Positions 1-64,000 of a stretch of DNA of 64,000 nt are shown piece by piece. Origin of the DNA: Promethearchaeia archaeon (GTDB taxonomy: Archaea; Asgardarchaeota; Lokiarchaeia; Sigyniarchaeales; SOKP01); the NCBI GenBank assembly GCA_029856235.1, contig JAHQWP010000221.1:3507-67506 (forward strand), given 5' to 3'. The notes below the pieces were generated by a model. That model searched no databases. It was not told where the DNA came from and saw only the letters and a program-made list of their open reading frames with translations. How positions within the stretch are numbered: position 1 is the first letter of the stretch; each line of letters begins with the position of its first letter. A program made the position numbers and the translations under genes.

Positions 1-830
1 CACTTGCTCACCCCTTAAATGATATGTTAAATTTAAATCGATTCATTTTTTGTCCGGGTTGTTTAATTGGAACGGTAATTACATCAATTGCAAGTTGTTT
101 AAAAGAAAGAGGTCTTACATCTAAAGATTACGCCATAGTATCTGGTATAGGATGTACTGGTCGATCAAGTGGATGCTTTAAAGCACCAGCCTTCCATACT
201 ACACATGGGAGAGCTATACCTTTTGCTACGGGTATAAAATTAGCAAATCCTAAATTAAAGGTTATAGTTCTATCGGGAGATGGAGATCTTTTTGCTATAG
301 GTGGGAATCATTTTATCCATGCTGCTAGAAGAAATATAGAGATAACAGTTCTCTGTATAAATAACAATATATATGGAATGACTGGAGGACAAGTAGCCCC
401 AACAACTCAAATTGGAGACATCACCCAAACAACACCTTATGGAAATGTGGAATCTCCTTTCAATTTAGTAAATCTAGCGGCGGCGTCAGGAGCGACATAT
501 GTTGCTAGATGGCCTGGATATGACACAATTCGATTACAAAAAAGTATTTTTAAATCTATAGACAATCAAGGATTTAGCTTTATAGAAGTGCTTGCTCCTT
601 GTTTTGTTCAATACGGTTCTAAAAATAAATTAGGCGATGCTGTAGAGATACTAGAATGGTTAAAAAAACAAATTAAAATTAAAGTTGATTGGGCCCCTAG
701 TGAAGCAACTTTTGATTTCAAGAGAGGGATTATAATATGCGGGGAATTTGTTGAGGAGACTCGGGAAGGATTTAGCGAAAAAATAGAACAAGTACGAATT
801 AAAGCACAAGATAAGAAAATTAATAATTGA
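1..830 (+). CDS. korB: 2-oxoacid:ferredoxin oxidoreductase beta subunit (5'-truncated by window edge)
   Basis: FCPGC, SGIGCTGR, HTTHGRA, SGDGD...NNNIYGMTGGQ TPP motif; frame is open upstream of ATG 24 (LAHPLND). Confidence 0.88.
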   Translation, partial: LAHPLNDMLNLNRFIFCPGCLIGTVITSIASCLKERGLTSKDYAIVSGIGCTGRSSGCFKAPAFHTTHGRAIPFATGIKLANPKLKVIVLSGDGDLFAIGGNHFIHAARRNIEITVLCINNNIYGMTGGQVAPTTQIGDITQTTPYGNVESPFNLVNLAAASGATYVARWPGYDTIRLQKSIFKSIDNQGFSFIEVLAPCFVQYGSKNKLGDAVEILEWLKKQIKIKVDWAPSEATFDFKRGIIICGEFVEETREGFSEKIEQVRIKAQDKKINN

Positions 831-851
831 ATTAAAGGTAGTATTTAAAAT

Positions 852-3203
852 ATGACTGAAAGTGCTGATAAACCTAGACTCGAACCAAAAATTGGGGTTT
901 TTCTATGTAAATGTGGAAAAAATATTGGCGGAACTGTTGATATTGATCAATTAGCAAAAGAAATTGAAGGAGATCCAAGGGTCAAACTAGTTCAAGTTAA
1001 TACATATACGTGTTCTGATCCGGGGCAAGTAGAAATAGTAAACGCAATTAACGAGCAAGGTATAGAGAAGATAGTTATAGCAGCATGCTCACCAAGATTA
1101 CATGGTCCAACATGGAAAAAACTTTTAAGAGGAACTGGAATAAATCCTTCCTTGGTAGAAGTAGCTAATATCCGAGAACAATGTAGTTGGGTACATCTTT
1201 CAGAGAAAGAAGAAGCGACTAAAAAGGCAAAAGAAATCCTTGAAATGGCAATCGCTAAAGCTGAATTATTAGAAGCAATTGATGATATCGTTGTTCCTAT
1301 TACACAAAGAGTCTTAATCATTGGAGGAGGCGTAGCAGGAATTCAAGCTGCGTTAGATTTAGCTGATGATTACGAAGTTATCCTTGTTGAAAAAGCACCT
1401 ACTATTGGAGGAAAGATGGCTCTCATCGATAAAACTTTTCCAACAATGGATTGTTCAATCTGTATATTAGGACCTAAAATGGCTGATGTAGGTAATCATG
1501 AAAATATTAATTTAATTTCTTGTGCTGAAGTTACAGCTATATCTGGATATGTCGGTAATTTTGAAGTCACAATTAAAAAATATCCACGCTATATAGATGA
1601 AAACCTCTGTACTGCGTGCGGAGATTGTGTTGCAATCTGCCCTGAAAACGTTGTTGATGAGTATTCTGGCAACTTGGGTTGGAGAAAAGCAATATATATT
1701 CCATATCCACAAGCAGTCCCAGCAATTTATATAATTGATGAAAAGAACTGTTTAGGCCTCACGCCTCTGACCTGTGGAAAATGCGTTTCTGAATGCGAAA
1801 AAGAAGCCATAAATTACGAGGATTCCGAAAAGATTTTTAATTATAAAGTAGGTAGTATTATTATCGCAACAGGTTTCGAGCTTTTTGATGCCTCTAAACT
1901 CCCAGAATATGGATGGGGTAATTATTCTAACGTTATAACAACCTTTGAATTCGAAAGGTTAATTAATGCTGCGGGACCAACGAATGGAGAACTTGTACGT
2001 CCTAGCGATCTTAAAAAGCCAAAAAGAGTTGCTTTTATTAATTGTGTAGGATCGCGTGACAAGAGATTTAATCCATACTGTTCCAACTTCTGTTGTATGG
2101 AAAGTATAAAAGATAGCCTTTTAATTAAAGAACACTGGCCTGATGTTGAGGTTGCAATATTCTTTATTGACATTAGGGCTTTTGGTAAAGGATTTGAAGA
2201 ATTATATTCACGATCAAGAGAAGAGGGTGTTCTATATATACGTGGACGTCCTGGTCAAATTAAAGAAGACCCCCTTACTAATAATCTTAATGTTTATGTT
2301 GAAAATATAAACAATGGTACAATTCTCTCTGAAAACTTTGATTTAGTAGTCCTTTCTATAGGAGTCGAAGGTTCTTCAGAATCTATTCCCTTTCCTATTG
2401 CTAAGGATTCAAAAGGGTTTTACATTGAAGCACATCCTAAACTTCGACCTGTAGATACTCCAAATGATGGTATTTTCATTGCTGGAGGCGCAGAATCACC
2501 AAAGGATATTAGAGATACTGTTACCCAGGCAAGTGCTGCAGCTGGTCGCTGTGGAAATCTGCTTTCAAGAGAAGAGTTCCATGTAGAACCTTTATATGCA
2601 TTTGTGGATATAGATAAGTGTACTAGTTGTGGGATTTGTGTATCTCGTTGTCCTTACGGTGCTATTAGTGTTGATCCAGATAAAAAAACACCTGCCCGCA
2701 TTATTCCAGTGTTGTGTAAAGGTTGTGGGACCTGTGCTGCAGATTGCCCCTCAAATGCTATTACCATGACAAATTTTACAGATATCATGATTCTCAGACA
2801 AATTGATATAGCTCTTCGTGAGGATGCCTCAAAAAAAGTGTTAATTTTTGCTTGTAATTGGTGTTCGTATGCTGGAGCGGATTTAGCAGGAACAAGTCGA
2901 ATCCAGTACCCGACTAATACAAGAATTGTTAGAATGATGTGTTCCGGACGAGTGAATCCTTCTTTTATTAAACACTGTTTTAACCGCGGAGCTGGAGCTG
3001 TTATGTTGACTGGATGTCATCCACAAGATTGCCATTATATCTCTGGAAATGACTTTGCCATAAAACGAGAAAAAAAAATTAGAAGTTGGATGAAGAAAAA
3101 TAAAATTTCTGATGAGAGATTTGTCATTGAATATATCTCTGCAGCAGAAGGAAAAAAATTTGCCGATGTAGTCTCGCAAGTAAGTAAAATAGCTTCAAAA
3201 TAG
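852..3203 (+). CDS. hdrA: Heterodisulfide reductase subunit A fused to a C-terminal MvhD (hydrogenase delta) domain
   Basis: FLCKCG, ACSPRLH, NIREQCSWVH, GGGVAG FAD motif, FPTMDCSICI, CVGSRD..YCSNFCC, ferredoxin motifs; C-terminal FACNWCSYAGAD, MCSGRV, GCHPQDCHY (MvhD). Confidence 0.93.
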   Translation: MTESADKPRLEPKIGVFLCKCGKNIGGTVDIDQLAKEIEGDPRVKLVQVNTYTCSDPGQVEIVNAINEQGIEKIVIAACSPRLHGPTWKKLLRGTGINPSLVEVANIREQCSWVHLSEKEEATKKAKEILEMAIAKAELLEAIDDIVVPITQRVLIIGGGVAGIQAALDLADDYEVILVEKAPTIGGKMALIDKTFPTMDCSICILGPKMADVGNHENINLISCAEVTAISGYVGNFEVTIKKYPRYIDENLCTACGDCVAICPENVVDEYSGNLGWRKAIYIPYPQAVPAIYIIDEKNCLGLTPLTCGKCVSECEKEAINYEDSEKIFNYKVGSIIIATGFELFDASKLPEYGWGNYSNVITTFEFERLINAAGPTNGELVRPSDLKKPKRVAFINCVGSRDKRFNPYCSNFCCMESIKDSLLIKEHWPDVEVAIFFIDIRAFGKGFEELYSRSREEGVLYIRGRPGQIKEDPLTNNLNVYVENINNGTILSENFDLVVLSIGVEGSSESIPFPIAKDSKGFYIEAHPKLRPVDTPNDGIFIAGGAESPKDIRDTVTQASAAAGRCGNLLSREEFHVEPLYAFVDIDKCTSCGICVSRCPYGAISVDPDKKTPARIIPVLCKGCGTCAADCPSNAITMTNFTDIMILRQIDIALREDASKKVLIFACNWCSYAGADLAGTSRIQYPTNTRIVRMMCSGRVNPSFIKHCFNRGAGAVMLTGCHPQDCHYISGNDFAIKREKKIRSWMKKNKISDERFVIEYISAAEGKKFADVVSQVSKIASK

Positions 3204-3362
3204 AAATGAAAAAATAAGTCTTTGGGGAATACAGAAGTTCTCAAATCTTTTAATCCAGAAGCTGTAGTATAGTCGAATTATTTTACAAAAATGTAAAGTC
3301 TTTTATACCCGAGGATAATATATTATATTACTATCGATTTGATAGTAAAGGTGAAAATTGTA

Positions 3363-3671
3363 ATGTTGTTTATTGTATATTATGAATTCAATCCAAATTT
3401 AGATCCCGAAGATATGTTCACTGCATATCAAAAAATTGCTGAAGCTGAAATTGATCTTGGAAACTCGGAAACAAAAAGTTGGTACATGACTCCAGAACAT
3501 TGGGGTGTAGCAATTATAGAGAGCGATAGTGTCGATTCATTTATGAAAAATGCTTATATGTGGAGAGTAGCACTTCCAGGTATCTTTAAAACTTATAATG
3601 TAGCCCCTGTTGCAGAAGTAGAAGAGATAGTTCCAATTCTGGCTAAAATGATGAGAAAAATTAATAAGTAA
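3363..3671 (+). CDS. Small hypothetical protein, DUF3303-like alpha/beta barrel
   Basis: ATG 3363 follows AAGGTGA RBS; MLFIVYYEF...W...GVAIIESDS...VAPVAE pattern. Confidence 0.55.
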   Translation: MLFIVYYEFNPNLDPEDMFTAYQKIAEAEIDLGNSETKSWYMTPEHWGVAIIESDSVDSFMKNAYMWRVALPGIFKTYNVAPVAEVEEIVPILAKMMRKINK

Positions 3672-3703
3672 TCAACTTTCAGAGAAAAATTTTCTCTTTT
3701 TTT

Positions 3704-5143
3704 TTATACTTTTTTATTTGATTTTTTTTTGAAGAATTCAGATATTTTTGGTAATAATGGTAGAAATTCTTGTGGATCTCCGAAAATGGTTATTTTATTT
3801 TCTTTAATTTTAGTCAGCAAGTTACTAATTGTTTTCGGACGAGTAAGATGATGTGTAATTAAAATTAACGGTTTATTATGTTTGTGTCCTAAGGATAGGC
3901 TCTCAAAAACAACATTGAAAAAAGCCTGAGTATCTTTTATCCTAGGTGGCAATGTAAGGTAAAAACCAGGTAAATCCATAACTAAACCATCAATATTTTT
4001 ATCTGATAATACAATACCAATAACTTCCTTAACGGTATCTATAGCAAAAAATTGGGCTGCGAAATCAAGTGGGTTATTAGGGCTTGTTCCAACCATAAAA
4101 AACTTTTTTGAAATCTCACTTTGTATATTAGGGGAAAATGGGGGAACTTCTAAACCTGACTTCTCAATTAAATCGGCTAAAACTACTCCATAACCTCCAG
4201 ATATACTTATTACTGCTAAATTTTGTAGTTTAAAACTTCCGTAACAATCAATTAAACGAGCTGTATGAAGTAACTGTTCTAAAGAATCAACTTCGATGAT
4301 GTTATATTGACGAAAGAAATTTTTCCAGATTTTATTATTCCCCGATATTGAAGCTGTGTGAGTTTTGGCTGCAATAGCTCCTATTTCGCTTTGTCCCCCT
4401 TTGAGAACTATTATAGGCTTGGTATTATTCTTAAGAATTCCTTTAAGCGTATCTATCCGACCTTCTTTAATTCCTTCGAGATAACATAATATAATTTCTG
4501 TTTCTGGGTCGTTTATTAAAAAAGAGAGAAGGTCAACAAAATCTAAATTAGCACCATTTCCATACGAAAAGACTTTAGAGAAATTAATACCCAATTCAAT
4601 AGAGGAATAAATAGCAATATTGCATATTCCTCCAGATTGAGCAATAAATCCAATGTTTCCAGTAACTGATGGGAATCCTGTACGCCAAGCAATTCCTAGT
4701 TTAGGATAGAATAACCCTAATCCATTCGGTCCTAAAATTTTTACTTTATTTTTAGCTCTTCTTAATAATTCTTTTTCCAACTCAAAACCTTCCTCTGTTC
4801 CAGCATCTGAAAACTCTGATGTAAAAACCGTAACCAATTTTACTCCTTTTTCTACACATTCATCCATTACTTCCAAGACTTTTTTTGCTGGAATTGCGAT
4901 AAAAGCGAAGTCTATCGCTTCTGGAATCTCTAGGATTGAAGAATAAATTTTATCTTTAGGGAAATTAGGTATCTCCTCTGCGCTAGTATGTACAGCGTAT
5001 AGGTTGCCTTTAAAAGCATATTGATGGTTCCTTAAAAAGAAATAATCCCTCTTTTTTGATGCTCCAATAATAGCAATTGATCTTATATCATTAATAAAGG
5101 AGATATCTTTTACAACGATGTCTTTTTTCTTTATGATGTCCAT
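3704..5143 (-). CDS. ADP-forming acyl-CoA synthetase, alpha subunit
   Basis: SIAIIGAS, ILGPNGLG, IAQSGG, CYLEG, VLKGG, KTHTASISG phospho-His, NNPLD; ATG 5143 preferred as start. Confidence 0.85.
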   Translation of the reverse strand: MDIIKKKDIVVKDISFINDIRSIAIIGASKKRDYFFLRNHQYAFKGNLYAVHTSAEEIPNFPKDKIYSSILEIPEAIDFAFIAIPAKKVLEVMDECVEKGVKLVTVFTSEFSDAGTEEGFELEKELLRRAKNKVKILGPNGLGLFYPKLGIAWRTGFPSVTGNIGFIAQSGGICNIAIYSSIELGINFSKVFSYGNGANLDFVDLLSFLINDPETEIILCYLEGIKEGRIDTLKGILKNNTKPIIVLKGGQSEIGAIAAKTHTASISGNNKIWKNFFRQYNIIEVDSLEQLLHTARLIDCYGSFKLQNLAVISISGGYGVVLADLIEKSGLEVPPFSPNIQSEISKKFFMVGTSPNNPLDFAAQFFAIDTVKEVIGIVLSDKNIDGLVMDLPGFYLTLPPRIKDTQAFFNVVFESLSLGHKHNKPLILITHHLTRPKTISNLLTKIKENKITIFGDPQEFLPLLPKISEFFKKKSNKKV

Positions 5144-5341
5144 TGATATTTTAAAATTAAAGATTAGATTAATAGTTTCTAGAAAAATAGGACAATTATT
5201 ATAGAAGGAAGTCAATTCTAGCTACTGAATAAACGCTCGTATTAAAAAAAAAATGATTTATATAGAAAATATATAATAACTGTAGATGATAAAAATAACA
5301 TAAAATGTTAAAAAACCTCTAATTTTCAAGGTGAAGATCAA

Positions 5342-6262
5342 TTGTTTACTAAGCCAATTCGTCGCATGATTCGTGATCTACATCTAGATAAAACATCTGG
5401 AGCAAGTGAGCTAATTAAAGCTGCTCTTGAAATATTGAAAGCTCAGTTAGATTCTATAAAAAACCCGTATATGGATATTAAAGACATCATCCTTGAATTA
5501 TCTCGGGAATTACTAAATGTACGTCCTAGCATGGCACCTATAATCAACACAATAGGCTATTTCTTTCATGATCTGAAATCCTACACTAAAAAAGATCTTC
5601 TTGAAAGATACATTAACTTTCCTCAAAAGAGGGAAAAAAGGGAAAATGTTTTATTATCATACTTTCATTCATTCTTAAACAATTATAAGGGAAAGCACCT
5701 GAATGTTATGTTAATTTCTTACAGTACAACAATTATTAAATGTTTAAAAGAAGCAAAAACGAAGAATTTCACTTTTTATATTCTAGAGGCTCGCCCTTTA
5801 CTGGAAGGGCGTAGAACTGCGGAAATATTATCTTCCGATTTTGAGACTCATCTAATTACGGACTCCTCAATGGGAAAATTCATTGATTCGATTGATATTG
5901 TTCTATTAGGTATTGACAGTATACTACGAGATGGCTCTATTGTAAACAAAATAGGTAGTCATCCTTTAGCGTGTATAGCTGCTGATAACAACAAAGAGGT
6001 TTACGCGATTGGGGATTCATATAAATACAACCTAAAAAGCCATTTTGGTCAAGAAATAATCGTCGAAGACAAGCCAATTTATGAGGTTTATAGTAAAAAA
6101 ATAAAAAAAAAGTTATTTCATGTCCATAATTACTATTTCGATACAACACCTTCAAAATATCTAAATGGAATTATCTCTGATTTAGGTGTGTTAGCAATAC
6201 CAGATTTCTTGAAAGAAGTTGTAAATACTATTCCATTAGACTGGTTTAAATCTTTTCTTTAA
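5342..6262 (+). CDS. eIF2B alpha/beta/delta-family protein (aIF2B-like)
   Basis: RPSMAP, SYSTT, LEARPLLEG, GIDSILRDGSIVNKIGS, NYYFDTTP; TTG start after AAGGTGA. Confidence 0.85.
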   Translation: MFTKPIRRMIRDLHLDKTSGASELIKAALEILKAQLDSIKNPYMDIKDIILELSRELLNVRPSMAPIINTIGYFFHDLKSYTKKDLLERYINFPQKREKRENVLLSYFHSFLNNYKGKHLNVMLISYSTTIIKCLKEAKTKNFTFYILEARPLLEGRRTAEILSSDFETHLITDSSMGKFIDSIDIVLLGIDSILRDGSIVNKIGSHPLACIAADNNKEVYAIGDSYKYNLKSHFGQEIIVEDKPIYEVYSKKIKKKLFHVHNYYFDTTPSKYLNGIISDLGVLAIPDFLKEVVNTIPLDWFKSFL

Positions 6263-6281
6263 GGTAAGGGGTGACTGTAAT

Positions 6282-7253
6282 TTGGAAGATTGGAAAACAA
6301 AGTTTAATTATGATCCATTAACTCCACTTATTTATAGTAAAAATGACGCAATTTTATATTTCACTAAACGAGATCTACTAGAAAAAGAAGTTAAATCCAT
6401 TGAAAATTTGTGGTCCTTACAACCCGCAATCGAGATTATTAGCAAACAACAAGAAGAAGGGTATTGGAGGTATCCTGCGTGGAAAACTAAGTTAAGTGAG
6501 CCAGAAAATTATAATCTTCTTGAAACATACAGACAATTAGGTTTTCTCGTCGAAAAATATGGTTTTAATAGAGGACATGAGGCGATTAAAAAAGCTGCTG
6601 AATATATTTTCTCTTGTCAATCGGATGAAGGAGATATTAGGGGATTTTACGGAACTCAATACAGCCCCAATTATACAGCAGCAGTAACTGAATTGCTAAT
6701 TAAATCAGGATATGAGAATGATCAACGCATTGAGAATATTCTTAAATGGTTATTATCCATGCGTCAGGATGATGGAGGTTGGGCTATTGCAATGCGAACA
6801 AATGACGCCAAATACCTTGATATCGTGAGTAGCCCTATTAAATTTGAACCTAATAGAAAGAAATCCTTCTCCCATATGGTGACTGGGATAGTAATTAGAG
6901 CATTCGCTGCACATTCTAAATATAAAAATAATGAGTCTGTAAAAGCAGCCGCTGAACTTTTAACTTCGCGATTCTTTAAATCTGATAAATACCCCGATCG
7001 CAGAGGAGTAGAATATTGGACAAAGGTATCATTCCCATTTTGGTGGACTGACATCGTATCTTCGCTTGATTCTCTCTCTAATCTAAGTTTTTCTATAACT
7101 CATCCGCAAATAAAATTAGCACTTGAGACATTGAGAGATAAACAATCAGAGAACGGAATGTGGGACTTGAAATTGTTAAAAGGAAAAGATAAAAATCTTT
7201 CTTTATGGATCAATTTAGCTATCTGTCGAATAGTTAAGCGCCTTTACGCTTGA
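6282..7253 (+). CDS. Prenyltransferase/squalene-cyclase-repeat (alpha/alpha toroid) protein
   Basis: Repeated QxxxGxW motifs (QQEEGYW, QSDEGDI, QDDGGW, QSENGMW); probably co-transcribed with the upstream gene. Confidence 0.7.
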   Translation: MEDWKTKFNYDPLTPLIYSKNDAILYFTKRDLLEKEVKSIENLWSLQPAIEIISKQQEEGYWRYPAWKTKLSEPENYNLLETYRQLGFLVEKYGFNRGHEAIKKAAEYIFSCQSDEGDIRGFYGTQYSPNYTAAVTELLIKSGYENDQRIENILKWLLSMRQDDGGWAIAMRTNDAKYLDIVSSPIKFEPNRKKSFSHMVTGIVIRAFAAHSKYKNNESVKAAAELLTSRFFKSDKYPDRRGVEYWTKVSFPFWWTDIVSSLDSLSNLSFSITHPQIKLALETLRDKQSENGMWDLKLLKGKDKNLSLWINLAICRIVKRLYA

Positions 7254-7263
7254 TTATGCAAAG

Positions 7264-8655
7264 TTATAAATCTACTTTTTCAGTCATGTAAGGTTTTAAG
7301 GTCTTTATCGCAATCGCGTAAAGAGGTATTACACTTAATTCGATAAATATTGAAATTAGGAAAGGAGCAAATGGAGCTATGTTATCATACGCAAATCCTC
7401 CTATTATAGGTCCCAAAGCCGCACCAAATAAGCTTAACCATTGTGCCGCGCCAAAAATCTTTCCACGATGAATTTTTGATATGCGACTAAGAATATTTTG
7501 TAAAATCAAGTTACCTCCCCACGCAAAAGTTGAGTCGAAGAGTAAAAGAAGTCCAAACAACCAGCCCGATGTTGAATTAATTATTAACCATGTTACGAAA
7601 GCACCTAAACTACTCACAATAGCCATCCCTAAAACAAGATTAATTCTATCAGCAATCTTGCCTAATTTAGGTGCTAATAAAAGTGAGATAATTTGACTCG
7701 GAAAATAGATTATCATTATAAGAGTTGGATCTATAACACCTAATTCGTCGTATAAATACACTTGAAAGTATGGATACGCTAACATTTGATTAATGTTGCT
7801 AGTCATAAAAGCAAGGAGTAAGACACTGAAACCGATGAAGAATCCAATAGCTAAATTATTTCTGGATTTCAGAGGTGTGTCAGATATTACTGGTTCCTTG
7901 GAAACTACACTTGGTTCGACGGAAGATGGAAATAAATTAAATATATGTTTATCAAATGTTAAATTTTCATCCACTTTCGCATGGAAAATAAATCCTCCAA
8001 ATACATTTGATGCAGCAAATAATATAAGAGGAGAATAAACTAAAAAGAGATTTTCCGGAACAAATGTATTCGCCAACCAAAATATTATAAAACTTATGAT
8101 TGATCCAATAGCGTTTCCTTTTCCGATCATTCCACCACGTTTTCCAAAAGCAGAAGAACGATTAGCTTTGTTTGATTTTTCAGATATCAATGTATCTAAT
8201 GGTGTCCAAAAAAATCCAACAAAAAATCCTAAAACAAACATACCTGCAGTAAATAACACGAAAGAAGAAACGAGAATTCCGATATACATCAGGATATAAC
8301 AAGCAGCACGACCAAAACTGCCTATTAGGATTAACACTTTCCTTGAGATTCGGTCTGTTAAGAAACCTACTATGGGCGCACTAAGTAAACCCCCTATGGT
8401 CTGTATTGAAAAGGCGACTCCTAATTCTGTTTTTGAAACTCCTAATAATTGAACTGTAACATAAGGGATTAGAAATGAAAAGAAAAAGAATCCCATGCTA
8501 TTCCAAAAGATAATCCTTATCATCGGAATAAAATCAGGAGTCATTTTCACATTATTTTGATCTTCATGCTCATTAAAGTTATCGTTGTCTAATTTTCCCT
8601 CATTGGAAGTGCTTATCTTATCAGAACGACTTTTAAGATGGGAATTTTTTACCAA
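7264..8655 (-). CDS. MFS transporter
   Basis: About 12 TM segments; GFLTDRISRK motif A. Confidence 0.88.
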   Translation of the reverse strand: MVKNSHLKSRSDKISTSNEGKLDNDNFNEHEDQNNVKMTPDFIPMIRIIFWNSMGFFFFSFLIPYVTVQLLGVSKTELGVAFSIQTIGGLLSAPIVGFLTDRISRKVLILIGSFGRAACYILMYIGILVSSFVLFTAGMFVLGFFVGFFWTPLDTLISEKSNKANRSSAFGKRGGMIGKGNAIGSIISFIIFWLANTFVPENLFLVYSPLILFAASNVFGGFIFHAKVDENLTFDKHIFNLFPSSVEPSVVSKEPVISDTPLKSRNNLAIGFFIGFSVLLLAFMTSNINQMLAYPYFQVYLYDELGVIDPTLIMIIYFPSQIISLLLAPKLGKIADRINLVLGMAIVSSLGAFVTWLIINSTSGWLFGLLLLFDSTFAWGGNLILQNILSRISKIHRGKIFGAAQWLSLFGAALGPIIGGFAYDNIAPFAPFLISIFIELSVIPLYAIAIKTLKPYMTEKVDL

Positions 8656-8825
8656 GTAAGTAACACCATTGTTGCTATTATATTTGTAAAAGAGCCATAT
8701 CCTAAATACATTATCATTTCAGCACAAAATAGTATCTTATAGATTAAAGGGAATAAACTTTTTTTGGTTGGAATACTAATCTTATTACAATTTGTAATTT
8801 TGAAAATAAAAATGTGAAAATTCAA

Positions 8826-9827
8826 ATGTTAACATCAGAACACATTAAAGAAATTTTAAAGGATCATACAATTAATCTACGATTCCATGCACGTGGAGGA
8901 CAAGGAGGTGTAACGGCTTCGAATCTCTGTGTGGAAGCGTTTTATGGATACGGAGTTTGTCAGCCAAAATTTGGTGCGGAACGTATGGGAAGTCCTACTG
9001 AAAGCTATGTTAGACTTTCTGCGAATGTCGATCTAGTAAGATCAAACGAACAGGTATACGGACCTCACTTTGTTTCTGTTTTAGACGCTTCTTTGTTATC
9101 TGAAGTAGACGTAACCGCAGGTATCCCAAAAGGAGGGTGGTTAATTGTCAATACGGAGATGGATCAATTAATGATTCAAGATACAGTTAAACGCAAGGAT
9201 ATAAATATCGCGACTATAGATGCAACTCGAATTGCTCTTGAAGTTTTAGGGAGAAATATTACGAATACTATTATATTAGGGGCTTTAATTCGCGTATCTC
9301 ATCTATTTACGCTTGAAGAGCTATCTGATGCGATAATGAAGCGGTTTAAAGGAGAATTAGCTGGAAAAAATATTCAAGCTATTAAGCAGGCGATTGAAGA
9401 AACATGTATTTATGATATGGAAATCGAACCAGATTTCACCGTTGACAGCAAAGTTCCATGGCAACAAGTTGAATTAGGATTACCGGGCTATAAGGACTTG
9501 GATAAAGCAGGAGTATGGTATCGAGATGAACAAATCATTCCTGTAGGAAGCGACCAAGTGAATACGGGTACTTGGGGTGAATGGGAAGTATTATGGGATG
9601 AGGAAACCTGCACTGATTGTGCTCTTTGTTGGCACATTTGTCCTGATTTTGCTATAATAAGAAAAAAAGGCGAAGATGGATTATGGCACATGGCAGGAAT
9701 TGACGCATTTCATTGTAAATCCTGTTTAAATTGTTTGGAAATTTGTCCTGTAAATGCAATTGATAAAAAAATGAAACAGGGACCTGCAGCTTGTGCAGTA
9801 CCCGAAGATCAAGAAGGAGGTAATTAA
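8826..9827 (+). CDS. Pyruvate/2-oxoacid:ferredoxin oxidoreductase gamma-delta fusion
   Basis: RFHARGGQG, FGAERMGSP, NTIILGA (gamma); TGTW, CTDCALCWHICP, CKSCLNCLEICP (delta, 2x4Fe-4S). Confidence 0.88.
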   Translation: MLTSEHIKEILKDHTINLRFHARGGQGGVTASNLCVEAFYGYGVCQPKFGAERMGSPTESYVRLSANVDLVRSNEQVYGPHFVSVLDASLLSEVDVTAGIPKGGWLIVNTEMDQLMIQDTVKRKDINIATIDATRIALEVLGRNITNTIILGALIRVSHLFTLEELSDAIMKRFKGELAGKNIQAIKQAIEETCIYDMEIEPDFTVDSKVPWQQVELGLPGYKDLDKAGVWYRDEQIIPVGSDQVNTGTWGEWEVLWDEETCTDCALCWHICPDFAIIRKKGEDGLWHMAGIDAFHCKSCLNCLEICPVNAIDKKMKQGPAACAVPEDQEGGN

Positions 9828-9828
9828 A

Positions 9829-11058
9829 ATGTCAATAGAACCAATGAAATTATTCTTTAAAGAGATAAAAGAACCAATTGAAACTACTATGATAGGGAAT
9901 TATGCCGTCGCTGGAGCAGTTACTCAAACTGATCCCGATGTTATTTGTGCCTTTCCAATTACGCCACAAACTCAATCTGTCGAAGGTCTATCTGATGTAG
10001 TTCATCAAGGAAGGTTAAAAGCAGCTTTTGTAAATGTAGAATCAGAATTAGCAGCTATATCCTATTCAACTGCAGCAAGTGCAGTAGGAGCTAGAACATT
10101 CACGGCAACGGCATCTCAAGGGTATTTACTCATGACAGAGGCTTTACCTATGGCCGTTGGTTGGAGAGTTCCATTAACAATGATGATTTCAGCAAGAGCA
10201 TTTAATTCACCTAATTTATCAATATGGAACTCTTGGGAATTCACTCAAACAAATTCTGAATTAGGTTGGAATACTATCGTTTCTGAAAATGTTCAAGAGA
10301 CATATGATGCTGCTATCCTAGCAGTTATGATCTCGGATAATTCTTTATTCCCTACTATGTTTGTACATGATGGATTTATTATTTCGCATTCAGTTCAGAA
10401 ATTAACTTTAATACCTGATGAAATCGTTCGAAAATTAACTCCCAAGAAACCTAGGCATACAATTAATACAAAGAGACCTGGAACGTGGGGAGGTATAGTT
10501 ACCCCAAGCTTTTTTATGGAAGGGAGAAAAGGTTTGGATGAAGCGAAAGAACCTGTTTTAGGAATTATGGAAAAAGCGTTTGAAGAGTTTGGGAATGCAA
10601 CTGGAAGAAAATATAACTTGATTGAGACCTATAATTTAGACAATCCTTCAAAAACAGCTTTTCTCACAATGGGTTCCATGTGTGGAAATATAATTAGTTG
10701 GATGACCAAGAATAAGGATGTTGGATTAATCAAGATTAGAGCTTTTAGACCATTCCCTCACGAAAAACTGCAAAAAATTGTAGAGGAACACAATATTGAG
10801 AAATTGATTATTTTTGAAAAGTCTGATTCTTTGAATGGTATGCTTCCACCATTTTCGATGTCGATTGCTTCAGCTCTATATCCATTAGGCACCACATTCA
10901 GAAGTTTTATTGTTGGATTAGGCGGAAGAGATGTAACACGAGATGAATTTGATGTAGCAAAGAAGAAAATGGAATCTATCAATGACATGAAAGGTAAATT
11001 GTATATGTATCTCGGTGTAAGGGAATCAAAAGAAAAAATAATGGGGGTTGATATCTAA
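9829..11058 (+). CDS. porA: Pyruvate/2-oxoacid:ferredoxin oxidoreductase alpha subunit
   Basis: AFPITPQT, VESE, ARTFTATASQG, DGFIISH, RPFP, GLGGRD; GGAGG RBS before ATG 9829. Confidence 0.9.
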   Translation: MSIEPMKLFFKEIKEPIETTMIGNYAVAGAVTQTDPDVICAFPITPQTQSVEGLSDVVHQGRLKAAFVNVESELAAISYSTAASAVGARTFTATASQGYLLMTEALPMAVGWRVPLTMMISARAFNSPNLSIWNSWEFTQTNSELGWNTIVSENVQETYDAAILAVMISDNSLFPTMFVHDGFIISHSVQKLTLIPDEIVRKLTPKKPRHTINTKRPGTWGGIVTPSFFMEGRKGLDEAKEPVLGIMEKAFEEFGNATGRKYNLIETYNLDNPSKTAFLTMGSMCGNIISWMTKNKDVGLIKIRAFRPFPHEKLQKIVEEHNIEKLIIFEKSDSLNGMLPPFSMSIASALYPLGTTFRSFIVGLGGRDVTRDEFDVAKKKMESINDMKGKLYMYLGVRESKEKIMGVDI

Positions 11059-11059
11059 A

Positions 11060-12148
11060 ATGTCGCAACCAGAACGAAACACTATTAAGTTTGAAGATAT
11101 CCTTGCTCGAGATGAAAAATGCAATGTATTATTCTTTAATTATGACAACGAAGCTTTCATGAATACAGGTATTCAAGAGTCAGGTGGAACACCCCCATAT
11201 GCCTCAACGACTACTGGTCCTGGTGGAGAAAAGATACCTGGAAAGATTGGAGTAAAGCAGGATTTAGTTACTCCATTTGCGTTCTATGGTACAAAATCAC
11301 TTTTCTTAGCAACGGCTAATCCTGCATTTCCTAATGATTTTATGGGTAAAGTAGCTGATGCATTAAAAACTAATGGCTCAGCGTTCATTCAATCTTATTC
11401 CGATTGTATGAGAGGATGGCGTCATGGAGCAAGTGATGCTTTGAAAATCTCAAAATTAGCTACTGAATGCGGCTACTGGCCACTATACACTATAAGAGTA
11501 AAAGACGGAGTGCCAACTTTCTCATATTATCGAGGATTAGATATCGATAAAGAGAAATTTGTTGAATATCTTAAATCTATGGGTCGGTTTAGACATTTAT
11601 TTAAACCACAATTCCTAGAAAAAGAAATCGATGAGCTTATTTATTTTACTGAACAAAGAAATTTGAGATTAAAAGGTCTAATTGAGCAATTTGGAGCAGA
11701 AAAACCTGTCGATGTATATCGCGTTAACCGAAAAACTTTAGAACCTCAACAACACTTACATCCTGGTCATGGGTTATGTCCTGGTTGTGGAGCTGGGATG
11801 GTTTTAAACCAATTAGCAAGTGCTGCCACAGCTGTGACCGGAAATAATATCATTTATGTAAACAATACAAGCTGCTCTGAAGTTTCAACATCAAAAGATT
11901 TCGTGACTTCATGGAAAGTACCCTGGGTACATCATCTTTTCGAATCAGGAGCTACTATCGCAGATGCTATAAGTACTACCTATAAAATCCTCAAATCAAA
12001 GGATCAATTTAGCGGTGAAATCCCTTATGTAATCCACATCGGTGGAGATGGTTCTACCTACGATATCGGGTTTCAATTCCTTAAAGCAGCTCTCATAAGA
12101 ACAAGTTCGTTCGTTGAAATGAATGAATATTTAACTAATCAGAAATAA
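11060..12148 (+). CDS. porB: Pyruvate/2-oxoacid:ferredoxin oxidoreductase beta subunit, circularly permuted
   Basis: YDNEAFMNTGIQ...TP...TTT and GYWPLY come before PGHGLCPGCG...CSEV...VPWVH...GGDGSTYDIG, the reverse of the canonical order. Confidence 0.9.
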   Translation: MSQPERNTIKFEDILARDEKCNVLFFNYDNEAFMNTGIQESGGTPPYASTTTGPGGEKIPGKIGVKQDLVTPFAFYGTKSLFLATANPAFPNDFMGKVADALKTNGSAFIQSYSDCMRGWRHGASDALKISKLATECGYWPLYTIRVKDGVPTFSYYRGLDIDKEKFVEYLKSMGRFRHLFKPQFLEKEIDELIYFTEQRNLRLKGLIEQFGAEKPVDVYRVNRKTLEPQQHLHPGHGLCPGCGAGMVLNQLASAATAVTGNNIIYVNNTSCSEVSTSKDFVTSWKVPWVHHLFESGATIADAISTTYKILKSKDQFSGEIPYVIHIGGDGSTYDIGFQFLKAALIRTSSFVEMNEYLTNQK

Positions 12149-12180
12149 TTTAATATTTATTTTTCTTATTTTTTTCATTT
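12149..12180 (+). terminator. Oligo-T tract after the por operon
   Basis: Multiple T-runs immediately after the stop codon. Confidence 0.5.
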
Positions 12181-12217
12181 CTTTAAAATTTAAAGAATTT
12201 TTTAATTCATATTTGAG

Positions 12218-12355
12218 ATGATTAATGAAAGAATAAAATCGTTAAGGGAGCAATCTTTAAGTCTAATAAATTGGAACAAAGGTCAAGAGAAAAACTTATC
12301 CTTTTTTTCTTTTTCGAAGTATTTTTACGGAGTAAATCTAACGAAATTGAAATAA
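12218..12355 (+). pseudogene. 45-codon ORF whose start resembles the N-terminus of a glycyl-radical enzyme (PflD/HypD-like remnant)
   Basis: MINERIKSLREQSLS followed by unrelated T-rich sequence; TTTAAA elements about 25-35 nt upstream. Confidence 0.35.
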
Positions 12356-12408
12356 TATTTTTTTTTACTTTATTTCTTTACAGCCTTAAAATAAGAAAAA
12401 AAAGATAT

Positions 12409-13848
12409 TTAAAGATTTAATTCCTTGAGCCTTTCCTTGATTATTCTGGTTTTTTCTGCTTTTAGATCGTGGACAAGAATAAATACAACGAGGGCAACGA
12501 GGGTTAATATCATAGGAATCAACGCGGTATGCATCCGGATTCCGAATTTAGCCAGTTCTGACTGACTCGAAGCAAGAGGATCAAACTGTGTTAATGTATG
12601 AGTAATAGCAAATATTAATCCCTGGGCAATTAACGAAAATCGGATGAAAAATGTGTATACGCCCATAAAACTTCCTTCAATATGCTTTCCTGAATCAACC
12701 ACGGCTTCATCAATCGCATCAGCTAAAACGGGATGAGATCCCATTCTAAATGCACCCCCTCCTATTCCTAATATTAAAGCCGCAATTATGAAACCTAATG
12801 TATTTTGGACGAGCATAAACGGGAGTAACCCTACTGTGTTCAACAATACACCTAGTATGAACATTTTTCGATTATTTTTCATCTTTTGAGAAATTAAATA
12901 CCAAGGAACTAGTGAAACGACCACTGCGAGGATAAACGGTGCTAGTATCAGTATAGAATCGCCCGGTTCACCATCGAGAATATATAGAGCTACATATTGC
13001 ACTGAAGCGGTTAAACTTGCTCCAATAATTCCATCCATTAAAAATACTAATATAACTACCATGAAATTCTTATGGGTTACGACGATTTTTAATGCCTGGA
13101 AGAAAGAGACAGATTTTTTCGTTTCTTGCTCTTTCACATATCGCTCCTTTAGATACCTACTCTCTCGATGTCCTGGAATTGAAGCTGCGAAAACCACTAA
13201 ATTAATTATAACAAAAATCCAAGCCATACTAGTAAAAGAAGACGCGTCTTTCTCATCAATAAGTAATGGTGGTACAATAAATCCTATTGCCGTCCCGAGA
13301 ATGCCTAAAAACATTCGCCAGAATCCACTTTTTCTTCTATCGCTATCTAACCGGAATTTGTCTGGGTATAAAGCAACATGGTTCAAGTTTGTGATGGTAT
13401 AAAATAATTCGTAAAGACATGTTGATATCAGTATCCAAGCAAAGTATATCCATGCAGCATCCACTGGATCTAAATTAGGGGGACTAAAAATAGCTGCAAG
13501 AAATAACATTGTCGGTATACCTCCAATTACAAACCAAGGATACCTTTTACCAAGTCTACTCCAAAACTTTCTCGGGCGATCTGCGAGATATCCAAAAAAA
13601 GGATCGTTAACTATGTTCCAGATCGCGAATATCGTATATGCTAGAGTAATAATCCAGATGTCCAATTTCACTACGACTTCCCAGAATAAAAAGAATAATC
13701 CTCCGTAAATTCCAGTAAAAAGTTGCCACAATAAATCTGCCATCCCATAAGAAACCATTGAACCCGTCGTTTGTTTTGTAAGTGTGGATTCAACTTCTAA
13801 GTCATCATTTTTTGCATTCTTATTGTTTCCAGTGTCATTCATAAACAT
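12409..13848 (-). CDS. GPH/MelB-family (MFS_2) glycoside-cation symporter
   Basis: WNIVNDPFFGYLADR, GKRYPW, ADAIDE, EGSFMG. Confidence 0.88.
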   Translation of the reverse strand: MFMNDTGNNKNAKNDDLEVESTLTKQTTGSMVSYGMADLLWQLFTGIYGGLFFLFWEVVVKLDIWIITLAYTIFAIWNIVNDPFFGYLADRPRKFWSRLGKRYPWFVIGGIPTMLFLAAIFSPPNLDPVDAAWIYFAWILISTCLYELFYTITNLNHVALYPDKFRLDSDRRKSGFWRMFLGILGTAIGFIVPPLLIDEKDASSFTSMAWIFVIINLVVFAASIPGHRESRYLKERYVKEQETKKSVSFFQALKIVVTHKNFMVVILVFLMDGIIGASLTASVQYVALYILDGEPGDSILILAPFILAVVVSLVPWYLISQKMKNNRKMFILGVLLNTVGLLPFMLVQNTLGFIIAALILGIGGGAFRMGSHPVLADAIDEAVVDSGKHIEGSFMGVYTFFIRFSLIAQGLIFAITHTLTQFDPLASSQSELAKFGIRMHTALIPMILTLVALVVFILVHDLKAEKTRIIKERLKELNL

Positions 13849-13958
13849 AATTCTATTCAGTATTTTAAAAATGTTAGTATTTCAAGACAAGGTTCATTCA
13901 AGTATTTTTTTAACTTTCATTTATTATTATAATTATCAATAGAATATGGGGATCATCT

Positions 13959-15119
13959 ATGACTTTATCAAAACGTGAACGAGTTTTCAAAACTCTCGAG
14001 CTTGATGGCGAACCGGATATGGTTCCAATCCATTATTTTGGATTAGAACAAACTGGAAGTTCTTTCCAAGCTTTTATTAAATCTGGTGAAAGAGAGAAAT
14101 ATCAAAGATGGGTAATAAGTACATTTTCAAATAAAAAGTATTATCTCACTGAACCTCGCTTTTGGAATGTCGATCTATGGGGGATGGATCCATTTGGAGA
14201 AACTAAAATAAAAATACGATACAAAGATGCTCCACCTGAATATCCTAATTGTCGTCTTAATACTATGGATGGAAGATTATATCAAACAGTAAAGCAAGTC
14301 AATACTGGTTTAGAATACGCTTGGTATGTTGGAGGATTTTTTAAGACTCCAGAGATACTTCATGAATATTGGGATGGTCATGGAAAACCAACTGAATTAA
14401 TAAATGATCGAATTAAGTATAATCCTCAAGTATGGGAGGGCTTTGTAGAAGCAGTAGCCCCTTATTTTTATCCTATGGCTAACTTGCCCTTAAATCCCTC
14501 TGAAGTCTTAATTGGGGGCATAAATTTTAATCGGTTCGCCTATTATATTCGAAAAAATCCACAATTCATACATGAAGTAATGGATGAATACACAAAAGTT
14601 AATATAGAGATAATTAATCGACTAGCCGAAGCAGGGGTGGACATCGTTACTTTCGGTGATGATCTGGGTTATAAGGAGAACCAGTTCTTTTCTCTTAAGG
14701 TCTTCCGTGAATTTATTCTTCCATATCATAAGAGAATTTACCAAGCATGCAAAAAAAATAGTATGCTAGTCGTTCTTCACTCTTGTGGAAAAGTTGATCC
14801 ATTTTTGCCAGATTTAGTAGATATTGGGCTTAATTGTATTCAATCTCTAGAAGCAACCGCGGGTGTTAATTTAGCTTATTTGAAAGAAACTTTAGGGGAT
14901 CGATTATGTTTTATGGGGGGTTTAGACTCATCAGGAATTCTTACGTATGGCACTCCTGAGGATGTAGTAGAAAATGTAAAATATAGCATTAAAGTCGCAG
15001 GTCAGGGTGGGGGTTATTTTGTAGGACCCTCCCACGATATCATAAATATCCCCTGGGAAAATATCATGGCGATGCGAGCCGCGATCGAAAAATATCGAAA
15101 ATATCCGTTAAAGCTATAA
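13959..15119 (+). CDS. UroD/MtaA(MT2)-superfamily protein
   Basis: RERV, GDDLGYK, HSCG, FMGGLD, GTPEDV, GGYFVGPSH. Confidence 0.82.
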   Translation: MTLSKRERVFKTLELDGEPDMVPIHYFGLEQTGSSFQAFIKSGEREKYQRWVISTFSNKKYYLTEPRFWNVDLWGMDPFGETKIKIRYKDAPPEYPNCRLNTMDGRLYQTVKQVNTGLEYAWYVGGFFKTPEILHEYWDGHGKPTELINDRIKYNPQVWEGFVEAVAPYFYPMANLPLNPSEVLIGGINFNRFAYYIRKNPQFIHEVMDEYTKVNIEIINRLAEAGVDIVTFGDDLGYKENQFFSLKVFREFILPYHKRIYQACKKNSMLVVLHSCGKVDPFLPDLVDIGLNCIQSLEATAGVNLAYLKETLGDRLCFMGGLDSSGILTYGTPEDVVENVKYSIKVAGQGGGYFVGPSHDIINIPWENIMAMRAAIEKYRKYPLKL

Positions 15120-15144
15120 AAATAGTTTCAGTAATGTAGTTAAG

Positions 15145-16401
15145 TTAATAGTGCCATATTCTAGAAAAACTGCTAAAGATTTCTTTGAGTAAATCCTTTT
15201 TATATTTGTTGTCTATATCAATATTTTTTGAATGCAAGAAGTTATCTAACATCCCCTTGGAGATTTTATTTTCTCCTTGTTCTTTCAACCAGTTCCTGAC
15301 ACCAAGCACTATTCCGCCCTCAAGCCCACCAGCGAATTTTGGTAAATATTGGTTGGTGATGTATTCCGATCGATAAAACGTCCGTACATACAGTCCTTTT
15401 GGATCTAAATTTTTATAAAGGTGTGAAACATTTTCCGGAGCAGAATCAATAACTAAATTTTTACCTGCTTGTTGTATCTTCTTATATAGGGGAATCCAAT
15501 CCTTTGAACCCATCGGTGAATTTCCTGCTCCCGGAACCCATTGAATTCCTGTTATACTCGGTTTTTTTAAGAAGGAATCTAAATAAGGCAGAGCGTTGGG
15601 CCCATCTAAATGATAAATTGCGTAATCCATATGCTCAGCTTGCTCGACAACATCGGGTAAAACGAATTTATTAAACCATTTAGGATTCAACATAGCGCTA
15701 AAATCACATTGTAGAGCATACCATCTTTTTTTACTCCATACACCTAACCAGCAATTGCATCCATCACAATATTGCGAGATAATCCCTTGTAAATCATCGT
15801 AAACTTTTAGCAATTTCTCTAAAATTATTGTTCGGCATGTATCTATGATAGAAGGATTTCGTTTCATCGTAAGTATTAAATTGGTAGGTCCTAAAAACGA
15901 TGAGAGTACATCGAGAACGCCTCCGATATCTGTTACTGATATTAAATAATCCTTTTGAGCTCTTTTCGCAGCGAATTCCGTTATTCTGAGCAATCTTGAA
16001 TACCATTCGTTATTTTGATTTAGTTTAATACTTTCTAGATGCTCTATGATATTTTCTGGTTTTATAGGAAGACTGAACCAAACTGTGTTTGTTTTAAATA
16101 GGGGGGATACTCCAAATACTGCAGCCAGTATTCCCGGACCATAATTGGGAAAATAAAAAGGGATTGATTCTCCTCCAAAATAGGTTTCTTCAGCTCGTCT
16201 TTCATATCCATTCAGAGCATTATCAATTGCGTCATAATCTTCAGCTAAAGTCCAATCTTCACCTACGGTATCTAAAAAAGTACCAAGTTTACCTCTTTTT
16301 TTTGGATAGTAATAGCTTAGAACCGGGCGATCGATGATTTCGTGATCCCACCACGCACTCATTCGTTCTTTCGCGTCTTCAATATCCTCCTTATATTCCA
16401 T
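15145..16401 (-). CDS. UroD/MtaA-superfamily protein (HLDG subtype)
   Basis: AWW...DRP, NYGPG, LQCDFSAM, YHLDG, IQWVPGAG; ATG 16401 preferred as start. Confidence 0.72.
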   Translation of the reverse strand: MEYKEDIEDAKERMSAWWDHEIIDRPVLSYYYPKKRGKLGTFLDTVGEDWTLAEDYDAIDNALNGYERRAEETYFGGESIPFYFPNYGPGILAAVFGVSPLFKTNTVWFSLPIKPENIIEHLESIKLNQNNEWYSRLLRITEFAAKRAQKDYLISVTDIGGVLDVLSSFLGPTNLILTMKRNPSIIDTCRTIILEKLLKVYDDLQGIISQYCDGCNCWLGVWSKKRWYALQCDFSAMLNPKWFNKFVLPDVVEQAEHMDYAIYHLDGPNALPYLDSFLKKPSITGIQWVPGAGNSPMGSKDWIPLYKKIQQAGKNLVIDSAPENVSHLYKNLDPKGLYVRTFYRSEYITNQYLPKFAGGLEGGIVLGVRNWLKEQGENKISKGMLDNFLHSKNIDIDNKYKKDLLKEIFSSFSRIWHY

Positions 16402-16517
16402 AAAAAAAATATTAAAACAAGTTAAATTAATCTTTTCATTATTTAGATTTAGATCATTTGGAAGCGTTTCTATTTGCAAATGATGAGAAATAATTTTAGA
16501 ACTTTAAGGTAAGTAAA

Positions 16518-17087
16518 ATGGAAAAAAATAAAGTTTTGATCGTTTATGGTACCCGATATGGAGCAACGAAAAGCACAGTCGAAGAAATCGCAAGGGTTCT
16601 TCAGGAAGAGGATTTCGTTGTTAAAATCGTCAATGTAAAAGAAGAAAAGGTCCGAAGCATCGCAGAATATGAACTAGTAATTATTGGAAGCGGAATGAGA
16701 ATGGAGAGATGGGTGAGTAAGGTGGAAGGATTTTTGAAAAAGTACAATGAAGACCTCAAGAAAAAGAAAGTAGCAATCTTCGTGTCTTCGGGAGGACTAG
16801 CACTCATGGTATATAAAGGAGAACTTGAAGAAATTGAGAGGGTAACAAAAAAATATCTTGAGGATAAAGCTTCTAAGTATGCCTTAAATCCAATTTCAAT
16901 GACGATGTTTGGTGGAGTATGGGATTATAATCAAATGTCTAAAATTTTTATAAAATTCCTTGAGGCTGAAAGGGAAAATTTCATCGCCGCGGGATTTAAA
17001 GAGACAGAACCGGGAGTTTATGATACAAGAAACTGGGACGATATTCGAAATTGGACAAGAGAATTAGTTAAAAAAGTGCGGATGTAG
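16518..17087 (+). CDS. Flavodoxin-domain protein (HemG-like)
   Basis: IVYGTRYGATK, IIGSG, FGG, DTRNWDDIRNW. Confidence 0.8.
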   Translation: MEKNKVLIVYGTRYGATKSTVEEIARVLQEEDFVVKIVNVKEEKVRSIAEYELVIIGSGMRMERWVSKVEGFLKKYNEDLKKKKVAIFVSSGGLALMVYKGELEEIERVTKKYLEDKASKYALNPISMTMFGGVWDYNQMSKIFIKFLEAERENFIAAGFKETEPGVYDTRNWDDIRNWTRELVKKVRM

Positions 17088-17160
17088 GTAAAAATAATCT
17101 GTTTGATCCGAAATTTTTAAGATATTTCTGGTATTATATAAGATTATTCGAGGAATTATT

Positions 17161-19911
17161 ATGACAAGCGATTTAACTAAAATTTACGATCACCGCACAA
17201 TTGAAAAGGAATTATACGAGTGGTGGGAGAAAGAGGGTTTCTTTGCACCTGAAAAGTCAAAAGAATTGGGAATTACCGATGAAAATTCTGAAAGATTTTG
17301 CATTACAATTCCCCTACCAAATGTAACAGGACAACTCCATTCCGGTCATGCTTTAGTGATTTCACTCGAAGATTTGATGACCCGTTATGAGCGTATGCGA
17401 CAAAAAGAAACACTTTATATACCGGGTACCGATCATGCCGGGATTGCGACTCAAAGCGTCGTTGTTAGGGAATTACTAAAGCAGGGAATAAATCATAAGG
17501 AGTTAGGACGAGAAAAATTCGTAGAAAAAGTTTGGGAATGGAAACATAAATACCACGCCCGAATTACTGAGCAATCAAAAAGTATGGGTATAAGTTGCGA
17601 TTGGAGTCGAGAGTATTTCACATTAGACCCCAATTTATCAAAAGCCGTCCGGGAAGCCTTCTACAGATTATATCATAAAGGTTTAATATATCGAGGAGAA
17701 TATATGGTTAATTGGTGCCCTGGAAGGTGCGTTACAGCAATCTCAGACTTAGAGACTGAGGCTATTGATGAACAAGGGCAATTATGGTATATCAAATATC
17801 CAATCATTACTAAAGACTGGAAGGGTCCCCAGCATTCTTGGGCAAGCGGTAAATGGGCTGAAGGTGCTACAGATTTTATTATTGTTGCTACGACAAGACC
17901 TGAGACGCTTTTAGGTGATAGCGCTGTTGCTACGATTAAATCCCATCCCAAATATGCAAAATATATTGGTAAGCAAGCAATTATCCCTGCTGTTAGCCGA
18001 TCCGTTCCAATAATTGCCGATCCATATGTCGATCCGGAATTTGGTACTGGAGCCTTAAAAATTACGCCTGCTCACGATCCTAATGATTTTGAAATTGGAA
18101 AAAAGCATAATTTGGAATTCATAAACATTTTTAATGAGAACGCTCAGATCCTCCCTGGGTTTGTTGAGTCTTATACAGGTCTAGATCGATTTGAGTGTCG
18201 GAAAGCAATAATTAATGATCTTGAAAAGGAAGGTTTAATAACCGAAATTGAGCCATATGTTCACGCTGAACCGCACTGTCAACGATGTCATTCAACCATT
18301 GAACCTCGCGTGTCTATTCAGTGGTTTGTGAAAACAAAGCCACTTGCTGGACCTGCAATGGAGAAAGTTCGGAACGGTCAGACAACCATAATTCCTGAAA
18401 GAGAAAAACTGCGTTTTTTTCAATGGATGGAAAACATACACGATTGGTGCATATCGCGTCAACTTTGGTGGGGCCACCGGATTCCCGTTTGGTACTGTGA
18501 TGATTGTGGCGAAGAAATTTGCCCCGAACCTGATGTGGAAGCGGTTTCAACTTGTCCTAAATGTAAAAGTTCTAAGGTTCGTCAGGATGAAGATGTGTTA
18601 GATACTTGGTTCTCAAGTGGTTTATGGCCTTTTTCAACCTTAGGCTGGCCTAATACCAATCATCCAGATTATAAACGCTTCTATCCAACCGATACTAGGG
18701 AAACGGGTTACGATATTCTTTTCTTTTGGGTTGCAAGAGAAATGATGCTGGGAATCGAACTTACAGGACAGGCACCATACCATACCGTTTATTTACACGG
18801 TATGATTCGAGATGAAAAAGGACGAAAAATAAGTAAATCTATGGAAAATATTAATCAGTATGATCCTCTTGTAATTATTAAAGAATATGGTGCGGATTCC
18901 CTCCGGTATGTAAATATATCAAATAGTGTTCCAGGATTAGATACTAATTTAGATCCGAAAAATATTGAGGTTGCTCACAGATATTGCAATAAAAGTTGGC
19001 AAGCGTCTCGATATGTTTTAACCAACATTATGTCTGATGAGAAAGTTCCTAAAATGGATGAAATCGATTTGGACAAGCTAAAGTTTCCCGATAAATGGAT
19101 TCTATCAAGATTGAACTCAGTGATTAGAGATGTGCAATCCCACATGGATAATTATGATTACTTACGAATGACGAGAGAATTAAAATCGTTTTTTTGGAAT
19201 GAATTTTGCGATTGGTATATTGAAATGAGTAAAATTTTTCTATACGATGAAAGTTATTCTGATAAACATGTTCAAAAAGCGATCCTCCTCCATGTACTAG
19301 AAACGTTCTATAAATTATTACATCCTGTTATGCCATTCATCACTGAAAAATTATGGCAAACTCTTCCAGACAACCTTAAAACTACACCCACAATAATGTA
19401 TGCTCCTTGGCCGATAGCACAAGAATCATTCATTGATCAAACTATAGAAGATAGTTTTATTCTCATGGCTGATTTTGTGAGGGAAGTAAGAAGTGTGAAA
19501 CACGATTTTGGAATTCCGTTAAAAACACTTGTGCCATTACTCATAGAAACAGATACTAATCGAGAATTGTTTGAATTGTGTCGGAACGAGTTAGTTAAAA
19601 TGGCATTTATTGACGAAGACAAATTCATTATAGATAAAAAAGTCGAGCCCCCTCACCCATCAGCCAGCATAGTGCTTAGTGGAATACCCGCGTTTGTTCC
19701 CTTGCCCAGCACGATCGATATAGAAAAAGAAAAAGCAAGAATCAAAACTGGGTTAGAGAAATCTAAAAAGGAAGCTAATAAAATCGAGAAAAAACTCCAA
19801 AGTCAATTTTCTGAGCGAGCTCCAAAAGAATTAGTTGCTAAAGAACGGCAAAACCTTGAAGAATTAAAGATTAAAATTAAACAACTTGATGCTCAATTAA
19901 AGCTACTCTAA
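17161..19911 (+). CDS. valS: Valyl-tRNA synthetase
   Basis: PNVTGQLHSGHA (HIGH), GTDHAGIATQ, ATTRPET, DWCISRQLWWGHRIP, KISKS, C-terminal coiled coil. Confidence 0.97.
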   Translation: MTSDLTKIYDHRTIEKELYEWWEKEGFFAPEKSKELGITDENSERFCITIPLPNVTGQLHSGHALVISLEDLMTRYERMRQKETLYIPGTDHAGIATQSVVVRELLKQGINHKELGREKFVEKVWEWKHKYHARITEQSKSMGISCDWSREYFTLDPNLSKAVREAFYRLYHKGLIYRGEYMVNWCPGRCVTAISDLETEAIDEQGQLWYIKYPIITKDWKGPQHSWASGKWAEGATDFIIVATTRPETLLGDSAVATIKSHPKYAKYIGKQAIIPAVSRSVPIIADPYVDPEFGTGALKITPAHDPNDFEIGKKHNLEFINIFNENAQILPGFVESYTGLDRFECRKAIINDLEKEGLITEIEPYVHAEPHCQRCHSTIEPRVSIQWFVKTKPLAGPAMEKVRNGQTTIIPEREKLRFFQWMENIHDWCISRQLWWGHRIPVWYCDDCGEEICPEPDVEAVSTCPKCKSSKVRQDEDVLDTWFSSGLWPFSTLGWPNTNHPDYKRFYPTDTRETGYDILFFWVAREMMLGIELTGQAPYHTVYLHGMIRDEKGRKISKSMENINQYDPLVIIKEYGADSLRYVNISNSVPGLDTNLDPKNIEVAHRYCNKSWQASRYVLTNIMSDEKVPKMDEIDLDKLKFPDKWILSRLNSVIRDVQSHMDNYDYLRMTRELKSFFWNEFCDWYIEMSKIFLYDESYSDKHVQKAILLHVLETFYKLLHPVMPFITEKLWQTLPDNLKTTPTIMYAPWPIAQESFIDQTIEDSFILMADFVREVRSVKHDFGIPLKTLVPLLIETDTNRELFELCRNELVKMAFIDEDKFIIDKKVEPPHPSASIVLSGIPAFVPLPSTIDIEKEKARIKTGLEKSKKEANKIEKKLQSQFSERAPKELVAKERQNLEELKIKIKQLDAQLKLL

Positions 19912-19916
19912 AACCT

Positions 19917-20822
19917 CTAATAGAAGGGTTGATCTTCAACCTTAGGTATATTTATCTGAGGAGCATTTTTTCTTATATATTCGATAGATTCTATCGTTTC
20001 ATCCTTCGTCAACTCGAAAACAACAGGACCATTAAAATTCTTCTGGTATATCAGATTTAAAAATTCGGGAGGAAAATTTTTTCCAGTTCCTAACGCGCTA
20101 TGATCAGAGAATAAACTCTTATCGTCGTAATCTTGAAGGTGTATTTCAGCTGTTTTATCCAAATATTTTTTAGTAACTTCGAGGAGATCGTGATTTCCTG
20201 AGAAGCCACCAAGAAAGTGTGCCGTGTCTATACAAAGCTTTGTCCTCAACTTTTTTATAATTTTTAATGTTGCTTCAAAAGGAAACTCAATATTTTCTAT
20301 TGCGATTTTACTTCTATTTATACTTGTTTCTTCTATAAATCTTTCAATACTCTGTATAGCATTATTGCTGAATAACTCCGCCGTAATTGCTTGAATCTGA
20401 GGATTTTCAATAAAATTAATGACGCTTGCGACTGTTTCGCCGGTGGGATGCAAAATAAAGACATCGACATCATCTTCAAGTTCTATAATAGAATTATAAG
20501 CATGAATTATAGCATTAACGCTTCCTTCGCGTATGAATTCATTTGGACCTCCAAGATCTAGGCTCAAGAAAGGAAGATGAGCCGAATAAGTTATGTCATA
20601 TTCATTTTTAATGTCTTGTAATATTCTAATTTGATGATTATTCATTGGAATCGGAAAAACTTGGAACAAATCCAACTCAATTTCAAAATGTTGATAACCA
20701 GATTTGGCAGCTCTCTTAACCAAGTCAGAAAATTGAAATTCTGATATTCCTTCCAACCCTTTTTTGGCAAGGATACCATCAATTAATAGATCATAAGTCA
20801 TAGGTGAAATTCCAAATCTCAT
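19917..20822 (-). CDS. AP endonuclease 2/xylose-isomerase-like TIM barrel metalloenzyme (possibly CbiR-like)
   Basis: SAHLP, ILHP, IEN, CIDTAH, EIHLQD, DHSALG, VVFE. Confidence 0.72.
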   Translation of the reverse strand: MRFGISPMTYDLLIDGILAKKGLEGISEFQFSDLVKRAAKSGYQHFEIELDLFQVFPIPMNNHQIRILQDIKNEYDITYSAHLPFLSLDLGGPNEFIREGSVNAIIHAYNSIIELEDDVDVFILHPTGETVASVINFIENPQIQAITAELFSNNAIQSIERFIEETSINRSKIAIENIEFPFEATLKIIKKLRTKLCIDTAHFLGGFSGNHDLLEVTKKYLDKTAEIHLQDYDDKSLFSDHSALGTGKNFPPEFLNLIYQKNFNGPVVFELTKDETIESIEYIRKNAPQINIPKVEDQPFY

Positions 20823-20929
20823 ACGATATAGTCAACAATTTTCTACAATTTTATATAAATTGTTAAAAGGGGCTTAATTTTTAAATTTTAATTTCTTTTT
20901 ACATTACTATAATAATAGGAACATTTATC

Positions 20930-22105
20930 ATGACTTTATCAAAAAGAGAAAGAGTGATTAGGACTTTAGAACTCGACGATAATATTGATATGCTCCCCGT
21001 CCATTATCTGGGTTTTGAATTTAGTGCTAGTTCTTATCAAAGATTTCTAAAAACTGATGAATACAACAAAAATAAAATGTTCATAGAGAATGATTTCTCT
21101 AGGGTAAAATATTGTTGGGCAGGAGATATTACTGAATTACGATTCTGGAATGTTGATTGCCATTCAATGGATCCATGGGGCCCCAAAAAATACAAAGAAC
21201 CCACAAAACGTGCACCTCCAGAATATCCAGAGTGCATGATCAGTGCGATGGACGGAAGAATATGGAAAATGGTTAAGCAAGTTGATACGGGTTTAGCTTA
21301 TCTGTGGTACGTAGATGGACATTTTCGAACTCCGGAAATAGTGCATCATTATTGGGATAAATATGGAAAACCATCAGAGCTGGTCAATGATAAGCTTAAC
21401 TATACACCCCAAATTTGGGATGGATATGTGGATTCTCTAAAAAAGTATTTATATCCGATGGCGTTCGTACCTATCGCAATTCATGAATCGTTATTTGAAG
21501 GGATGACAATGAGTCGTGTAGCCTATTATATGCGAAAGAATCCCCAATTTATCCATGAGGTTCTCAACGAGTATACTAAATTAAACATAGAAGTTATTAA
21601 GCGCGTTCATGAAGCTGGTGTAGATATTATTTTCTATTCAGACGATTTAGGTTATAAAGGACGGTCGATATTATCAATTGAGCAGTTTAAAAAGTTTATT
21701 CTTCCCTGTTATAAAAAATTGTATAACGCTTGTAAGCAACGAGGAATGTTTATCGTTCAGCACTCTTGTGGATATGTTGATAAAAACTTACCTCATATGG
21801 CAGAAGCAGGACTTAATTGTATTCAAGCACTTGAACCTGCTGCAGGTGTTGATTTAACTTACTTGAAGCAAACTCTTGGCGATAGATTAAGTTTCATGGG
21901 AGGAATAGATTCAAGTCGGATTCTTAACTTTGGATCGCCTAAGGATATAGTAGAGGAGGTAAAACGTTGCGTAAAAGCAGCAGGTAATAACGGTGGTTAT
22001 TTTGTAGGTCCATCCCACAATATCTTGACTACTCCTATGGAAAACCTCAAGGTGTTAAGAGATGCAATTGAAAAATATCGAAAATATCCTTTAAATTTAA
22101 ATTAG
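20930..22105 (+). CDS. UroD/MtaA-superfamily protein, paralog of 13959..15119
   Basis: Same MTLSKRERV start; SDDLGYK, HSCG, GPSH, EKYRKYPL end. Confidence 0.82.
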   Translation: MTLSKRERVIRTLELDDNIDMLPVHYLGFEFSASSYQRFLKTDEYNKNKMFIENDFSRVKYCWAGDITELRFWNVDCHSMDPWGPKKYKEPTKRAPPEYPECMISAMDGRIWKMVKQVDTGLAYLWYVDGHFRTPEIVHHYWDKYGKPSELVNDKLNYTPQIWDGYVDSLKKYLYPMAFVPIAIHESLFEGMTMSRVAYYMRKNPQFIHEVLNEYTKLNIEVIKRVHEAGVDIIFYSDDLGYKGRSILSIEQFKKFILPCYKKLYNACKQRGMFIVQHSCGYVDKNLPHMAEAGLNCIQALEPAAGVDLTYLKQTLGDRLSFMGGIDSSRILNFGSPKDIVEEVKRCVKAAGNNGGYFVGPSHNILTTPMENLKVLRDAIEKYRKYPLNLN

Positions 22106-22131
22106 AAATTGCCTTCAAATGAGAATATAAG

Positions 22132-24267
22132 CTATTTTTGGAGAATTGCGATTATCGGTGATAATGGAGGAATTTCAACCTCAAATTGAGAAATACTTTC
22201 TGATTTTATGTTTAATTTTCCACTCGATATCTTCTGATTTAATCCGCTATAGATGACTACACTACTAACTTCCAATCCATATTTCATAAGGTCGATTTGA
22301 ACATCCAATTTCTGGACTCGACTACTTAAATTATAAGCTGTAATTACTCCAGATTTATCAATTTCACTCACATGAAGATGAATGTTGTAATCAATGCCGT
22401 AAAATTTACCTCGAGTAAAGAAGGACTTATTTTGTTTATAAAGTATCATCGCATCCTTTAAGGTTTTGTATTTTGGACTATCTCTATCTTTTAAACCACC
22501 AATTCCTAAATGTCTAGCAAGAGAAGCGTACCACCAGAATTGTAGCATGTTTTCATTATCGCTATTTTCATTAATATGTAAATATAAGGGAATTGAATAA
22601 GCTAAATTGTATTCAAAAAGCTGTGTTGCCCTCCCAGACAATAAATCATGCATTGAATTCCACATGCATTCAAAGCCCCAATTTTCATCAAAACTATGTG
22701 GAAGGTTGTGTTGGTAATATAACGGATGCCGTGGTATTACTCCTCTGGTGTGAGCTTCTATAAGAATATGGGGAAACTTTTTCTTTACATTTTGGATGAC
22801 TTTGAAAATGTTTTCAGCATGTGTATTTCTTAGCATTGGAACCTCATGCCCGTGATCCTTACTGAAACAACCGATATTATCCACCATAAATGTTGCTAAA
22901 TCAGTAAAGTCAAACATGAAAAAGTCTATTCCCTCCTTTGCGAGCTCTAACACCCTACGAGTTTTTTCCTCAACCCAATGATTATTAGCACATAAACTAA
23001 ATAGATTTATATAGGGATCTGCTACAACTTTTATTCCCGTTTTGCTTCTTAAGTAAAATTCGTCGGGTCCGTCCTCTCCCTCAAAATTCATCATAAGATG
23101 CAACGCTAATTTTAATCCGTATTTCTCATGGATATTTTGTGAGAACTTCTTTAAAGACCCAAATCTCTCCTTGTTCCAAATGGAAGAACCTAAAGCTATA
23201 TTCCACCCCGGATCTAAATACAAGCATTCAGCCCCAATATCTCGAGCTATTTCGGCCTCTTCATATAATTGTTCTAAAGTATAAGCTTCAAATTCAACAT
23301 CCTTTACAAAAAACCCAGTCTTCTCGGATACCCATCCTAAGTTGTACAATTCATTCCAATGAACGGGAGGATCGTAATCGGGCTTAAATTTATGCCCATG
23401 CTCCTCCAGATGACTTCTATAAAGATAATATCCCTCTTTATAATCTCCTTGGTATATAGCATACCTGGTAACACCAAATGAGTAGCTAGTTTCTGGGCTT
23501 AAGCTTGTAGCTAGCTCCGGATTGCCCTCATATAAGGAAACTCCTCCGAACACGATATCAACATTCTCAGCACCTCTTCCAGGTAATGTGGTTGGAAGTC
23601 TATGAAATCGAGAATATTCCATTTGAGACGGATTGTATTTGCATGTGAGTAATCCACCTTCTTCATTACCCCACAACCACCCTTCAGCACAAAATCCGGG
23701 CATATCTGCTTCCATTTCAACCCAAGCTCGAAACAAGATATCATTAGCACTAAAATTCTCTTTTCTTCGATCATCTCCATACCCAAAATATCTTCGAGTT
23801 GGAATGGCTGTTAAAGTATATTCGTCTAAGTGGTCAATCCATCCAGAGTATTGCTTGAAAAAAGCTTTCTTAAATCCTAAATTGATCAATCCTATTCTGA
23901 CTTTTTTACTTCCACGATTATTCAATGTGATCTTTTCATCTAACCACGGGCTTCCTTTTTCAAGAAAGAATTCGTGAGTAATAACAATATTAGTTTCTTC
24001 AAATTTTCCTTCGATAATTAATCTTTCCTTGCCTTCTTTTCGGATTTCTCTTGAAGACAACTTTTTGGCTTTATATTCTGATCCTAAGTGAAGTAGATAA
24101 GCGTAACGAGATCCTTTTTTACTAGACGTTAAAATTCTATAATGGTATTCTTCGTCAGCATAAACTGTATTATCAATTTTGCTATAAAGGATATAGCAAA
24201 ATCCTCGATCACCCCTATTTTGAACTTTTAACTCCCAATTTTGGTTTTCTAAAGTATAATCCGTCAT
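22132..24267 (-). CDS. Divergent clan GH-D (GH36-like) glycoside hydrolase
   Basis: N-terminal beta-sandwich, PVHWN, LYLDPGW, ERFGSLK, GIDFFMFDF, FPHILIE. Confidence 0.62.
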   Translation of the reverse strand: MTDYTLENQNWELKVQNRGDRGFCYILYSKIDNTVYADEEYHYRILTSSKKGSRYAYLLHLGSEYKAKKLSSREIRKEGKERLIIEGKFEETNIVITHEFFLEKGSPWLDEKITLNNRGSKKVRIGLINLGFKKAFFKQYSGWIDHLDEYTLTAIPTRRYFGYGDDRRKENFSANDILFRAWVEMEADMPGFCAEGWLWGNEEGGLLTCKYNPSQMEYSRFHRLPTTLPGRGAENVDIVFGGVSLYEGNPELATSLSPETSYSFGVTRYAIYQGDYKEGYYLYRSHLEEHGHKFKPDYDPPVHWNELYNLGWVSEKTGFFVKDVEFEAYTLEQLYEEAEIARDIGAECLYLDPGWNIALGSSIWNKERFGSLKKFSQNIHEKYGLKLALHLMMNFEGEDGPDEFYLRSKTGIKVVADPYINLFSLCANNHWVEEKTRRVLELAKEGIDFFMFDFTDLATFMVDNIGCFSKDHGHEVPMLRNTHAENIFKVIQNVKKKFPHILIEAHTRGVIPRHPLYYQHNLPHSFDENWGFECMWNSMHDLLSGRATQLFEYNLAYSIPLYLHINENSDNENMLQFWWYASLARHLGIGGLKDRDSPKYKTLKDAMILYKQNKSFFTRGKFYGIDYNIHLHVSEIDKSGVITAYNLSSRVQKLDVQIDLMKYGLEVSSVVIYSGLNQKISSGKLNIKSESISQFEVEIPPLSPIIAILQK

Positions 24268-24334
24268 TTCTTTACTTAAATTTAGCTATAATTTATTGAA
24301 AGGTTTATTGATTCTTAGAATTATTCATACTTAG

Positions 24335-24350
24335 TACCATTTAAATGGTA
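24335..24350. promoter_or_regulatory. Perfect 16-bp palindrome TACCATTTAAATGGTA, candidate operator
   Basis: Lies in the divergent intergenic region between the glycosidase and the GPH transporter. Confidence 0.5.
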
Positions 24351-24515
24351 ATGTTGTGTCAAGTTTGAACTTATTGTGTATCTTGTCATTTTTAGTATAA
24401 CTATCCGCATAAAAGGGAAATCTTTAAAAAAAGAAAAGTTGATTAGTATTAATCAAAATTTTTTATAAAAAATTAACAAATAAAATTATCTAAATATTAA
24501 AAATATGTGATTTTT

Positions 24516-25961
24516 ATGGTTGAAAATGAAGAAAGTACTTCAAGACATTCTTTTTTTACTTTTCTATCTTTTGGTACGTACAATATCCTATGGACAATTC
24601 CAACAGCAACAATGAACCTTTTCATGTTTTTTTTCTATCATACAGTTGTGGGTCTTGAGGCAGTTTGGATATTGACTGTCGTTGCTATAAACACAATATG
24701 GGCAGGTCTTAACGATCCTTTAATAGGGTGGCTAACCGATCGAAATTTTAAGTGGACAAGAAAATGGGGTCGACGCTTTCCGTGGATAGCAATCGCTTTT
24801 CTTCCGGAAGCATTGTCTCTAATCATGATATTTTCTCCTCCAGATCTACCAAGGAATGCCGAGAATATACTAATAGATCCTTTGCCAGTGATGCTTTGGC
24901 TTTTACTCTCTCTGTTCGTGTTTGATTTATTTGCTACGCTTGTTGATGTCCATACAGCTATACTTCGTACAGATAAATTTCGAACGGAAGCAGAAAGAAG
25001 GAAAGGTGCAGGATCTTGGGGTTTCTTTGACATGATCGCACAAGTCCTTGGAATGATGATTCCACCGCTTCTATTGTTTTTTGGAGCCACAATTTTATCA
25101 TACGCCGTTATGGCAGCAATTATTGCTTTAATAGCGATAATCTTTGGCTTAATGTTCGTTTTGAAGGGTGCTCGGGAGGATAAGATCATTATTGATCGAT
25201 ATTATTCTAGAGATTATGAACGACTGCACGTACTTAAAGGTGTATGGCTAGCTATTAAACAGAAAAGTTTTCTGTCTCTCTTTATTCATTACGTTCTATG
25301 GCTCTCGGCTACTGCCTCGATAATGACTGGAATGATAGCATACTTAGTAACATTTATTTTCAAATCTAATGATCCGGATGCAATGATCCCATTTCTCGCA
25401 CTTTTTCTCTTGGGATCATTAATTTCTATTCCAGTTTGGCTCAAAATTCTTAAGAAAATGAATAACAATAAAAAAACCTACATTATCGGAAGCCTATTAT
25501 TAGTTGCCCTTACAATGCCAACGACCTTTTTCCAAGGAGATATTATGTTAATGATTATCCTGTTTCTTGTTGGTTTCAGCAATGGATGCGTATGGACTAT
25601 TGGAATGCCTGTATTATATTCGAACGCACAAGATGATTTTGTTGTGCGAACTGGGAAGAACCAGAAAGGTATTATGGTTGGTACTTGGGCGGTAATAGGA
25701 CTCGCTACAGCCTTTATTGACGAAGCATTAATAACATTGGTATTTTTTATCACCGGATTTAATGCAGGACTAGAAGATTATACAGCTTTAGTTAATTCTG
25801 GTGCAAATGTAGAACTTGTCCAATGGGGAATTCGTTTCCTTCTAGGAGTTATCCCTGCGTTGCTCATCTTAACGGGTACTTTGCTCTTTTGGAAATTTTA
25901 TCCACTTACACAAGAGAAAGTTCTTGAAAACAAAGCCAAGCTACTTGAACTTGGTTTTTAA
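24516..25961 (+). CDS. GPH/MelB-family (MFS_2) transporter
   Basis: WAGLNDPLIGWLTDR, WGRRFPW, FWKFYPL. Confidence 0.88.
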   Translation: MVENEESTSRHSFFTFLSFGTYNILWTIPTATMNLFMFFFYHTVVGLEAVWILTVVAINTIWAGLNDPLIGWLTDRNFKWTRKWGRRFPWIAIAFLPEALSLIMIFSPPDLPRNAENILIDPLPVMLWLLLSLFVFDLFATLVDVHTAILRTDKFRTEAERRKGAGSWGFFDMIAQVLGMMIPPLLLFFGATILSYAVMAAIIALIAIIFGLMFVLKGAREDKIIIDRYYSRDYERLHVLKGVWLAIKQKSFLSLFIHYVLWLSATASIMTGMIAYLVTFIFKSNDPDAMIPFLALFLLGSLISIPVWLKILKKMNNNKKTYIIGSLLLVALTMPTTFFQGDIMLMIILFLVGFSNGCVWTIGMPVLYSNAQDDFVVRTGKNQKGIMVGTWAVIGLATAFIDEALITLVFFITGFNAGLEDYTALVNSGANVELVQWGIRFLLGVIPALLILTGTLLFWKFYPLTQEKVLENKAKLLELGF

Positions 25962-26013
25962 ACTATTTTTTTTATTTTGTATTTTTATTAGATTTAGTTT
26001 TCAAAATCCCATT

Positions 26014-27147
26014 TCATAACTTTAATGGGTATTCCCCGTATTTCTTTGTCGCAGAGATCATCGTTAAGACATTTTCACGTTTGCATGAATTGGTAATGTC
26101 CGTACAAGCACTTAGCATATATCCCCCACCTTTACCGGCATCACTAATACATTTTTTAACTGCTTTTACCACATCATCCTTAGTACCGTAAGGCAATAAT
26201 TGTGAAACATCAATATTCCCGATTAAGCATAGCTTATCTCCATATACTTCCTTCAAATGCTTTAAGTTCATACCTGCCATGGGTTCTAAGGATTCAACAG
26301 CATTAAAGCCTGCTTCAATCAGCCCTTCAAAATATGGTTCAGTAAACCCATCTGAGTGGAAGCACACGTATTTACCCGCTTTTTTTAAAATCTGGACCGC
26401 CTGCTTATACGCGGGAATGATAAGTTCTCGATGGTATTTGGGGTTTATCATAGTAGTATTTTTTAGGGCAGTATCATCACATATGAAGAAAACATCGAAA
26501 TCCGTTTCTGCGTTTAATTTTGCTGCTGCAATTAATTTTTTAGCTCGTAGATCAATGAAACGCTTAATTTTACTTCTGTTTTTCCTTATCAATTTTATTA
26601 ATAATCCTAAACCTAAACCTTGCCAAAGAGGCTCTAAAATTGGTTCAAGATGACAACATGGTACAAACTCATCGGTAGGAAATTTGCTTAATCTTTTGTT
26701 AATGTGTCTTGCAAAATCTGGAGCTTCTTCCCATTCTATAGCGAAATAAGTATCGTGAAAATAATCTGCTTTTTCTTCAGTATCAATGTAATTTTTCAGA
26801 TAATAAGCTACTCCCATATCATCTTTATCTTGCTTTAAGAAAATTCTGCCATTAAAATCAATATATTTATCGTTATCTGCTAATTTCGGTAAAGGATGTT
26901 CTTGCATGTGCTTCTGGGGAATGAAGCTTGGAAACGAGTCGAAACCCCACGACATATCAAAACCAAGTTTATATTCTAAATTAAAATTTCTATATGACAG
27001 CTTGTATTTCCTCTCCTTTGTATAAGAATCTCCCCAATAATTTAGGAGTTCTCGTTCAAATCCCGGCATAAGAATTTGACAAAATAGTGGTACGCGGTCC
27101 GGTTCTTCGTGATTTAATGCTTTTATTACTCTTTTACGAGCGCTCAT
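26014..27147 (-). CDS. UroD/MtaA-superfamily protein (HSDG subtype)
   Basis: LNHEEPDRVP, CDDTA, FHSDG, LIGNID, GGGYML. Confidence 0.82.
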   Translation of the reverse strand: MSARKRVIKALNHEEPDRVPLFCQILMPGFERELLNYWGDSYTKERKYKLSYRNFNLEYKLGFDMSWGFDSFPSFIPQKHMQEHPLPKLADNDKYIDFNGRIFLKQDKDDMGVAYYLKNYIDTEEKADYFHDTYFAIEWEEAPDFARHINKRLSKFPTDEFVPCCHLEPILEPLWQGLGLGLLIKLIRKNRSKIKRFIDLRAKKLIAAAKLNAETDFDVFFICDDTALKNTTMINPKYHRELIIPAYKQAVQILKKAGKYVCFHSDGFTEPYFEGLIEAGFNAVESLEPMAGMNLKHLKEVYGDKLCLIGNIDVSQLLPYGTKDDVVKAVKKCISDAGKGGGYMLSACTDITNSCKRENVLTMISATKKYGEYPLKL

Positions 27148-27247
27148 ATTTTATAACTCCCAATAATTCAAAAATGGTGTAGATGATAAAAAACCAAAAT
27201 TTTATCCCTAAATTAAATTTATCAATCTTCTAAATCTATTAAATTAC

Positions 27248-28015
27248 ATGGTAGTATTAATTGAGAAGGATTATCCTGTTTTTACAATTACGATTAATAA
27301 TCCCGAAAGTAAAAACGCAGTTGATGGGTTTACAGCTCAAGAACTGAGTTCTGCCTTTAGAGAATTCGATGTAGATGAAAAAGCTTTAGTTGCTGTGTTA
27401 TGGGGTGCCAATGGTACTTTCTGTTCGGGTGCTAATTTAAAGGCGATTACGGATGGACGAGGAAATAAAGTAGAAAAAGAAGGAGATGGACCAATGGGTC
27501 CGACTCGAATGAGGTTAAAAAAACCAGTTATAGCAGCTATCGCTGGTTATGCTGTTGCTGGTGGCTTAGAACTTGCCTTGTGGTGTGATATGCGCGTAGT
27601 TGAAAAAACCGCGATATTTGGAGTGTTTTGTCGTAGATTTGGAGTACCCCTTGTAGATGGGGGTACGGTAAGATTGCCAAGGCTTATTGGTCTAAGTCGT
27701 GCTATGGATATGATTCTTACTGGGCGTTCTGTAGACGCCGAAGAAGCATATGAATGGGGACTGGCTAATCGAATTGTAGATAACGGGCAATCTAGAATAG
27801 AAGCAGAAAAATTGGCAAGAAAAATTGCTGCATTCCCGCAGACTTGCATGAGAAACGATCGCATTTCTTCCTATGAACAGTTTGGATTGAGTATTAAAGA
27901 TGCGATGGCAAATGAATTTGAATTAGGCTTAAAAACGCTTGAAAGCGAAGAGTTTCTTGAAGGGAGTAATGCTTTCTCTAAAGGGAAAGGAAAACATGGT
28001 ACTTTTAATAATTAG
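27248..28015 (+). CDS. Enoyl-CoA hydratase/isomerase (crotonase) family protein
   Basis: FCSGANL, KPVIAAIAGYAVAGGLELALWCD, GVPLVDGG. Confidence 0.9.
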   Translation: MVVLIEKDYPVFTITINNPESKNAVDGFTAQELSSAFREFDVDEKALVAVLWGANGTFCSGANLKAITDGRGNKVEKEGDGPMGPTRMRLKKPVIAAIAGYAVAGGLELALWCDMRVVEKTAIFGVFCRRFGVPLVDGGTVRLPRLIGLSRAMDMILTGRSVDAEEAYEWGLANRIVDNGQSRIEAEKLARKIAAFPQTCMRNDRISSYEQFGLSIKDAMANEFELGLKTLESEEFLEGSNAFSKGKGKHGTFNN

Positions 28016-28048
28016 CTTAATTTTATACTTCTTGGTAAAGGTGAGATA

Positions 28049-28468
28049 ATGATTGTATTCGAAGAATTTAGAGTTAAAACTCCACAAAGAGAAATCTTAC
28101 TTGAGATCACAAATGAGATAAGAAGAATTGTAAGAAATTCTAACATTAACGAAGGAGTTTGCCGAGTTTTTGTTCCACACACTACTGCGGGTATTACAAT
28201 TAACGAAAACGCAGATCCATCTGTCATGAAGGATGTTGTTAATTATTTAAACAAATTAATTCCAAAAGGGGGAAGCTTAGGGTATAGTTTTAAGCATATG
28301 GAAGGAAATTCTGATGCGCATATTAAATGTTCGTTAACAGGATCTTCGATTGAAATGCTAATTCACAACGGAAAATTAATGCTTGGAACTTGGCAAGGGA
28401 TTATGTTTGCAGAATACGATGGTCCTAGAAATAGAAAGGTTTTTGTTCAAATCGATGGAGAGACTTAA
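28049..28468 (+). CDS. yjbQ: YjbQ/UPF0047 family protein
   Basis: PHTTAGITINENADP, EGNSDAHIK, LGTWQGI, EYDGPR. Confidence 0.9.
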   Translation: MIVFEEFRVKTPQREILLEITNEIRRIVRNSNINEGVCRVFVPHTTAGITINENADPSVMKDVVNYLNKLIPKGGSLGYSFKHMEGNSDAHIKCSLTGSSIEMLIHNGKLMLGTWQGIMFAEYDGPRNRKVFVQIDGET

Positions 28469-28472
28469 AAAC

Positions 28473-29705
28473 TTAATACTTTTTATCGACCAGAGTGAAA
28501 GTAATAATAATAGAAATAATCATCAAACCAAGTATAATGTAGAAGGGAGCAAAAATATCAGTCTCTCCTAAAGGACTCATAATCATTGGGGCTATTGCTC
28601 CACAGAAAAACCCAATCGCGTTATTAAATCCGATGCCTGAACCCTTTAGATCGGGTTCAATATCTTCAATCACTTCTAATAGAAGCGTATTCCCTGCAGG
28701 ATCGAATAGAGCAATACCTATTCCTATAAATGACACAACAATTAGAAACACTATAAGGTTTAATACAAACGCATGGAAAAAGAAAGGAATTCCGAAAATC
28801 ATTACGATAATTTGTCCTGACATCATCAGTTTTCGAGGACCATATCTAATTAGTAGCCTATTGGCAATAAAAATAAACACAACATAGAGTGCTAAAATTC
28901 CCAACATCAGATAACTTGAAATTATTTCACTTAAACCAAATCCTTGGTCATTATTTTGAAAAACCCATATCAGATACGCTGTGATAAACCCAAATAAAAA
29001 CCATCTCACGCAATTGAGTAAAAGCGTAAAAACATATTGACGTTCTTTAAGGAGTACCTTTATATTAGCTATATTGAATTCCATATTCTTTTTTTGACCT
29101 TTAGTTGATTCAAGACTGTTATCTTCTCTTAGAACAATAAAAATAATTATCATACTCGATAAGATTAATAAGCCTTGTACTAAAAATATGCTCCGAAATC
29201 CTAAGAAACCCGATATATACCCTCCTAATATAAAACCCAAGAAGTAACCAATATTCATGTACAAAGTATAATATCCCATTCCCTTACTATGCTGATCTTT
29301 TTTGTAAATATCTCCGATAACTGCTTGAAGAATCGATGTATAAGCTCCTGCTCCTTGAATTGCTCTGTAAAGGATCATCTGTAAAACATTTTGAGCTGTA
29401 AAGCTTAAAAGCGTTCCTATAAGATATATTAGCATCCCGAATAAGACTACTTTTCGACGACCTAATTTATCTGAAGCAGCTGCATAAGGATATTGAAAAA
29501 TACACTGAGTCACTGAAAATGTGCCAATTATAATTCCATAAGATGTGAGAGATCCGGCGACTCTTACAACGAATGAAGGCAATCCAATTTCAACGATGCT
29601 CATCCCCATACTTCTGAAAGCAACAGACATCAAAACAACTATTAATAAATTCTTTGTATGTCTCCCGAATCCTCCACTTGAAGAAATTTTAGTCTCCTCT
29701 CCTAT
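28473..29705 (-). CDS. MFS transporter (YajR-like); start probably upstream of TTG 29633, candidate ATA at 29705
   Basis: SDKLGRRK, YRAIQGAG; TM1 (NLLIVVLMSVAF) begins upstream of 29633 in an open frame. Confidence 0.8.
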   Translation of the reverse strand: MGEETKISSSGGFGRHTKNLLIVVLMSVAFRSMGMSIVEIGLPSFVVRVAGSLTSYGIIIGTFSVTQCIFQYPYAAASDKLGRRKVVLFGMLIYLIGTLLSFTAQNVLQMILYRAIQGAGAYTSILQAVIGDIYKKDQHSKGMGYYTLYMNIGYFLGFILGGYISGFLGFRSIFLVQGLLILSSMIIIFIVLREDNSLESTKGQKKNMEFNIANIKVLLKERQYVFTLLLNCVRWFLFGFITAYLIWVFQNNDQGFGLSEIISSYLMLGILALYVVFIFIANRLLIRYGPRKLMMSGQIIVMIFGIPFFFHAFVLNLIVFLIVVSFIGIGIALFDPAGNTLLLEVIEDIEPDLKGSGIGFNNAIGFFCGAIAPMIMSPLGETDIFAPFYIILGLMIISIIITFTLVDKKY

Positions 29706-29815
29706 TAGCCTATTTAATTGAGAAATTCAGAAACCAATATAAATTTATTTTTATCAATATTTAGTAATATGATCCGTACGTTCGATTAAAATTATTAACT
29801 AAGGGTTTAAATTAC

Positions 29816-30880
29816 ATGAAAATTGGAATGAATTCTCTGAATAATTTAGCTCAAATAAGAAAGGATATAAAGAGGAAGCGCGTTTCCAGTTACGATAAGA
29901 CGGGAGCAAATATGGATAATATTCAACTAAAACCTAATGAGACTTATCAGATTTGTGATATCCAAGGAGCTGGAATAATGAAGCATATATGGATGACTAT
30001 AGCGTCTTCTGATCCTGATTATCTTCGCAAACTGGTTTTAAGAATGTGGTGGGATGGTGAACAGTCTCCTTCCGTGGAAGTTCCTATCGGAGATTTTTTC
30101 GGAATAGGGCATGGTAAGACTGTAAATTTTTGGAGTCTCCCGTTTGCTAACGGTCCAAACGATGGTAAAGGATTTAATTGTTTTTTCCCGATGCCGTTTG
30201 CTACTCGAGCTAAAATAGAAGTTGAAAATGAATCAGATATTATGACTGTTTTATATTTTTATATAGATTATGAAGAACATAGAAACCTTCCAGCTGATCT
30301 TGGACGATTTCATGCTTTTTGGAACAGACAAAATCCATGCGACGGAAAACCCTATGGTACAGGCAAAAAAGTAGAGCGTTTTCTTAAAAAAAATCCAACA
30401 CACGAAGGTGATTATGTTATACTTGAAGCGACTGGAGAAGGCCATTTCGTTGGATGTCACTTAAATATACATAATTTAATGACAACTGAGAACACCTCAA
30501 CGAATGATTTTTGGTGGCCTGGAGAAGGAGATGATTACATAGTAATTGATGACGAAGAAACAATTTTGTATGGTACTGGTACAGAAGATTACTTCTGTGG
30601 TGCTTGGTGCCCTTCACAGTATTATTGCTCGCCTTATTTTGGTGTGACAATGCCTGGTGGTGACAAATGGAGTGGTAAAATTTCTTATTATCGGTATCAC
30701 ATTGAAGATCCTGTATATTTTCACAAAAATATTAAGATCAAAATTGAGCACGGCCATGCTAATCAGCGATCTGACGATTTTTCTTCAACAGCCTACTGGT
30801 ATCAAACAGAACCGCATATGAATCAGTTACTTCTTCCAGTAGAAGAACGCTTGCCTCGAGAAGAACCAAAGGAAATTTAA
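29816..30880 (+). CDS. GH172 (DUF2961) glycoside hydrolase
   Basis: SSYDKTG, HIWMT, PSVEVPIGDFF, FPMPF, GEGDD, GTGTEDYF, YRYH, IEHGHAN, AYWYQ. Confidence 0.9.
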   Translation: MKIGMNSLNNLAQIRKDIKRKRVSSYDKTGANMDNIQLKPNETYQICDIQGAGIMKHIWMTIASSDPDYLRKLVLRMWWDGEQSPSVEVPIGDFFGIGHGKTVNFWSLPFANGPNDGKGFNCFFPMPFATRAKIEVENESDIMTVLYFYIDYEEHRNLPADLGRFHAFWNRQNPCDGKPYGTGKKVERFLKKNPTHEGDYVILEATGEGHFVGCHLNIHNLMTTENTSTNDFWWPGEGDDYIVIDDEETILYGTGTEDYFCGAWCPSQYYCSPYFGVTMPGGDKWSGKISYYRYHIEDPVYFHKNIKIKIEHGHANQRSDDFSSTAYWYQTEPHMNQLLLPVEERLPREEPKEI

Positions 30881-30895
30881 AAACTTTAATATTGT

Positions 30896-32269
30896 TTATT
30901 TTTTTACTTTATCCAAGCGTGCTTGATGGAGTTCTTTTAATTTTTCTTGTTGATCAGTGAATTTCGTTAAATTTAGAGGATATAATTTAAAAGTAATTAA
31001 AGCAATTAATAGACCTATTGCTGGAACTATAGACATTGAAAATCGCAATCCAACTAAAGCTTCAGGAGTTTGAGTTTCTAAATTGGGATTAAATCCGCTA
31101 ATTAATTGCACAATTATTAAAGCAACAGCAGATAATATCATGGATAGCCTAGCTATAAAGGCGCCAATTCCTCCATATGTAGCTTCTCGTCTTTTTCCCG
31201 TTTTAATTTCGTCATAATCTATAGCGGCAGAAATCACGGGCTCAGTCATTAAAACGCCAGAAATTCCAACTCCTGGAAGTAATCCAATAACAGTAAGGCT
31301 AACAAAGTCTTCTGCTAAAAAGAGGGGCACCATTCCAACGCAAAAGATGATCATAGACAAGGTTAATCCAAATTTGGGTCCCTTTTTTGAATAAATTTTC
31401 CACCATAAAGGCACTGCACAAATTATTCCTAGCGCAACTCCAATCATAGCAAAACCCTCCATTCCTTCTTCTATGTGAAGAATAAATTTAGCGTAAAGAG
31501 GAAGGATCATCATGGTAAAGCCAAAACAAAAATCGATTAAGGCATAGGTTATTGAGCCGATTACAAAAGGTTTATTTGAAACAGACTCTATAAATGCCTT
31601 AAGTATTGGTAGAGGTTCATCAATCTGAAACTCTTCTCTTTCTTTGGTGCCAAGAAGAGAAAGATACATTGTTATTGGGATCGTTATCCCCAAAATCAAC
31701 CCTGCTATTGCCCAACTACCTAATGCAGCAGCTATCATAGTAGGGATCATAATGCCAATCATTGAGGATAAAAATGCTATGGAGTCTTTTATAGCTACCA
31801 CTGAAGCTCGTTCGTTCTCATCTTCGTACATTTCGGTATATAAGGCACTCCAAGCGGTCATATTTATTGTAAATCCCGTATCAAAAATAAATAGCATTAT
31901 CAATCCGTAAAGAAAAACTAATCCCTTTTCGTCAAATGGAATCCACCATAATCCTATAAAGCCTAATGTCATGGGAATTGTGCCGTAGATGATCCATGGC
32001 ACACGACGTCCTTTTTTTGGTTTTAATTTATCCATGTAATAGCCAATTAGAGGGTCGTTTATCGCGTTCCAAGCACCATAGATCATAAAAAGAATTCCAA
32101 ATTCAATAAGCGAAAGTCTTCCTTTCATAGGAAGCGTATAAAACGCTAATAACCAAGATCCAACCATGTTATAAGGTAGTGCTGATGGTATTGCACCCAA
32201 TGAATACAAAAAATGCCCTAATCGAGAATGTACTTTTTTCTCTTCAAGTTTTTTAATAGATTTCGTCAT
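30896..32269 (-). CDS. GPH/MelB-family (MFS_2) transporter
   Basis: WNAINDPLIGY, GRRVPW, IDYDEIKTGKRREATY; ATG 32269 preferred as start. Confidence 0.88.
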   Translation of the reverse strand: MTKSIKKLEEKKVHSRLGHFLYSLGAIPSALPYNMVGSWLLAFYTLPMKGRLSLIEFGILFMIYGAWNAINDPLIGYYMDKLKPKKGRRVPWIIYGTIPMTLGFIGLWWIPFDEKGLVFLYGLIMLFIFDTGFTINMTAWSALYTEMYEDENERASVVAIKDSIAFLSSMIGIMIPTMIAAALGSWAIAGLILGITIPITMYLSLLGTKEREEFQIDEPLPILKAFIESVSNKPFVIGSITYALIDFCFGFTMMILPLYAKFILHIEEGMEGFAMIGVALGIICAVPLWWKIYSKKGPKFGLTLSMIIFCVGMVPLFLAEDFVSLTVIGLLPGVGISGVLMTEPVISAAIDYDEIKTGKRREATYGGIGAFIARLSMILSAVALIIVQLISGFNPNLETQTPEALVGLRFSMSIVPAIGLLIALITFKLYPLNLTKFTDQQEKLKELHQARLDKVKK

Positions 32270-32411
32270 TTTATAACTTATTAAATTTAAATTATTAAAT
32301 AATATAGTATACTCTTCATTTTTAATATTTAAAAATTTATTATTATTAGATAATTTCAAGCAATAAGCTTAGATAATTTAATTAAATTATATTAAAGGTA
32401 ATTTACCAGTA

Positions 32412-33575
32412 ATGAATTCTAGAGAAAGAGTAAACGTTACCCTAAATCATAAGGAACCAGATAAAGTACCAATTGATTTGGGAGGTAATCAATCAAGCAT
32501 ACATATTAAGGCATATAAAAATTTGTTAGCTTATCTTGAAATCGAAGACAGAAACATCCAATATGCTGACTTCGTACAACAAATCGTGCAACCGTGCGAT
32601 GGAATCTTAGAGAGATTTGGAATCGATGTAAGATATGTTCAACCGTTGGGTGGGATGGTTAGAGTTCAAGATATGGAACCATTATACGAGGACAAGTATG
32701 TAGGCCTTTATGATCAATTTGATGTATTCTGGGGAGAAAAAGCTGAAAAAGATTTGGAAGATATCTTATATTACGATCCAGTTATTCACCCATTTGAGGA
32801 TTTCACAACGGTTAAAGAAGTTAAAGATTATAATTGGCCTGATGGTCGAGATAGAACACCTTTCAAAGGATTAAAAGAGCATGCTAAAAAATTGCATGAC
32901 GAGACTGAATTTGCATTATCAACATCTCCTGTAGGTTGCGTTTACGAATATTGTACTTTCTTATTCGGATTCACCAAAACGTTAAGATATTTGAGAACTA
33001 AGCCAGAAGTTATAACCTCAGCCATGGAAGAGCTTTTAAAATACTGGATCGATTATGTTAATACGTTTGTAAACGAAGTAGGAAAATACTTAGATGTAAT
33101 TTGTATTAATGGCGACCTTGCTGAGCAAGCAGGACCTATAATGAGCATTAAACTTTATGAAAGGATGATTAAACCATTAGAACAGAAACTGTCAGATAAG
33201 ATACATGAAATTACAGATGCCAAAATTAATTATCATTCTTGCGGTTCAATATCCCAATTTATCCCTCATTTTACCGACATAGGGTACGATGTCGTTAATC
33301 CAGTACAAATTAGCGCTTTTGATATGGAACCTTGTTCTTTAAAAAATAGATTTGGAGACACTATGTCGTTCTGGGGAGGATTGTGTAACTCTCAGAAGAC
33401 ACTGCCTTTCGGAACTCCTAAACAAATTAGAGAAGAAGTAAAGAGGAATTTTGAGTGTTTAAAACCTGGGGGAGGTTTTGTAGCTTCTAATATTCATAAT
33501 ATAACTGCTGAAGTACCTCCTCAAAACATTGTAGCTATGTTTGACGCTGCTCTTGAGTTTAGAAATTATGAATGA
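32412..33575 (+). CDS. UroD/MtaA-superfamily protein
   Basis: NHKEPDKVPIDLGG, YHSCG, NPVQ, FWGG, GGFVASNIHNI. Confidence 0.85.
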   Translation: MNSRERVNVTLNHKEPDKVPIDLGGNQSSIHIKAYKNLLAYLEIEDRNIQYADFVQQIVQPCDGILERFGIDVRYVQPLGGMVRVQDMEPLYEDKYVGLYDQFDVFWGEKAEKDLEDILYYDPVIHPFEDFTTVKEVKDYNWPDGRDRTPFKGLKEHAKKLHDETEFALSTSPVGCVYEYCTFLFGFTKTLRYLRTKPEVITSAMEELLKYWIDYVNTFVNEVGKYLDVICINGDLAEQAGPIMSIKLYERMIKPLEQKLSDKIHEITDAKINYHSCGSISQFIPHFTDIGYDVVNPVQISAFDMEPCSLKNRFGDTMSFWGGLCNSQKTLPFGTPKQIREEVKRNFECLKPGGGFVASNIHNITAEVPPQNIVAMFDAALEFRNYE

Positions 33576-33625
33576 AAGAGTTTTAATGATTTACACATTT
33601 ATATGACATAACTTTAAGGTGATTT

Positions 33626-34489
33626 ATCGTACCAAAACATAATTTCAAAATTTTCGATGCCCATCTTCACACCTACGGAATATTCCTTGGAAAAGATAAA
33701 GACCTATTGCAGTACTTAGATACCTTCAATGTCGAGAAGGCAATAATAACAACGATAAATAGATCAGCAAGTTCTAAGATTTACACTAAGGATGCTGCTA
33801 ATGTTAAAGATGGAGATACCGAGAAGGATCGGGTCAAACAAGTATTCGAAAATTTAAGAAAACTAATGCCAAAAGGTCAATTAGATCATCAAGATGTTAT
33901 CGATATATCTAAGAGGGATCCAGAAAGATTTTATAAATTTTTTTGGTTTAATCCTAAAATCGAACCTGAACAAGAAGAATTCAACTATAAAATATTAGAA
34001 AAACACTTTGAAAATGGGTTTTGTGGCGTTAAAGTGCATTCAGGCATTAATTTAGTTAAAATACCAAGAGATATATTAAAGTTAGTTTCATTTATGCAGG
34101 ATTTTAATAAGAAATTTCCGATATTTATTCATTTTACTCCCAAGTTTTCAGCGTTTGGAGGGATAAGCAGTAAAGATATAGCTAATCTAGCAAAAAACTA
34201 TCCCGAATTACCAATAATAGTTGGACACGCTGGTTTATCAATGGAATTTGCCATTGACTTTGGACTGACCCTAAAACAATACAAAAATGTATACTTTGAA
34301 ACGTCTTGTTCAATTCCATATGCTTTATTTTCCTTAATTAAAACAATTGGTCATAAAAGGCTTTTATTTGGCTCAGATGCTCCAGTTACTAATCCAATAA
34401 AACTTGAAATTGACAAAATTTTATGTTTGCCCATTACGAATGATCAAAAGCAAGACATTTTCTATAACAATGTTAACAGTTTAATTTGA
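33626..34489 (+). CDS. Amidohydrolase (Amidohydro_2) with a non-canonical start
   Basis: In-frame IFDAHLH lies upstream of TTG 33707; GVKVH, IFIH, VGHAG, ETS, LFGSDAP; AAGGTGA RBS at 33616-33622. Confidence 0.8.
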   Translation: MVPKHNFKIFDAHLHTYGIFLGKDKDLLQYLDTFNVEKAIITTINRSASSKIYTKDAANVKDGDTEKDRVKQVFENLRKLMPKGQLDHQDVIDISKRDPERFYKFFWFNPKIEPEQEEFNYKILEKHFENGFCGVKVHSGINLVKIPRDILKLVSFMQDFNKKFPIFIHFTPKFSAFGGISSKDIANLAKNYPELPIIVGHAGLSMEFAIDFGLTLKQYKNVYFETSCSIPYALFSLIKTIGHKRLLFGSDAPVTNPIKLEIDKILCLPITNDQKQDIFYNNVNSLI

Positions 34490-34708
34490 ATGGAAATTGA
34501 AATATGGCAAGACTTTTGATATTTTCTAAATAATCTTTCAAATCTTTCACTGATAGTTTATAATTATTAATGAATTATTTTTACATTCACTTCAAATTAA
34601 TTATCGGAAAATTAATTCGGAATTAAGTCAATTATTTTTGTTTTAATAATATAATATATAAGGGTAATTGTGTAACTTATAACTATAATTAAGTTAAAAA
34701 TTAATTGA

Positions 34709-35269
34709 GTGGATAGTGTGAAAAATTTAGGGGATGATAAACACTTCGCAGAAAGTAATAATTATGATATAGTGGAAGTTTCAAAAGTTAACGACAAAAT
34801 TATTAAAAAGCTATTAGATTATCTGAAATACGATATTTCGGATAGTTTTTTCATTTCCTTTGAAAGCCTATTAAAATTAGGAAATAAAGTGCCTGAAACA
34901 ACAATTAAAAATATTATTAATGAGCTAGACCAAACTCATAATTTCAAGAAGGAATTATTCCAATTTATTTTAAGCTTTATAAAAGATGGAACCGTTGAAT
35001 ATCATTTGTTACCTCAAATTTATAGCCCAGATTTTATTGTTAGGGCACGAGCAGTAATGAAAATAAAAGAAAACAATGATGTTCGATATTTAAAGTTCCT
35101 TCTTCCGCTTTTAGACGATCCTGACGATTCTGTAAGGTGGAGCGTGATAAAATTCTTATCTCTACACATCGATAATCCCATTATCCATAATGAATTGAAA
35201 AAACATCTAAATAAAGAGTTAAATCCCATCATTTCTGAAAATCTGAAAGAAATATTTGAGATAGAATAG
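34709..35269 (+). CDS. HEAT-repeat protein
   Basis: DFIVRARAV, LLPLLDDPDDSVRWSVI. Confidence 0.72.
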   Translation: MDSVKNLGDDKHFAESNNYDIVEVSKVNDKIIKKLLDYLKYDISDSFFISFESLLKLGNKVPETTIKNIINELDQTHNFKKELFQFILSFIKDGTVEYHLLPQIYSPDFIVRARAVMKIKENNDVRYLKFLLPLLDDPDDSVRWSVIKFLSLHIDNPIIHNELKKHLNKELNPIISENLKEIFEIE

Positions 35270-35426
35270 TTTTCTAAAGTTATATAAATAATCTTCTCCC
35301 GAGCTCTTTCAAGAAATTTTTGTACTATTTTCTTTTTGCATTGTTTTTAAATATGTTGAGTTTTATTAATATGGTTAGTTGATGCTAAAACTAAACGAAG
35401 GGTTATAAAAAAATAGAGTTGGTTGT

Positions 35427-35957
35427 ATGGTTAGTTACGATTATACTTTCAAGATTTTATTGCTCGGTGACGCATCCGTTGGTAAAACTTCTTTTACAAA
35501 ACGATACTGCTACAATCTTTTCAATCCTAGCGAAAGATTGACAATTGGGGTTGATTTTCATGTCAAAACCATAAAGTTAAAAGATAAACTCGTGAAACTT
35601 CAATTGTGGGATGTCGGTGGAGAAGAAAGATTTAGATTTTTACTCCCTACATACTGTTTAGGAGCAAATGCAGCATTTTTACTATATGATGTTACCCGAT
35701 CTCAAACATTAGATAATATTAGCGAATGGACAAATATTGTTCACCAGAAGAGCGGAGATATTCCCGTCATGCTTGTTGGAGCTAAAATCGATCTTGAGGA
35801 AGATCAACGCGAAGTTCCTCGAGAGCATGGTATAGATGTTGCAGAAAAGAATAACATGGCATCATTTGGTGAAATTTCAAGTAAAACTGGTCAAAATGTA
35901 AATAAAACATTTGAGGTATTAACCGAACTTACGTTAGAAAAAACTCAAAATAGGTGA
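35427..35957 (+). CDS. Rab-like small GTPase (eukaryotic signature protein)
   Basis: GDASVGKT, TIGVDF, KLQLWDVGG, ERFR, LLYDVT, AKID, ISSK; no C-terminal Cys. Confidence 0.93.
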   Translation: MVSYDYTFKILLLGDASVGKTSFTKRYCYNLFNPSERLTIGVDFHVKTIKLKDKLVKLQLWDVGGEERFRFLLPTYCLGANAAFLLYDVTRSQTLDNISEWTNIVHQKSGDIPVMLVGAKIDLEEDQREVPREHGIDVAEKNNMASFGEISSKTGQNVNKTFEVLTELTLEKTQNR

Positions 35958-35961
35958 TTGA

Positions 35962-36924
35962 ATGTCCGAACGCGAATTTCTAGCTCTCAGCTCTCTTTTT
36001 GATGCAATGGGAATTATCGAAAAAGGAATAGAAAAAATATACCACTATTTATTACAACATAAAAGAATCGATAATTTAAAGGAAGTTAGCGCACAATTTG
36101 ATCTAACTTTAAAGAGAGGCTATAAAATTTGCGCGGTATTAAACGATTTAGGGCTCGTTCAAATCTACGACCGACCAATGAAGATTTTAGCAAAAAGTCC
36201 TCCTATTGCGATTTGGCAGAGAATTATAAATGAACGAATTGAGGCGTTATCACAGCTTTTTCAAGAAAGGAAAGAAAAGGCAGAAAGTGCATTAGAAGAT
36301 TTTATACAAAACTATAGTTTTGCTGAACAAGTAACCCAAGAATTCGTTGAATTCATTAATTACGACTTATATAATTTTGACGATAGCTATATTTCTTTTA
36401 TGGCAGAAAAGGAATGCAAGATTGCGTTAGGAATTAGATACGAAAACGAATTAAGTTCAGTCATCAAAAAACATGGGATATCAAATTTACCAGCAAGTAT
36501 AAATGAAGCTATGAAATCCGGAATGACAAAGATTAAAGAAAATCTATACAATGTCGACATTCAGGTTATCTTTAGTACTGAATTAATTAAGGAATTGCTA
36601 TTAAGCGAGGAATTTAAACTTGTTTCTAATTATCTTGATTCATTTGGTTTAAAATTCAAGAACATTGATGTTAGGGTCACAGACGAGGATTTCAGCAATT
36701 TCAATCTCACTGATAGCGAATTAATTCAACCTAGTTTCGATCCAACAAACAAATTAATTGGAGCTTATATATCTCGAAATGCAAACATATACCAAATCTT
36801 TTATGAGAAATTTAATGAATTATACGAAAAGGGAATACCCTTAGCTCAATTCTTAAAAGAAGAAAAAAATTTTAAAGAAGAACCTTATTCTAAAACCCAA
36901 CTTTTTGGATTATGTTTGCTGTAA
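35962..36924 (+). CDS. TrmB-like transcriptional regulator (wHTH + coiled coil + effector domain)
   Basis: KIYHYLL...KEVS...RGYKICAVLNDLGLV...RP; C-terminal SRNANIYQIFYEKFNELY. Confidence 0.68.
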   Translation: MSEREFLALSSLFDAMGIIEKGIEKIYHYLLQHKRIDNLKEVSAQFDLTLKRGYKICAVLNDLGLVQIYDRPMKILAKSPPIAIWQRIINERIEALSQLFQERKEKAESALEDFIQNYSFAEQVTQEFVEFINYDLYNFDDSYISFMAEKECKIALGIRYENELSSVIKKHGISNLPASINEAMKSGMTKIKENLYNVDIQVIFSTELIKELLLSEEFKLVSNYLDSFGLKFKNIDVRVTDEDFSNFNLTDSELIQPSFDPTNKLIGAYISRNANIYQIFYEKFNELYEKGIPLAQFLKEEKNFKEEPYSKTQLFGLCLL

Positions 36925-36980
36925 AAAAACTATAAGACAAAATTTGATTAAAAATAAAAAAAAAGGTATAAATTAATTCT

Positions 36981-37409
36981 TTAATTGTATCTTTTATATG
37001 TGAAAATTAACCAGAAAAATCCAGCTACTCCGATTATGAAAGCAATTAAAATTATATAGTTAATCCAATTAGTCCACCACTCAATACCTATCCATGATAA
37101 CATTATTGACAATGTTTGAACAGCCATAGCACTCAATACGACTAAACCCATTCCCATGGCATATTCTTCTTCACGAAACATTCCAATACCGGAAACTAAA
37201 CACCAAAATCCAAGAACAATAGACAATAAACCTGAAGGTCCGAGAATAGTTAGTGCTGCTTGAATTGCAGGATTCGATAAGTCAAAACCTACACCAATTC
37301 CTGCCCAAGCTAAGATATTGAGTATTCCCATTAAGATAAAGAGTCCGCCGATAATAATCATTAAAATATTTAAAAGTTCATTCGAGTCTTTCTTTTTTGT
37401 TTCACTCAT
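36981..37409 (-). CDS. Small membrane protein (3-4 TM)
   Basis: Hydrophobic segments; clean ORF with an upstream TATA-like element. Confidence 0.72.
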   Translation of the reverse strand: MSETKKKDSNELLNILMIIIGGLFILMGILNILAWAGIGVGFDLSNPAIQAALTILGPSGLLSIVLGFWCLVSGIGMFREEEYAMGMGLVVLSAMAVQTLSIMLSWIGIEWWTNWINYIILIAFIIGVAGFFWLIFTYKRYN

Positions 37410-37610
37410 TTTTTAATTAACCATTTTATTTTTAATTAAGATTAGATGTTGAGTATGAAAATAACTTCCTACCTATATAAATTTAATTTATTGATATTAT
37501 AAACCCGATAATGAGTACTGCTATTCCTAAATAGTTTTTATTAAGTAAAATTATTTAAATTCTAAAGACAAATTAGAGTATATTATATTGCATTTTAGAT
37601 CTAAATAAAA

Positions 37611-38597
37611 ATGGAAAAGTTTTTATCACCTGAAACAATATACGCTGGAGTGCAAAGTAAAGAAATTAGTAAAAATTTCGCTGTTGATCAATTAATTTCT
37701 TTAATTGAAGGAAGTAATAATTCGGAAACGCGATCCCAATCAATTTCCATTTTGAATAAACTAAGAGTTTCCGAATCTAAAATTTTCAAACTTATAGAAA
37801 ATTCACTTTTATCTGACGAGTCTCCAACTGTGAGAGGTTCTGCGGTAACCCTTATTGGGTGCCAATTTTTAAAAGAAGGAATAGATACACTAACATGGGT
37901 GGTGCAACATGACAAATCACCACTAGTAATTAAAGCAATTTTTGATCTGAATTTAAGTCTTGCTAATACGCATTCAAAGTCATTAAAGAAAGAGTTAGAC
38001 GATTATTTAGAGAAAATTGCTTTAACTCTTGGGATTGTTCATAATGAAGCGAAGTTTATTTTAGATTTAGAAGGAAAATTTGCTTGCACAGAGGAAAAAT
38101 ACGAACTTGAGTTAGGATCTTACAAGTTATTTACAAAACTCAAAGATCAAAAACTAGGAGAATTTTGGTTGACAATAAAAAAGAAACACATTGAAGCTTT
38201 GAGCTTTAATTTTTTTAATTGGAGATACTTGAAACATAACCCTAGTATGTTTGATTCTATATCTAAAATACAGGATCCCATTGTATACTTAAATCTACTA
38301 AGAAAATTTCATTTAAGTCATATTATAGATTTTTTAATACCGGAATCAATGTCTCTCCTTAGGAATCTTAAAAAATTAAATCTAAGTAAAAATAACATTC
38401 GATTTTTACCAAAGTCCATGTTTTTACTTTCTAAACTTAAGTATTTGGATTTGAGTTATAATATGTTGAGTGAAATCCCAGAAGAAATTACGAATTTAAA
38501 ATTTTTGACCACATTAAAAATTCAAAACAATCAAATCAGTAAAATTCCTAGAATTGTTAACGACTATTTAAATAAGCTTAGGAATTATAAGATTTAG
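37611..38597 (+). CDS. HEAT-like + leucine-rich-repeat protein
   Basis: LLSDESPTVR; LKKLNLSKNNI, LKYLDLSYNML, LTTLKIQNNQI. Confidence 0.82.
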   Translation: MEKFLSPETIYAGVQSKEISKNFAVDQLISLIEGSNNSETRSQSISILNKLRVSESKIFKLIENSLLSDESPTVRGSAVTLIGCQFLKEGIDTLTWVVQHDKSPLVIKAIFDLNLSLANTHSKSLKKELDDYLEKIALTLGIVHNEAKFILDLEGKFACTEEKYELELGSYKLFTKLKDQKLGEFWLTIKKKHIEALSFNFFNWRYLKHNPSMFDSISKIQDPIVYLNLLRKFHLSHIIDFLIPESMSLLRNLKKLNLSKNNIRFLPKSMFLLSKLKYLDLSYNMLSEIPEEITNLKFLTTLKIQNNQISKIPRIVNDYLNKLRNYKI

Positions 38598-38687
38598 ACA
38601 TACTTACAATTCTGTTAAAGTTAATTATTTAAGCAATAAAAATCAAATCTAAAATCAATATAACAATATAAGAAAAAGGTGTAAAAT

Positions 38688-40403
38688 ATGGAAGAAAAAA
38701 AGAATGTTATAAATGGTGGCGATGTTCTTATCAAATCTTTCCTCCAAGAAGATATTAAATATTTGTTTGGGATAATCGGTGGTCAGTTTTTAGCCATGTT
38801 TGATGCTGTATACAAGTGGGGGCGAGAAAAGGGAATTGATACAGTAATGTTTCGACACGAACAAGCAGCAGCACACGCAGCAGATGCATGGGCAAGGGTA
38901 ACTAATAAACCAGGTGTTTGTTTTGGAACAGTTGGTCCTGGTGCTACTCAACTTGTTCCAGGAGTAGGTGCTGCGTGGAGCGATAATATTCCAATGATCG
39001 TTTTAGTACCCCAAGTGAATAGCAAATTTGCTGATTCATTCACTTTACAGGGAAATCTTGACCAATTAACAATGTTCAAACCAATTACAAAATACCAAAA
39101 ATCTATTCGAACGATAGAAGAGATTCCTAGTGCAGTTCAAAAAGTTTTCCGGGAGGCAACCAGTGGGCGACCAAGACCAGTGTTATTGGAAATTTACGAG
39201 GATGCGTTTCTCAATGAGAAAGAAGAAAGTGAAATTCCTATAATGTCTCCCGATCAATATCGATGCTTAGAAAAGCCAGCAGTGAGTAACGATTTGATTA
39301 AGAAAGCTCTGGATATATTGCTAAAAGCTGAAAAACCCCTTATTGTATCTGGAGGAGGAGTATCAAGGGCAGAAGGTTGGAACGAACTTCAAGAATTTGC
39401 GGAATACTTAAAGATTCCTGTTATGACTACTCTTATGGGTGTTGGAACTATCTCAAGTAAATCAGAAAGTTTTCTTGGTACAACAATAAACGGCCCGGGG
39501 CTAAAGGCAGGTCCAGAGGCAGATGTAGTTCTCGCTCTAGGATGTAAGTTTACTTATATTATGGCTCACGGGGAAGAACCATTCTGGAGTAATTCTCAAA
39601 AGATGATACAAGTCGATATTGATCCCTCCATAATCGGACGCGCTAAGCCTATTACACTTGGAATAGTTAGCGACTGCAAACAATTCCTAATGCAAATCTT
39701 AGAAGAAGCAAAAAAAGGTCAAAAAATTGAGCAGAGCGAATGGTTAAACGAGTTAGCTAAATCTAGACAAAATTATATTGAAACCATCATGAAAAAAGCG
39801 ACAAGAGATAAGATTCCTATATTACCCCAAAGATTAGTCAAGGAAGTTTTAGAATTCATGGACGAAGACGCGATTTTTATTAATGACGGCGGAGATATTG
39901 CTTGTTTCTCTATAGAACAAATAAACTTCTATAAACCAAGACCTCCCCTCTCTTTCTTGCAAGCTGTCGGTATGGGTCATTTAGGAACATCGGTAGCGTA
40001 TGGAATAGGTGCGAAGTTAGCAAAACCGGACAAACAAGTAATATCAATATCTGGTGATGGAAGTTTTATGATGAATATTCAAGATCTTGAGACTGCTGTT
40101 AGATTAGGTTTAAGTAATTTAATCTTCGTGATAGCAAATAATAGTGCTTGGGGAATGCTTAAGTCAGGTCAAAAAATGTATGTAAGTAAGCATTATATTG
40201 ATGTAGATCTACCCGCTTTCGACTTTGCTAAGTGTGCTGAAGGATTTGGGTGTTACGGAGAGGTTGTGACGGATCCAAACGAAATTAGATCGGCTCTAGA
40301 ACGAGCTAAAAACGCCGGGAAACCAGCAGTAATAGATGTTAAAACAATCTGGGCTCAAATCCCTGATGCGACAAAACTTATGGGAAGCATGGGTATCCTC
40401 TAA
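38688..40403 (+). CDS. TPP-dependent enzyme, acetolactate synthase-like
   Basis: RHEQAAAHAADAWAR, GPG, GRPRPV, SGDGSF...NNSAWG. Confidence 0.87.
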   Translation: MEEKKNVINGGDVLIKSFLQEDIKYLFGIIGGQFLAMFDAVYKWGREKGIDTVMFRHEQAAAHAADAWARVTNKPGVCFGTVGPGATQLVPGVGAAWSDNIPMIVLVPQVNSKFADSFTLQGNLDQLTMFKPITKYQKSIRTIEEIPSAVQKVFREATSGRPRPVLLEIYEDAFLNEKEESEIPIMSPDQYRCLEKPAVSNDLIKKALDILLKAEKPLIVSGGGVSRAEGWNELQEFAEYLKIPVMTTLMGVGTISSKSESFLGTTINGPGLKAGPEADVVLALGCKFTYIMAHGEEPFWSNSQKMIQVDIDPSIIGRAKPITLGIVSDCKQFLMQILEEAKKGQKIEQSEWLNELAKSRQNYIETIMKKATRDKIPILPQRLVKEVLEFMDEDAIFINDGGDIACFSIEQINFYKPRPPLSFLQAVGMGHLGTSVAYGIGAKLAKPDKQVISISGDGSFMMNIQDLETAVRLGLSNLIFVIANNSAWGMLKSGQKMYVSKHYIDVDLPAFDFAKCAEGFGCYGEVVTDPNEIRSALERAKNAGKPAVIDVKTIWAQIPDATKLMGSMGIL

Positions 40404-40417
40404 TTAGGTGATCTAAC

Positions 40418-41434
40418 GTGAAATCTATAGTATTTGAGGGTAAAGAACAAATAACAATTAAAGATTGTGTTAAACCTGAAATTAAATCTGATGAGGTATT
40501 AATTCAGGTTAAAAAAGTTGCAATATGTGGATCAGATGTTGGATCTTATGAAACTGGAGGACCTTACTTTCCTGATAAAATAATTGGTCATGAATTTTCA
40601 GGAGAATTAGTTGAGATCGGTAAAAATGTCAAAAAGTTAAAAGAAGGAATGAAAGTTACTGTAAATCCTCAAATACCCTGCCATGAATGTTATTACTGCC
40701 TTCACGATCAAGAGAACATGTGCAAACTCCAGAATTTTGCATATGGTACCACAGAAGATGGGGCTATGAGAGATTACATTAATGTGAAGGCTGAAAGAGT
40801 TCACATTTTACCTGATAATGTAACTTATGAGGAAGGAGCTACAGTTGAACCTTTGTCAATAGCTGTTTATGCTGTACAACAATCCGGATTTCAAATAGGT
40901 CAAAATGCAGCAGTCATAGGCGCTGGACCTATAGGATTAATGATAATTCAAGTATTAAGAAATGCAGGCGCAAACAAAATTTACGTACTTGAGCCCGTAG
41001 AATCAAAACAAAAAATTGCGGTGGAATTAGGGGCTGATAACGCATTCTTGCCAAAAGCGTGGAATAAGATTGTAAGACTTACAGATAACTTAGGCCCAGA
41101 TCATGTTTATGAATGCGTAGGTTTATCAACTACTTTTACTACAGCATTACAAGTAATAAAAAAAGGTGGAAATATAACTTTAATCGGTATACATGCGAGT
41201 ACATTAGAAATCAATAATATATTATTAATGACAACTAACAACATCTCAGTACGGGGAGTTTATGGATATAACCACGATATATTCAAAACTGCTATCAATC
41301 TTTATGCACAGAAAAAGATTAGGGTTGATCCGTTGATAACTAATCGAATAAGATTGGAACAAGTTCCTGAAATGTTTAAAGTGTTAGGAAACCCTCCTCA
41401 TGAGGAATTAAAAGTGATCGTTGATTTCGAGTAA
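40418..41434 (+). CDS. Zn-dependent medium-chain dehydrogenase (sorbitol/threonine DH-like)
   Basis: ICGSD, GHEFSG, CHECYYC...C, GAGPIG. Confidence 0.9.
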   Translation: MKSIVFEGKEQITIKDCVKPEIKSDEVLIQVKKVAICGSDVGSYETGGPYFPDKIIGHEFSGELVEIGKNVKKLKEGMKVTVNPQIPCHECYYCLHDQENMCKLQNFAYGTTEDGAMRDYINVKAERVHILPDNVTYEEGATVEPLSIAVYAVQQSGFQIGQNAAVIGAGPIGLMIIQVLRNAGANKIYVLEPVESKQKIAVELGADNAFLPKAWNKIVRLTDNLGPDHVYECVGLSTTFTTALQVIKKGGNITLIGIHASTLEINNILLMTTNNISVRGVYGYNHDIFKTAINLYAQKKIRVDPLITNRIRLEQVPEMFKVLGNPPHEELKVIVDFE

Positions 41435-41443
41435 GTTTTAACT

Positions 41444-41470
41444 ATAGTTTTTTTTCTATTTTCTTTATTA
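41444..41470 (+). terminator. Oligo-T tract after the TPP enzyme-dehydrogenase operon
   Basis: T-runs following the stop codon. Confidence 0.45.
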
Positions 41471-41619
41471 TTAGACTTTTTACTGTCTAAACTGAACAAC
41501 TTCTAATAGCTTATCTTTTTAAAGATTAATTTAACGAAATTGGTAAAAATTTATAAATTCATGAAACAATAAATTAGATATTCACCAATTTTGTGAATAA
41601 AAATTAAGAGGTAAATCTA

Positions 41620-43356
41620 ATGGAAATGAAAACGAGTCCATATGATTCAAAAATATGGACGAAATCTTATGATAAGCATGTTAAACCCAATTTAGAATAT
41701 CCCAAAGAAAGTCTTGGTGATTTATTTGATAAAGCTATGGCTAAATATCCAGAACGCGTTGCTTGCTATTTCATGGAAACTGCAATGCCTTTTGGAGAGC
41801 TTAGAGATTATGTACATCGATTTGCTACCTTCTTACAAAAAAATGGCTTAGAAAAAGGAGACCGAGTGGCAATAAATTTAGCTAATTGTCCTCAATATTT
41901 AGTAGCTCATCTTGGTACTTTGTTAGCAGGGGGCGTAGCTTCTGGTTGTTCACCATTAATGAGCCCTACTGAAATAGCTTATCAAATAAACGACAGCGAG
42001 GCAAAGTTCTTTGTTACTTTAGATGCTTTTTACGAAAAGGTTCTAACTCAAGTTCTGGATAAAGTACCAAAGTTAGAATGTGTAATTACAACGAATATCT
42101 CGGATTATATGGGATTATCAAAAATAAAGGTAACTTTAGGAAAATTGATAGGGAAAATACCAAAAGGAAAAGTAGTGCCTTTTGCCGGTAAATTAGTTCT
42201 TGACTTTAACGAAGTGATAGAAACGGAAATTGATTTAAAACAAGTAAATATAGATATTAAAAACGATCTTGCTCTACTTCAATATACTGGTGGAACTACA
42301 GGATTACCAAAGGGAACAGAGCTTACTCACGCTAACATTATTTCTAATACGGTTCAAATCTCCACATGGATAGATAGAGCAGCAGAAGAACAAGAAGAAG
42401 CTAATAACTTGTCCGCATTCCCACTATTTCATCTAGCAGGATTAGCGATGAGTATGGTAACCTTATATCTCTCCGCTAGTCAAGTTTTGATTGCAAACCC
42501 GAGAGATACCGATCATTTAATACAAGAAATGATAGACAAGAAACCCCAAATAATGGTTAACGTACCAACATTGTATCTAGCGATTAAAAACAATGAAAAA
42601 GCACAAAAAATTGCTAAAGAAATACTAGATGATATTGAAATTTATATTTCTGGAGCTGCTCCATTTCCAGCTGAAGCCATTAATGATTTTGAAGATAGTA
42701 TGCAAGCTAAAGAAAAAGTATTGGAAGTGTACGGCATGACTGAAACAAGCCCGATCTTGTCAATGAACCCATACTACGGAACTAAAAAGATTGGTACCGT
42801 AGGTCTACCTGTCCCCGATACTGACATTAGACTTGTCGATATTGAAACAGGAGAACAAGTTGAGCTTGGAAAACCCGGAGAAATTATATGTCGAGGTCCG
42901 CAAGTTACACGGGGTTATTACAATAAGCCCGATGCAAACGCTAAAACCATCATCGATGGATGGTTTCATACTGGCGATGTAGGTGTAATGGACGAAGATG
43001 GTTATATTACAATTGTAGACCGAACTAAAGACATGTTAATTGTGAGCGGGTTTAAGGTATACAGTGTTCATGTTGAAGATATATTAACAAAACATCCAGA
43101 TATAGAAATGGTAGCAATCATCGGGTTGAAAGATACTGATCGCCCTGGAAGTGAAATTGTGAAAGCTATTGTCCAATTGAAAGAAGGAATTGAACCAAAA
43201 GATTCAGTAAAAGAAAAATTAAAAAATTATGCTACCGAACATCTTTCAAAATACGAAAATCCAAAATCGTGGGAATTTAGAGAATCCTTACCTTTAACTG
43301 TAGTTGGAAAAGTTCTAAAAAGATCCCTTCGAGAAGAAGCAATAAAAAATAATTAA
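41620..43356 (+). CDS. Long-chain acyl-CoA ligase (AMP-forming)
   Basis: QYTGGTTGLPKG, YGMTE, GWFHTGD, DRTKD, GKVLKR. Confidence 0.92.
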   Translation: MEMKTSPYDSKIWTKSYDKHVKPNLEYPKESLGDLFDKAMAKYPERVACYFMETAMPFGELRDYVHRFATFLQKNGLEKGDRVAINLANCPQYLVAHLGTLLAGGVASGCSPLMSPTEIAYQINDSEAKFFVTLDAFYEKVLTQVLDKVPKLECVITTNISDYMGLSKIKVTLGKLIGKIPKGKVVPFAGKLVLDFNEVIETEIDLKQVNIDIKNDLALLQYTGGTTGLPKGTELTHANIISNTVQISTWIDRAAEEQEEANNLSAFPLFHLAGLAMSMVTLYLSASQVLIANPRDTDHLIQEMIDKKPQIMVNVPTLYLAIKNNEKAQKIAKEILDDIEIYISGAAPFPAEAINDFEDSMQAKEKVLEVYGMTETSPILSMNPYYGTKKIGTVGLPVPDTDIRLVDIETGEQVELGKPGEIICRGPQVTRGYYNKPDANAKTIIDGWFHTGDVGVMDEDGYITIVDRTKDMLIVSGFKVYSVHVEDILTKHPDIEMVAIIGLKDTDRPGSEIVKAIVQLKEGIEPKDSVKEKLKNYATEHLSKYENPKSWEFRESLPLTVVGKVLKRSLREEAIKNN

Positions 43357-43396
43357 TTTTTTTTTATTTTGGTAGCAAGTTTTTTTTATTATTTTC
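43357..43396 (+). terminator. Oligo-T tract after the acyl-CoA ligase
   Basis: Long T-runs after TAA. Confidence 0.5.
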
Positions 43397-43582
43397 GATG
43401 TTAGAGTGCTTGTGTTAAGTAATTATAGTTGTCTAAATAATAGAATCTATTTGTAATGGTATAATAAAGATTTAAAGGAAGAAAAAGCCAGATTTTTTTA
43501 TATGTATAAATTTAAAAAGGTGCAAAAGATTTATAAACCCAACTCTCACAACTATACTTAAATAATATTTTGAGGAAATAAT

Positions 43583-43789
43583 ATGAATTTAAAAGAAAAA
43601 TTTGATCTTGAGGAACTTCTTAGCATCCTTCTTGGGATGTTCTTAGCCGGATTAATTATAATGTGGTTCTTTTATACTACATTCCCAGATCATGATGCGA
43701 ATTTGACCTACTTGATTCTAGCGATTATTTTTACCGTGTTAGCTCCATTGGATGTCGTACTAATATGGTTCCTAAAAAAGAAAAAGTGA
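43583..43789 (+). CDS. Small 2-TM membrane protein
   Basis: GAGG RBS and TATA upstream; two hydrophobic helices and a KKKK tail. Confidence 0.65.
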   Translation: MNLKEKFDLEELLSILLGMFLAGLIIMWFFYTTFPDHDANLTYLILAIIFTVLAPLDVVLIWFLKKKK

Positions 43790-43914
43790 AACTATCTGAT
43801 TTTTAATCATTAAAAGTAATTTTTTTTTACTTTTTTTTTAAATTTTTTCATAAAATTATTTTAAGTGCTACATCAATATTAATCATAATTAAATTTTATT
43901 TCTAAATCAAAGAA

Positions 43915-45204
43915 GTGATTAAATTGGTTAATAAAAAAGGAAAAGTTCAATGTATTAATGATGAAATCCTCGATAAACTCTCTTTAAAAACCCGAAATAA
44001 GTTTTTGAATTACAATCTGATGAGTTTTTTAAAGCCGAAACATTTTGATTTCCTTAAACAAGCTCAGAAATTTTTTGTGAAATTTGAAAGGGAAAAAAAT
44101 ATAACCCATAACGAAGATTTCTACGAGTGGATACCAGAAATTGGCAGAAATGGATTTATTACTCGAATGCACAAATTTGATAATTTAGGATTAGATTTTG
44201 AACCCTATGGGCTGACTACGGAATTTATGAGAGTCTTGGCTATGGATTTCTTTGATCCTCAATTAGCTATGGGTGCTGGAGCTACGGTTTTAGCCGTGAA
44301 TCCTTTATTACTTCATCATGAAAATGTTGAGGTTCGGTTAAAAGCTTTAAAGGAATTAGTAACGGGAGAGAAAATTGGATGTATTTGCATAACAGAGCCA
44401 GAGAGGGGATCCGATGCAGTTCATATGCTAACTACCTGTAATGAACAAGGAGATGGCAGTTATATTTTAAATGGGGAGAAAATATATCAAACTAATGGAA
44501 GTAAAGCAGATTGGGCGGTAGTTTATGCAGTTACAGAAAAGAATAACGGTAATACCATGGCTCAGTTTCTAATTGATACATCTTGGGATGGTTGGACTGC
44601 TGAACGTGTTAACATTCCCTGGACTCCAAGGATTCATATAGGAAAGGAAACTATGGCAAATATGAAGGTTCCTTCCGAATATCTACTAGGAAAACCGGGC
44701 GAAGGGAGATCCCACTTGTTCGAAGGGCTTAATTTAGAAAGATTAGGGATCGTATGTTTAAATTTAGCAGAAGCTTGGAATGCGATCACTCATGCTGTAA
44801 TATATTCAAACATGAGAAAGCAATTTGATAAGGAAATCTTGAAATATCAAGGGGTAGGATTTCCTCTGTCTGATTTGTGGGCTCAAACAGTGAGTTTGAC
44901 CTTAGCAAATTTAAATATTTGCCAAACGATTGACGATAAAATGGAAAAATTAGGAACGCTGCCTAAAGAATTTAATTTAGCATTGGTAGCTATTGCATCT
45001 CAGCTTAAATTTATTAGCACAAAGCTCTGCGAACGAGTAGTTTACGAATGTGCTAACCTAATGGGCGGAGCGGGGGTCTGTGATAATACTATTATGCATG
45101 ATCTTTTAGGAATTACTAGAATTCAGGAAATTGGTGGTGGAACAAGGCAAATACAACAATATATTATGAGTTTAACATTAAGACAATTGTTCAAATTACT
45201 ATAA
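43915..45204 (+). CDS. Acyl-CoA dehydrogenase
   Basis: ITEPERGSD, LNGEK..TNG, RKQF, MGGAG, EIGGGT. Confidence 0.88.
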   Translation: MIKLVNKKGKVQCINDEILDKLSLKTRNKFLNYNLMSFLKPKHFDFLKQAQKFFVKFEREKNITHNEDFYEWIPEIGRNGFITRMHKFDNLGLDFEPYGLTTEFMRVLAMDFFDPQLAMGAGATVLAVNPLLLHHENVEVRLKALKELVTGEKIGCICITEPERGSDAVHMLTTCNEQGDGSYILNGEKIYQTNGSKADWAVVYAVTEKNNGNTMAQFLIDTSWDGWTAERVNIPWTPRIHIGKETMANMKVPSEYLLGKPGEGRSHLFEGLNLERLGIVCLNLAEAWNAITHAVIYSNMRKQFDKEILKYQGVGFPLSDLWAQTVSLTLANLNICQTIDDKMEKLGTLPKEFNLALVAIASQLKFISTKLCERVVYECANLMGGAGVCDNTIMHDLLGITRIQEIGGGTRQIQQYIMSLTLRQLFKLL

Positions 45205-45311
45205 TTTTTTAATACCCTTTTTTTCTTCTTTGTAGATAGATTTCTAAATATAAACAGATTACTGAAAAAAGAAGAGATTTATTATCAAATAATAGATTTT
45301 GTGGAAATATA

Positions 45312-46838
45312 ATGGACACGAATACAAAAATAAAATTAATTAGTATTGTTATTTTAGGAAGTATATTCATTTTATCTGTAGTAGCTTTTACTAATATTAA
45401 TTATAATGCACCAAGTAATTTGGAACAGGAATATGAGACTATACTATATATCGAAGATTTAAAGATTTCAAAAATATCGGAAAGAATTTTTATAAACGGT
45501 ACTTCAGATTGGGTTGATCTCAAAAACGAGGGAAATTGTACGGGACAAGGAACTTATTCCGATCCGTATGTCATTAAAGATTTGGTAATAAATGGTTTTT
45601 ATATAGGAACTTGTATCTGGATTGAGAACTCTGATGTGTACTTTAAAATTGAAAATTGTACTGTTTATAATGCCGAAAATTACGGAATCTACTTAAATAA
45701 TGTTTCTAATGGGCATTTGGTTAATAACACCTTTTCATCTAACATTGCTGAAGGAATTAGTTTGTATAGGAGTCATAATAATACTATTTTAGAGACAAAT
45801 ATAAATAACAATTACGAAGGGATACGATTATACGATAGTAATAACAATAATATTTCAGGAAACCACCTAACGAATAATTATGCAGTTGGGATAGGAAATT
45901 CTAATTCAAATAATACCATAGTTATCGGAAATACCGTAGATTATAATAGCATTGGGATAGATTTATGGAAGAGTAATAATACTCTCGTTTCGGGAAACAT
46001 AATGAATGAATGTGGATTAAGAATATTCGGAAATATTGAATTACTTTCTTCAAATAATATAGATACTACAAATATTGTGAATGGAAAACAGCTATATTAT
46101 TACACCAATGAAATTGGTTTAAAATCAAACAACTTCACGAATGGGGGGCAAGTTATTTTGGTCAATTGTAACGATTCTTCGATATCAGACTTAGATGTTT
46201 CTCTAAGTACTCGTGGAATTTCATTATATTATTGTAATAAGAACAATATTTCGGGAAATATCGCCAATAACAACATTTATGGGATAAGTTTGGAGTACTG
46301 TAATAACATCACCATTTCAGGGAATATAGCAAACGACAATTTCTGGAATGGAATAGATTTAGTGGGGAGCAATAACAACGCTATTACGGGAAACAGAGTA
46401 GATCGCAATAGCGTTGGAATAGGTTTATGGACGAGTAATAATACTCTTGTTACAGGAAATATCGGGAGTAATAATCTTTACTATGGAATATGGTTAGATA
46501 TGAGTAATAACAACACGATTACAGGAAACACTGCTAGTAGCAACACTATTGGAATACTTTTAGAGAGAAGTAATAACAACGAAATTACAGGAAATACCTT
46601 AATTGGGAATAACGAATGTTTCAGTGAATTCGATAGTGAAGGAAATAATTTTGATAATAACAATTGTGGTGAAACCTCAGTAATTAATGGATATGACTTA
46701 GTTTATTTGCTTGGTACGACTTGCTTTGTATCAATAGCATTTCTTAAAAGAATAAAAAAACCTAAAAATAGAAAAAATTTATTATTTCGAGATTTAACTT
46801 CTAGTTTCATTACGGAAAAAGATTACAATTATTTTTGA
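45312..46838 (+). CDS. Surface beta-helix (NosD/CASH repeat) protein with a Loki-CTERM-like anchor
   Basis: N-terminal TM/signal; G.GT.SDPYVI; repeated GIxLxxSNNNxIxGN; INGY + TM + KRIKK. Confidence 0.82.
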   Translation: MDTNTKIKLISIVILGSIFILSVVAFTNINYNAPSNLEQEYETILYIEDLKISKISERIFINGTSDWVDLKNEGNCTGQGTYSDPYVIKDLVINGFYIGTCIWIENSDVYFKIENCTVYNAENYGIYLNNVSNGHLVNNTFSSNIAEGISLYRSHNNTILETNINNNYEGIRLYDSNNNNISGNHLTNNYAVGIGNSNSNNTIVIGNTVDYNSIGIDLWKSNNTLVSGNIMNECGLRIFGNIELLSSNNIDTTNIVNGKQLYYYTNEIGLKSNNFTNGGQVILVNCNDSSISDLDVSLSTRGISLYYCNKNNISGNIANNNIYGISLEYCNNITISGNIANDNFWNGIDLVGSNNNAITGNRVDRNSVGIGLWTSNNTLVTGNIGSNNLYYGIWLDMSNNNTITGNTASSNTIGILLERSNNNEITGNTLIGNNECFSEFDSEGNNFDNNNCGETSVINGYDLVYLLGTTCFVSIAFLKRIKKPKNRKNLLFRDLTSSFITEKDYNYF

Positions 46839-47021
46839 GACTTTTAACTAAAATAAATTTAAAGTTGGATTTTCATACTTTTTCCCACTTGAAATTTACA
46901 GAATTATAGCATCGTTTTATGCCATTTCACTAAGTAACAAGTTTTATAAATTCTTCTATCATATTATTATCTGTCTTTTTCTTCTAAGAAATTAGACAAA
47001 CAAAATTTAAAATAAAAAACG

Positions 47022-48965
47022 GTGTTTAAAATAAATTTAAAAGATTTTAGAAAAAATAAAGCAGCTGTAGTATTTTGTATCTTGGTTGTTGTTATTTTAT
47101 TTTCCGCTATTATGTCCAGCGCGTTTCAAAATAATTTTGGAACCGTCGATGTAAGAATTATCCAATTTAGCGATCAGGATGGTGAAAGACTTGTTGGAAA
47201 ACTTTATCGACCGATTGGGGCTACTGCGGATGATCCTGCTCCTGGAATTCTCGGGTTACATGGATATAACAACGACAAAGATGTCCAACGTCCTGCGGCA
47301 ATTGAATTGGCTAAAGCGGGATTTGTAGTGTTAACCCTCGACGAATTAGGACACGGAGATTCTTCAGGGGGGTATACCCTCGATGCACCTCCTTACAGTT
47401 ATTTCCTCGCGTACGAATATCTTCTGGATTTACGATTCGTTGATGAGAACAATACGGGTATTTACGGACATTCACTGGGCGAACTTCGAGCTCGACAAAT
47501 AGCCTCAGCCTATCCTCAACATAGAGCTCTTGGTCTTCAAGCGTTCACTCCAAATTTCATTGGTTTTTACTATGGAGATTACGGGGACCCTAAGTTTCAT
47601 AACATACTTCATCTTTGGAACTCATGGGAAGAATGGGGTGGGGATGGGAAAACGGTTGCCGAGAACCTTGCCGATAATTTAGCGGCATTGGATGTAGCAT
47701 ATCACTTGCCTCCTGGAACCATGGCTGTAGACACTAATGTGAATCTCTGGGGTGGACCTGCTGATTTCGTCAACGGTTCAGCGAGGCGAGAATCTTATGA
47801 TTTCGCTACTCATCCTCAAATAACCATGAGCCCTAAACACACAGCAGAAATTGTTGCTTGGATGCTTCAAGCACTTCAAGGAATGAGTTATGCAGATGCT
47901 TGGGCTATTGCAGCTAATCAAACATGGTTAGGATCTGAACTTTTTGGGATGCTCGCTTGTTTCGCAACCCTTTTGTCAATCCTTCCTCTTGCATACTTGC
48001 TAATGAACACAAGATATTTCAGCGAAGTCCGACAACCAATGCCAGAGAAAATTAACACAACTAAAAAGTCAACTTGGTGGATTACTGCAACTATTAATAC
48101 CACCATAGCTGGAATTACGTACTGGTTTTTCATACCAGGATATGGTCTCTCAGATAATTGGTTATTTGACGTAAAAATTGGGGACTATACCGTTTTCAAT
48201 CATGGTATCGCTAATGGATTTGCGCACTGGTTCTTGTTGAACGCAACAATCGGCATTATCTTGTGGAGTGTCTGGTATCTCATGACTAAATGGAGAAAAG
48301 GCAGAGATAGTATTTCGCTTCACGATGTGGGGCTAACCTTCAGTACTAAAGAAGAATTAGCTGGAAAATCCTTAGTAAAGAAAGCCACGACAGCGTTTAA
48401 TCCAAGGATAATATCCAAAACAATTATAATAGCGGTAATTCTATTTTGGTGGATGTACGGTGTAGTCTTACTTGCACAAACGTTTTTACAGGTTGAATTT
48501 CGTGGATTCTGGACGATGATGAAGACTTTTAGCGGTTTACAAAGAGCTGTAGATTTCTGGCCATATTTCGGAATAGTCTTCTTTTTTGGTCTAATCAATG
48601 CTGGAATCTATATGTTTGGACAACTTAGGATGAAAGAATACAGAAATACTTATGTAACTCACGCAGTCTGGTGGTTCAAAATCTGTTATTTGATGCTTGG
48701 AGGATTAATTGTTGTTATGTTAGTGCAATATGCTCCACAGTGGTTTGGTGGACCCCTAACATCGACAAATATACCTGGATGGGAACTTGCTGATACTAAT
48801 CGTATGATGATCATTCAACTAATGGGCGCTATTCCTGTCTTTTCTCTAATATTGTTCCTAAGCATAAATCTCTATCGTCAAACGGGGAGAGTTTATCTAA
48901 GTTCAATCATGTTCGCAGCAATCGTAGTATGGTTCGAGATGACTGCCTTAGTTGCTTATCTTTAG
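47022..48965 (+). CDS. Alpha/beta-hydrolase with N-terminal anchor and multi-TM C-terminal domain
   Basis: HGY, GHGDS, GHSLG nucleophile elbow, THP; about 8 C-terminal TM helices. Confidence 0.78.
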   Translation: MFKINLKDFRKNKAAVVFCILVVVILFSAIMSSAFQNNFGTVDVRIIQFSDQDGERLVGKLYRPIGATADDPAPGILGLHGYNNDKDVQRPAAIELAKAGFVVLTLDELGHGDSSGGYTLDAPPYSYFLAYEYLLDLRFVDENNTGIYGHSLGELRARQIASAYPQHRALGLQAFTPNFIGFYYGDYGDPKFHNILHLWNSWEEWGGDGKTVAENLADNLAALDVAYHLPPGTMAVDTNVNLWGGPADFVNGSARRESYDFATHPQITMSPKHTAEIVAWMLQALQGMSYADAWAIAANQTWLGSELFGMLACFATLLSILPLAYLLMNTRYFSEVRQPMPEKINTTKKSTWWITATINTTIAGITYWFFIPGYGLSDNWLFDVKIGDYTVFNHGIANGFAHWFLLNATIGIILWSVWYLMTKWRKGRDSISLHDVGLTFSTKEELAGKSLVKKATTAFNPRIISKTIIIAVILFWWMYGVVLLAQTFLQVEFRGFWTMMKTFSGLQRAVDFWPYFGIVFFFGLINAGIYMFGQLRMKEYRNTYVTHAVWWFKICYLMLGGLIVVMLVQYAPQWFGGPLTSTNIPGWELADTNRMMIIQLMGAIPVFSLILFLSINLYRQTGRVYLSSIMFAAIVVWFEMTALVAYL

Positions 48966-49178
48966 ACATTGGTCGAAAATAAAATATTAATTATTTATTT
49001 TTTTTTTAAATTCTTTACTTTAAAAAAGTATTAATTACCCATTTTACTCCATTAAGATGTTGGGCTTTATTTATTAAACATTAGCAGAATTTCTAAATCA
49101 AAATTTACGTTGAAAAAAATTATAAAGGAGTAAATCCAACTCTATATATATTCAATTTAAGGTATTTGAGTGTAAAGT

Positions 49179-50006
49179 ATGAAGATAGAAGATTTTCAAG
49201 ATATAATTTATAATAAGGAAGAAAATGGTATATGTACAATCACATTTAATAGACCAGAAAGAAGAAACGCACTATCGCAAGTCACCTTTTTAGAAATACA
49301 AACAGTTTTAGATGATATGGAAAAGGATAAAAATACTCGTGTTTTAATCATGACTGGCTCTCCGGAGGGTAGAGCTTTTTCCTCGGGAGGGTATTTTAAC
49401 ATGAAAATGATGACACAAATTCCTGAAGAAATATTAAAGGAAATTGATTTGATGGATATCGCTCAAAAAAAAACTTGTATGAAATTTTGGAACTTTAAAA
49501 AGCCTGTGATTGCAGCTATAAATGGGTTGGCTTTAGGGGCAGGCTTTACAATGCCCCTGGTGGGTGCTGATTTAATCTATATGGCTGATGATCCTGAAAC
49601 TTATATAGGATTAATATTTGTTAAACGCGCAATTATACCTGAGTTTAGCCTTTCTTTCTTACTTCCATTTTACGTTGGATTCCAGAAAGCAAAGGAGATA
49701 TTATATTTTGGAGATAAAATCTATGCTAAAGAAGCTGAAAAATTAGGTTTGATTAATAAAGCAGTACGAACTGAAGATTTAATGGGCATTGCAAGAGAAA
49801 AAGCAGAAAGTCTGATCCCGCCAAAAGGACCAAGTGCTGCTATAAAGCTAATGAAAAAAACTATGCACGATTACTTTAGAGACATATTATCTAGCACTTT
49901 AGATAAAGAAAATGAAGCTATTCAAGCGGCATTAAAAACTCGCGATTTCAGGGAATCTACCAAGTCGTTAAGTGAAAAAAGAGATCCAATTTTTAAAGGA
50001 AAATGA
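49179..50006 (+). CDS. Crotonase-family protein
   Basis: FNRPERRNA, FSSGG, KPVIAAINGLALGAG, PIFKGK. Confidence 0.88.
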   Translation: MKIEDFQDIIYNKEENGICTITFNRPERRNALSQVTFLEIQTVLDDMEKDKNTRVLIMTGSPEGRAFSSGGYFNMKMMTQIPEEILKEIDLMDIAQKKTCMKFWNFKKPVIAAINGLALGAGFTMPLVGADLIYMADDPETYIGLIFVKRAIIPEFSLSFLLPFYVGFQKAKEILYFGDKIYAKEAEKLGLINKAVRTEDLMGIAREKAESLIPPKGPSAAIKLMKKTMHDYFRDILSSTLDKENEAIQAALKTRDFRESTKSLSEKRDPIFKGK

Positions 50007-50049
50007 ATGAATTTTATATAATAGCAAATTAAGGATAATTCTACATATT

Positions 50050-51570
50050 ATGTTGAAACAGAATATTGGATTTGATAACGAAAAATATCTCAGAGAACAA
50101 TCTAAAAGCATCCTAGATCGAGCAGATCAATTTGGGAATAAATTATATCTTGAATTTGGCGGAAAACTTGTATATGATTATCATGCTTCACGAGTTCTTC
50201 CGGGATTTGATCCAAAAGTAAAAATGAACCTTTTAAAGGTGCTCAAAGATAAAATTGAGGTTATCGTTTGCATATACTCCGGAGATATAGAAAGAAGGAA
50301 AATTAGGGCAGACTTTGGAATAACTTATGACATTAATGCATTGAAATTAATCGATGATCTTCGAGATGGAGAAATCGATGTAAGCGGAGTGGTTGTCACG
50401 CGCTACAACGGACAACAAGTAGTAAAACAATTTATGAATAAGCTAGAGCGTCGTAACATTAAAGTTTATACCCATGGTTTAATTAAGGGATATCCGACTA
50501 ATATTGATTTAATTATAAGTGAAGAAGGGTACGGTGCAAATCCTTACATCGAAACTTCAAAACCTATCATAATTGTTACTGCCCCCGGTCCTGGTAGCGG
50601 AAAACTGGCAACATGTCTCTCGCAAATTTATCACGAGCATATAAAGGGAATCGATGCGGGTTATGCCAAATTTGAGACCTTTCCAATTTGGAATTTGCCA
50701 TTGAAACATCCCGTAAATATGGCGTACGAATCTGCCACTGCTGATCTTGGCGATTTCAATCAAGTAGATCCTTTTCATCTTGAAGCCTATAATATAACGG
50801 CAGTTAGCTATAACAGAGATGTAGAGATTTTTCCAGTGGTTAAGAAAATAATGCAAAGAATTATGGATAGTCGATTAGTCTATAAATCACCTACAGATAT
50901 GGGTGTAAATAAAGCAGGTTTTGCTATAATCCATGATGATCTGGTGCAACAAGCCTCAAAACAGGAACTTATCAGAAGATATTTGCGTTATAGTTGTGAA
51001 TATGCGATGGGAGGTTCAAGTAAGAAGACTGTTCAAAGAGCGGAATTGTTGATGAAAGAATTGAATCTCAATGTACTTGATCGGAAAGTAGTAAATGAGG
51101 CTCGAAAGGCTTCTAAAGCTGCCGAAAAAAAAGGGAAAGGAAACGAAGGTGTATTTGCTGGAGCTGCATTACAATTGGCTAATGGAAAGATTATAACTGG
51201 TAGTAATTCACCGTTGATGCATGCAGCTTCAAGTTTAATCTTAAATACAATTAAAGAATTGGCAGGTATTCCTGATAATATACACCTTTTATCTCCTAAT
51301 ATTTTAGAGTCTATTAGTTATCTAAAATCGGAAATTTTCAATAATAAACGACTAAGTCTCAATCTTGAAGAAACTCTAATAGCTTTAAGCATCAGTGCTG
51401 ATTTCAACCATTCTGCTAAGGTAGCTATAGAAAAGCTTAAGGAGTTAAGTGGATGTGAAATGCACTCAACTCATATACCCACTCCGGGAGATGAAGCTGG
51501 TTTGAGACGATTAGGTCTTAATATAACCTCGGATCCAAACTTTTCTTCGAAAAGTCTATTTATAACATAA
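50050..51570 (+). CDS. DUF1846 (UPF0371) P-loop protein
   Basis: KLYLEFGGKL..DYHASRVLPGF, TAPGPGSGKLATCLSQ, YAKFETFPIWN, SPTDMGVN. Confidence 0.9.
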   Translation: MLKQNIGFDNEKYLREQSKSILDRADQFGNKLYLEFGGKLVYDYHASRVLPGFDPKVKMNLLKVLKDKIEVIVCIYSGDIERRKIRADFGITYDINALKLIDDLRDGEIDVSGVVVTRYNGQQVVKQFMNKLERRNIKVYTHGLIKGYPTNIDLIISEEGYGANPYIETSKPIIIVTAPGPGSGKLATCLSQIYHEHIKGIDAGYAKFETFPIWNLPLKHPVNMAYESATADLGDFNQVDPFHLEAYNITAVSYNRDVEIFPVVKKIMQRIMDSRLVYKSPTDMGVNKAGFAIIHDDLVQQASKQELIRRYLRYSCEYAMGGSSKKTVQRAELLMKELNLNVLDRKVVNEARKASKAAEKKGKGNEGVFAGAALQLANGKIITGSNSPLMHAASSLILNTIKELAGIPDNIHLLSPNILESISYLKSEIFNNKRLSLNLEETLIALSISADFNHSAKVAIEKLKELSGCEMHSTHIPTPGDEAGLRRLGLNITSDPNFSSKSLFIT

Positions 51571-51693
51571 CAATTATTCGTCCATAATTGGTTTTAGGAT
51601 TAACTCGAAATTCTTATTAAATGTGATTGATATTTAATATTTTTATAGAAAAATTTAATAATTTTTAACATAATCAGAGAAGTGTAGATTAAA

Positions 51694-53394
51694 TTGACAG
51701 ATTCAACTAATGGTAATACACGATTTATATTCGTTACGGGAGGTGTGATGTCTGCTGTAGGAAAAGGCGTAGCTACAGCAAGTTTGGGAAAAATACTCCA
51801 ATTCCGAGGTTTCAACATTTCTGTCGTTAAAATTGATCCATACCTCAATGTCGATCCCGGAACCCTTAATCCAATAGAACACGGAGAATGCTTTATAACC
51901 GAAGATGTATGGAACTTTACGCCTGTTCATGACTCAGACGAAAGATCGTACAGAATTTCTGAAATTGATCAAGATTTTGGAACATATTCAAGATTCCTTG
52001 GAATTGAGATGCATCCTTCCCATAATATAACTTCTGGTCAAATATATCTTTCTACAATTTTAAGCGAAAGAAAGGGGAAATTTCTAGGGAAAACGGTACA
52101 AATAATTCCTCATGTAACTAATATAATAAAAGAAAGGTTAATGGAAATATCCAAAAAAGAAAATTTAGATGTGCTTTTAATCGAATGTGGCGGAACTGTA
52201 GGAGACTTAGAATCTAGTATTTTCCTAGAAGCTTTTCGTCAAATAAAACTAGAATTCCCTAATCGAACAGCTCTGGTTCATGTTACACTTGTCCCCTATT
52301 CCCGTGCAGTTGGCCAACAAAAGTCCAAACCAACTCAACATTCTGTTAAAACGCTTCAAAGTATGGGATTACAGCCCGATATAATAATAGGAAGAAGTGA
52401 AAAACCTCTCACAGACGATATTAGATCTAAAATATCACTTTATTCCAATATTCCAGAAGCTGCAGTAATTTCTAATCCCGATTTAGACATAGTTTATGAA
52501 CTCCCTATCCTATTTGAAGAGCAAGGATTAGGAGATTTTCTCTGTGAACTAATAGATTTAAAAGCTAAACTGGTATCTTATAGCGAAGTTAATAATTATT
52601 CAGAGTGGCTAAAAATGGTTGAGATGTATAAGAAAGCTAATAAAATCGTAAAAATTGCCATGCCCGGAAAGTATTTCAACATCTCCGATTCATATATCTC
52701 TATAAATGACGCTTTAGAGCACGCAGCAGCTCATCAAGGCTATAAAACGGAATTAAAAATGATTAACATAACGGAAGAAACTGACATTTCAGAAGAATTA
52801 AAAGATTGTGATGGTATATTATTAACTCCGGGATTTGGGAAGCGAGCAGTGGAAGGAATGATAAAGTCTGCTGAATACGCAATGGAAAATAAACTTCCTT
52901 TCCTTGGGATCTGCTTTGGAGCGCAATTATTTTTTGCAGCCTTCTGTAGAAAGTATTTGGGAATGAAAGATGCAAACTCTTCAGAAATTAACCCAGATAC
53001 GCCTTTCCCAGTAGTAGATCTCTTAAAAAGTCAAAAAGATGTTACTGAAAAAGGTGGAACGATGCGTTTAGGTGCTCAAAAAATAATATTAAAAGAAAAC
53101 ACCAAACTTTACGAAGCTTATAAGCAAAAAGAAATTTTCGAGAGATTTAGACACAGGTATCATATTCAAGAAAGATTTATAGACGAAAAAGCAAAAAAAT
53201 ATGGATTAATCATTTCAAGCAGAGATGAAACTGGCGAAATAATTAATAGTATCGAGTTAGACAGAGAAGATCATTGGATGATAGGAACGCAATTTCATCC
53301 GGAATTCAAATCTAGACCCTATGCGCCTTCAAAGGTTTATTACGATTTTATAAACGAATGTGTTAGATATAAGAATAAAAGAAATGGAATTTAG
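51694..53394 (+). CDS. pyrG: CTP synthase
   Basis: FVTGGVMS..GKG, KIDPYLNVDPGT, GGTVGD, KPTQHSV, GICFG, QFHPEFKSRP. Confidence 0.96.
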   Translation: MTDSTNGNTRFIFVTGGVMSAVGKGVATASLGKILQFRGFNISVVKIDPYLNVDPGTLNPIEHGECFITEDVWNFTPVHDSDERSYRISEIDQDFGTYSRFLGIEMHPSHNITSGQIYLSTILSERKGKFLGKTVQIIPHVTNIIKERLMEISKKENLDVLLIECGGTVGDLESSIFLEAFRQIKLEFPNRTALVHVTLVPYSRAVGQQKSKPTQHSVKTLQSMGLQPDIIIGRSEKPLTDDIRSKISLYSNIPEAAVISNPDLDIVYELPILFEEQGLGDFLCELIDLKAKLVSYSEVNNYSEWLKMVEMYKKANKIVKIAMPGKYFNISDSYISINDALEHAAAHQGYKTELKMINITEETDISEELKDCDGILLTPGFGKRAVEGMIKSAEYAMENKLPFLGICFGAQLFFAAFCRKYLGMKDANSSEINPDTPFPVVDLLKSQKDVTEKGGTMRLGAQKIILKENTKLYEAYKQKEIFERFRHRYHIQERFIDEKAKKYGLIISSRDETGEIINSIELDREDHWMIGTQFHPEFKSRPYAPSKVYYDFINECVRYKNKRNGI

Positions 53395-53597
53395 TCTCGA
53401 ATAGCTAAAACAGTCAAATCTTCCAAGCTTTTCATGCCTCTTGATTCCGTTTTGTTATAAGTTATATATTCATTCACACCTAATTCTACTTGTCCAGAAT
53501 CTGTAGGAAATACATCCCTTCCTTTTAAAACTAAGAAGACTACGGGATGTGATCCGTGATGAGGTTCGATTTCTAAACCTTCTTTTAAAGATATCAC
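53391..53597 (-). pseudogene. N-terminally truncated cupin-domain fragment
   Basis: LKEGLEIEPH...FLVLKG...ELG...RGMKSLEDL; in-frame stop two codons upstream; overlaps the abfD and pyrG stops. Confidence 0.5.
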
Positions 53598-55042
53598 GAA
53601 TCAATTTCAAGAATTTTTTTTACAAGTTTCTTCTTCTCGTCTAGGTTTGCTTGTCGAGAGATCATAATTCTTTGAGCTTGAGGAGATCCAGCACCATGCA
53701 TAGATTCCGTTCTATAGCTTACAGAAGCAACTCCCATAGTTAGATTTTCAATAAATCGAAGCACTTTATATCTATCTTCAGCACAAATTCCTTCACATGT
53801 TGTCAAATATTTCTCGATAAAAGCTCCAATTTCCTTCGATTTGAGATCTGCTTCAGAGGGCATGGTACATATCATTCCTCCAGCAATATCTTCAGCTAAT
53901 CTCCCAATCTCGTATGGAAAGCGCGTAACATTCTGTTTACATACATTTGCTAATAACATGTCCATTTCGTAATTTCCTGATTCTCTTTGAAAACCTAGCG
54001 AGCTACATGCTATACCACAGCTATAGAGCGTTTCGTTGAGATGAATCATTTCAACTAGCTTATCTTTTATATGAGATGCTTTTTCTGTTCCATTGTATTC
54101 AGAGATTAGGGCTGTCGCACCAATTAGCACATCTCCTACTCCAACTTTACATCCTCCATAGGATTGTCTATGAAAACCAGCAAAACGATTGACTAATTCC
54201 CCTGAAAACTCAATTTCACCGTTCATGAAAATATTCTCATTTGGGACAAAGACATTGTCAAAAACCACGAAAATTTCTTGACCCCCAAATTTAAAATTAC
54301 CAATATCTAACTCACCGGGTTCTAGTTTTCTTGTATCGCAAGATTGTCTACCGTATATCATAGTTATCCCTTTCTCGTTAGTATCAATTCCAAAGCTTAC
54401 TGCGTATTCTTCTTCTCCGGGTCTCAAATTTAGAGTAGGCATAATAATCGCTCGGTGGGAATTTAAAAATCCTGTTTGATGTACTTTAGCCCCTCGAACG
54501 ATTATTCCATCATCAGAAGTCTCAACTACATGTAAGTATGCATCGGGATCTGGTTGATCCTTTGGTCTTTTACTTCTATCTCCTTTCGTGTCTGTCATAG
54601 CGCCATCAACCATGAGATCCTCCCTTTGAACTTCTATCCAGTACTTTTTAAATCGTGCATGGTAATCCGTGTTATACTTTTTATCCATTTCATAGGTTAC
54701 GCTATATAAGGAATTTGCTGTGTCAAATCCCACACACCTTTGGAAGCAACAGGCCGTATGTTGCCCTAGTAATCGCTGCATTTTAACTTTCTTTATTAAA
54801 TCTTCAGTCGATTGGTGGATATGGGTAAATCGATTTATTATTTCACCAGTTAGATGAGAAGTTGTTGTCATCAAATCTTTATACTCGTCTATTTGGGCTA
54901 ATTCATAGATTTTCATGACGGTATTTATCGAAGGTTTGATGATTGGATGATTCCAAAATTCTTTAACCTTTTCACCAAACATGTACAGATTAACTGGTCG
55001 TTGGATGCTCTTTAAATACTCTTGCGGTGTTTTTAAGGTCAT
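53594..55042 (-). CDS. abfD: 4-hydroxybutyryl-CoA dehydratase (FAD/4Fe-4S)
   Basis: CFQRCVG, AMTDTKGDRS, GAKVHQTG, HRQSYGGCK, ESMHGAGSPQAQ. Confidence 0.92.
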   Translation of the reverse strand: MTLKTPQEYLKSIQRPVNLYMFGEKVKEFWNHPIIKPSINTVMKIYELAQIDEYKDLMTTTSHLTGEIINRFTHIHQSTEDLIKKVKMQRLLGQHTACCFQRCVGFDTANSLYSVTYEMDKKYNTDYHARFKKYWIEVQREDLMVDGAMTDTKGDRSKRPKDQPDPDAYLHVVETSDDGIIVRGAKVHQTGFLNSHRAIIMPTLNLRPGEEEYAVSFGIDTNEKGITMIYGRQSCDTRKLEPGELDIGNFKFGGQEIFVVFDNVFVPNENIFMNGEIEFSGELVNRFAGFHRQSYGGCKVGVGDVLIGATALISEYNGTEKASHIKDKLVEMIHLNETLYSCGIACSSLGFQRESGNYEMDMLLANVCKQNVTRFPYEIGRLAEDIAGGMICTMPSEADLKSKEIGAFIEKYLTTCEGICAEDRYKVLRFIENLTMGVASVSYRTESMHGAGSPQAQRIMISRQANLDEKKKLVKKILEIDS

Positions 55043-55180
55043 TTTATTCAATTTTTCTCTTGTTATTATAATTAGTTAATTTTACTTAATTATTAAAAAT
55101 GATTCTAATATTTGTTAATTCTTTTATCAACCGAGTGAAATTGGTATAGATTAAACTTAAAATGGATTCTTTTTAAGGAC

Positions 55181-55840
55181 TCAATTAGTTTTTTTTCCTA
55201 CTGGGCAAGATTCAATGCATTTATTACACCAAATCACAGTTTTTTCTGAAATATATTTCAAATTTGCTAAACAATAATTGTGGCATAAATCTTTATTATA
55301 CTTTCCTCCTTCTAAAGCCCCCGCAGGGCAAGATTCAACACAAAGGTTACAATTTCTGCAATATTCACTCTCATGAATAGGGGTGCCATAAGATAGTTCT
55401 GCATTCGTTACCAATGACCTTAACCTTACTTGAGATCCATAAGTTTTTGTGATAAGGAGATTATTTTTTCCAATAGGCCCTATTCCAGCTAGCGCAGCAG
55501 CATCTTTTAAAAAAAGACCTGGCTCATAAGTTATAATTTTTAATTTGAACCCTTTTTTGGTTAAAAAATTCTTTATTCGATGGCATTGATTTAGTAATAT
55601 TAAATCAGCAAAATGATAGCTTGTTCCTTTATTTTCGTCTCTATTCCAAGCATCTAAGCTAATATCATATAAATGAAACCCAATTACAATAACAGTTTTA
55701 GAATTGCTAAGAAAAGAATTAGGTCTATGTTTTTTACTAAAATTATCGAATTTAGTCGCATCAGAAAATCCAACAATATCTACAGCTATTTTCCTGCAAT
55801 ATCCAATAAGTTCTTCTGTTAGATTATTAATCAGTTCCAT
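55181..55840 (-). CDS. QueG/reductive-dehalogenase-like Fe-S protein
   Basis: IVGF, SKTVIVIG, AAALAGIG.IGKNNLLI, YGSQVRL, CRNCNLCVESCP, WCNKCIESCP. Confidence 0.78.
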   Translation of the reverse strand: MELINNLTEELIGYCRKIAVDIVGFSDATKFDNFSKKHRPNSFLSNSKTVIVIGFHLYDISLDAWNRDENKGTSYHFADLILLNQCHRIKNFLTKKGFKLKIITYEPGLFLKDAAALAGIGPIGKNNLLITKTYGSQVRLRSLVTNAELSYGTPIHESEYCRNCNLCVESCPAGALEGGKYNKDLCHNYCLANLKYISEKTVIWCNKCIESCPVGKKTN

Positions 55841-55871
55841 CGTTCTGAGCAACTATTTCTCTAGTTTCAAC

Positions 55872-56663
55872 TCACTTACCAATAAACTCTGGTTCTTTTT
55901 TATCGTTAATAGCAAACACGCCAATCTTGAAATCTTGTGTTTCTGCTGATTTAATCTGCATCTGTCGTTCGTTTTCAAGGTGATCTACCAATGATCCGCT
56001 TAAAGCGTCAAAAAATAATTTTTTCGTACGCGCATATGTTAGCGTTGGTCCACTGGCAAGTTTTGATGCCATCTCATTGGCTCGTTCTAGTAATCGTTCC
56101 GGATCAACGACTTCATTTACAAGGCCTAGTTTAAACATATCTTCTGCAGTATACGTTTCACCAAAAAACGCCATCTCAGTTGCTTGTTGCCACGTTAACT
56201 GACGGCTAAGCAGTATAGTTCCGGCAAATCCTGGAATTAACGCAAGTTTACTAAACGATTGTCTAAATTTTGCTTTACTTGATGCCACGATTAAATCGCA
56301 AGAGAGCGCAAGGTTCATTCCCGCTCCTATGGCCCACCCATTTACCGCCGCTACTATGGGTTTTGGATATTGGCGTAATATAAGTGCAATCTTATATAAA
56401 TTTTTTAATAAATCGTCCATAACCTCGCCTGGTTTCCCCATTTCTATGCTTTCTTTGAAAGCTTTTATATCTCCACCTGCAGAGAAAGCCTTTCCAGCTC
56501 CAGTAATCATCAAGCATCTTACAACTTCATTGTTCCGAAGCTGCTCTAAAATGTCAAGCAATTCTTTAGCCATTTCTTGATTTAAAGGGTTGTAATTATC
56601 TTCATCATTGAGAACAATTTTTGCAACTTTGTCGTCAATATGCAATTTTATTTTAGCATCCAT
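55872..56663 (-). CDS. Crotonase-family protein (PaaG-like)
   Basis: GKAFSAGGD, PIVAAVNGWAIGAGMNLALSCD, PEFIGK. Confidence 0.88.
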   Translation of the reverse strand: MDAKIKLHIDDKVAKIVLNDEDNYNPLNQEMAKELLDILEQLRNNEVVRCLMITGAGKAFSAGGDIKAFKESIEMGKPGEVMDDLLKNLYKIALILRQYPKPIVAAVNGWAIGAGMNLALSCDLIVASSKAKFRQSFSKLALIPGFAGTILLSRQLTWQQATEMAFFGETYTAEDMFKLGLVNEVVDPERLLERANEMASKLASGPTLTYARTKKLFFDALSGSLVDHLENERQMQIKSAETQDFKIGVFAINDKKEPEFIGK

Positions 56664-56675
56664 TTAATTTCCCCT

Positions 56676-57893
56676 TTATTTACCCCACATCCGGACCATT
56701 TCTCTTGTAATGAGATATCTCATAATTTCTGATGTTCCCGCCGATATTTGTCCAATTTTAGCATCTCTGTAATAGCGTTCTAATGGATACTCTTCTGAAT
56801 ATCCTAAACCACCAACAATCTGAATCGCTTCTTGAGTGATTTTGACCGTAGCGTCAGCGATTCTGGTTTTTAATGCTGCAACTGTAGGTCTACAGTAGTG
56901 CCCATTATCAAGCATCCTCGCAATTTCTACCGAAGCGATACGACTTAATTCTATATCCATGTACATTTCAGCAAGTTTAAAACTAATACCCTGAAAATTG
57001 TAAAGAGTTTTTCTAAATTGTTCACGCTTATGTGAATATCGGTAAGCAATTTCAAACGCGCTTCTTGCTAATCCAACGTATTGAGATGCAGTAAAAGTAC
57101 GTTCACCATCTAACCCAAAAAGTAGTACCTCAAGACCTTCATTTTCTCTGTGAAGCATATTTTTTGCAGGGACTTTGCAATCGATAAACTTTAAATGAGA
57201 ATTAGGCATTCCTCTCCTACCCATATGTTTAAAATCCTTAACTACTTCGAATCCGGGAGTATCTGTTTCAAAAATAAACGCCGTCATCCCTTTGTGATGT
57301 CTCACTTGATCGTTAGTAATTGTATATAAACACAAGTAATCTGCTACACTTCCGTTAGTAATAAAGCATTTTTCGCCGTTCAAGATATAATAATCCCCCT
57401 CTCGAACTGCTTTTAACCTCATCCCACCAATGGCATCGGAACCTCCCGTTGGCTCTGTAATAGCAATCGCTCCGATTTTTGTTCCATCTCCAATCCCAGA
57501 TAAATATTGCTTTTTCTGTTCAGATGTACCAAATTCAATCACAGGTCCAGCAAACAAGCAGGAAGAAGCTCCAAAAATACCCGCTAAAGCGTAGCTAAAG
57601 GCAGTTAATTCTTCACCTAAAATCGTGCGATAAAGAATTCCTTTCCCTTGTCCTCCAGCTTCTTTGGGGATTACCATATCGAGATAAGGCATATCTTTTA
57701 AAATTTTTACCGCTAAATTCTTATCTCTATTTCTATCTATTTCTTCTACAAATGGTGCGAGATTTGTTTCGCACCATCTTCGAACTTCCATTCTGAAATC
57801 GTTTTCTTCTTTCGTATAATAATGCAACCTATCTGGCATGCAAGAATACCCGAATTTTAATTCCAGATCATCAAAATTTATGTGTCCCGACAT
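56676..57893 (-). CDS. Acyl-CoA dehydrogenase
   Basis: ITEPTGGSD, LNGEKCFITNG, REQF, GGLGY, ERYYRDAK. Confidence 0.92.
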   Translation of the reverse strand: MSGHINFDDLELKFGYSCMPDRLHYYTKEENDFRMEVRRWCETNLAPFVEEIDRNRDKNLAVKILKDMPYLDMVIPKEAGGQGKGILYRTILGEELTAFSYALAGIFGASSCLFAGPVIEFGTSEQKKQYLSGIGDGTKIGAIAITEPTGGSDAIGGMRLKAVREGDYYILNGEKCFITNGSVADYLCLYTITNDQVRHHKGMTAFIFETDTPGFEVVKDFKHMGRRGMPNSHLKFIDCKVPAKNMLHRENEGLEVLLFGLDGERTFTASQYVGLARSAFEIAYRYSHKREQFRKTLYNFQGISFKLAEMYMDIELSRIASVEIARMLDNGHYCRPTVAALKTRIADATVKITQEAIQIVGGLGYSEEYPLERYYRDAKIGQISAGTSEIMRYLITREMVRMWGK

Positions 57894-58028
57894 GATTCAA
57901 TACCATTCTATTTTTCTTAACTTTTTAGTTTCTTCTTCTAATTTATCAAATTTAACTAAGTAAAAGTAATATTCTTATTAAAATCGTTTTTTTAATTTTG
58001 GATCAAATTATCATTAAAGCTTTAAAGA

Positions 58029-58430
58029 TTATTTATCCAAATAAGTTGTCCATTCTGGCTTTAATATGTAATACTGTTCGATTGCGTCTTTCATGGTTTT
58101 TCTGCAAGCTTCGATTTCCCTGATTGTTGGGGGTTCAATTTGCTTTATATCGTCCGCCACTTTTAAGTCCCATGCTGTGTTTTCTTTCACCTGTTCTATC
58201 GTTATATTTGGATGTAACGCATCCAAATACGCTTCTTTGGTCTCGAGATCAAATCGCATAATGCAAAGCGGTGTAATAATTAATTCCGGACCTGTATCTG
58301 GAGGATATCCTGCTTTTACTCTACTATCATATCCATCTAAGTATCCGGGATCAGTTATAAATTCTAATTTATTTTGGACTACTTCGAAGTTTAATGGAAA
58401 ATCGTTTGTGATTTCTTTGATGTTTATCAC
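58029..58430 (-). pseudogene. C-terminal fragment of a family I CoA-transferase beta subunit (GctB-like)
   Basis: KLEFITDPGYLDG.DSR..G, GP..IIT, RFD.ETKE.YL..LHP.ITIEQVKENT.WDL, PPT; N-terminal catalytic-Glu region absent. Confidence 0.65.
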
Positions 58431-58449
58431 AATATCGAGTGAAATGATG

Positions 58450-59460
58450 TCATTTTATAAAAGATTGGAGCATCTCCTTTAAGACTAAATCTGGTTTAAT
58501 GTTATCAAAAGCATTCCACCATATATATTTATTCTTGAAATCGTCGTCATAATTTTTAGAGTCTATTATGGTTATAATATTTTTTTTAATCAAGGTTGAG
58601 GGATTTAAGATTTTTTTTTCATTTTCTTCTAAGAATTTCAAATTCAGGAGCATACATTCTTGCAAATCGTCGTAAAACAATAAAGGGATGTACTTTTTTA
58701 CGCTACTCTCTAGTATATTCATAGTTGTTGTATCTTTAGGCCAATTATTATTGGAATAATTAATTACTTCAATATCAATTAGTTCAGGATGATATTGAAT
58801 TTCAGTTGCTTTCTTAAGTTTCTTATAAGTGGTAAAGTCTTTTTTTTTATACATTTTCACAGTAGATTGCTCTTGATCAATTTCAGTCAAGATTCTGTTT
58901 TGTTCCATCCTTTTTTTACAGACATCCTCTATGATTCGACAGTATTGGGTTGCAGCACTTACAAGATCCCCTCCATCAACGTAATTTTTAACCATCGTAT
59001 GTAGATATGCTTTTAAAAACGCAGAGAGATCTTCTTCGAGTCTATAAAGATTGCCATAAAGGAATCTCGTTGCTTCCCACCAAGATATCACCTTTTTGCT
59101 TGATAAATGCTTGAATAATTGTTCTGAAGAACGTATTTCGGAGAAGTAAATTAAATTTTTAATGCCACAACGAAGAAAATGAAAAGGATTAATAACAGCG
59201 AGTTGTTCCTCTGAAATTTGAAAAGAAACAACTTCCCTTGGACGAATGATTACCGAGGTCTCTCCGTTAAATACGCGATCGACACGCATAGGAATTGGAA
59301 CAATTGGATTTCTTTCGATTGTTTTTATAAGATGTGATGTATACGGGTTTAGGTATAAAGATGTATCAAAGGGAAAAATTTCAATATAAAAGAAAAACGG
59401 AGCTGCGTCCGATTTATAGGTTTTAAATCTGTATTGAGTTTTTTTGAACAAATATATCAC
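58450..59460 (-). CDS. Hypothetical soluble protein
   Basis: 336-aa ORF directly downstream of the CPBP gene; no motif recognised. Confidence 0.7.
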   Translation of the reverse strand: MIYLFKKTQYRFKTYKSDAAPFFFYIEIFPFDTSLYLNPYTSHLIKTIERNPIVPIPMRVDRVFNGETSVIIRPREVVSFQISEEQLAVINPFHFLRCGIKNLIYFSEIRSSEQLFKHLSSKKVISWWEATRFLYGNLYRLEEDLSAFLKAYLHTMVKNYVDGGDLVSAATQYCRIIEDVCKKRMEQNRILTEIDQEQSTVKMYKKKDFTTYKKLKKATEIQYHPELIDIEVINYSNNNWPKDTTTMNILESSVKKYIPLLFYDDLQECMLLNLKFLEENEKKILNPSTLIKKNIITIIDSKNYDDDFKNKYIWWNAFDNIKPDLVLKEMLQSFIK

Positions 59461-59469
59461 GCTAATTTT

Positions 59470-60513
59470 CTAAACGGTAATTAAAAACCCAAGAAGAAAT
59501 ACTACGAATGCTGAAAAGATATCAAAAAGAATGCGAAATAGTTTATCACCTTTAGATTCTTTTGACTTAATATCATCTTTAAGGTAAGTCTTTAACATTG
59601 TTATTCCTATTTGTAAACTTTCCTTAACTCTCGAAAATTGTAATATAAGGATAATTAAACTTATAATTAATAGATAGCTGTAGATAATAATTAAGGGCAT
59701 TATCAAAGTGCTACCTCTCAAATAATCCCGAACAACCACGCTCAATAGAATAGAATAAAGGGTTTTTGCGAGTATCAGCGGTAATAACCACTTTCTTCTT
59801 ATTATCGTTAAAGATAATACAAGACCTATTAAAAACGATTTAACAAACCAGATGACTATAATATAGTAACTAACTGAAAAATAGGCGGGATTTAAAAAAA
59901 CTTCTGCAAAGGTAAAGTATAGAGTTGAGATCATTACAGCTGATAACTTGTTAAAATGTTCACTCCCTCGTTTTACTATTAAGCCTCTGAAAACTGTTTC
60001 TTCTGAAAATGATATACTTAATTGAATAATTATTGAGTAAAATAAAAATAATATGAAACTATCATCATTTTCAAAGACTACTGAAAAAACACGCAAGGGC
60101 ATGGTCTCGGGTAAGCCAATTGCAATTACAAATTCAAGAGGGATTAATATTAAGAAGAACAATAAGAAACTATAAAGGAGTTGATAGGTGTAATTTTTCT
60201 TCGTCGTTTTATATAGTTTTAGAAAACCAATATAAGGCGTTAAATCTTTTTTTATAGGTCGTGAATTTTTTTTCTTAAGTTTATGAGATACAAACAAAAA
60301 AAGCATTATTCCTAAAAGTATTGCTAAAGCTCTAATAATGTAAAAATAAACACCGAATAACGCCGTGGATCGATTTAGTATAAGCGGTAATAAATACCAT
60401 TCTAAAACTAAAATGATAAAAATTATTGCGAATATCGGAAGAATTTCATAGAACATAAATCTGAAGCGTTTTGAGGCTATTTCTCTTCGATTATGAGATA
60501 TTATTCTACCCAT
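59470..60513 (-). CDS. CPBP (Abi/Rce1-type) intramembrane protease-like protein with degenerate His motifs
   Basis: SEETVFRG motif 1; multi-TM; motif 2 YFTFAE; motif 4 ILAKTLYS. Confidence 0.72.
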   Translation of the reverse strand: MGRIISHNRREIASKRFRFMFYEILPIFAIIFIILVLEWYLLPLILNRSTALFGVYFYIIRALAILLGIMLFLFVSHKLKKKNSRPIKKDLTPYIGFLKLYKTTKKNYTYQLLYSFLLFFLILIPLEFVIAIGLPETMPLRVFSVVFENDDSFILFLFYSIIIQLSISFSEETVFRGLIVKRGSEHFNKLSAVMISTLYFTFAEVFLNPAYFSVSYYIIVIWFVKSFLIGLVLSLTIIRRKWLLPLILAKTLYSILLSVVVRDYLRGSTLIMPLIIIYSYLLIISLIILILQFSRVKESLQIGITMLKTYLKDDIKSKESKGDKLFRILFDIFSAFVVFLLGFLITV

Positions 60514-60772
60514 GAATGCCCATCATTTCTAAAACATAAATTAAAATAAATAAATGAGTATACTTTAAGAACTTTTTTTTTAATAAATTCAAAATGCCTT
60601 AAGTGTTGTGAAATTCTTCAGCTTTCAATGGTTTATCGAATTTTTTGAGGGTATCACAATCAAATAGAAAATTAAGATTTCGCGATGAATAATTTATCCA
60701 GTTAATAAATAAGCTTAAAAAAAGTTACTTGTTATCTATATGTTAAGTATATAAACGAAGATAAATACGTTT

Positions 60773-61912
60773 TTGTCGATGCTATACAAGAAGGAAAGAC
60801 CCGCTATATTAATGTTCAAAGATGGTCGTTATTTCGAAGGGATTGGATTTGGAGCGACTAAAAAAGTATATGGAGAAATTGTATTCACAACAATCACCGG
60901 TGCTGGATGTAACGAAACTTTAACCGATCCTTCCTATAAAGGACAGATAGTAGTTATGACTCATCCTTTAGTTGGAAACTACGGAGTCCCTGCTTGGGAA
61001 AAAGATCCATACGGTATTCATAAGTACTTTGAATCTGATTCGATAAAAGTGAGCGGATTTGTTGTAAATGAATGTTGCAAGAATCCAAGCCACTACGAAA
61101 GCGTAAAAACCTTAAATGAATTCTTATTGGAAGAAAATATTCCCGGGATCGAGTGGATAGACACAAGAGCTATTACAAAGGTTCTAAGAGAAGAAGGTGT
61201 TCAATTGGGGTTGCTTGCAGTTCTCAACCCAGAAGAATCTCCTAATATTGAAGAATTAAGAGCTGAAGTCAAGAATGTAGAGGATCCTAATCTTAGACAT
61301 TTAGCTAGTGAGGTATCTACTAAAGAAGTGAAAATTTTTAGTCCTTCAAAACCACGAGGAAAAGTTGTTATTATTGATTTAGGAGTAAAAAACAACATAT
61401 TGCGAAATTTTGTAGAAAGAGATATAGAAGTGATATCTGTTCCTTATAACTTTTCTTATGGAGATATTATGGCATATAAACCTGATGGCGTGTTTATTTC
61501 CAATGGTCCCGGAGATCCCGCTACATACAAAAGTGCAATTAGCGTAGCTCGTAAATTAATTAATAATAGCATACCTACTATGGGTATATGTTTAGGAAAT
61601 CAAATAATTGCTTTAGGTGCGGGAGGTTCATCCTATAAATTGAAATACGGTCATAGAGGTGGAAATAAAACCGTAATAAATCCTAAAACTAAGCAATGCT
61701 ATATCACATCTCAAAACCATGGGTTTTGCGTAAAAGATTTTGAACGAGGGGGATTTAACGAGTTTCTCACCAATATCGATGATAATTCTAACGAGGGATT
61801 AATTCACGATAGTAAGCCAATTTTTGCCGTTCAATTTCACCCTGAAGCTTCTCCAGGGCCTTTGGACTCTTTATATTTATTTGATAAATTCATCGAGTTT
61901 ATGGAGCTATGA
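60773..61912 (+). CDS. carA: Carbamoyl-phosphate synthase small subunit
   Basis: GEIVFTT, LTDPSYKGQ, SNGPGDP, GICLG, SQNHG, QFHPEASPGP. Confidence 0.96.
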   Translation: MSMLYKKERPAILMFKDGRYFEGIGFGATKKVYGEIVFTTITGAGCNETLTDPSYKGQIVVMTHPLVGNYGVPAWEKDPYGIHKYFESDSIKVSGFVVNECCKNPSHYESVKTLNEFLLEENIPGIEWIDTRAITKVLREEGVQLGLLAVLNPEESPNIEELRAEVKNVEDPNLRHLASEVSTKEVKIFSPSKPRGKVVIIDLGVKNNILRNFVERDIEVISVPYNFSYGDIMAYKPDGVFISNGPGDPATYKSAISVARKLINNSIPTMGICLGNQIIALGAGGSSYKLKYGHRGGNKTVINPKTKQCYITSQNHGFCVKDFERGGFNEFLTNIDDNSNEGLIHDSKPIFAVQFHPEASPGPLDSLYLFDKFIEFMEL

Positions 61913-61916
61913 TATT

Positions 61917-64000
61917 ATGCCACTAGATCCAACTATTAAAAAAGCGTTAGTATTAGGTTCAGGAGGAATTCGAATTGGACAAGCGGGAGAATTTGATTAT
62001 TCTGGAAGTCAAGTATTAAAAGCTCTCAAAGAGGAAGGCATTAAAACGATACTAATTAATCCTAATATTGCCACTATCCAGACCGATCCTGAATTGTCTG
62101 ACCAAGTTTATTTACTTCCCGTTAACGTTAAATATGTTGAAGAAGTCATAAAAAAAGAAAAGCCCGATGGTATCTTACTAGCATTTGGAGGACAAACCGC
62201 TTTAAATGTTGGCGTAGAGTTAAAAGAACTTGGTATATTGGAGAAATATAATATTAGAGTTCTTGGAACTCCAATAGAAGCCATAGAGGTTACAGAAGAT
62301 CGAGATCTGTTTGTAAAAGCTATGATTAAAGCAAATGCTAAAGTATGCCAGAGTAAAGCTGTTACATCCTATAAAGATGCGGTGAAAGTAGCTCAAGAAT
62401 TTGGATTTCCCTTGATGCTTAGAGTAGCATACACATTAGGGGGTAGAGGTTCAGGAATCATTGACAATATGAAAGATTTTGAACGCATGGCAAGAAAGGG
62501 TTTAGCGCAGTCGAGAATTAACCAAATATTAATCGAAGAATCCGTTTGGGGATGGAAGGAAATTGAATACGAAGTTGTAAGGGATTCTGCGGACAACTGC
62601 TTTATAAATTGTAACATGGAAAATTTTGACCCTGTTGGAATCCATACTGGAGAAAGTATTGTAGTAGCACCGAGTCAAACTTTAACTAACGAAGAATATC
62701 ACATGCTACGATCCGCATCAATTCGAGTAATTAGAGGTTTAGGGATAATCGGTGAATGCAACATCCAATACGCGTTAAATCCTTTTTCAAAAGAGTTCCG
62801 GGTAATAGAAGTTAATGCTCGACTTTCAAGATCATCTGCCTTAGCCTCAAAAGCTACGGGATATCCTTTAGCTTACATCGCTGCTAAGTTAGCAATAGGT
62901 TATAATTTACCGGAATTGAAAAACAAAATAACAGGGATAACAACTGCGTGTTTTGAACCAGCGTTAGATTATTTAGTACTCAAAATTCCACGCTGGGATT
63001 TAACTAAATTCCAGAAAGTTGATCGTCGTATCGGAAGCCAAATGAAATCAGTAGGAGAAGTAATGGCAATTGGGAGAACATTTGAAGAAGTGCTCCAAAA
63101 AGCGATTAGAATGTTGGATATCGGTATGAAAGGTTTAGTAGCCAATGATTTAGAGTCGATTGAAGATGTTAACGAATTAAAATATGAGTTGAGAAATCCA
63201 ACTGACTTAAGACTCTTTCGAATTGCGGAAGCGATCAAAAAAGGAATTTCACTTGATGAAATATATCGTTTATCAAGAGTGGATAAATGGTTTTTGTATA
63301 AATTAAAAAATATTGTAGACATAAACCGCCAAATTCAAGATATTGAGTTGCTTGAATCAGAAGATAACGAGAAAAAATACTGGCTGCAGCGAGCTAAAAG
63401 ATTTGGTTTTTCGGACGGTCAAATTGCTAAGATAATGGGTGTGGATTCGATTTTTATTCGGCAAATGAGAAGAAGATTAAACATTCAGCCTTATGTTAAA
63501 AGAATCGATACATTAGCAGCGGAATGGCCAGCCGTGACAAATTATCTTTATTTAACCTACAGCGCTTCTGAACACGACATTGACTTTGAAAGCGAAAATA
63601 AATCCAACCTTAAAAAAATTATTGTATTAGGCTCAGGAACTTATCGTATTGGTGCTTCAGTGGAGTTTGATTGGGGATCAGTTAATTGTTTGTGGGGCTT
63701 GAAAAAACTTGGAATCGACCAAGCGATAATGATAAACTATAATCCAGAAACAGTATCGACTGATTACGATATATCCGATAAACTTTATTTTGAAGAATTG
63801 TCTGGAGAAAGAGTGCTGGACATTTGTGAGCTTGAAAAAGCTGATGGTTTAGTAGTTTCAGCAGGAGGGCAAATAGCAAATAATTTGGCCGCTAAATTTT
63901 CCAAGTATTCAGATTTTTTTAGAAAAGCAAGTATAAAAATTCTTGGTACTCACGGAACGCGCATAGATATGGCGGAGAATAGAAGCAAATTCAGCACTTT
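61917..64000 (+). CDS. carB: Carbamoyl-phosphate synthase large subunit (3'-truncated by window edge)
   Basis: Manual translation from ATG 61917: LGSGGIRIGQAGEFDYSGSQ, NMENFDP.GIHTGESIVVAP, SRSSALASKATGYPLA; second repeat LGSGTYRIGASVEFDW is in frame at about 63618. Confidence 0.96.
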   Translation, partial: MPLDPTIKKALVLGSGGIRIGQAGEFDYSGSQVLKALKEEGIKTILINPNIATIQTDPELSDQVYLLPVNVKYVEEVIKKEKPDGILLAFGGQTALNVGVELKELGILEKYNIRVLGTPIEAIEVTEDRDLFVKAMIKANAKVCQSKAVTSYKDAVKVAQEFGFPLMLRVAYTLGGRGSGIIDNMKDFERMARKGLAQSRINQILIEESVWGWKEIEYEVVRDSADNCFINCNMENFDPVGIHTGESIVVAPSQTLTNEEYHMLRSASIRVIRGLGIIGECNIQYALNPFSKEFRVIEVNARLSRSSALASKATGYPLAYIAAKLAIGYNLPELKNKITGITTACFEPALDYLVLKIPRWDLTKFQKVDRRIGSQMKSVGEVMAIGRTFEEVLQKAIRMLDIGMKGLVANDLESIEDVNELKYELRNPTDLRLFRIAEAIKKGISLDEIYRLSRVDKWFLYKLKNIVDINRQIQDIELLESEDNEKKYWLQRAKRFGFSDGQIAKIMGVDSIFIRQMRRRLNIQPYVKRIDTLAAEWPAVTNYLYLTYSASEHDIDFESENKSNLKKIIVLGSGTYRIGASVEFDWGSVNCLWGLKKLGIDQAIMINYNPETVSTDYDISDKLYFEELSGERVLDICELEKADGLVVSAGGQIANNLAAKFSKYSDFFRKASIKILGTHGTRIDMAENRSKFST

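Follow-up and report, generated by a model that had tools for sequence, protein, structure and literature searches.

A circularly permuted PorB-type beta subunit in a 2-oxoacid:ferredoxin oxidoreductase operon of Lokiarchaeia

RESULTS

The ORF at positions 11060–12148 of the DNA analysed here, a 64,000-nt stretch of a contig from a Promethearchaeia archaeon (the window; Table 1), is a genuine, intact and circularly permuted beta subunit of a PorB-type 2-oxoacid:ferredoxin oxidoreductase (OFOR). A first-pass annotation, made from the letters alone, had claimed that the two halves of this protein are swapped, and the comparisons bear this out far beyond chance. Compared by BLASTP with the canonical PorB of its own genome, the protein gave two HSPs in swapped order, just what that annotation had proposed looking for: query residues 20–184 match subject residues 115–273 (E = 2e-28), and query residues 234–356 match subject residues 10–123 (E = 4e-9). 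With phmmer against PDB chain 9bt4_C, residues 27–197 fall on chain positions 119–282 (i-E 4.6e-27) and residues 233–351 on positions 6–115 (i-E 3e-16). Along the gene, the NCBIfam PorB model NF008819 reads from model positions 118–291 and then 4–122. The same holds across the family. Aligned to a profile built from 53 canonical sequences (309 positions), all 40 members examined show two domains in swapped order, covering profile positions ~124–302 and then 4–128, with ~25 residues between them unaligned.

Residue numbers count from the TTG at 11048 (366 aa); the ATG at 11060 is the start used by homologues (MSQPERN). The landmarks listed in the first-pass annotation were all correctly placed (YDNE, residues 32–35, at 11141; the cluster cysteine at 11405; PGHGLCPGCG, residues 239–248, at 11762; GGDG, residues 332–335, at 12041). 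It was also right that the chain ends ~30 aa past GDG, the stop coming 31 residues after it, and that korB, at 24–830 in the window, has the normal order. In the permuted protein, the first element of the C-terminal-half block is the strand terminated by the Mg-ligand Asn, and the N-terminal-half block closes with GDG plus the helix behind it.

Table 1. Features of the permuted beta gene and its operon (window coordinates)
Feature	Position	Strand	Remarks
Gamma-delta fusion subunit, 337 aa	8814..9827	+	POR gamma domain 28–195; two-[4Fe-4S] ferredoxin (delta) ~246–320
Alpha subunit, 409 aa from ATG 9829	9829..11058	+	POR_N (Pyr domain) and PFOR_II; ORF open from GTG 9793
Circularly permuted PorB-type beta subunit	11060..12148	+	362 aa from ATG 11060; 366 aa from TTG 11048
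N-terminal head	11060..11119	+	Residues 5–24; without canonical counterpart; conserved NIIKxEDLLxR
Canonical C-terminal half block	11120..11638	+	Residues 25–197, canonical ~119–291
YDNEAFMNTGIQ, second half of Mg/TPP motif	11141..11176	+	Asn34 at 11147–11149
Cys120 (SDCMRGW), fourth proximal [4Fe-4S] ligand	11405..11407	+	Canonical PCPxGW position; invariant 40/40
Junction/linker	11639..11743	+	Residues 198–232; joins nearly complete canonical C- and N-termini
Canonical N-terminal half block	11744..12100	+	Residues 233–351, canonical ~6–115
CPGC, Cys244 and Cys247 of cluster motif	11777..11788	+	Invariant 40/40
Cys276 (NTSCSEV), third cluster ligand	11873..11875	+	Invariant 40/40
GDG, first half of Mg/TPP motif	12044..12052	+	Residues 333–335; Asp334 at 12047–12049; invariant 40/40
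C-terminal tail and stop codon	12101..12148	+	Residues 352–366; no significant canonical match
T-rich stretch, likely archaeal terminator	12149..12185	+	Directly 3' of stop codon

The GDG-X(~26)-N signature is a textbook mark of thiamine-diphosphate enzymes and, to our knowledge, is universally contiguous in them. Here the GDG-X24–27-N contiguity is absent: GDG lies 31 residues from the C-terminal end and Asn34 ~30 residues from the N-terminal end. Both motif halves and the four Fe–S cysteines had been described as intact, and each of these residues is invariant among the 40 aligned homologues, across an alignment with a mean column identity of 73% and identities down to 54%. The invariant positions include N31, Y32, D33, N34, E35, A36, N39, T40, G41 and Q43, as well as a DIG. 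Residues C244, C247, C276 and C120 align with the canonical cluster cysteines, the last canonical cysteine now being the first in the chain. A C-terminal 'MNE' was considered as part of a second complete Mg motif (GDG-X23-N) and rejected; Asn358 varies (N, H, Q, S or A) in the 40 sequences, and the tail has no profile match.

Three segments lie outside the two blocks. In the structural model, the head forms a short strand and a helix (pLDDT 96), and the linker provides an extended C-terminal helix and an additional strand (residues 216–225). Across the junction, the canonical profile stops at position 292–303 of 309 and resumes at 4–10. A helix resembling the canonical LSGALER segment had been noted at both termini. 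The C-terminal one (LKAALIR) is the true canonical helix, with hhalign placing residues 336–355 on canonical 103–122 at a probability of 93.6. The N-terminal one (FEDILARD) did not hold up, as hhalign of residues 1–24 gave only E = 0.1, at an unrelated canonical place. Tail residues 355, 359 and 361–362 fall within the predicted interface with alpha. Near the T-rich stretch, RNA-library contigs end at 12143 and DNA contigs continue; as these are two runs of one study, the observation is a weak hint.

Structure prediction had been proposed as a check, and the AF2 monomer model (pTM 0.85) rebuilds the canonical elements in rotated order, every helix and strand in the model of the canonical paralogue C5 recurring. 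The model is weak (pLDDT <50) in the cofactor loops at 36–47 and 55–72. The top Foldseek matches are the PFOR beta chain 9bt4_C and oxalate oxidoreductase beta. Modelled together with alpha, the permuted subunit reached a complex score of 0.77, versus 0.00 for the best control, with contact agreement of at least 92% and partner pLDDT of at least 84 across runs. Solved complexes reached this mark in 58 of 80 cases and mismatched pairs in 2 of 110. Beta is thus predicted, on the strength of this model, to dock on alpha; because similar alpha–beta complexes have already been solved, the pass may reflect likeness only.

The gene is the last of a three-gene cassette, its ATG 2 nt past the alpha stop codon. 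The gamma-delta-alpha-beta order read by the first-pass annotation holds, gamma and delta being encoded as one fused 337-aa ORF. This ORF matches Pfam POR (1.3e-28) and Fer4 families and, among NCBIfam models, the PorC type (6.3e-49) and PorD (4.8e-15). Alpha, whose homologues begin at MS[IV]EPM, matches POR_N (3e-53) and PFOR_II (6.7e-13) and scores 304 bits with PorA_Arch against a cut-off of 550. Beta scores 206.1 bits with NF008819 against a cut-off of 405, and Pfam PF02775 reaches 22.0 against a threshold of 21.9, over residues 20–115 only. Por models give the top NCBIfam scores for all three genes, although every score is below its curated cut-off; the canonical paralogues in this genome also fall just short of the NF008819 cut-off (377.9 and 376.5). 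An ESM Atlas look-up again gave the PorB/oxalate-oxidoreductase-beta family, and holds no structure for the protein. The cassette is kept in 5 of 7 distant loci and its flanks are not; beyond the three genes, nothing is common to the window and those 7 loci, and the flanking genes gave no clue to the substrate. The genome holds two further canonical operons of the Por/Vor type as well as other OFORs. The cognate alpha keeps FPITPQT and an ESE stretch, invariant in 14 of 14 sequences, which we take to be the PFOR substrate and catalytic positions. We considered whether the enzyme is an oxalate oxidoreductase (OOR) and rejected this identity, as the alpha, beta and delta equivalog scores (143.1, 181.7 and 71.4) are far under their cut-offs (500, 590 and 230) and alpha retains FPITP, a motif at whose position OOR presumably carries an Arg. 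Our best guess from sequence is a pyruvate-type substrate, because all three genes score best against Por models.

We then asked how widely the permuted order is kept. Among 120 homologue clusters listed from NCBI, JGI, ENA and Logan assemblies, 105 are covered over at least 94% of the protein by a single alignment, at 54–95% identity, and about 100 independent clusters preserve an intact frame. A genome search, in line with the suggested check for the junction in Asgard genomes, found matches at E ≤ 1e-100 in 128 of 160 same-class genomes (hand count), compared with one suspect fragment among the 239 genomes from other classes. Genomes consisting of a single contig are among the carriers (G135, G138, G143, G189 and G279). 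No copy was found in 30 of the 160, a figure that is an upper bound because absence from 'complete' genomes is partly an assembly effect (in G207 the cognate alpha lies at a contig edge). One genome rated 100% complete (G267) has neither the permuted beta nor the cognate alpha, and the enzyme is therefore dispensable. In G270 beta is truncated after 23 residues, and some assemblies or lineages have split ORFs of the permuted gene (P0271 plus P0272; the P0122 cluster). An apparent 715-aa alpha–beta fusion in G258 proved to be an artefact, with a run of N between the genes. An exhaustive HMMER scan of 1.84 billion representatives returned one full-length, single-stretch relative (P0121) and seven shorter single-stretch pieces at 51–89% identity; the remaining matches were two-stretch or single-stretch of lower identity, and the eight of these that we examined read as ordinary PorB pieces. 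All 27 named NCBI entries shown are called 'hypothetical protein'.

In a tree, the permuted sequences form one clade (SH-aLRT 100) on a stem of 0.85, separate from the genome's own canonical PorBs. This was a quick search under LG+G4, with no mixture model, taking in 13 of the 40 aligned permuted sequences (27 closer duplicates were omitted), 51 of the 146 proteins P0125–P0270 (285–345 aa) and three proteins of the genome itself. Purifying selection is strong on all segments. Overall dN/dS is ~0.035, computed for the whole gene from 21 of 55 pairs with dS near saturation, and the ratio is 0.03–0.08 in the segments lacking a canonical counterpart or joining the halves (head, 0.083; linker, 0.069; tail, 0.030, within genus).

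DISCUSSION

We consider it likely that this gene encodes a functional, permuted TPP- and [4Fe-4S]-binding beta subunit of the Por/Vor type (NF008819/TIGR02177), and that the permutation has a single origin, at or close to the root of the class (Lokiarchaeia by source names), most likely via duplication. That the subunit is functional is probable in view of its conservation, invariant motifs, purifying selection, cassette, predicted fold and modelled docking. The first-pass annotation had spoken of a functional permutant made by tandem duplication and trimming. The permutant stands, and is probably functional; the origin by duplication found no such confirmation in the data, as discussed below.

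The subunit would belong to a three-subunit oxidoreductase. Its chain starts with the strand bearing the Mg-ligand Asn (NYDNE) and runs through the canonical C-terminal half; a junction of roughly 35 residues then ties the old C-terminus to the old N-terminus, and the canonical N-terminal half comes last, ending just past GDG and its helix. The break falls within the GDG-X(~26)-N motif, at the turn from helix to strand, which, judging from the helix-turn-strand topology, should lie at the end of the sheet remote from the cofactor. Given this remoteness, Asp334 and Asn34 could share one Mg-diphosphate site. Folding would likewise gather Cys244, Cys247, Cys276 and Cys120 on one cluster, and the enzyme may still turn a 2-oxoacid into acyl-CoA and CO2, reducing ferredoxin.

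Swapped halves might also come from a chimeric join of two PorB fragments during assembly of a metagenome-derived genome, and some contig data invite this reading: the 35-nt stretch coding YDNEAFMNTGIQ is common to other genes, whose contigs branch there, loose contig ends occur at 11140/11144 and 11175/11176, and the matches of at least 10 relatives start no more than 4 nt from a contig end. It is contradicted, however, by the permuted order in 105 of the 120 listed clusters from four data sources, by the single-contig genomes of the class and by contigs that bridge the junction. A DNA contig of 1871 nt from another sample has 0 differences over 11525–12400, RNA-library contigs, which may contain DNA, span 11599–11850 and 11548–11701, and no joints or indels are listed for the contigs placed on the gene. 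The support consists of contigs, and these give no depth, transcript ends or expression level; run X5 had no listed piece across 11446–11707, which proves nothing. We regard the artefact as already refuted, with next to no probability left, and the misassembly at 11600–11760 that the first-pass annotation wished to see checked as absent. Nor is a scrambled pseudogene, its frame open by chance, at all probable. Such a gene could well be missing from 30 of 160 class genomes (an upper bound), truncated in G270, split in a few assemblies and named 'hypothetical protein' throughout the NCBI entries shown. Against this, dN/dS is ~0.035, columns average 73% identity in 40 sequences with the functional residues invariant, about 100 independent clusters have an undisrupted frame, the operon is conserved and the fold is predicted with confidence, which brings decay close to refuted. 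A conserved gene could still have taken on a new job, its product acting on another substrate, binding another partner or serving chiefly in electron transfer or as a structural subunit. The long stem (0.85), the selection on a new head, linker strand and tail, the position of the tail in the predicted alpha interface, the two canonical Por/Vor-type operons already present with other OFORs, and scores under every equivalog cut-off all fit this idea. We nevertheless find it unlikely, as all residue classes for TPP/Mg binding and the cluster are invariant, FPITPQT and the ESE stretch persist in the cognate alpha (14/14), the gamma and delta domains are complete and each of the three genes scores best with a Por model.

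How the order came to be rotated is less clear-cut. The same functional permutant would result if the gene had been split at the helix-strand turn and the pieces re-fused in the opposite order, instead of being duplicated head to tail in frame and then losing its outer halves, which is plausible. Fission and fusion would account for the lack of clear duplicated remnants: the median overlap of the termini is 4 canonical profile positions (range −2 to 11, 40 sequences), and hhalign found no significant canonical match for the head (1–24) or the tail (350–366). These same results, together with the unlikeness of the head to the canonical helix, fail to support the tandem duplication and trimming proposed at first. 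No tandem beta–beta intermediate appears among the 150 best of 1313 matches, which is weak evidence, and a search for longer forms turned up a single protein, a canonical PorB with an intein. In some assemblies the permuted gene is divided into separate ORFs (P0271 plus P0272; the P0122 cluster), and canonical ORFs starting near the same point also occur (P0193, P0268 and P0270), although these may be fragments. The observed splits, however, are splits of the permuted order, not of the canonical one. Moreover, the two natural termini flank the junction in nearly complete form (to 292–303 of 309, then from 4–10), exactly the outcome of a single step of in-frame duplication, head to tail; a 6–9-residue double cover of canonical 115–123 is seen with BLAST and hhalign; and in 2 of the 40 sequences the tail alignment runs on to profile position 134. 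On balance we think fission and fusion the less probable route, though a serious one, and keep duplication as the favoured origin.

The closest known system is canonical archaeal PorB (NF008819; the Methanosarcina acetivorans PFOR, PDB 9bt4 chain C), the best match in sequence and fold. It shares GDG, DNE, NTG.Q, the four cluster cysteines and the alpha, gamma and delta partners and, by the model, the same PP-domain fold elements. In contrast, the permutant starts at canonical residue ~119 and ends at ~118, so its GDG-X-N motif is not contiguous; it adds the N-terminal head, linker strand and C-terminal tail, and scores 206 bits where the cut-off is 405. The Moorella thermoacetica oxalate oxidoreductase (PDB 5c4i, 5exd and 5exe), whose beta is the second-best sequence and fold match, likewise consists of three polypeptides with gamma and delta fused, but its beta has the canonical order. 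Intein-interrupted PorB genes (P0125, Altiarchaeales by source; P0153, P0236 and P0317) are broken in the same motif region, the intein of P0125 immediately preceding CYDNE, within a few residues of the point where the permutant is broken. Splicing normally removes an intein and would restore a contiguous canonical chain; in the permutant, which contains no intein domain, the break is permanent.

The literature searched yielded no account of a permuted OFOR beta, in agreement with the first-pass annotation, which knew of none; papers beyond that scope are possible. Where permutation was mentioned and could be judged, it was statistical or concerned other proteins. The same literature contained nothing on activity or on TPP or Fe–S content of the permuted family. 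In one preprint (bioRxiv 10.1101/2021.03.21.436335), the PP-PYR-x versus PYR-x-PP order of ThDP enzymes is termed circular permutation. In that rearrangement whole domains move and GDG...N stays contiguous within the PP domain, unlike in the Lokiarchaeial protein, where the cut falls inside the domain and inside the motif. It is conceivable, and we put it forward tentatively as a proposal that may well fail, that this is the first natural permutation inside the PP domain of a ThDP enzyme, fixed once in the ancestor of Lokiarchaeia, active, and endowed with a new property. If so, the GDG...N motif would be assembled from two chain ends, and the head, linker strand and alpha-contacting tail would confer something that canonical enzymes lack; in Asgard archaea that ferment amino acids, this might concern how the cofactor is loaded, how stable the enzyme is or which substrates it accepts.

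Evidently, the helix-strand turn of the cofactor site can be cut: an entire class of archaea retains an enzyme that appears to work with the halves of its signature at opposite chain ends. This makes it a natural, deeply conserved test case for protein engineers and evolutionists, and the gene itself is a clean, synapomorphy-like marker for the class (128/160 genomes versus one suspect fragment in 239). Profile-based annotation fails on it, with Pfam barely at threshold on one half and NCBIfam at half its cut-off, and the number of OFOR complexes in Lokiarchaeia may therefore be set too low in metabolic reconstructions. According to Imachi et al., these archaea depend centrally on OFORs in their energy metabolism.

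Order of the halves in the beta subunit

The first-pass annotation had described the PorB-type beta subunit as circularly permuted, and the swap is confirmed by the NCBIfam PorB model, BLASTP and phmmer, each of which gives two blocks in reversed order. The 300-position model NF008819 matches twice, with residues 24-196 (numbered from TTG 11048) corresponding to model positions 118-291, followed by a match to positions 4-122. BLASTP against the canonical PorB-type protein on contig C5 of the same genome returned the two swapped HSPs that had been anticipated (E 2e-28 and 4e-9), and phmmer aligned query 233-351 with residues 6-115, and query 27-197 with residues 119-282, of 9bt4_C, the solved canonical PFOR beta chain of M. 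acetivorans. Our own profile, built from 53 canonical sequences, matches each of 40/40 permuted sequences twice, the N-part covering positions ∼124-302 of 309 and the C-part positions 4-128; the natural termini brought together at the junction are therefore almost complete.

The chain starts with the strand ending in the Mg-ligand Asn (NYDNEAFMNTGIQ, residues 31-43) and ends 31 residues past GDG (333-335). Cluster cysteines occur in the order C120 (the fourth ligand), CxxC (C244, C247) and C276. All motif positions are exactly as originally reported, and korB at the window start indeed has the canonical order. The chain is opened at the turn that links the helix following GDG to the strand leading to DNE; judging from the helix-turn-strand topology, this turn would lie at the sheet end far from the cofactor. 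In passages of bioRxiv 10.1101/2021.03.21.436335, "circular permutation" of ThDP enzymes refers to the order of whole domains, whereas the beta subunit described here is cut inside the diphosphate-binding (PP) domain and its signature motif. No account of a permuted OFOR beta subunit turned up in full-text literature searches.

Gene and predicted structural element positions for the permuted beta subunit and its cassette
Feature	Position	Strand	Remarks
gamma-delta fusion, 337 aa	8814-9827	+	POR gamma domain and two-cluster ferredoxin (delta) domain
alpha subunit	9829-11058	+	POR_N and PFOR_II domains
permuted beta subunit	11060-12148	+	ATG 2 nt past alpha stop, preceded by G-rich stretch
N-terminal block (residues)	E25-32 through H191-215		canonical E123-128 through H275-298
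C-terminal block (residues)	H248-264 through H340-353		canonical H24-36 through H109-117
extra element, head (residues)	E10-14, H15-19		pLDDT 96
extra element, junction strand (residues)	216-225		
extra element, short tail helix (residues)	358-362		

Distribution and integrity of the permuted gene

A misassembly across the junction could in principle produce such an order. In public runs, however, DNA and RNA-library contigs bridge the junction: a 1871-nt DNA contig covers 11525-12400 with 0 differences, and RNA-library contigs from one study span 11270-11603, 11599-11850, 11548-11701 and 11675-11905. The DNA contig comes from neither of the two samples flagged as possible sources, although its study also includes one of these. 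No joints or indels are listed among the public-run contigs over the gene; being contigs, these show presence and continuity and say nothing about expression level. Moreover, the search of Asgard genomes (400 across the phylum, rows counted by hand) recovered the gene at E <= 1e-100 in 128 of the 160 genomes of the same class (families f1-f7), including the single-contig genomes G135, G138, G143, G189 and G279, versus 1/239 genomes elsewhere. Two same-class genomes have contig-end fragments and 30 have no match. The permutation is thus real and old, and not an assembly fault.

The one match outside the class (G075:C23:1999-2799) covers only part of the gene, at 86% identity, and contains a stop codon. 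Contamination of that 5.9-Mb genome is estimated at 8%; the contig was probably mis-binned, and a transfer is less likely. The remaining other-class genomes give at best E 1e-15 to 1e-37, as half-length matches to canonical PorBs. For at least 10 relatives in the survey, the match starts within 4 nt of a contig end. At 11140-11176, DNA contigs of other genes match only the 35 nt coding YDNEAFMNTGIQ and diverge on either side. This conserved stretch may break assemblies, inflating the count of genomes without the gene.

A word-indexed search found 319 relatives. Of these, 120 are listed, from NCBI, JGI, ENA and Logan assemblies: in 105, a single alignment at 54-95% identity takes in at least 94% of the query, in one it takes in 92%, and the other 14 are fragments (64-77% coverage). 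HMMER, run exhaustively over 1.84 billion cluster representatives, returned 1313 hits, and among the best 150 the sole full-length one-stretch match is P0121 (365 aa, 55% identity; Helarchaeota by source name). Also in one stretch are seven shorter pieces (51-89% identity) and eleven shorter or fused proteins (37-41%), eight of which, inspected singly, look like pieces of ordinary PorBs; the other hits mostly match in two stretches, the N-part of the query on the C-part of the target.

Some genomes have altered forms. G267, of the same genus and rated 100% complete, lacks the permuted gene and a cognate alpha (best alpha match 34% identical); it seems to be without the whole cassette, and the enzyme is therefore dispensable. 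G270, also of this genus and rated 100% complete, has intact gamma-delta and alpha genes and, as beta, a 27-aa ORF (L028:2450-2533, contig C54). About the first 23 of its residues match the permuted head, and the contig stops after a further ∼345 nt of non-coding sequence; the gene has either decayed or been falsely joined at the motif that paralogues also have. In some assemblies, namely those of P0271 and P0272 (adjacent locus tags; Helarchaeota by source) and of the P0122 cluster (257, 278, 98 and 96 aa; contigs of 9-41 kb), the permuted beta is present as two ORFs or as one ORF ending just past CxxC. Such cases may reflect a frameshift, a sequencing error or a real split.

Conservation and predicted structure

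Across 40 family members (mean column identity 73%), N31-A36, N39, T40, G41, Q43, C120, C244, C247, C276, G333-D334-G335 and D339-I340-G341 are invariant. A C-terminal MNE, considered as completing a second motif, was rejected, as it is not conserved in this alignment. Pairwise Nei-Gojobori comparison of the window gene and ten orthologues from its genus gives a mean dN over mean dS of 0.035 for the whole gene (21/55 pairs usable). Segment values (head 0.083, linker 0.069, tail 0.030, the two blocks 0.040 and 0.028) are all rough, as mean dS (1.15-1.47) is near saturation and only unsaturated pairs were used. Even so, they point clearly to selection on the gene as one unit. The gene encodes a genuine circular permutant of a known enzyme subunit, class-wide in distribution and under selection.

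AlphaFold2 with a 40-sequence alignment yielded pTM 0.85 and mean pLDDT 77.9, weak in cofactor loops 36-47 and 55-72; the model of the canonical C5 paralogue has pLDDT 93.6. Every helix and strand of the latter is found again in the permutant model in rotated order. For the complex of alpha with permuted beta, predicted from our own alignments of 14 and 40 rows, the score was 0.77, compared to 0.00 for the best control; 58/80 solved complexes and 2/110 mismatched pairs reached this mark, a calibration that applies only roughly to predictions from such alignments. Contacts agree at least 92% between runs, partner pLDDT is at least 84, and the listed beta interface lies within residues 266-362, including tail residues 355, 359 and 361-362. 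This pass may reflect likeness to solved OFOR alpha-beta complexes rather than provide independent evidence.

Cassette, probable function and annotation

The gamma-delta, alpha and beta genes form a three-gene cassette. The alpha start was placed at ATG 9829 because homologues begin MS[IV]EPM. The longest beta ORF, from TTG 11048, encodes 366 aa; most homologues have 361-362 aa and start at the equivalent of ATG 11060. A T-rich stretch lies directly 3' of the beta stop codon. The cassette is kept in 5 of 7 distant loci and in those close loci that reach far enough, and no flanking genes common to the window and these seven loci were found. The G129 locus lacks the upstream gamma-delta gene. 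In G279:C1, permuted beta (1502548-1503600) stands by itself, and its cognate alpha (2045958-2047169; 63% identical to the window alpha) is ∼540 kb distant, showing that the cassette is not always intact. An apparent alpha-beta fusion (L027:1115-3232, G258:C34; 705-715-aa frame) is false, created by a run of N between the genes. Elsewhere in the window, a 783-aa Cys-rich ORF directly 3' of korB (852-3203, +) resembles by eye a heterodisulfide-reductase-A-like flavoprotein, and a 503-aa ORF (3704-5215, -) an ADP-forming acyl-CoA synthetase-like protein.

Por models score highest for all three genes (PorA_Arch 304 bits, PorB 206 bits, gamma 166 bits), all below curated cut-offs. About six more OFOR-type loci are present in the genome; two are canonical Por/Vor-type alpha-beta pairs (C5, C19), making the permuted enzyme an extra Por/Vor-type paralogue. 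A tree of rotated sequences unites the 13 permuted rows in a single clade (SH-aLRT 100) with a long stem (0.85); the C5 and C19 proteins fall outside this clade, for which no sister group could be placed. We read the permuted enzyme as a probably working 2-oxoacid:ferredoxin oxidoreductase, with a pyruvate-type substrate as the best guess. Passages of Imachi et al. (PMC7015854) give OFORs a central role in recovering energy from amino acids in a cultured member of the group and contain no mention of a permuted subunit.

Annotation suffers from the permutation: Pfam PF02775 barely passes (22.0 bits versus a threshold of 21.9, residues 20-115 only), and among the 120 relatives listed, all 27 named homologues from NCBI sources remain "hypothetical protein", while JGI names 16 as OFOR beta subunit. 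The permuted beta is of interest to the study of protein evolution and to the interpretation of Asgard metabolism.

Origin of the permutation

Tandem duplication and trimming, the origin first proposed, is plausible but unproven. The retained natural termini would be explained if the gene had once been duplicated head to tail in frame and had then lost the outer halves. Duplicate remnants, which would also be expected, are thinly evidenced: the median overlap of the two chain ends is 4 profile positions (-2 to 11), and canonical 115-123 is covered twice by BLAST. Of the helix-like segments noted at both termini, the C-terminal one holds, residues 336-355 being the canonical helix itself (probability 93.6 in profile-profile comparison), and the N-terminal one does not, as head 1-24, like tail 350-366, gave nothing significant in that comparison. 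No beta-beta tandem was found among the best 150 of the 1313 scan hits or in a search for longer homologues, and fission followed by fusion is a possible alternative origin.

Inteins were seen inside the GDG...DNE motif of canonical PorBs from other archaea (P0125, 852 aa, Altiarchaeales by source name; P0153, 640; P0236, 413; P0317, 679), which carry Intein_splicing and/or LAGLIDADG_3 domains. The P0153 intein directly follows GDG, and that of P0125 directly precedes CYDNE, within a few residues of the break in the permutant.
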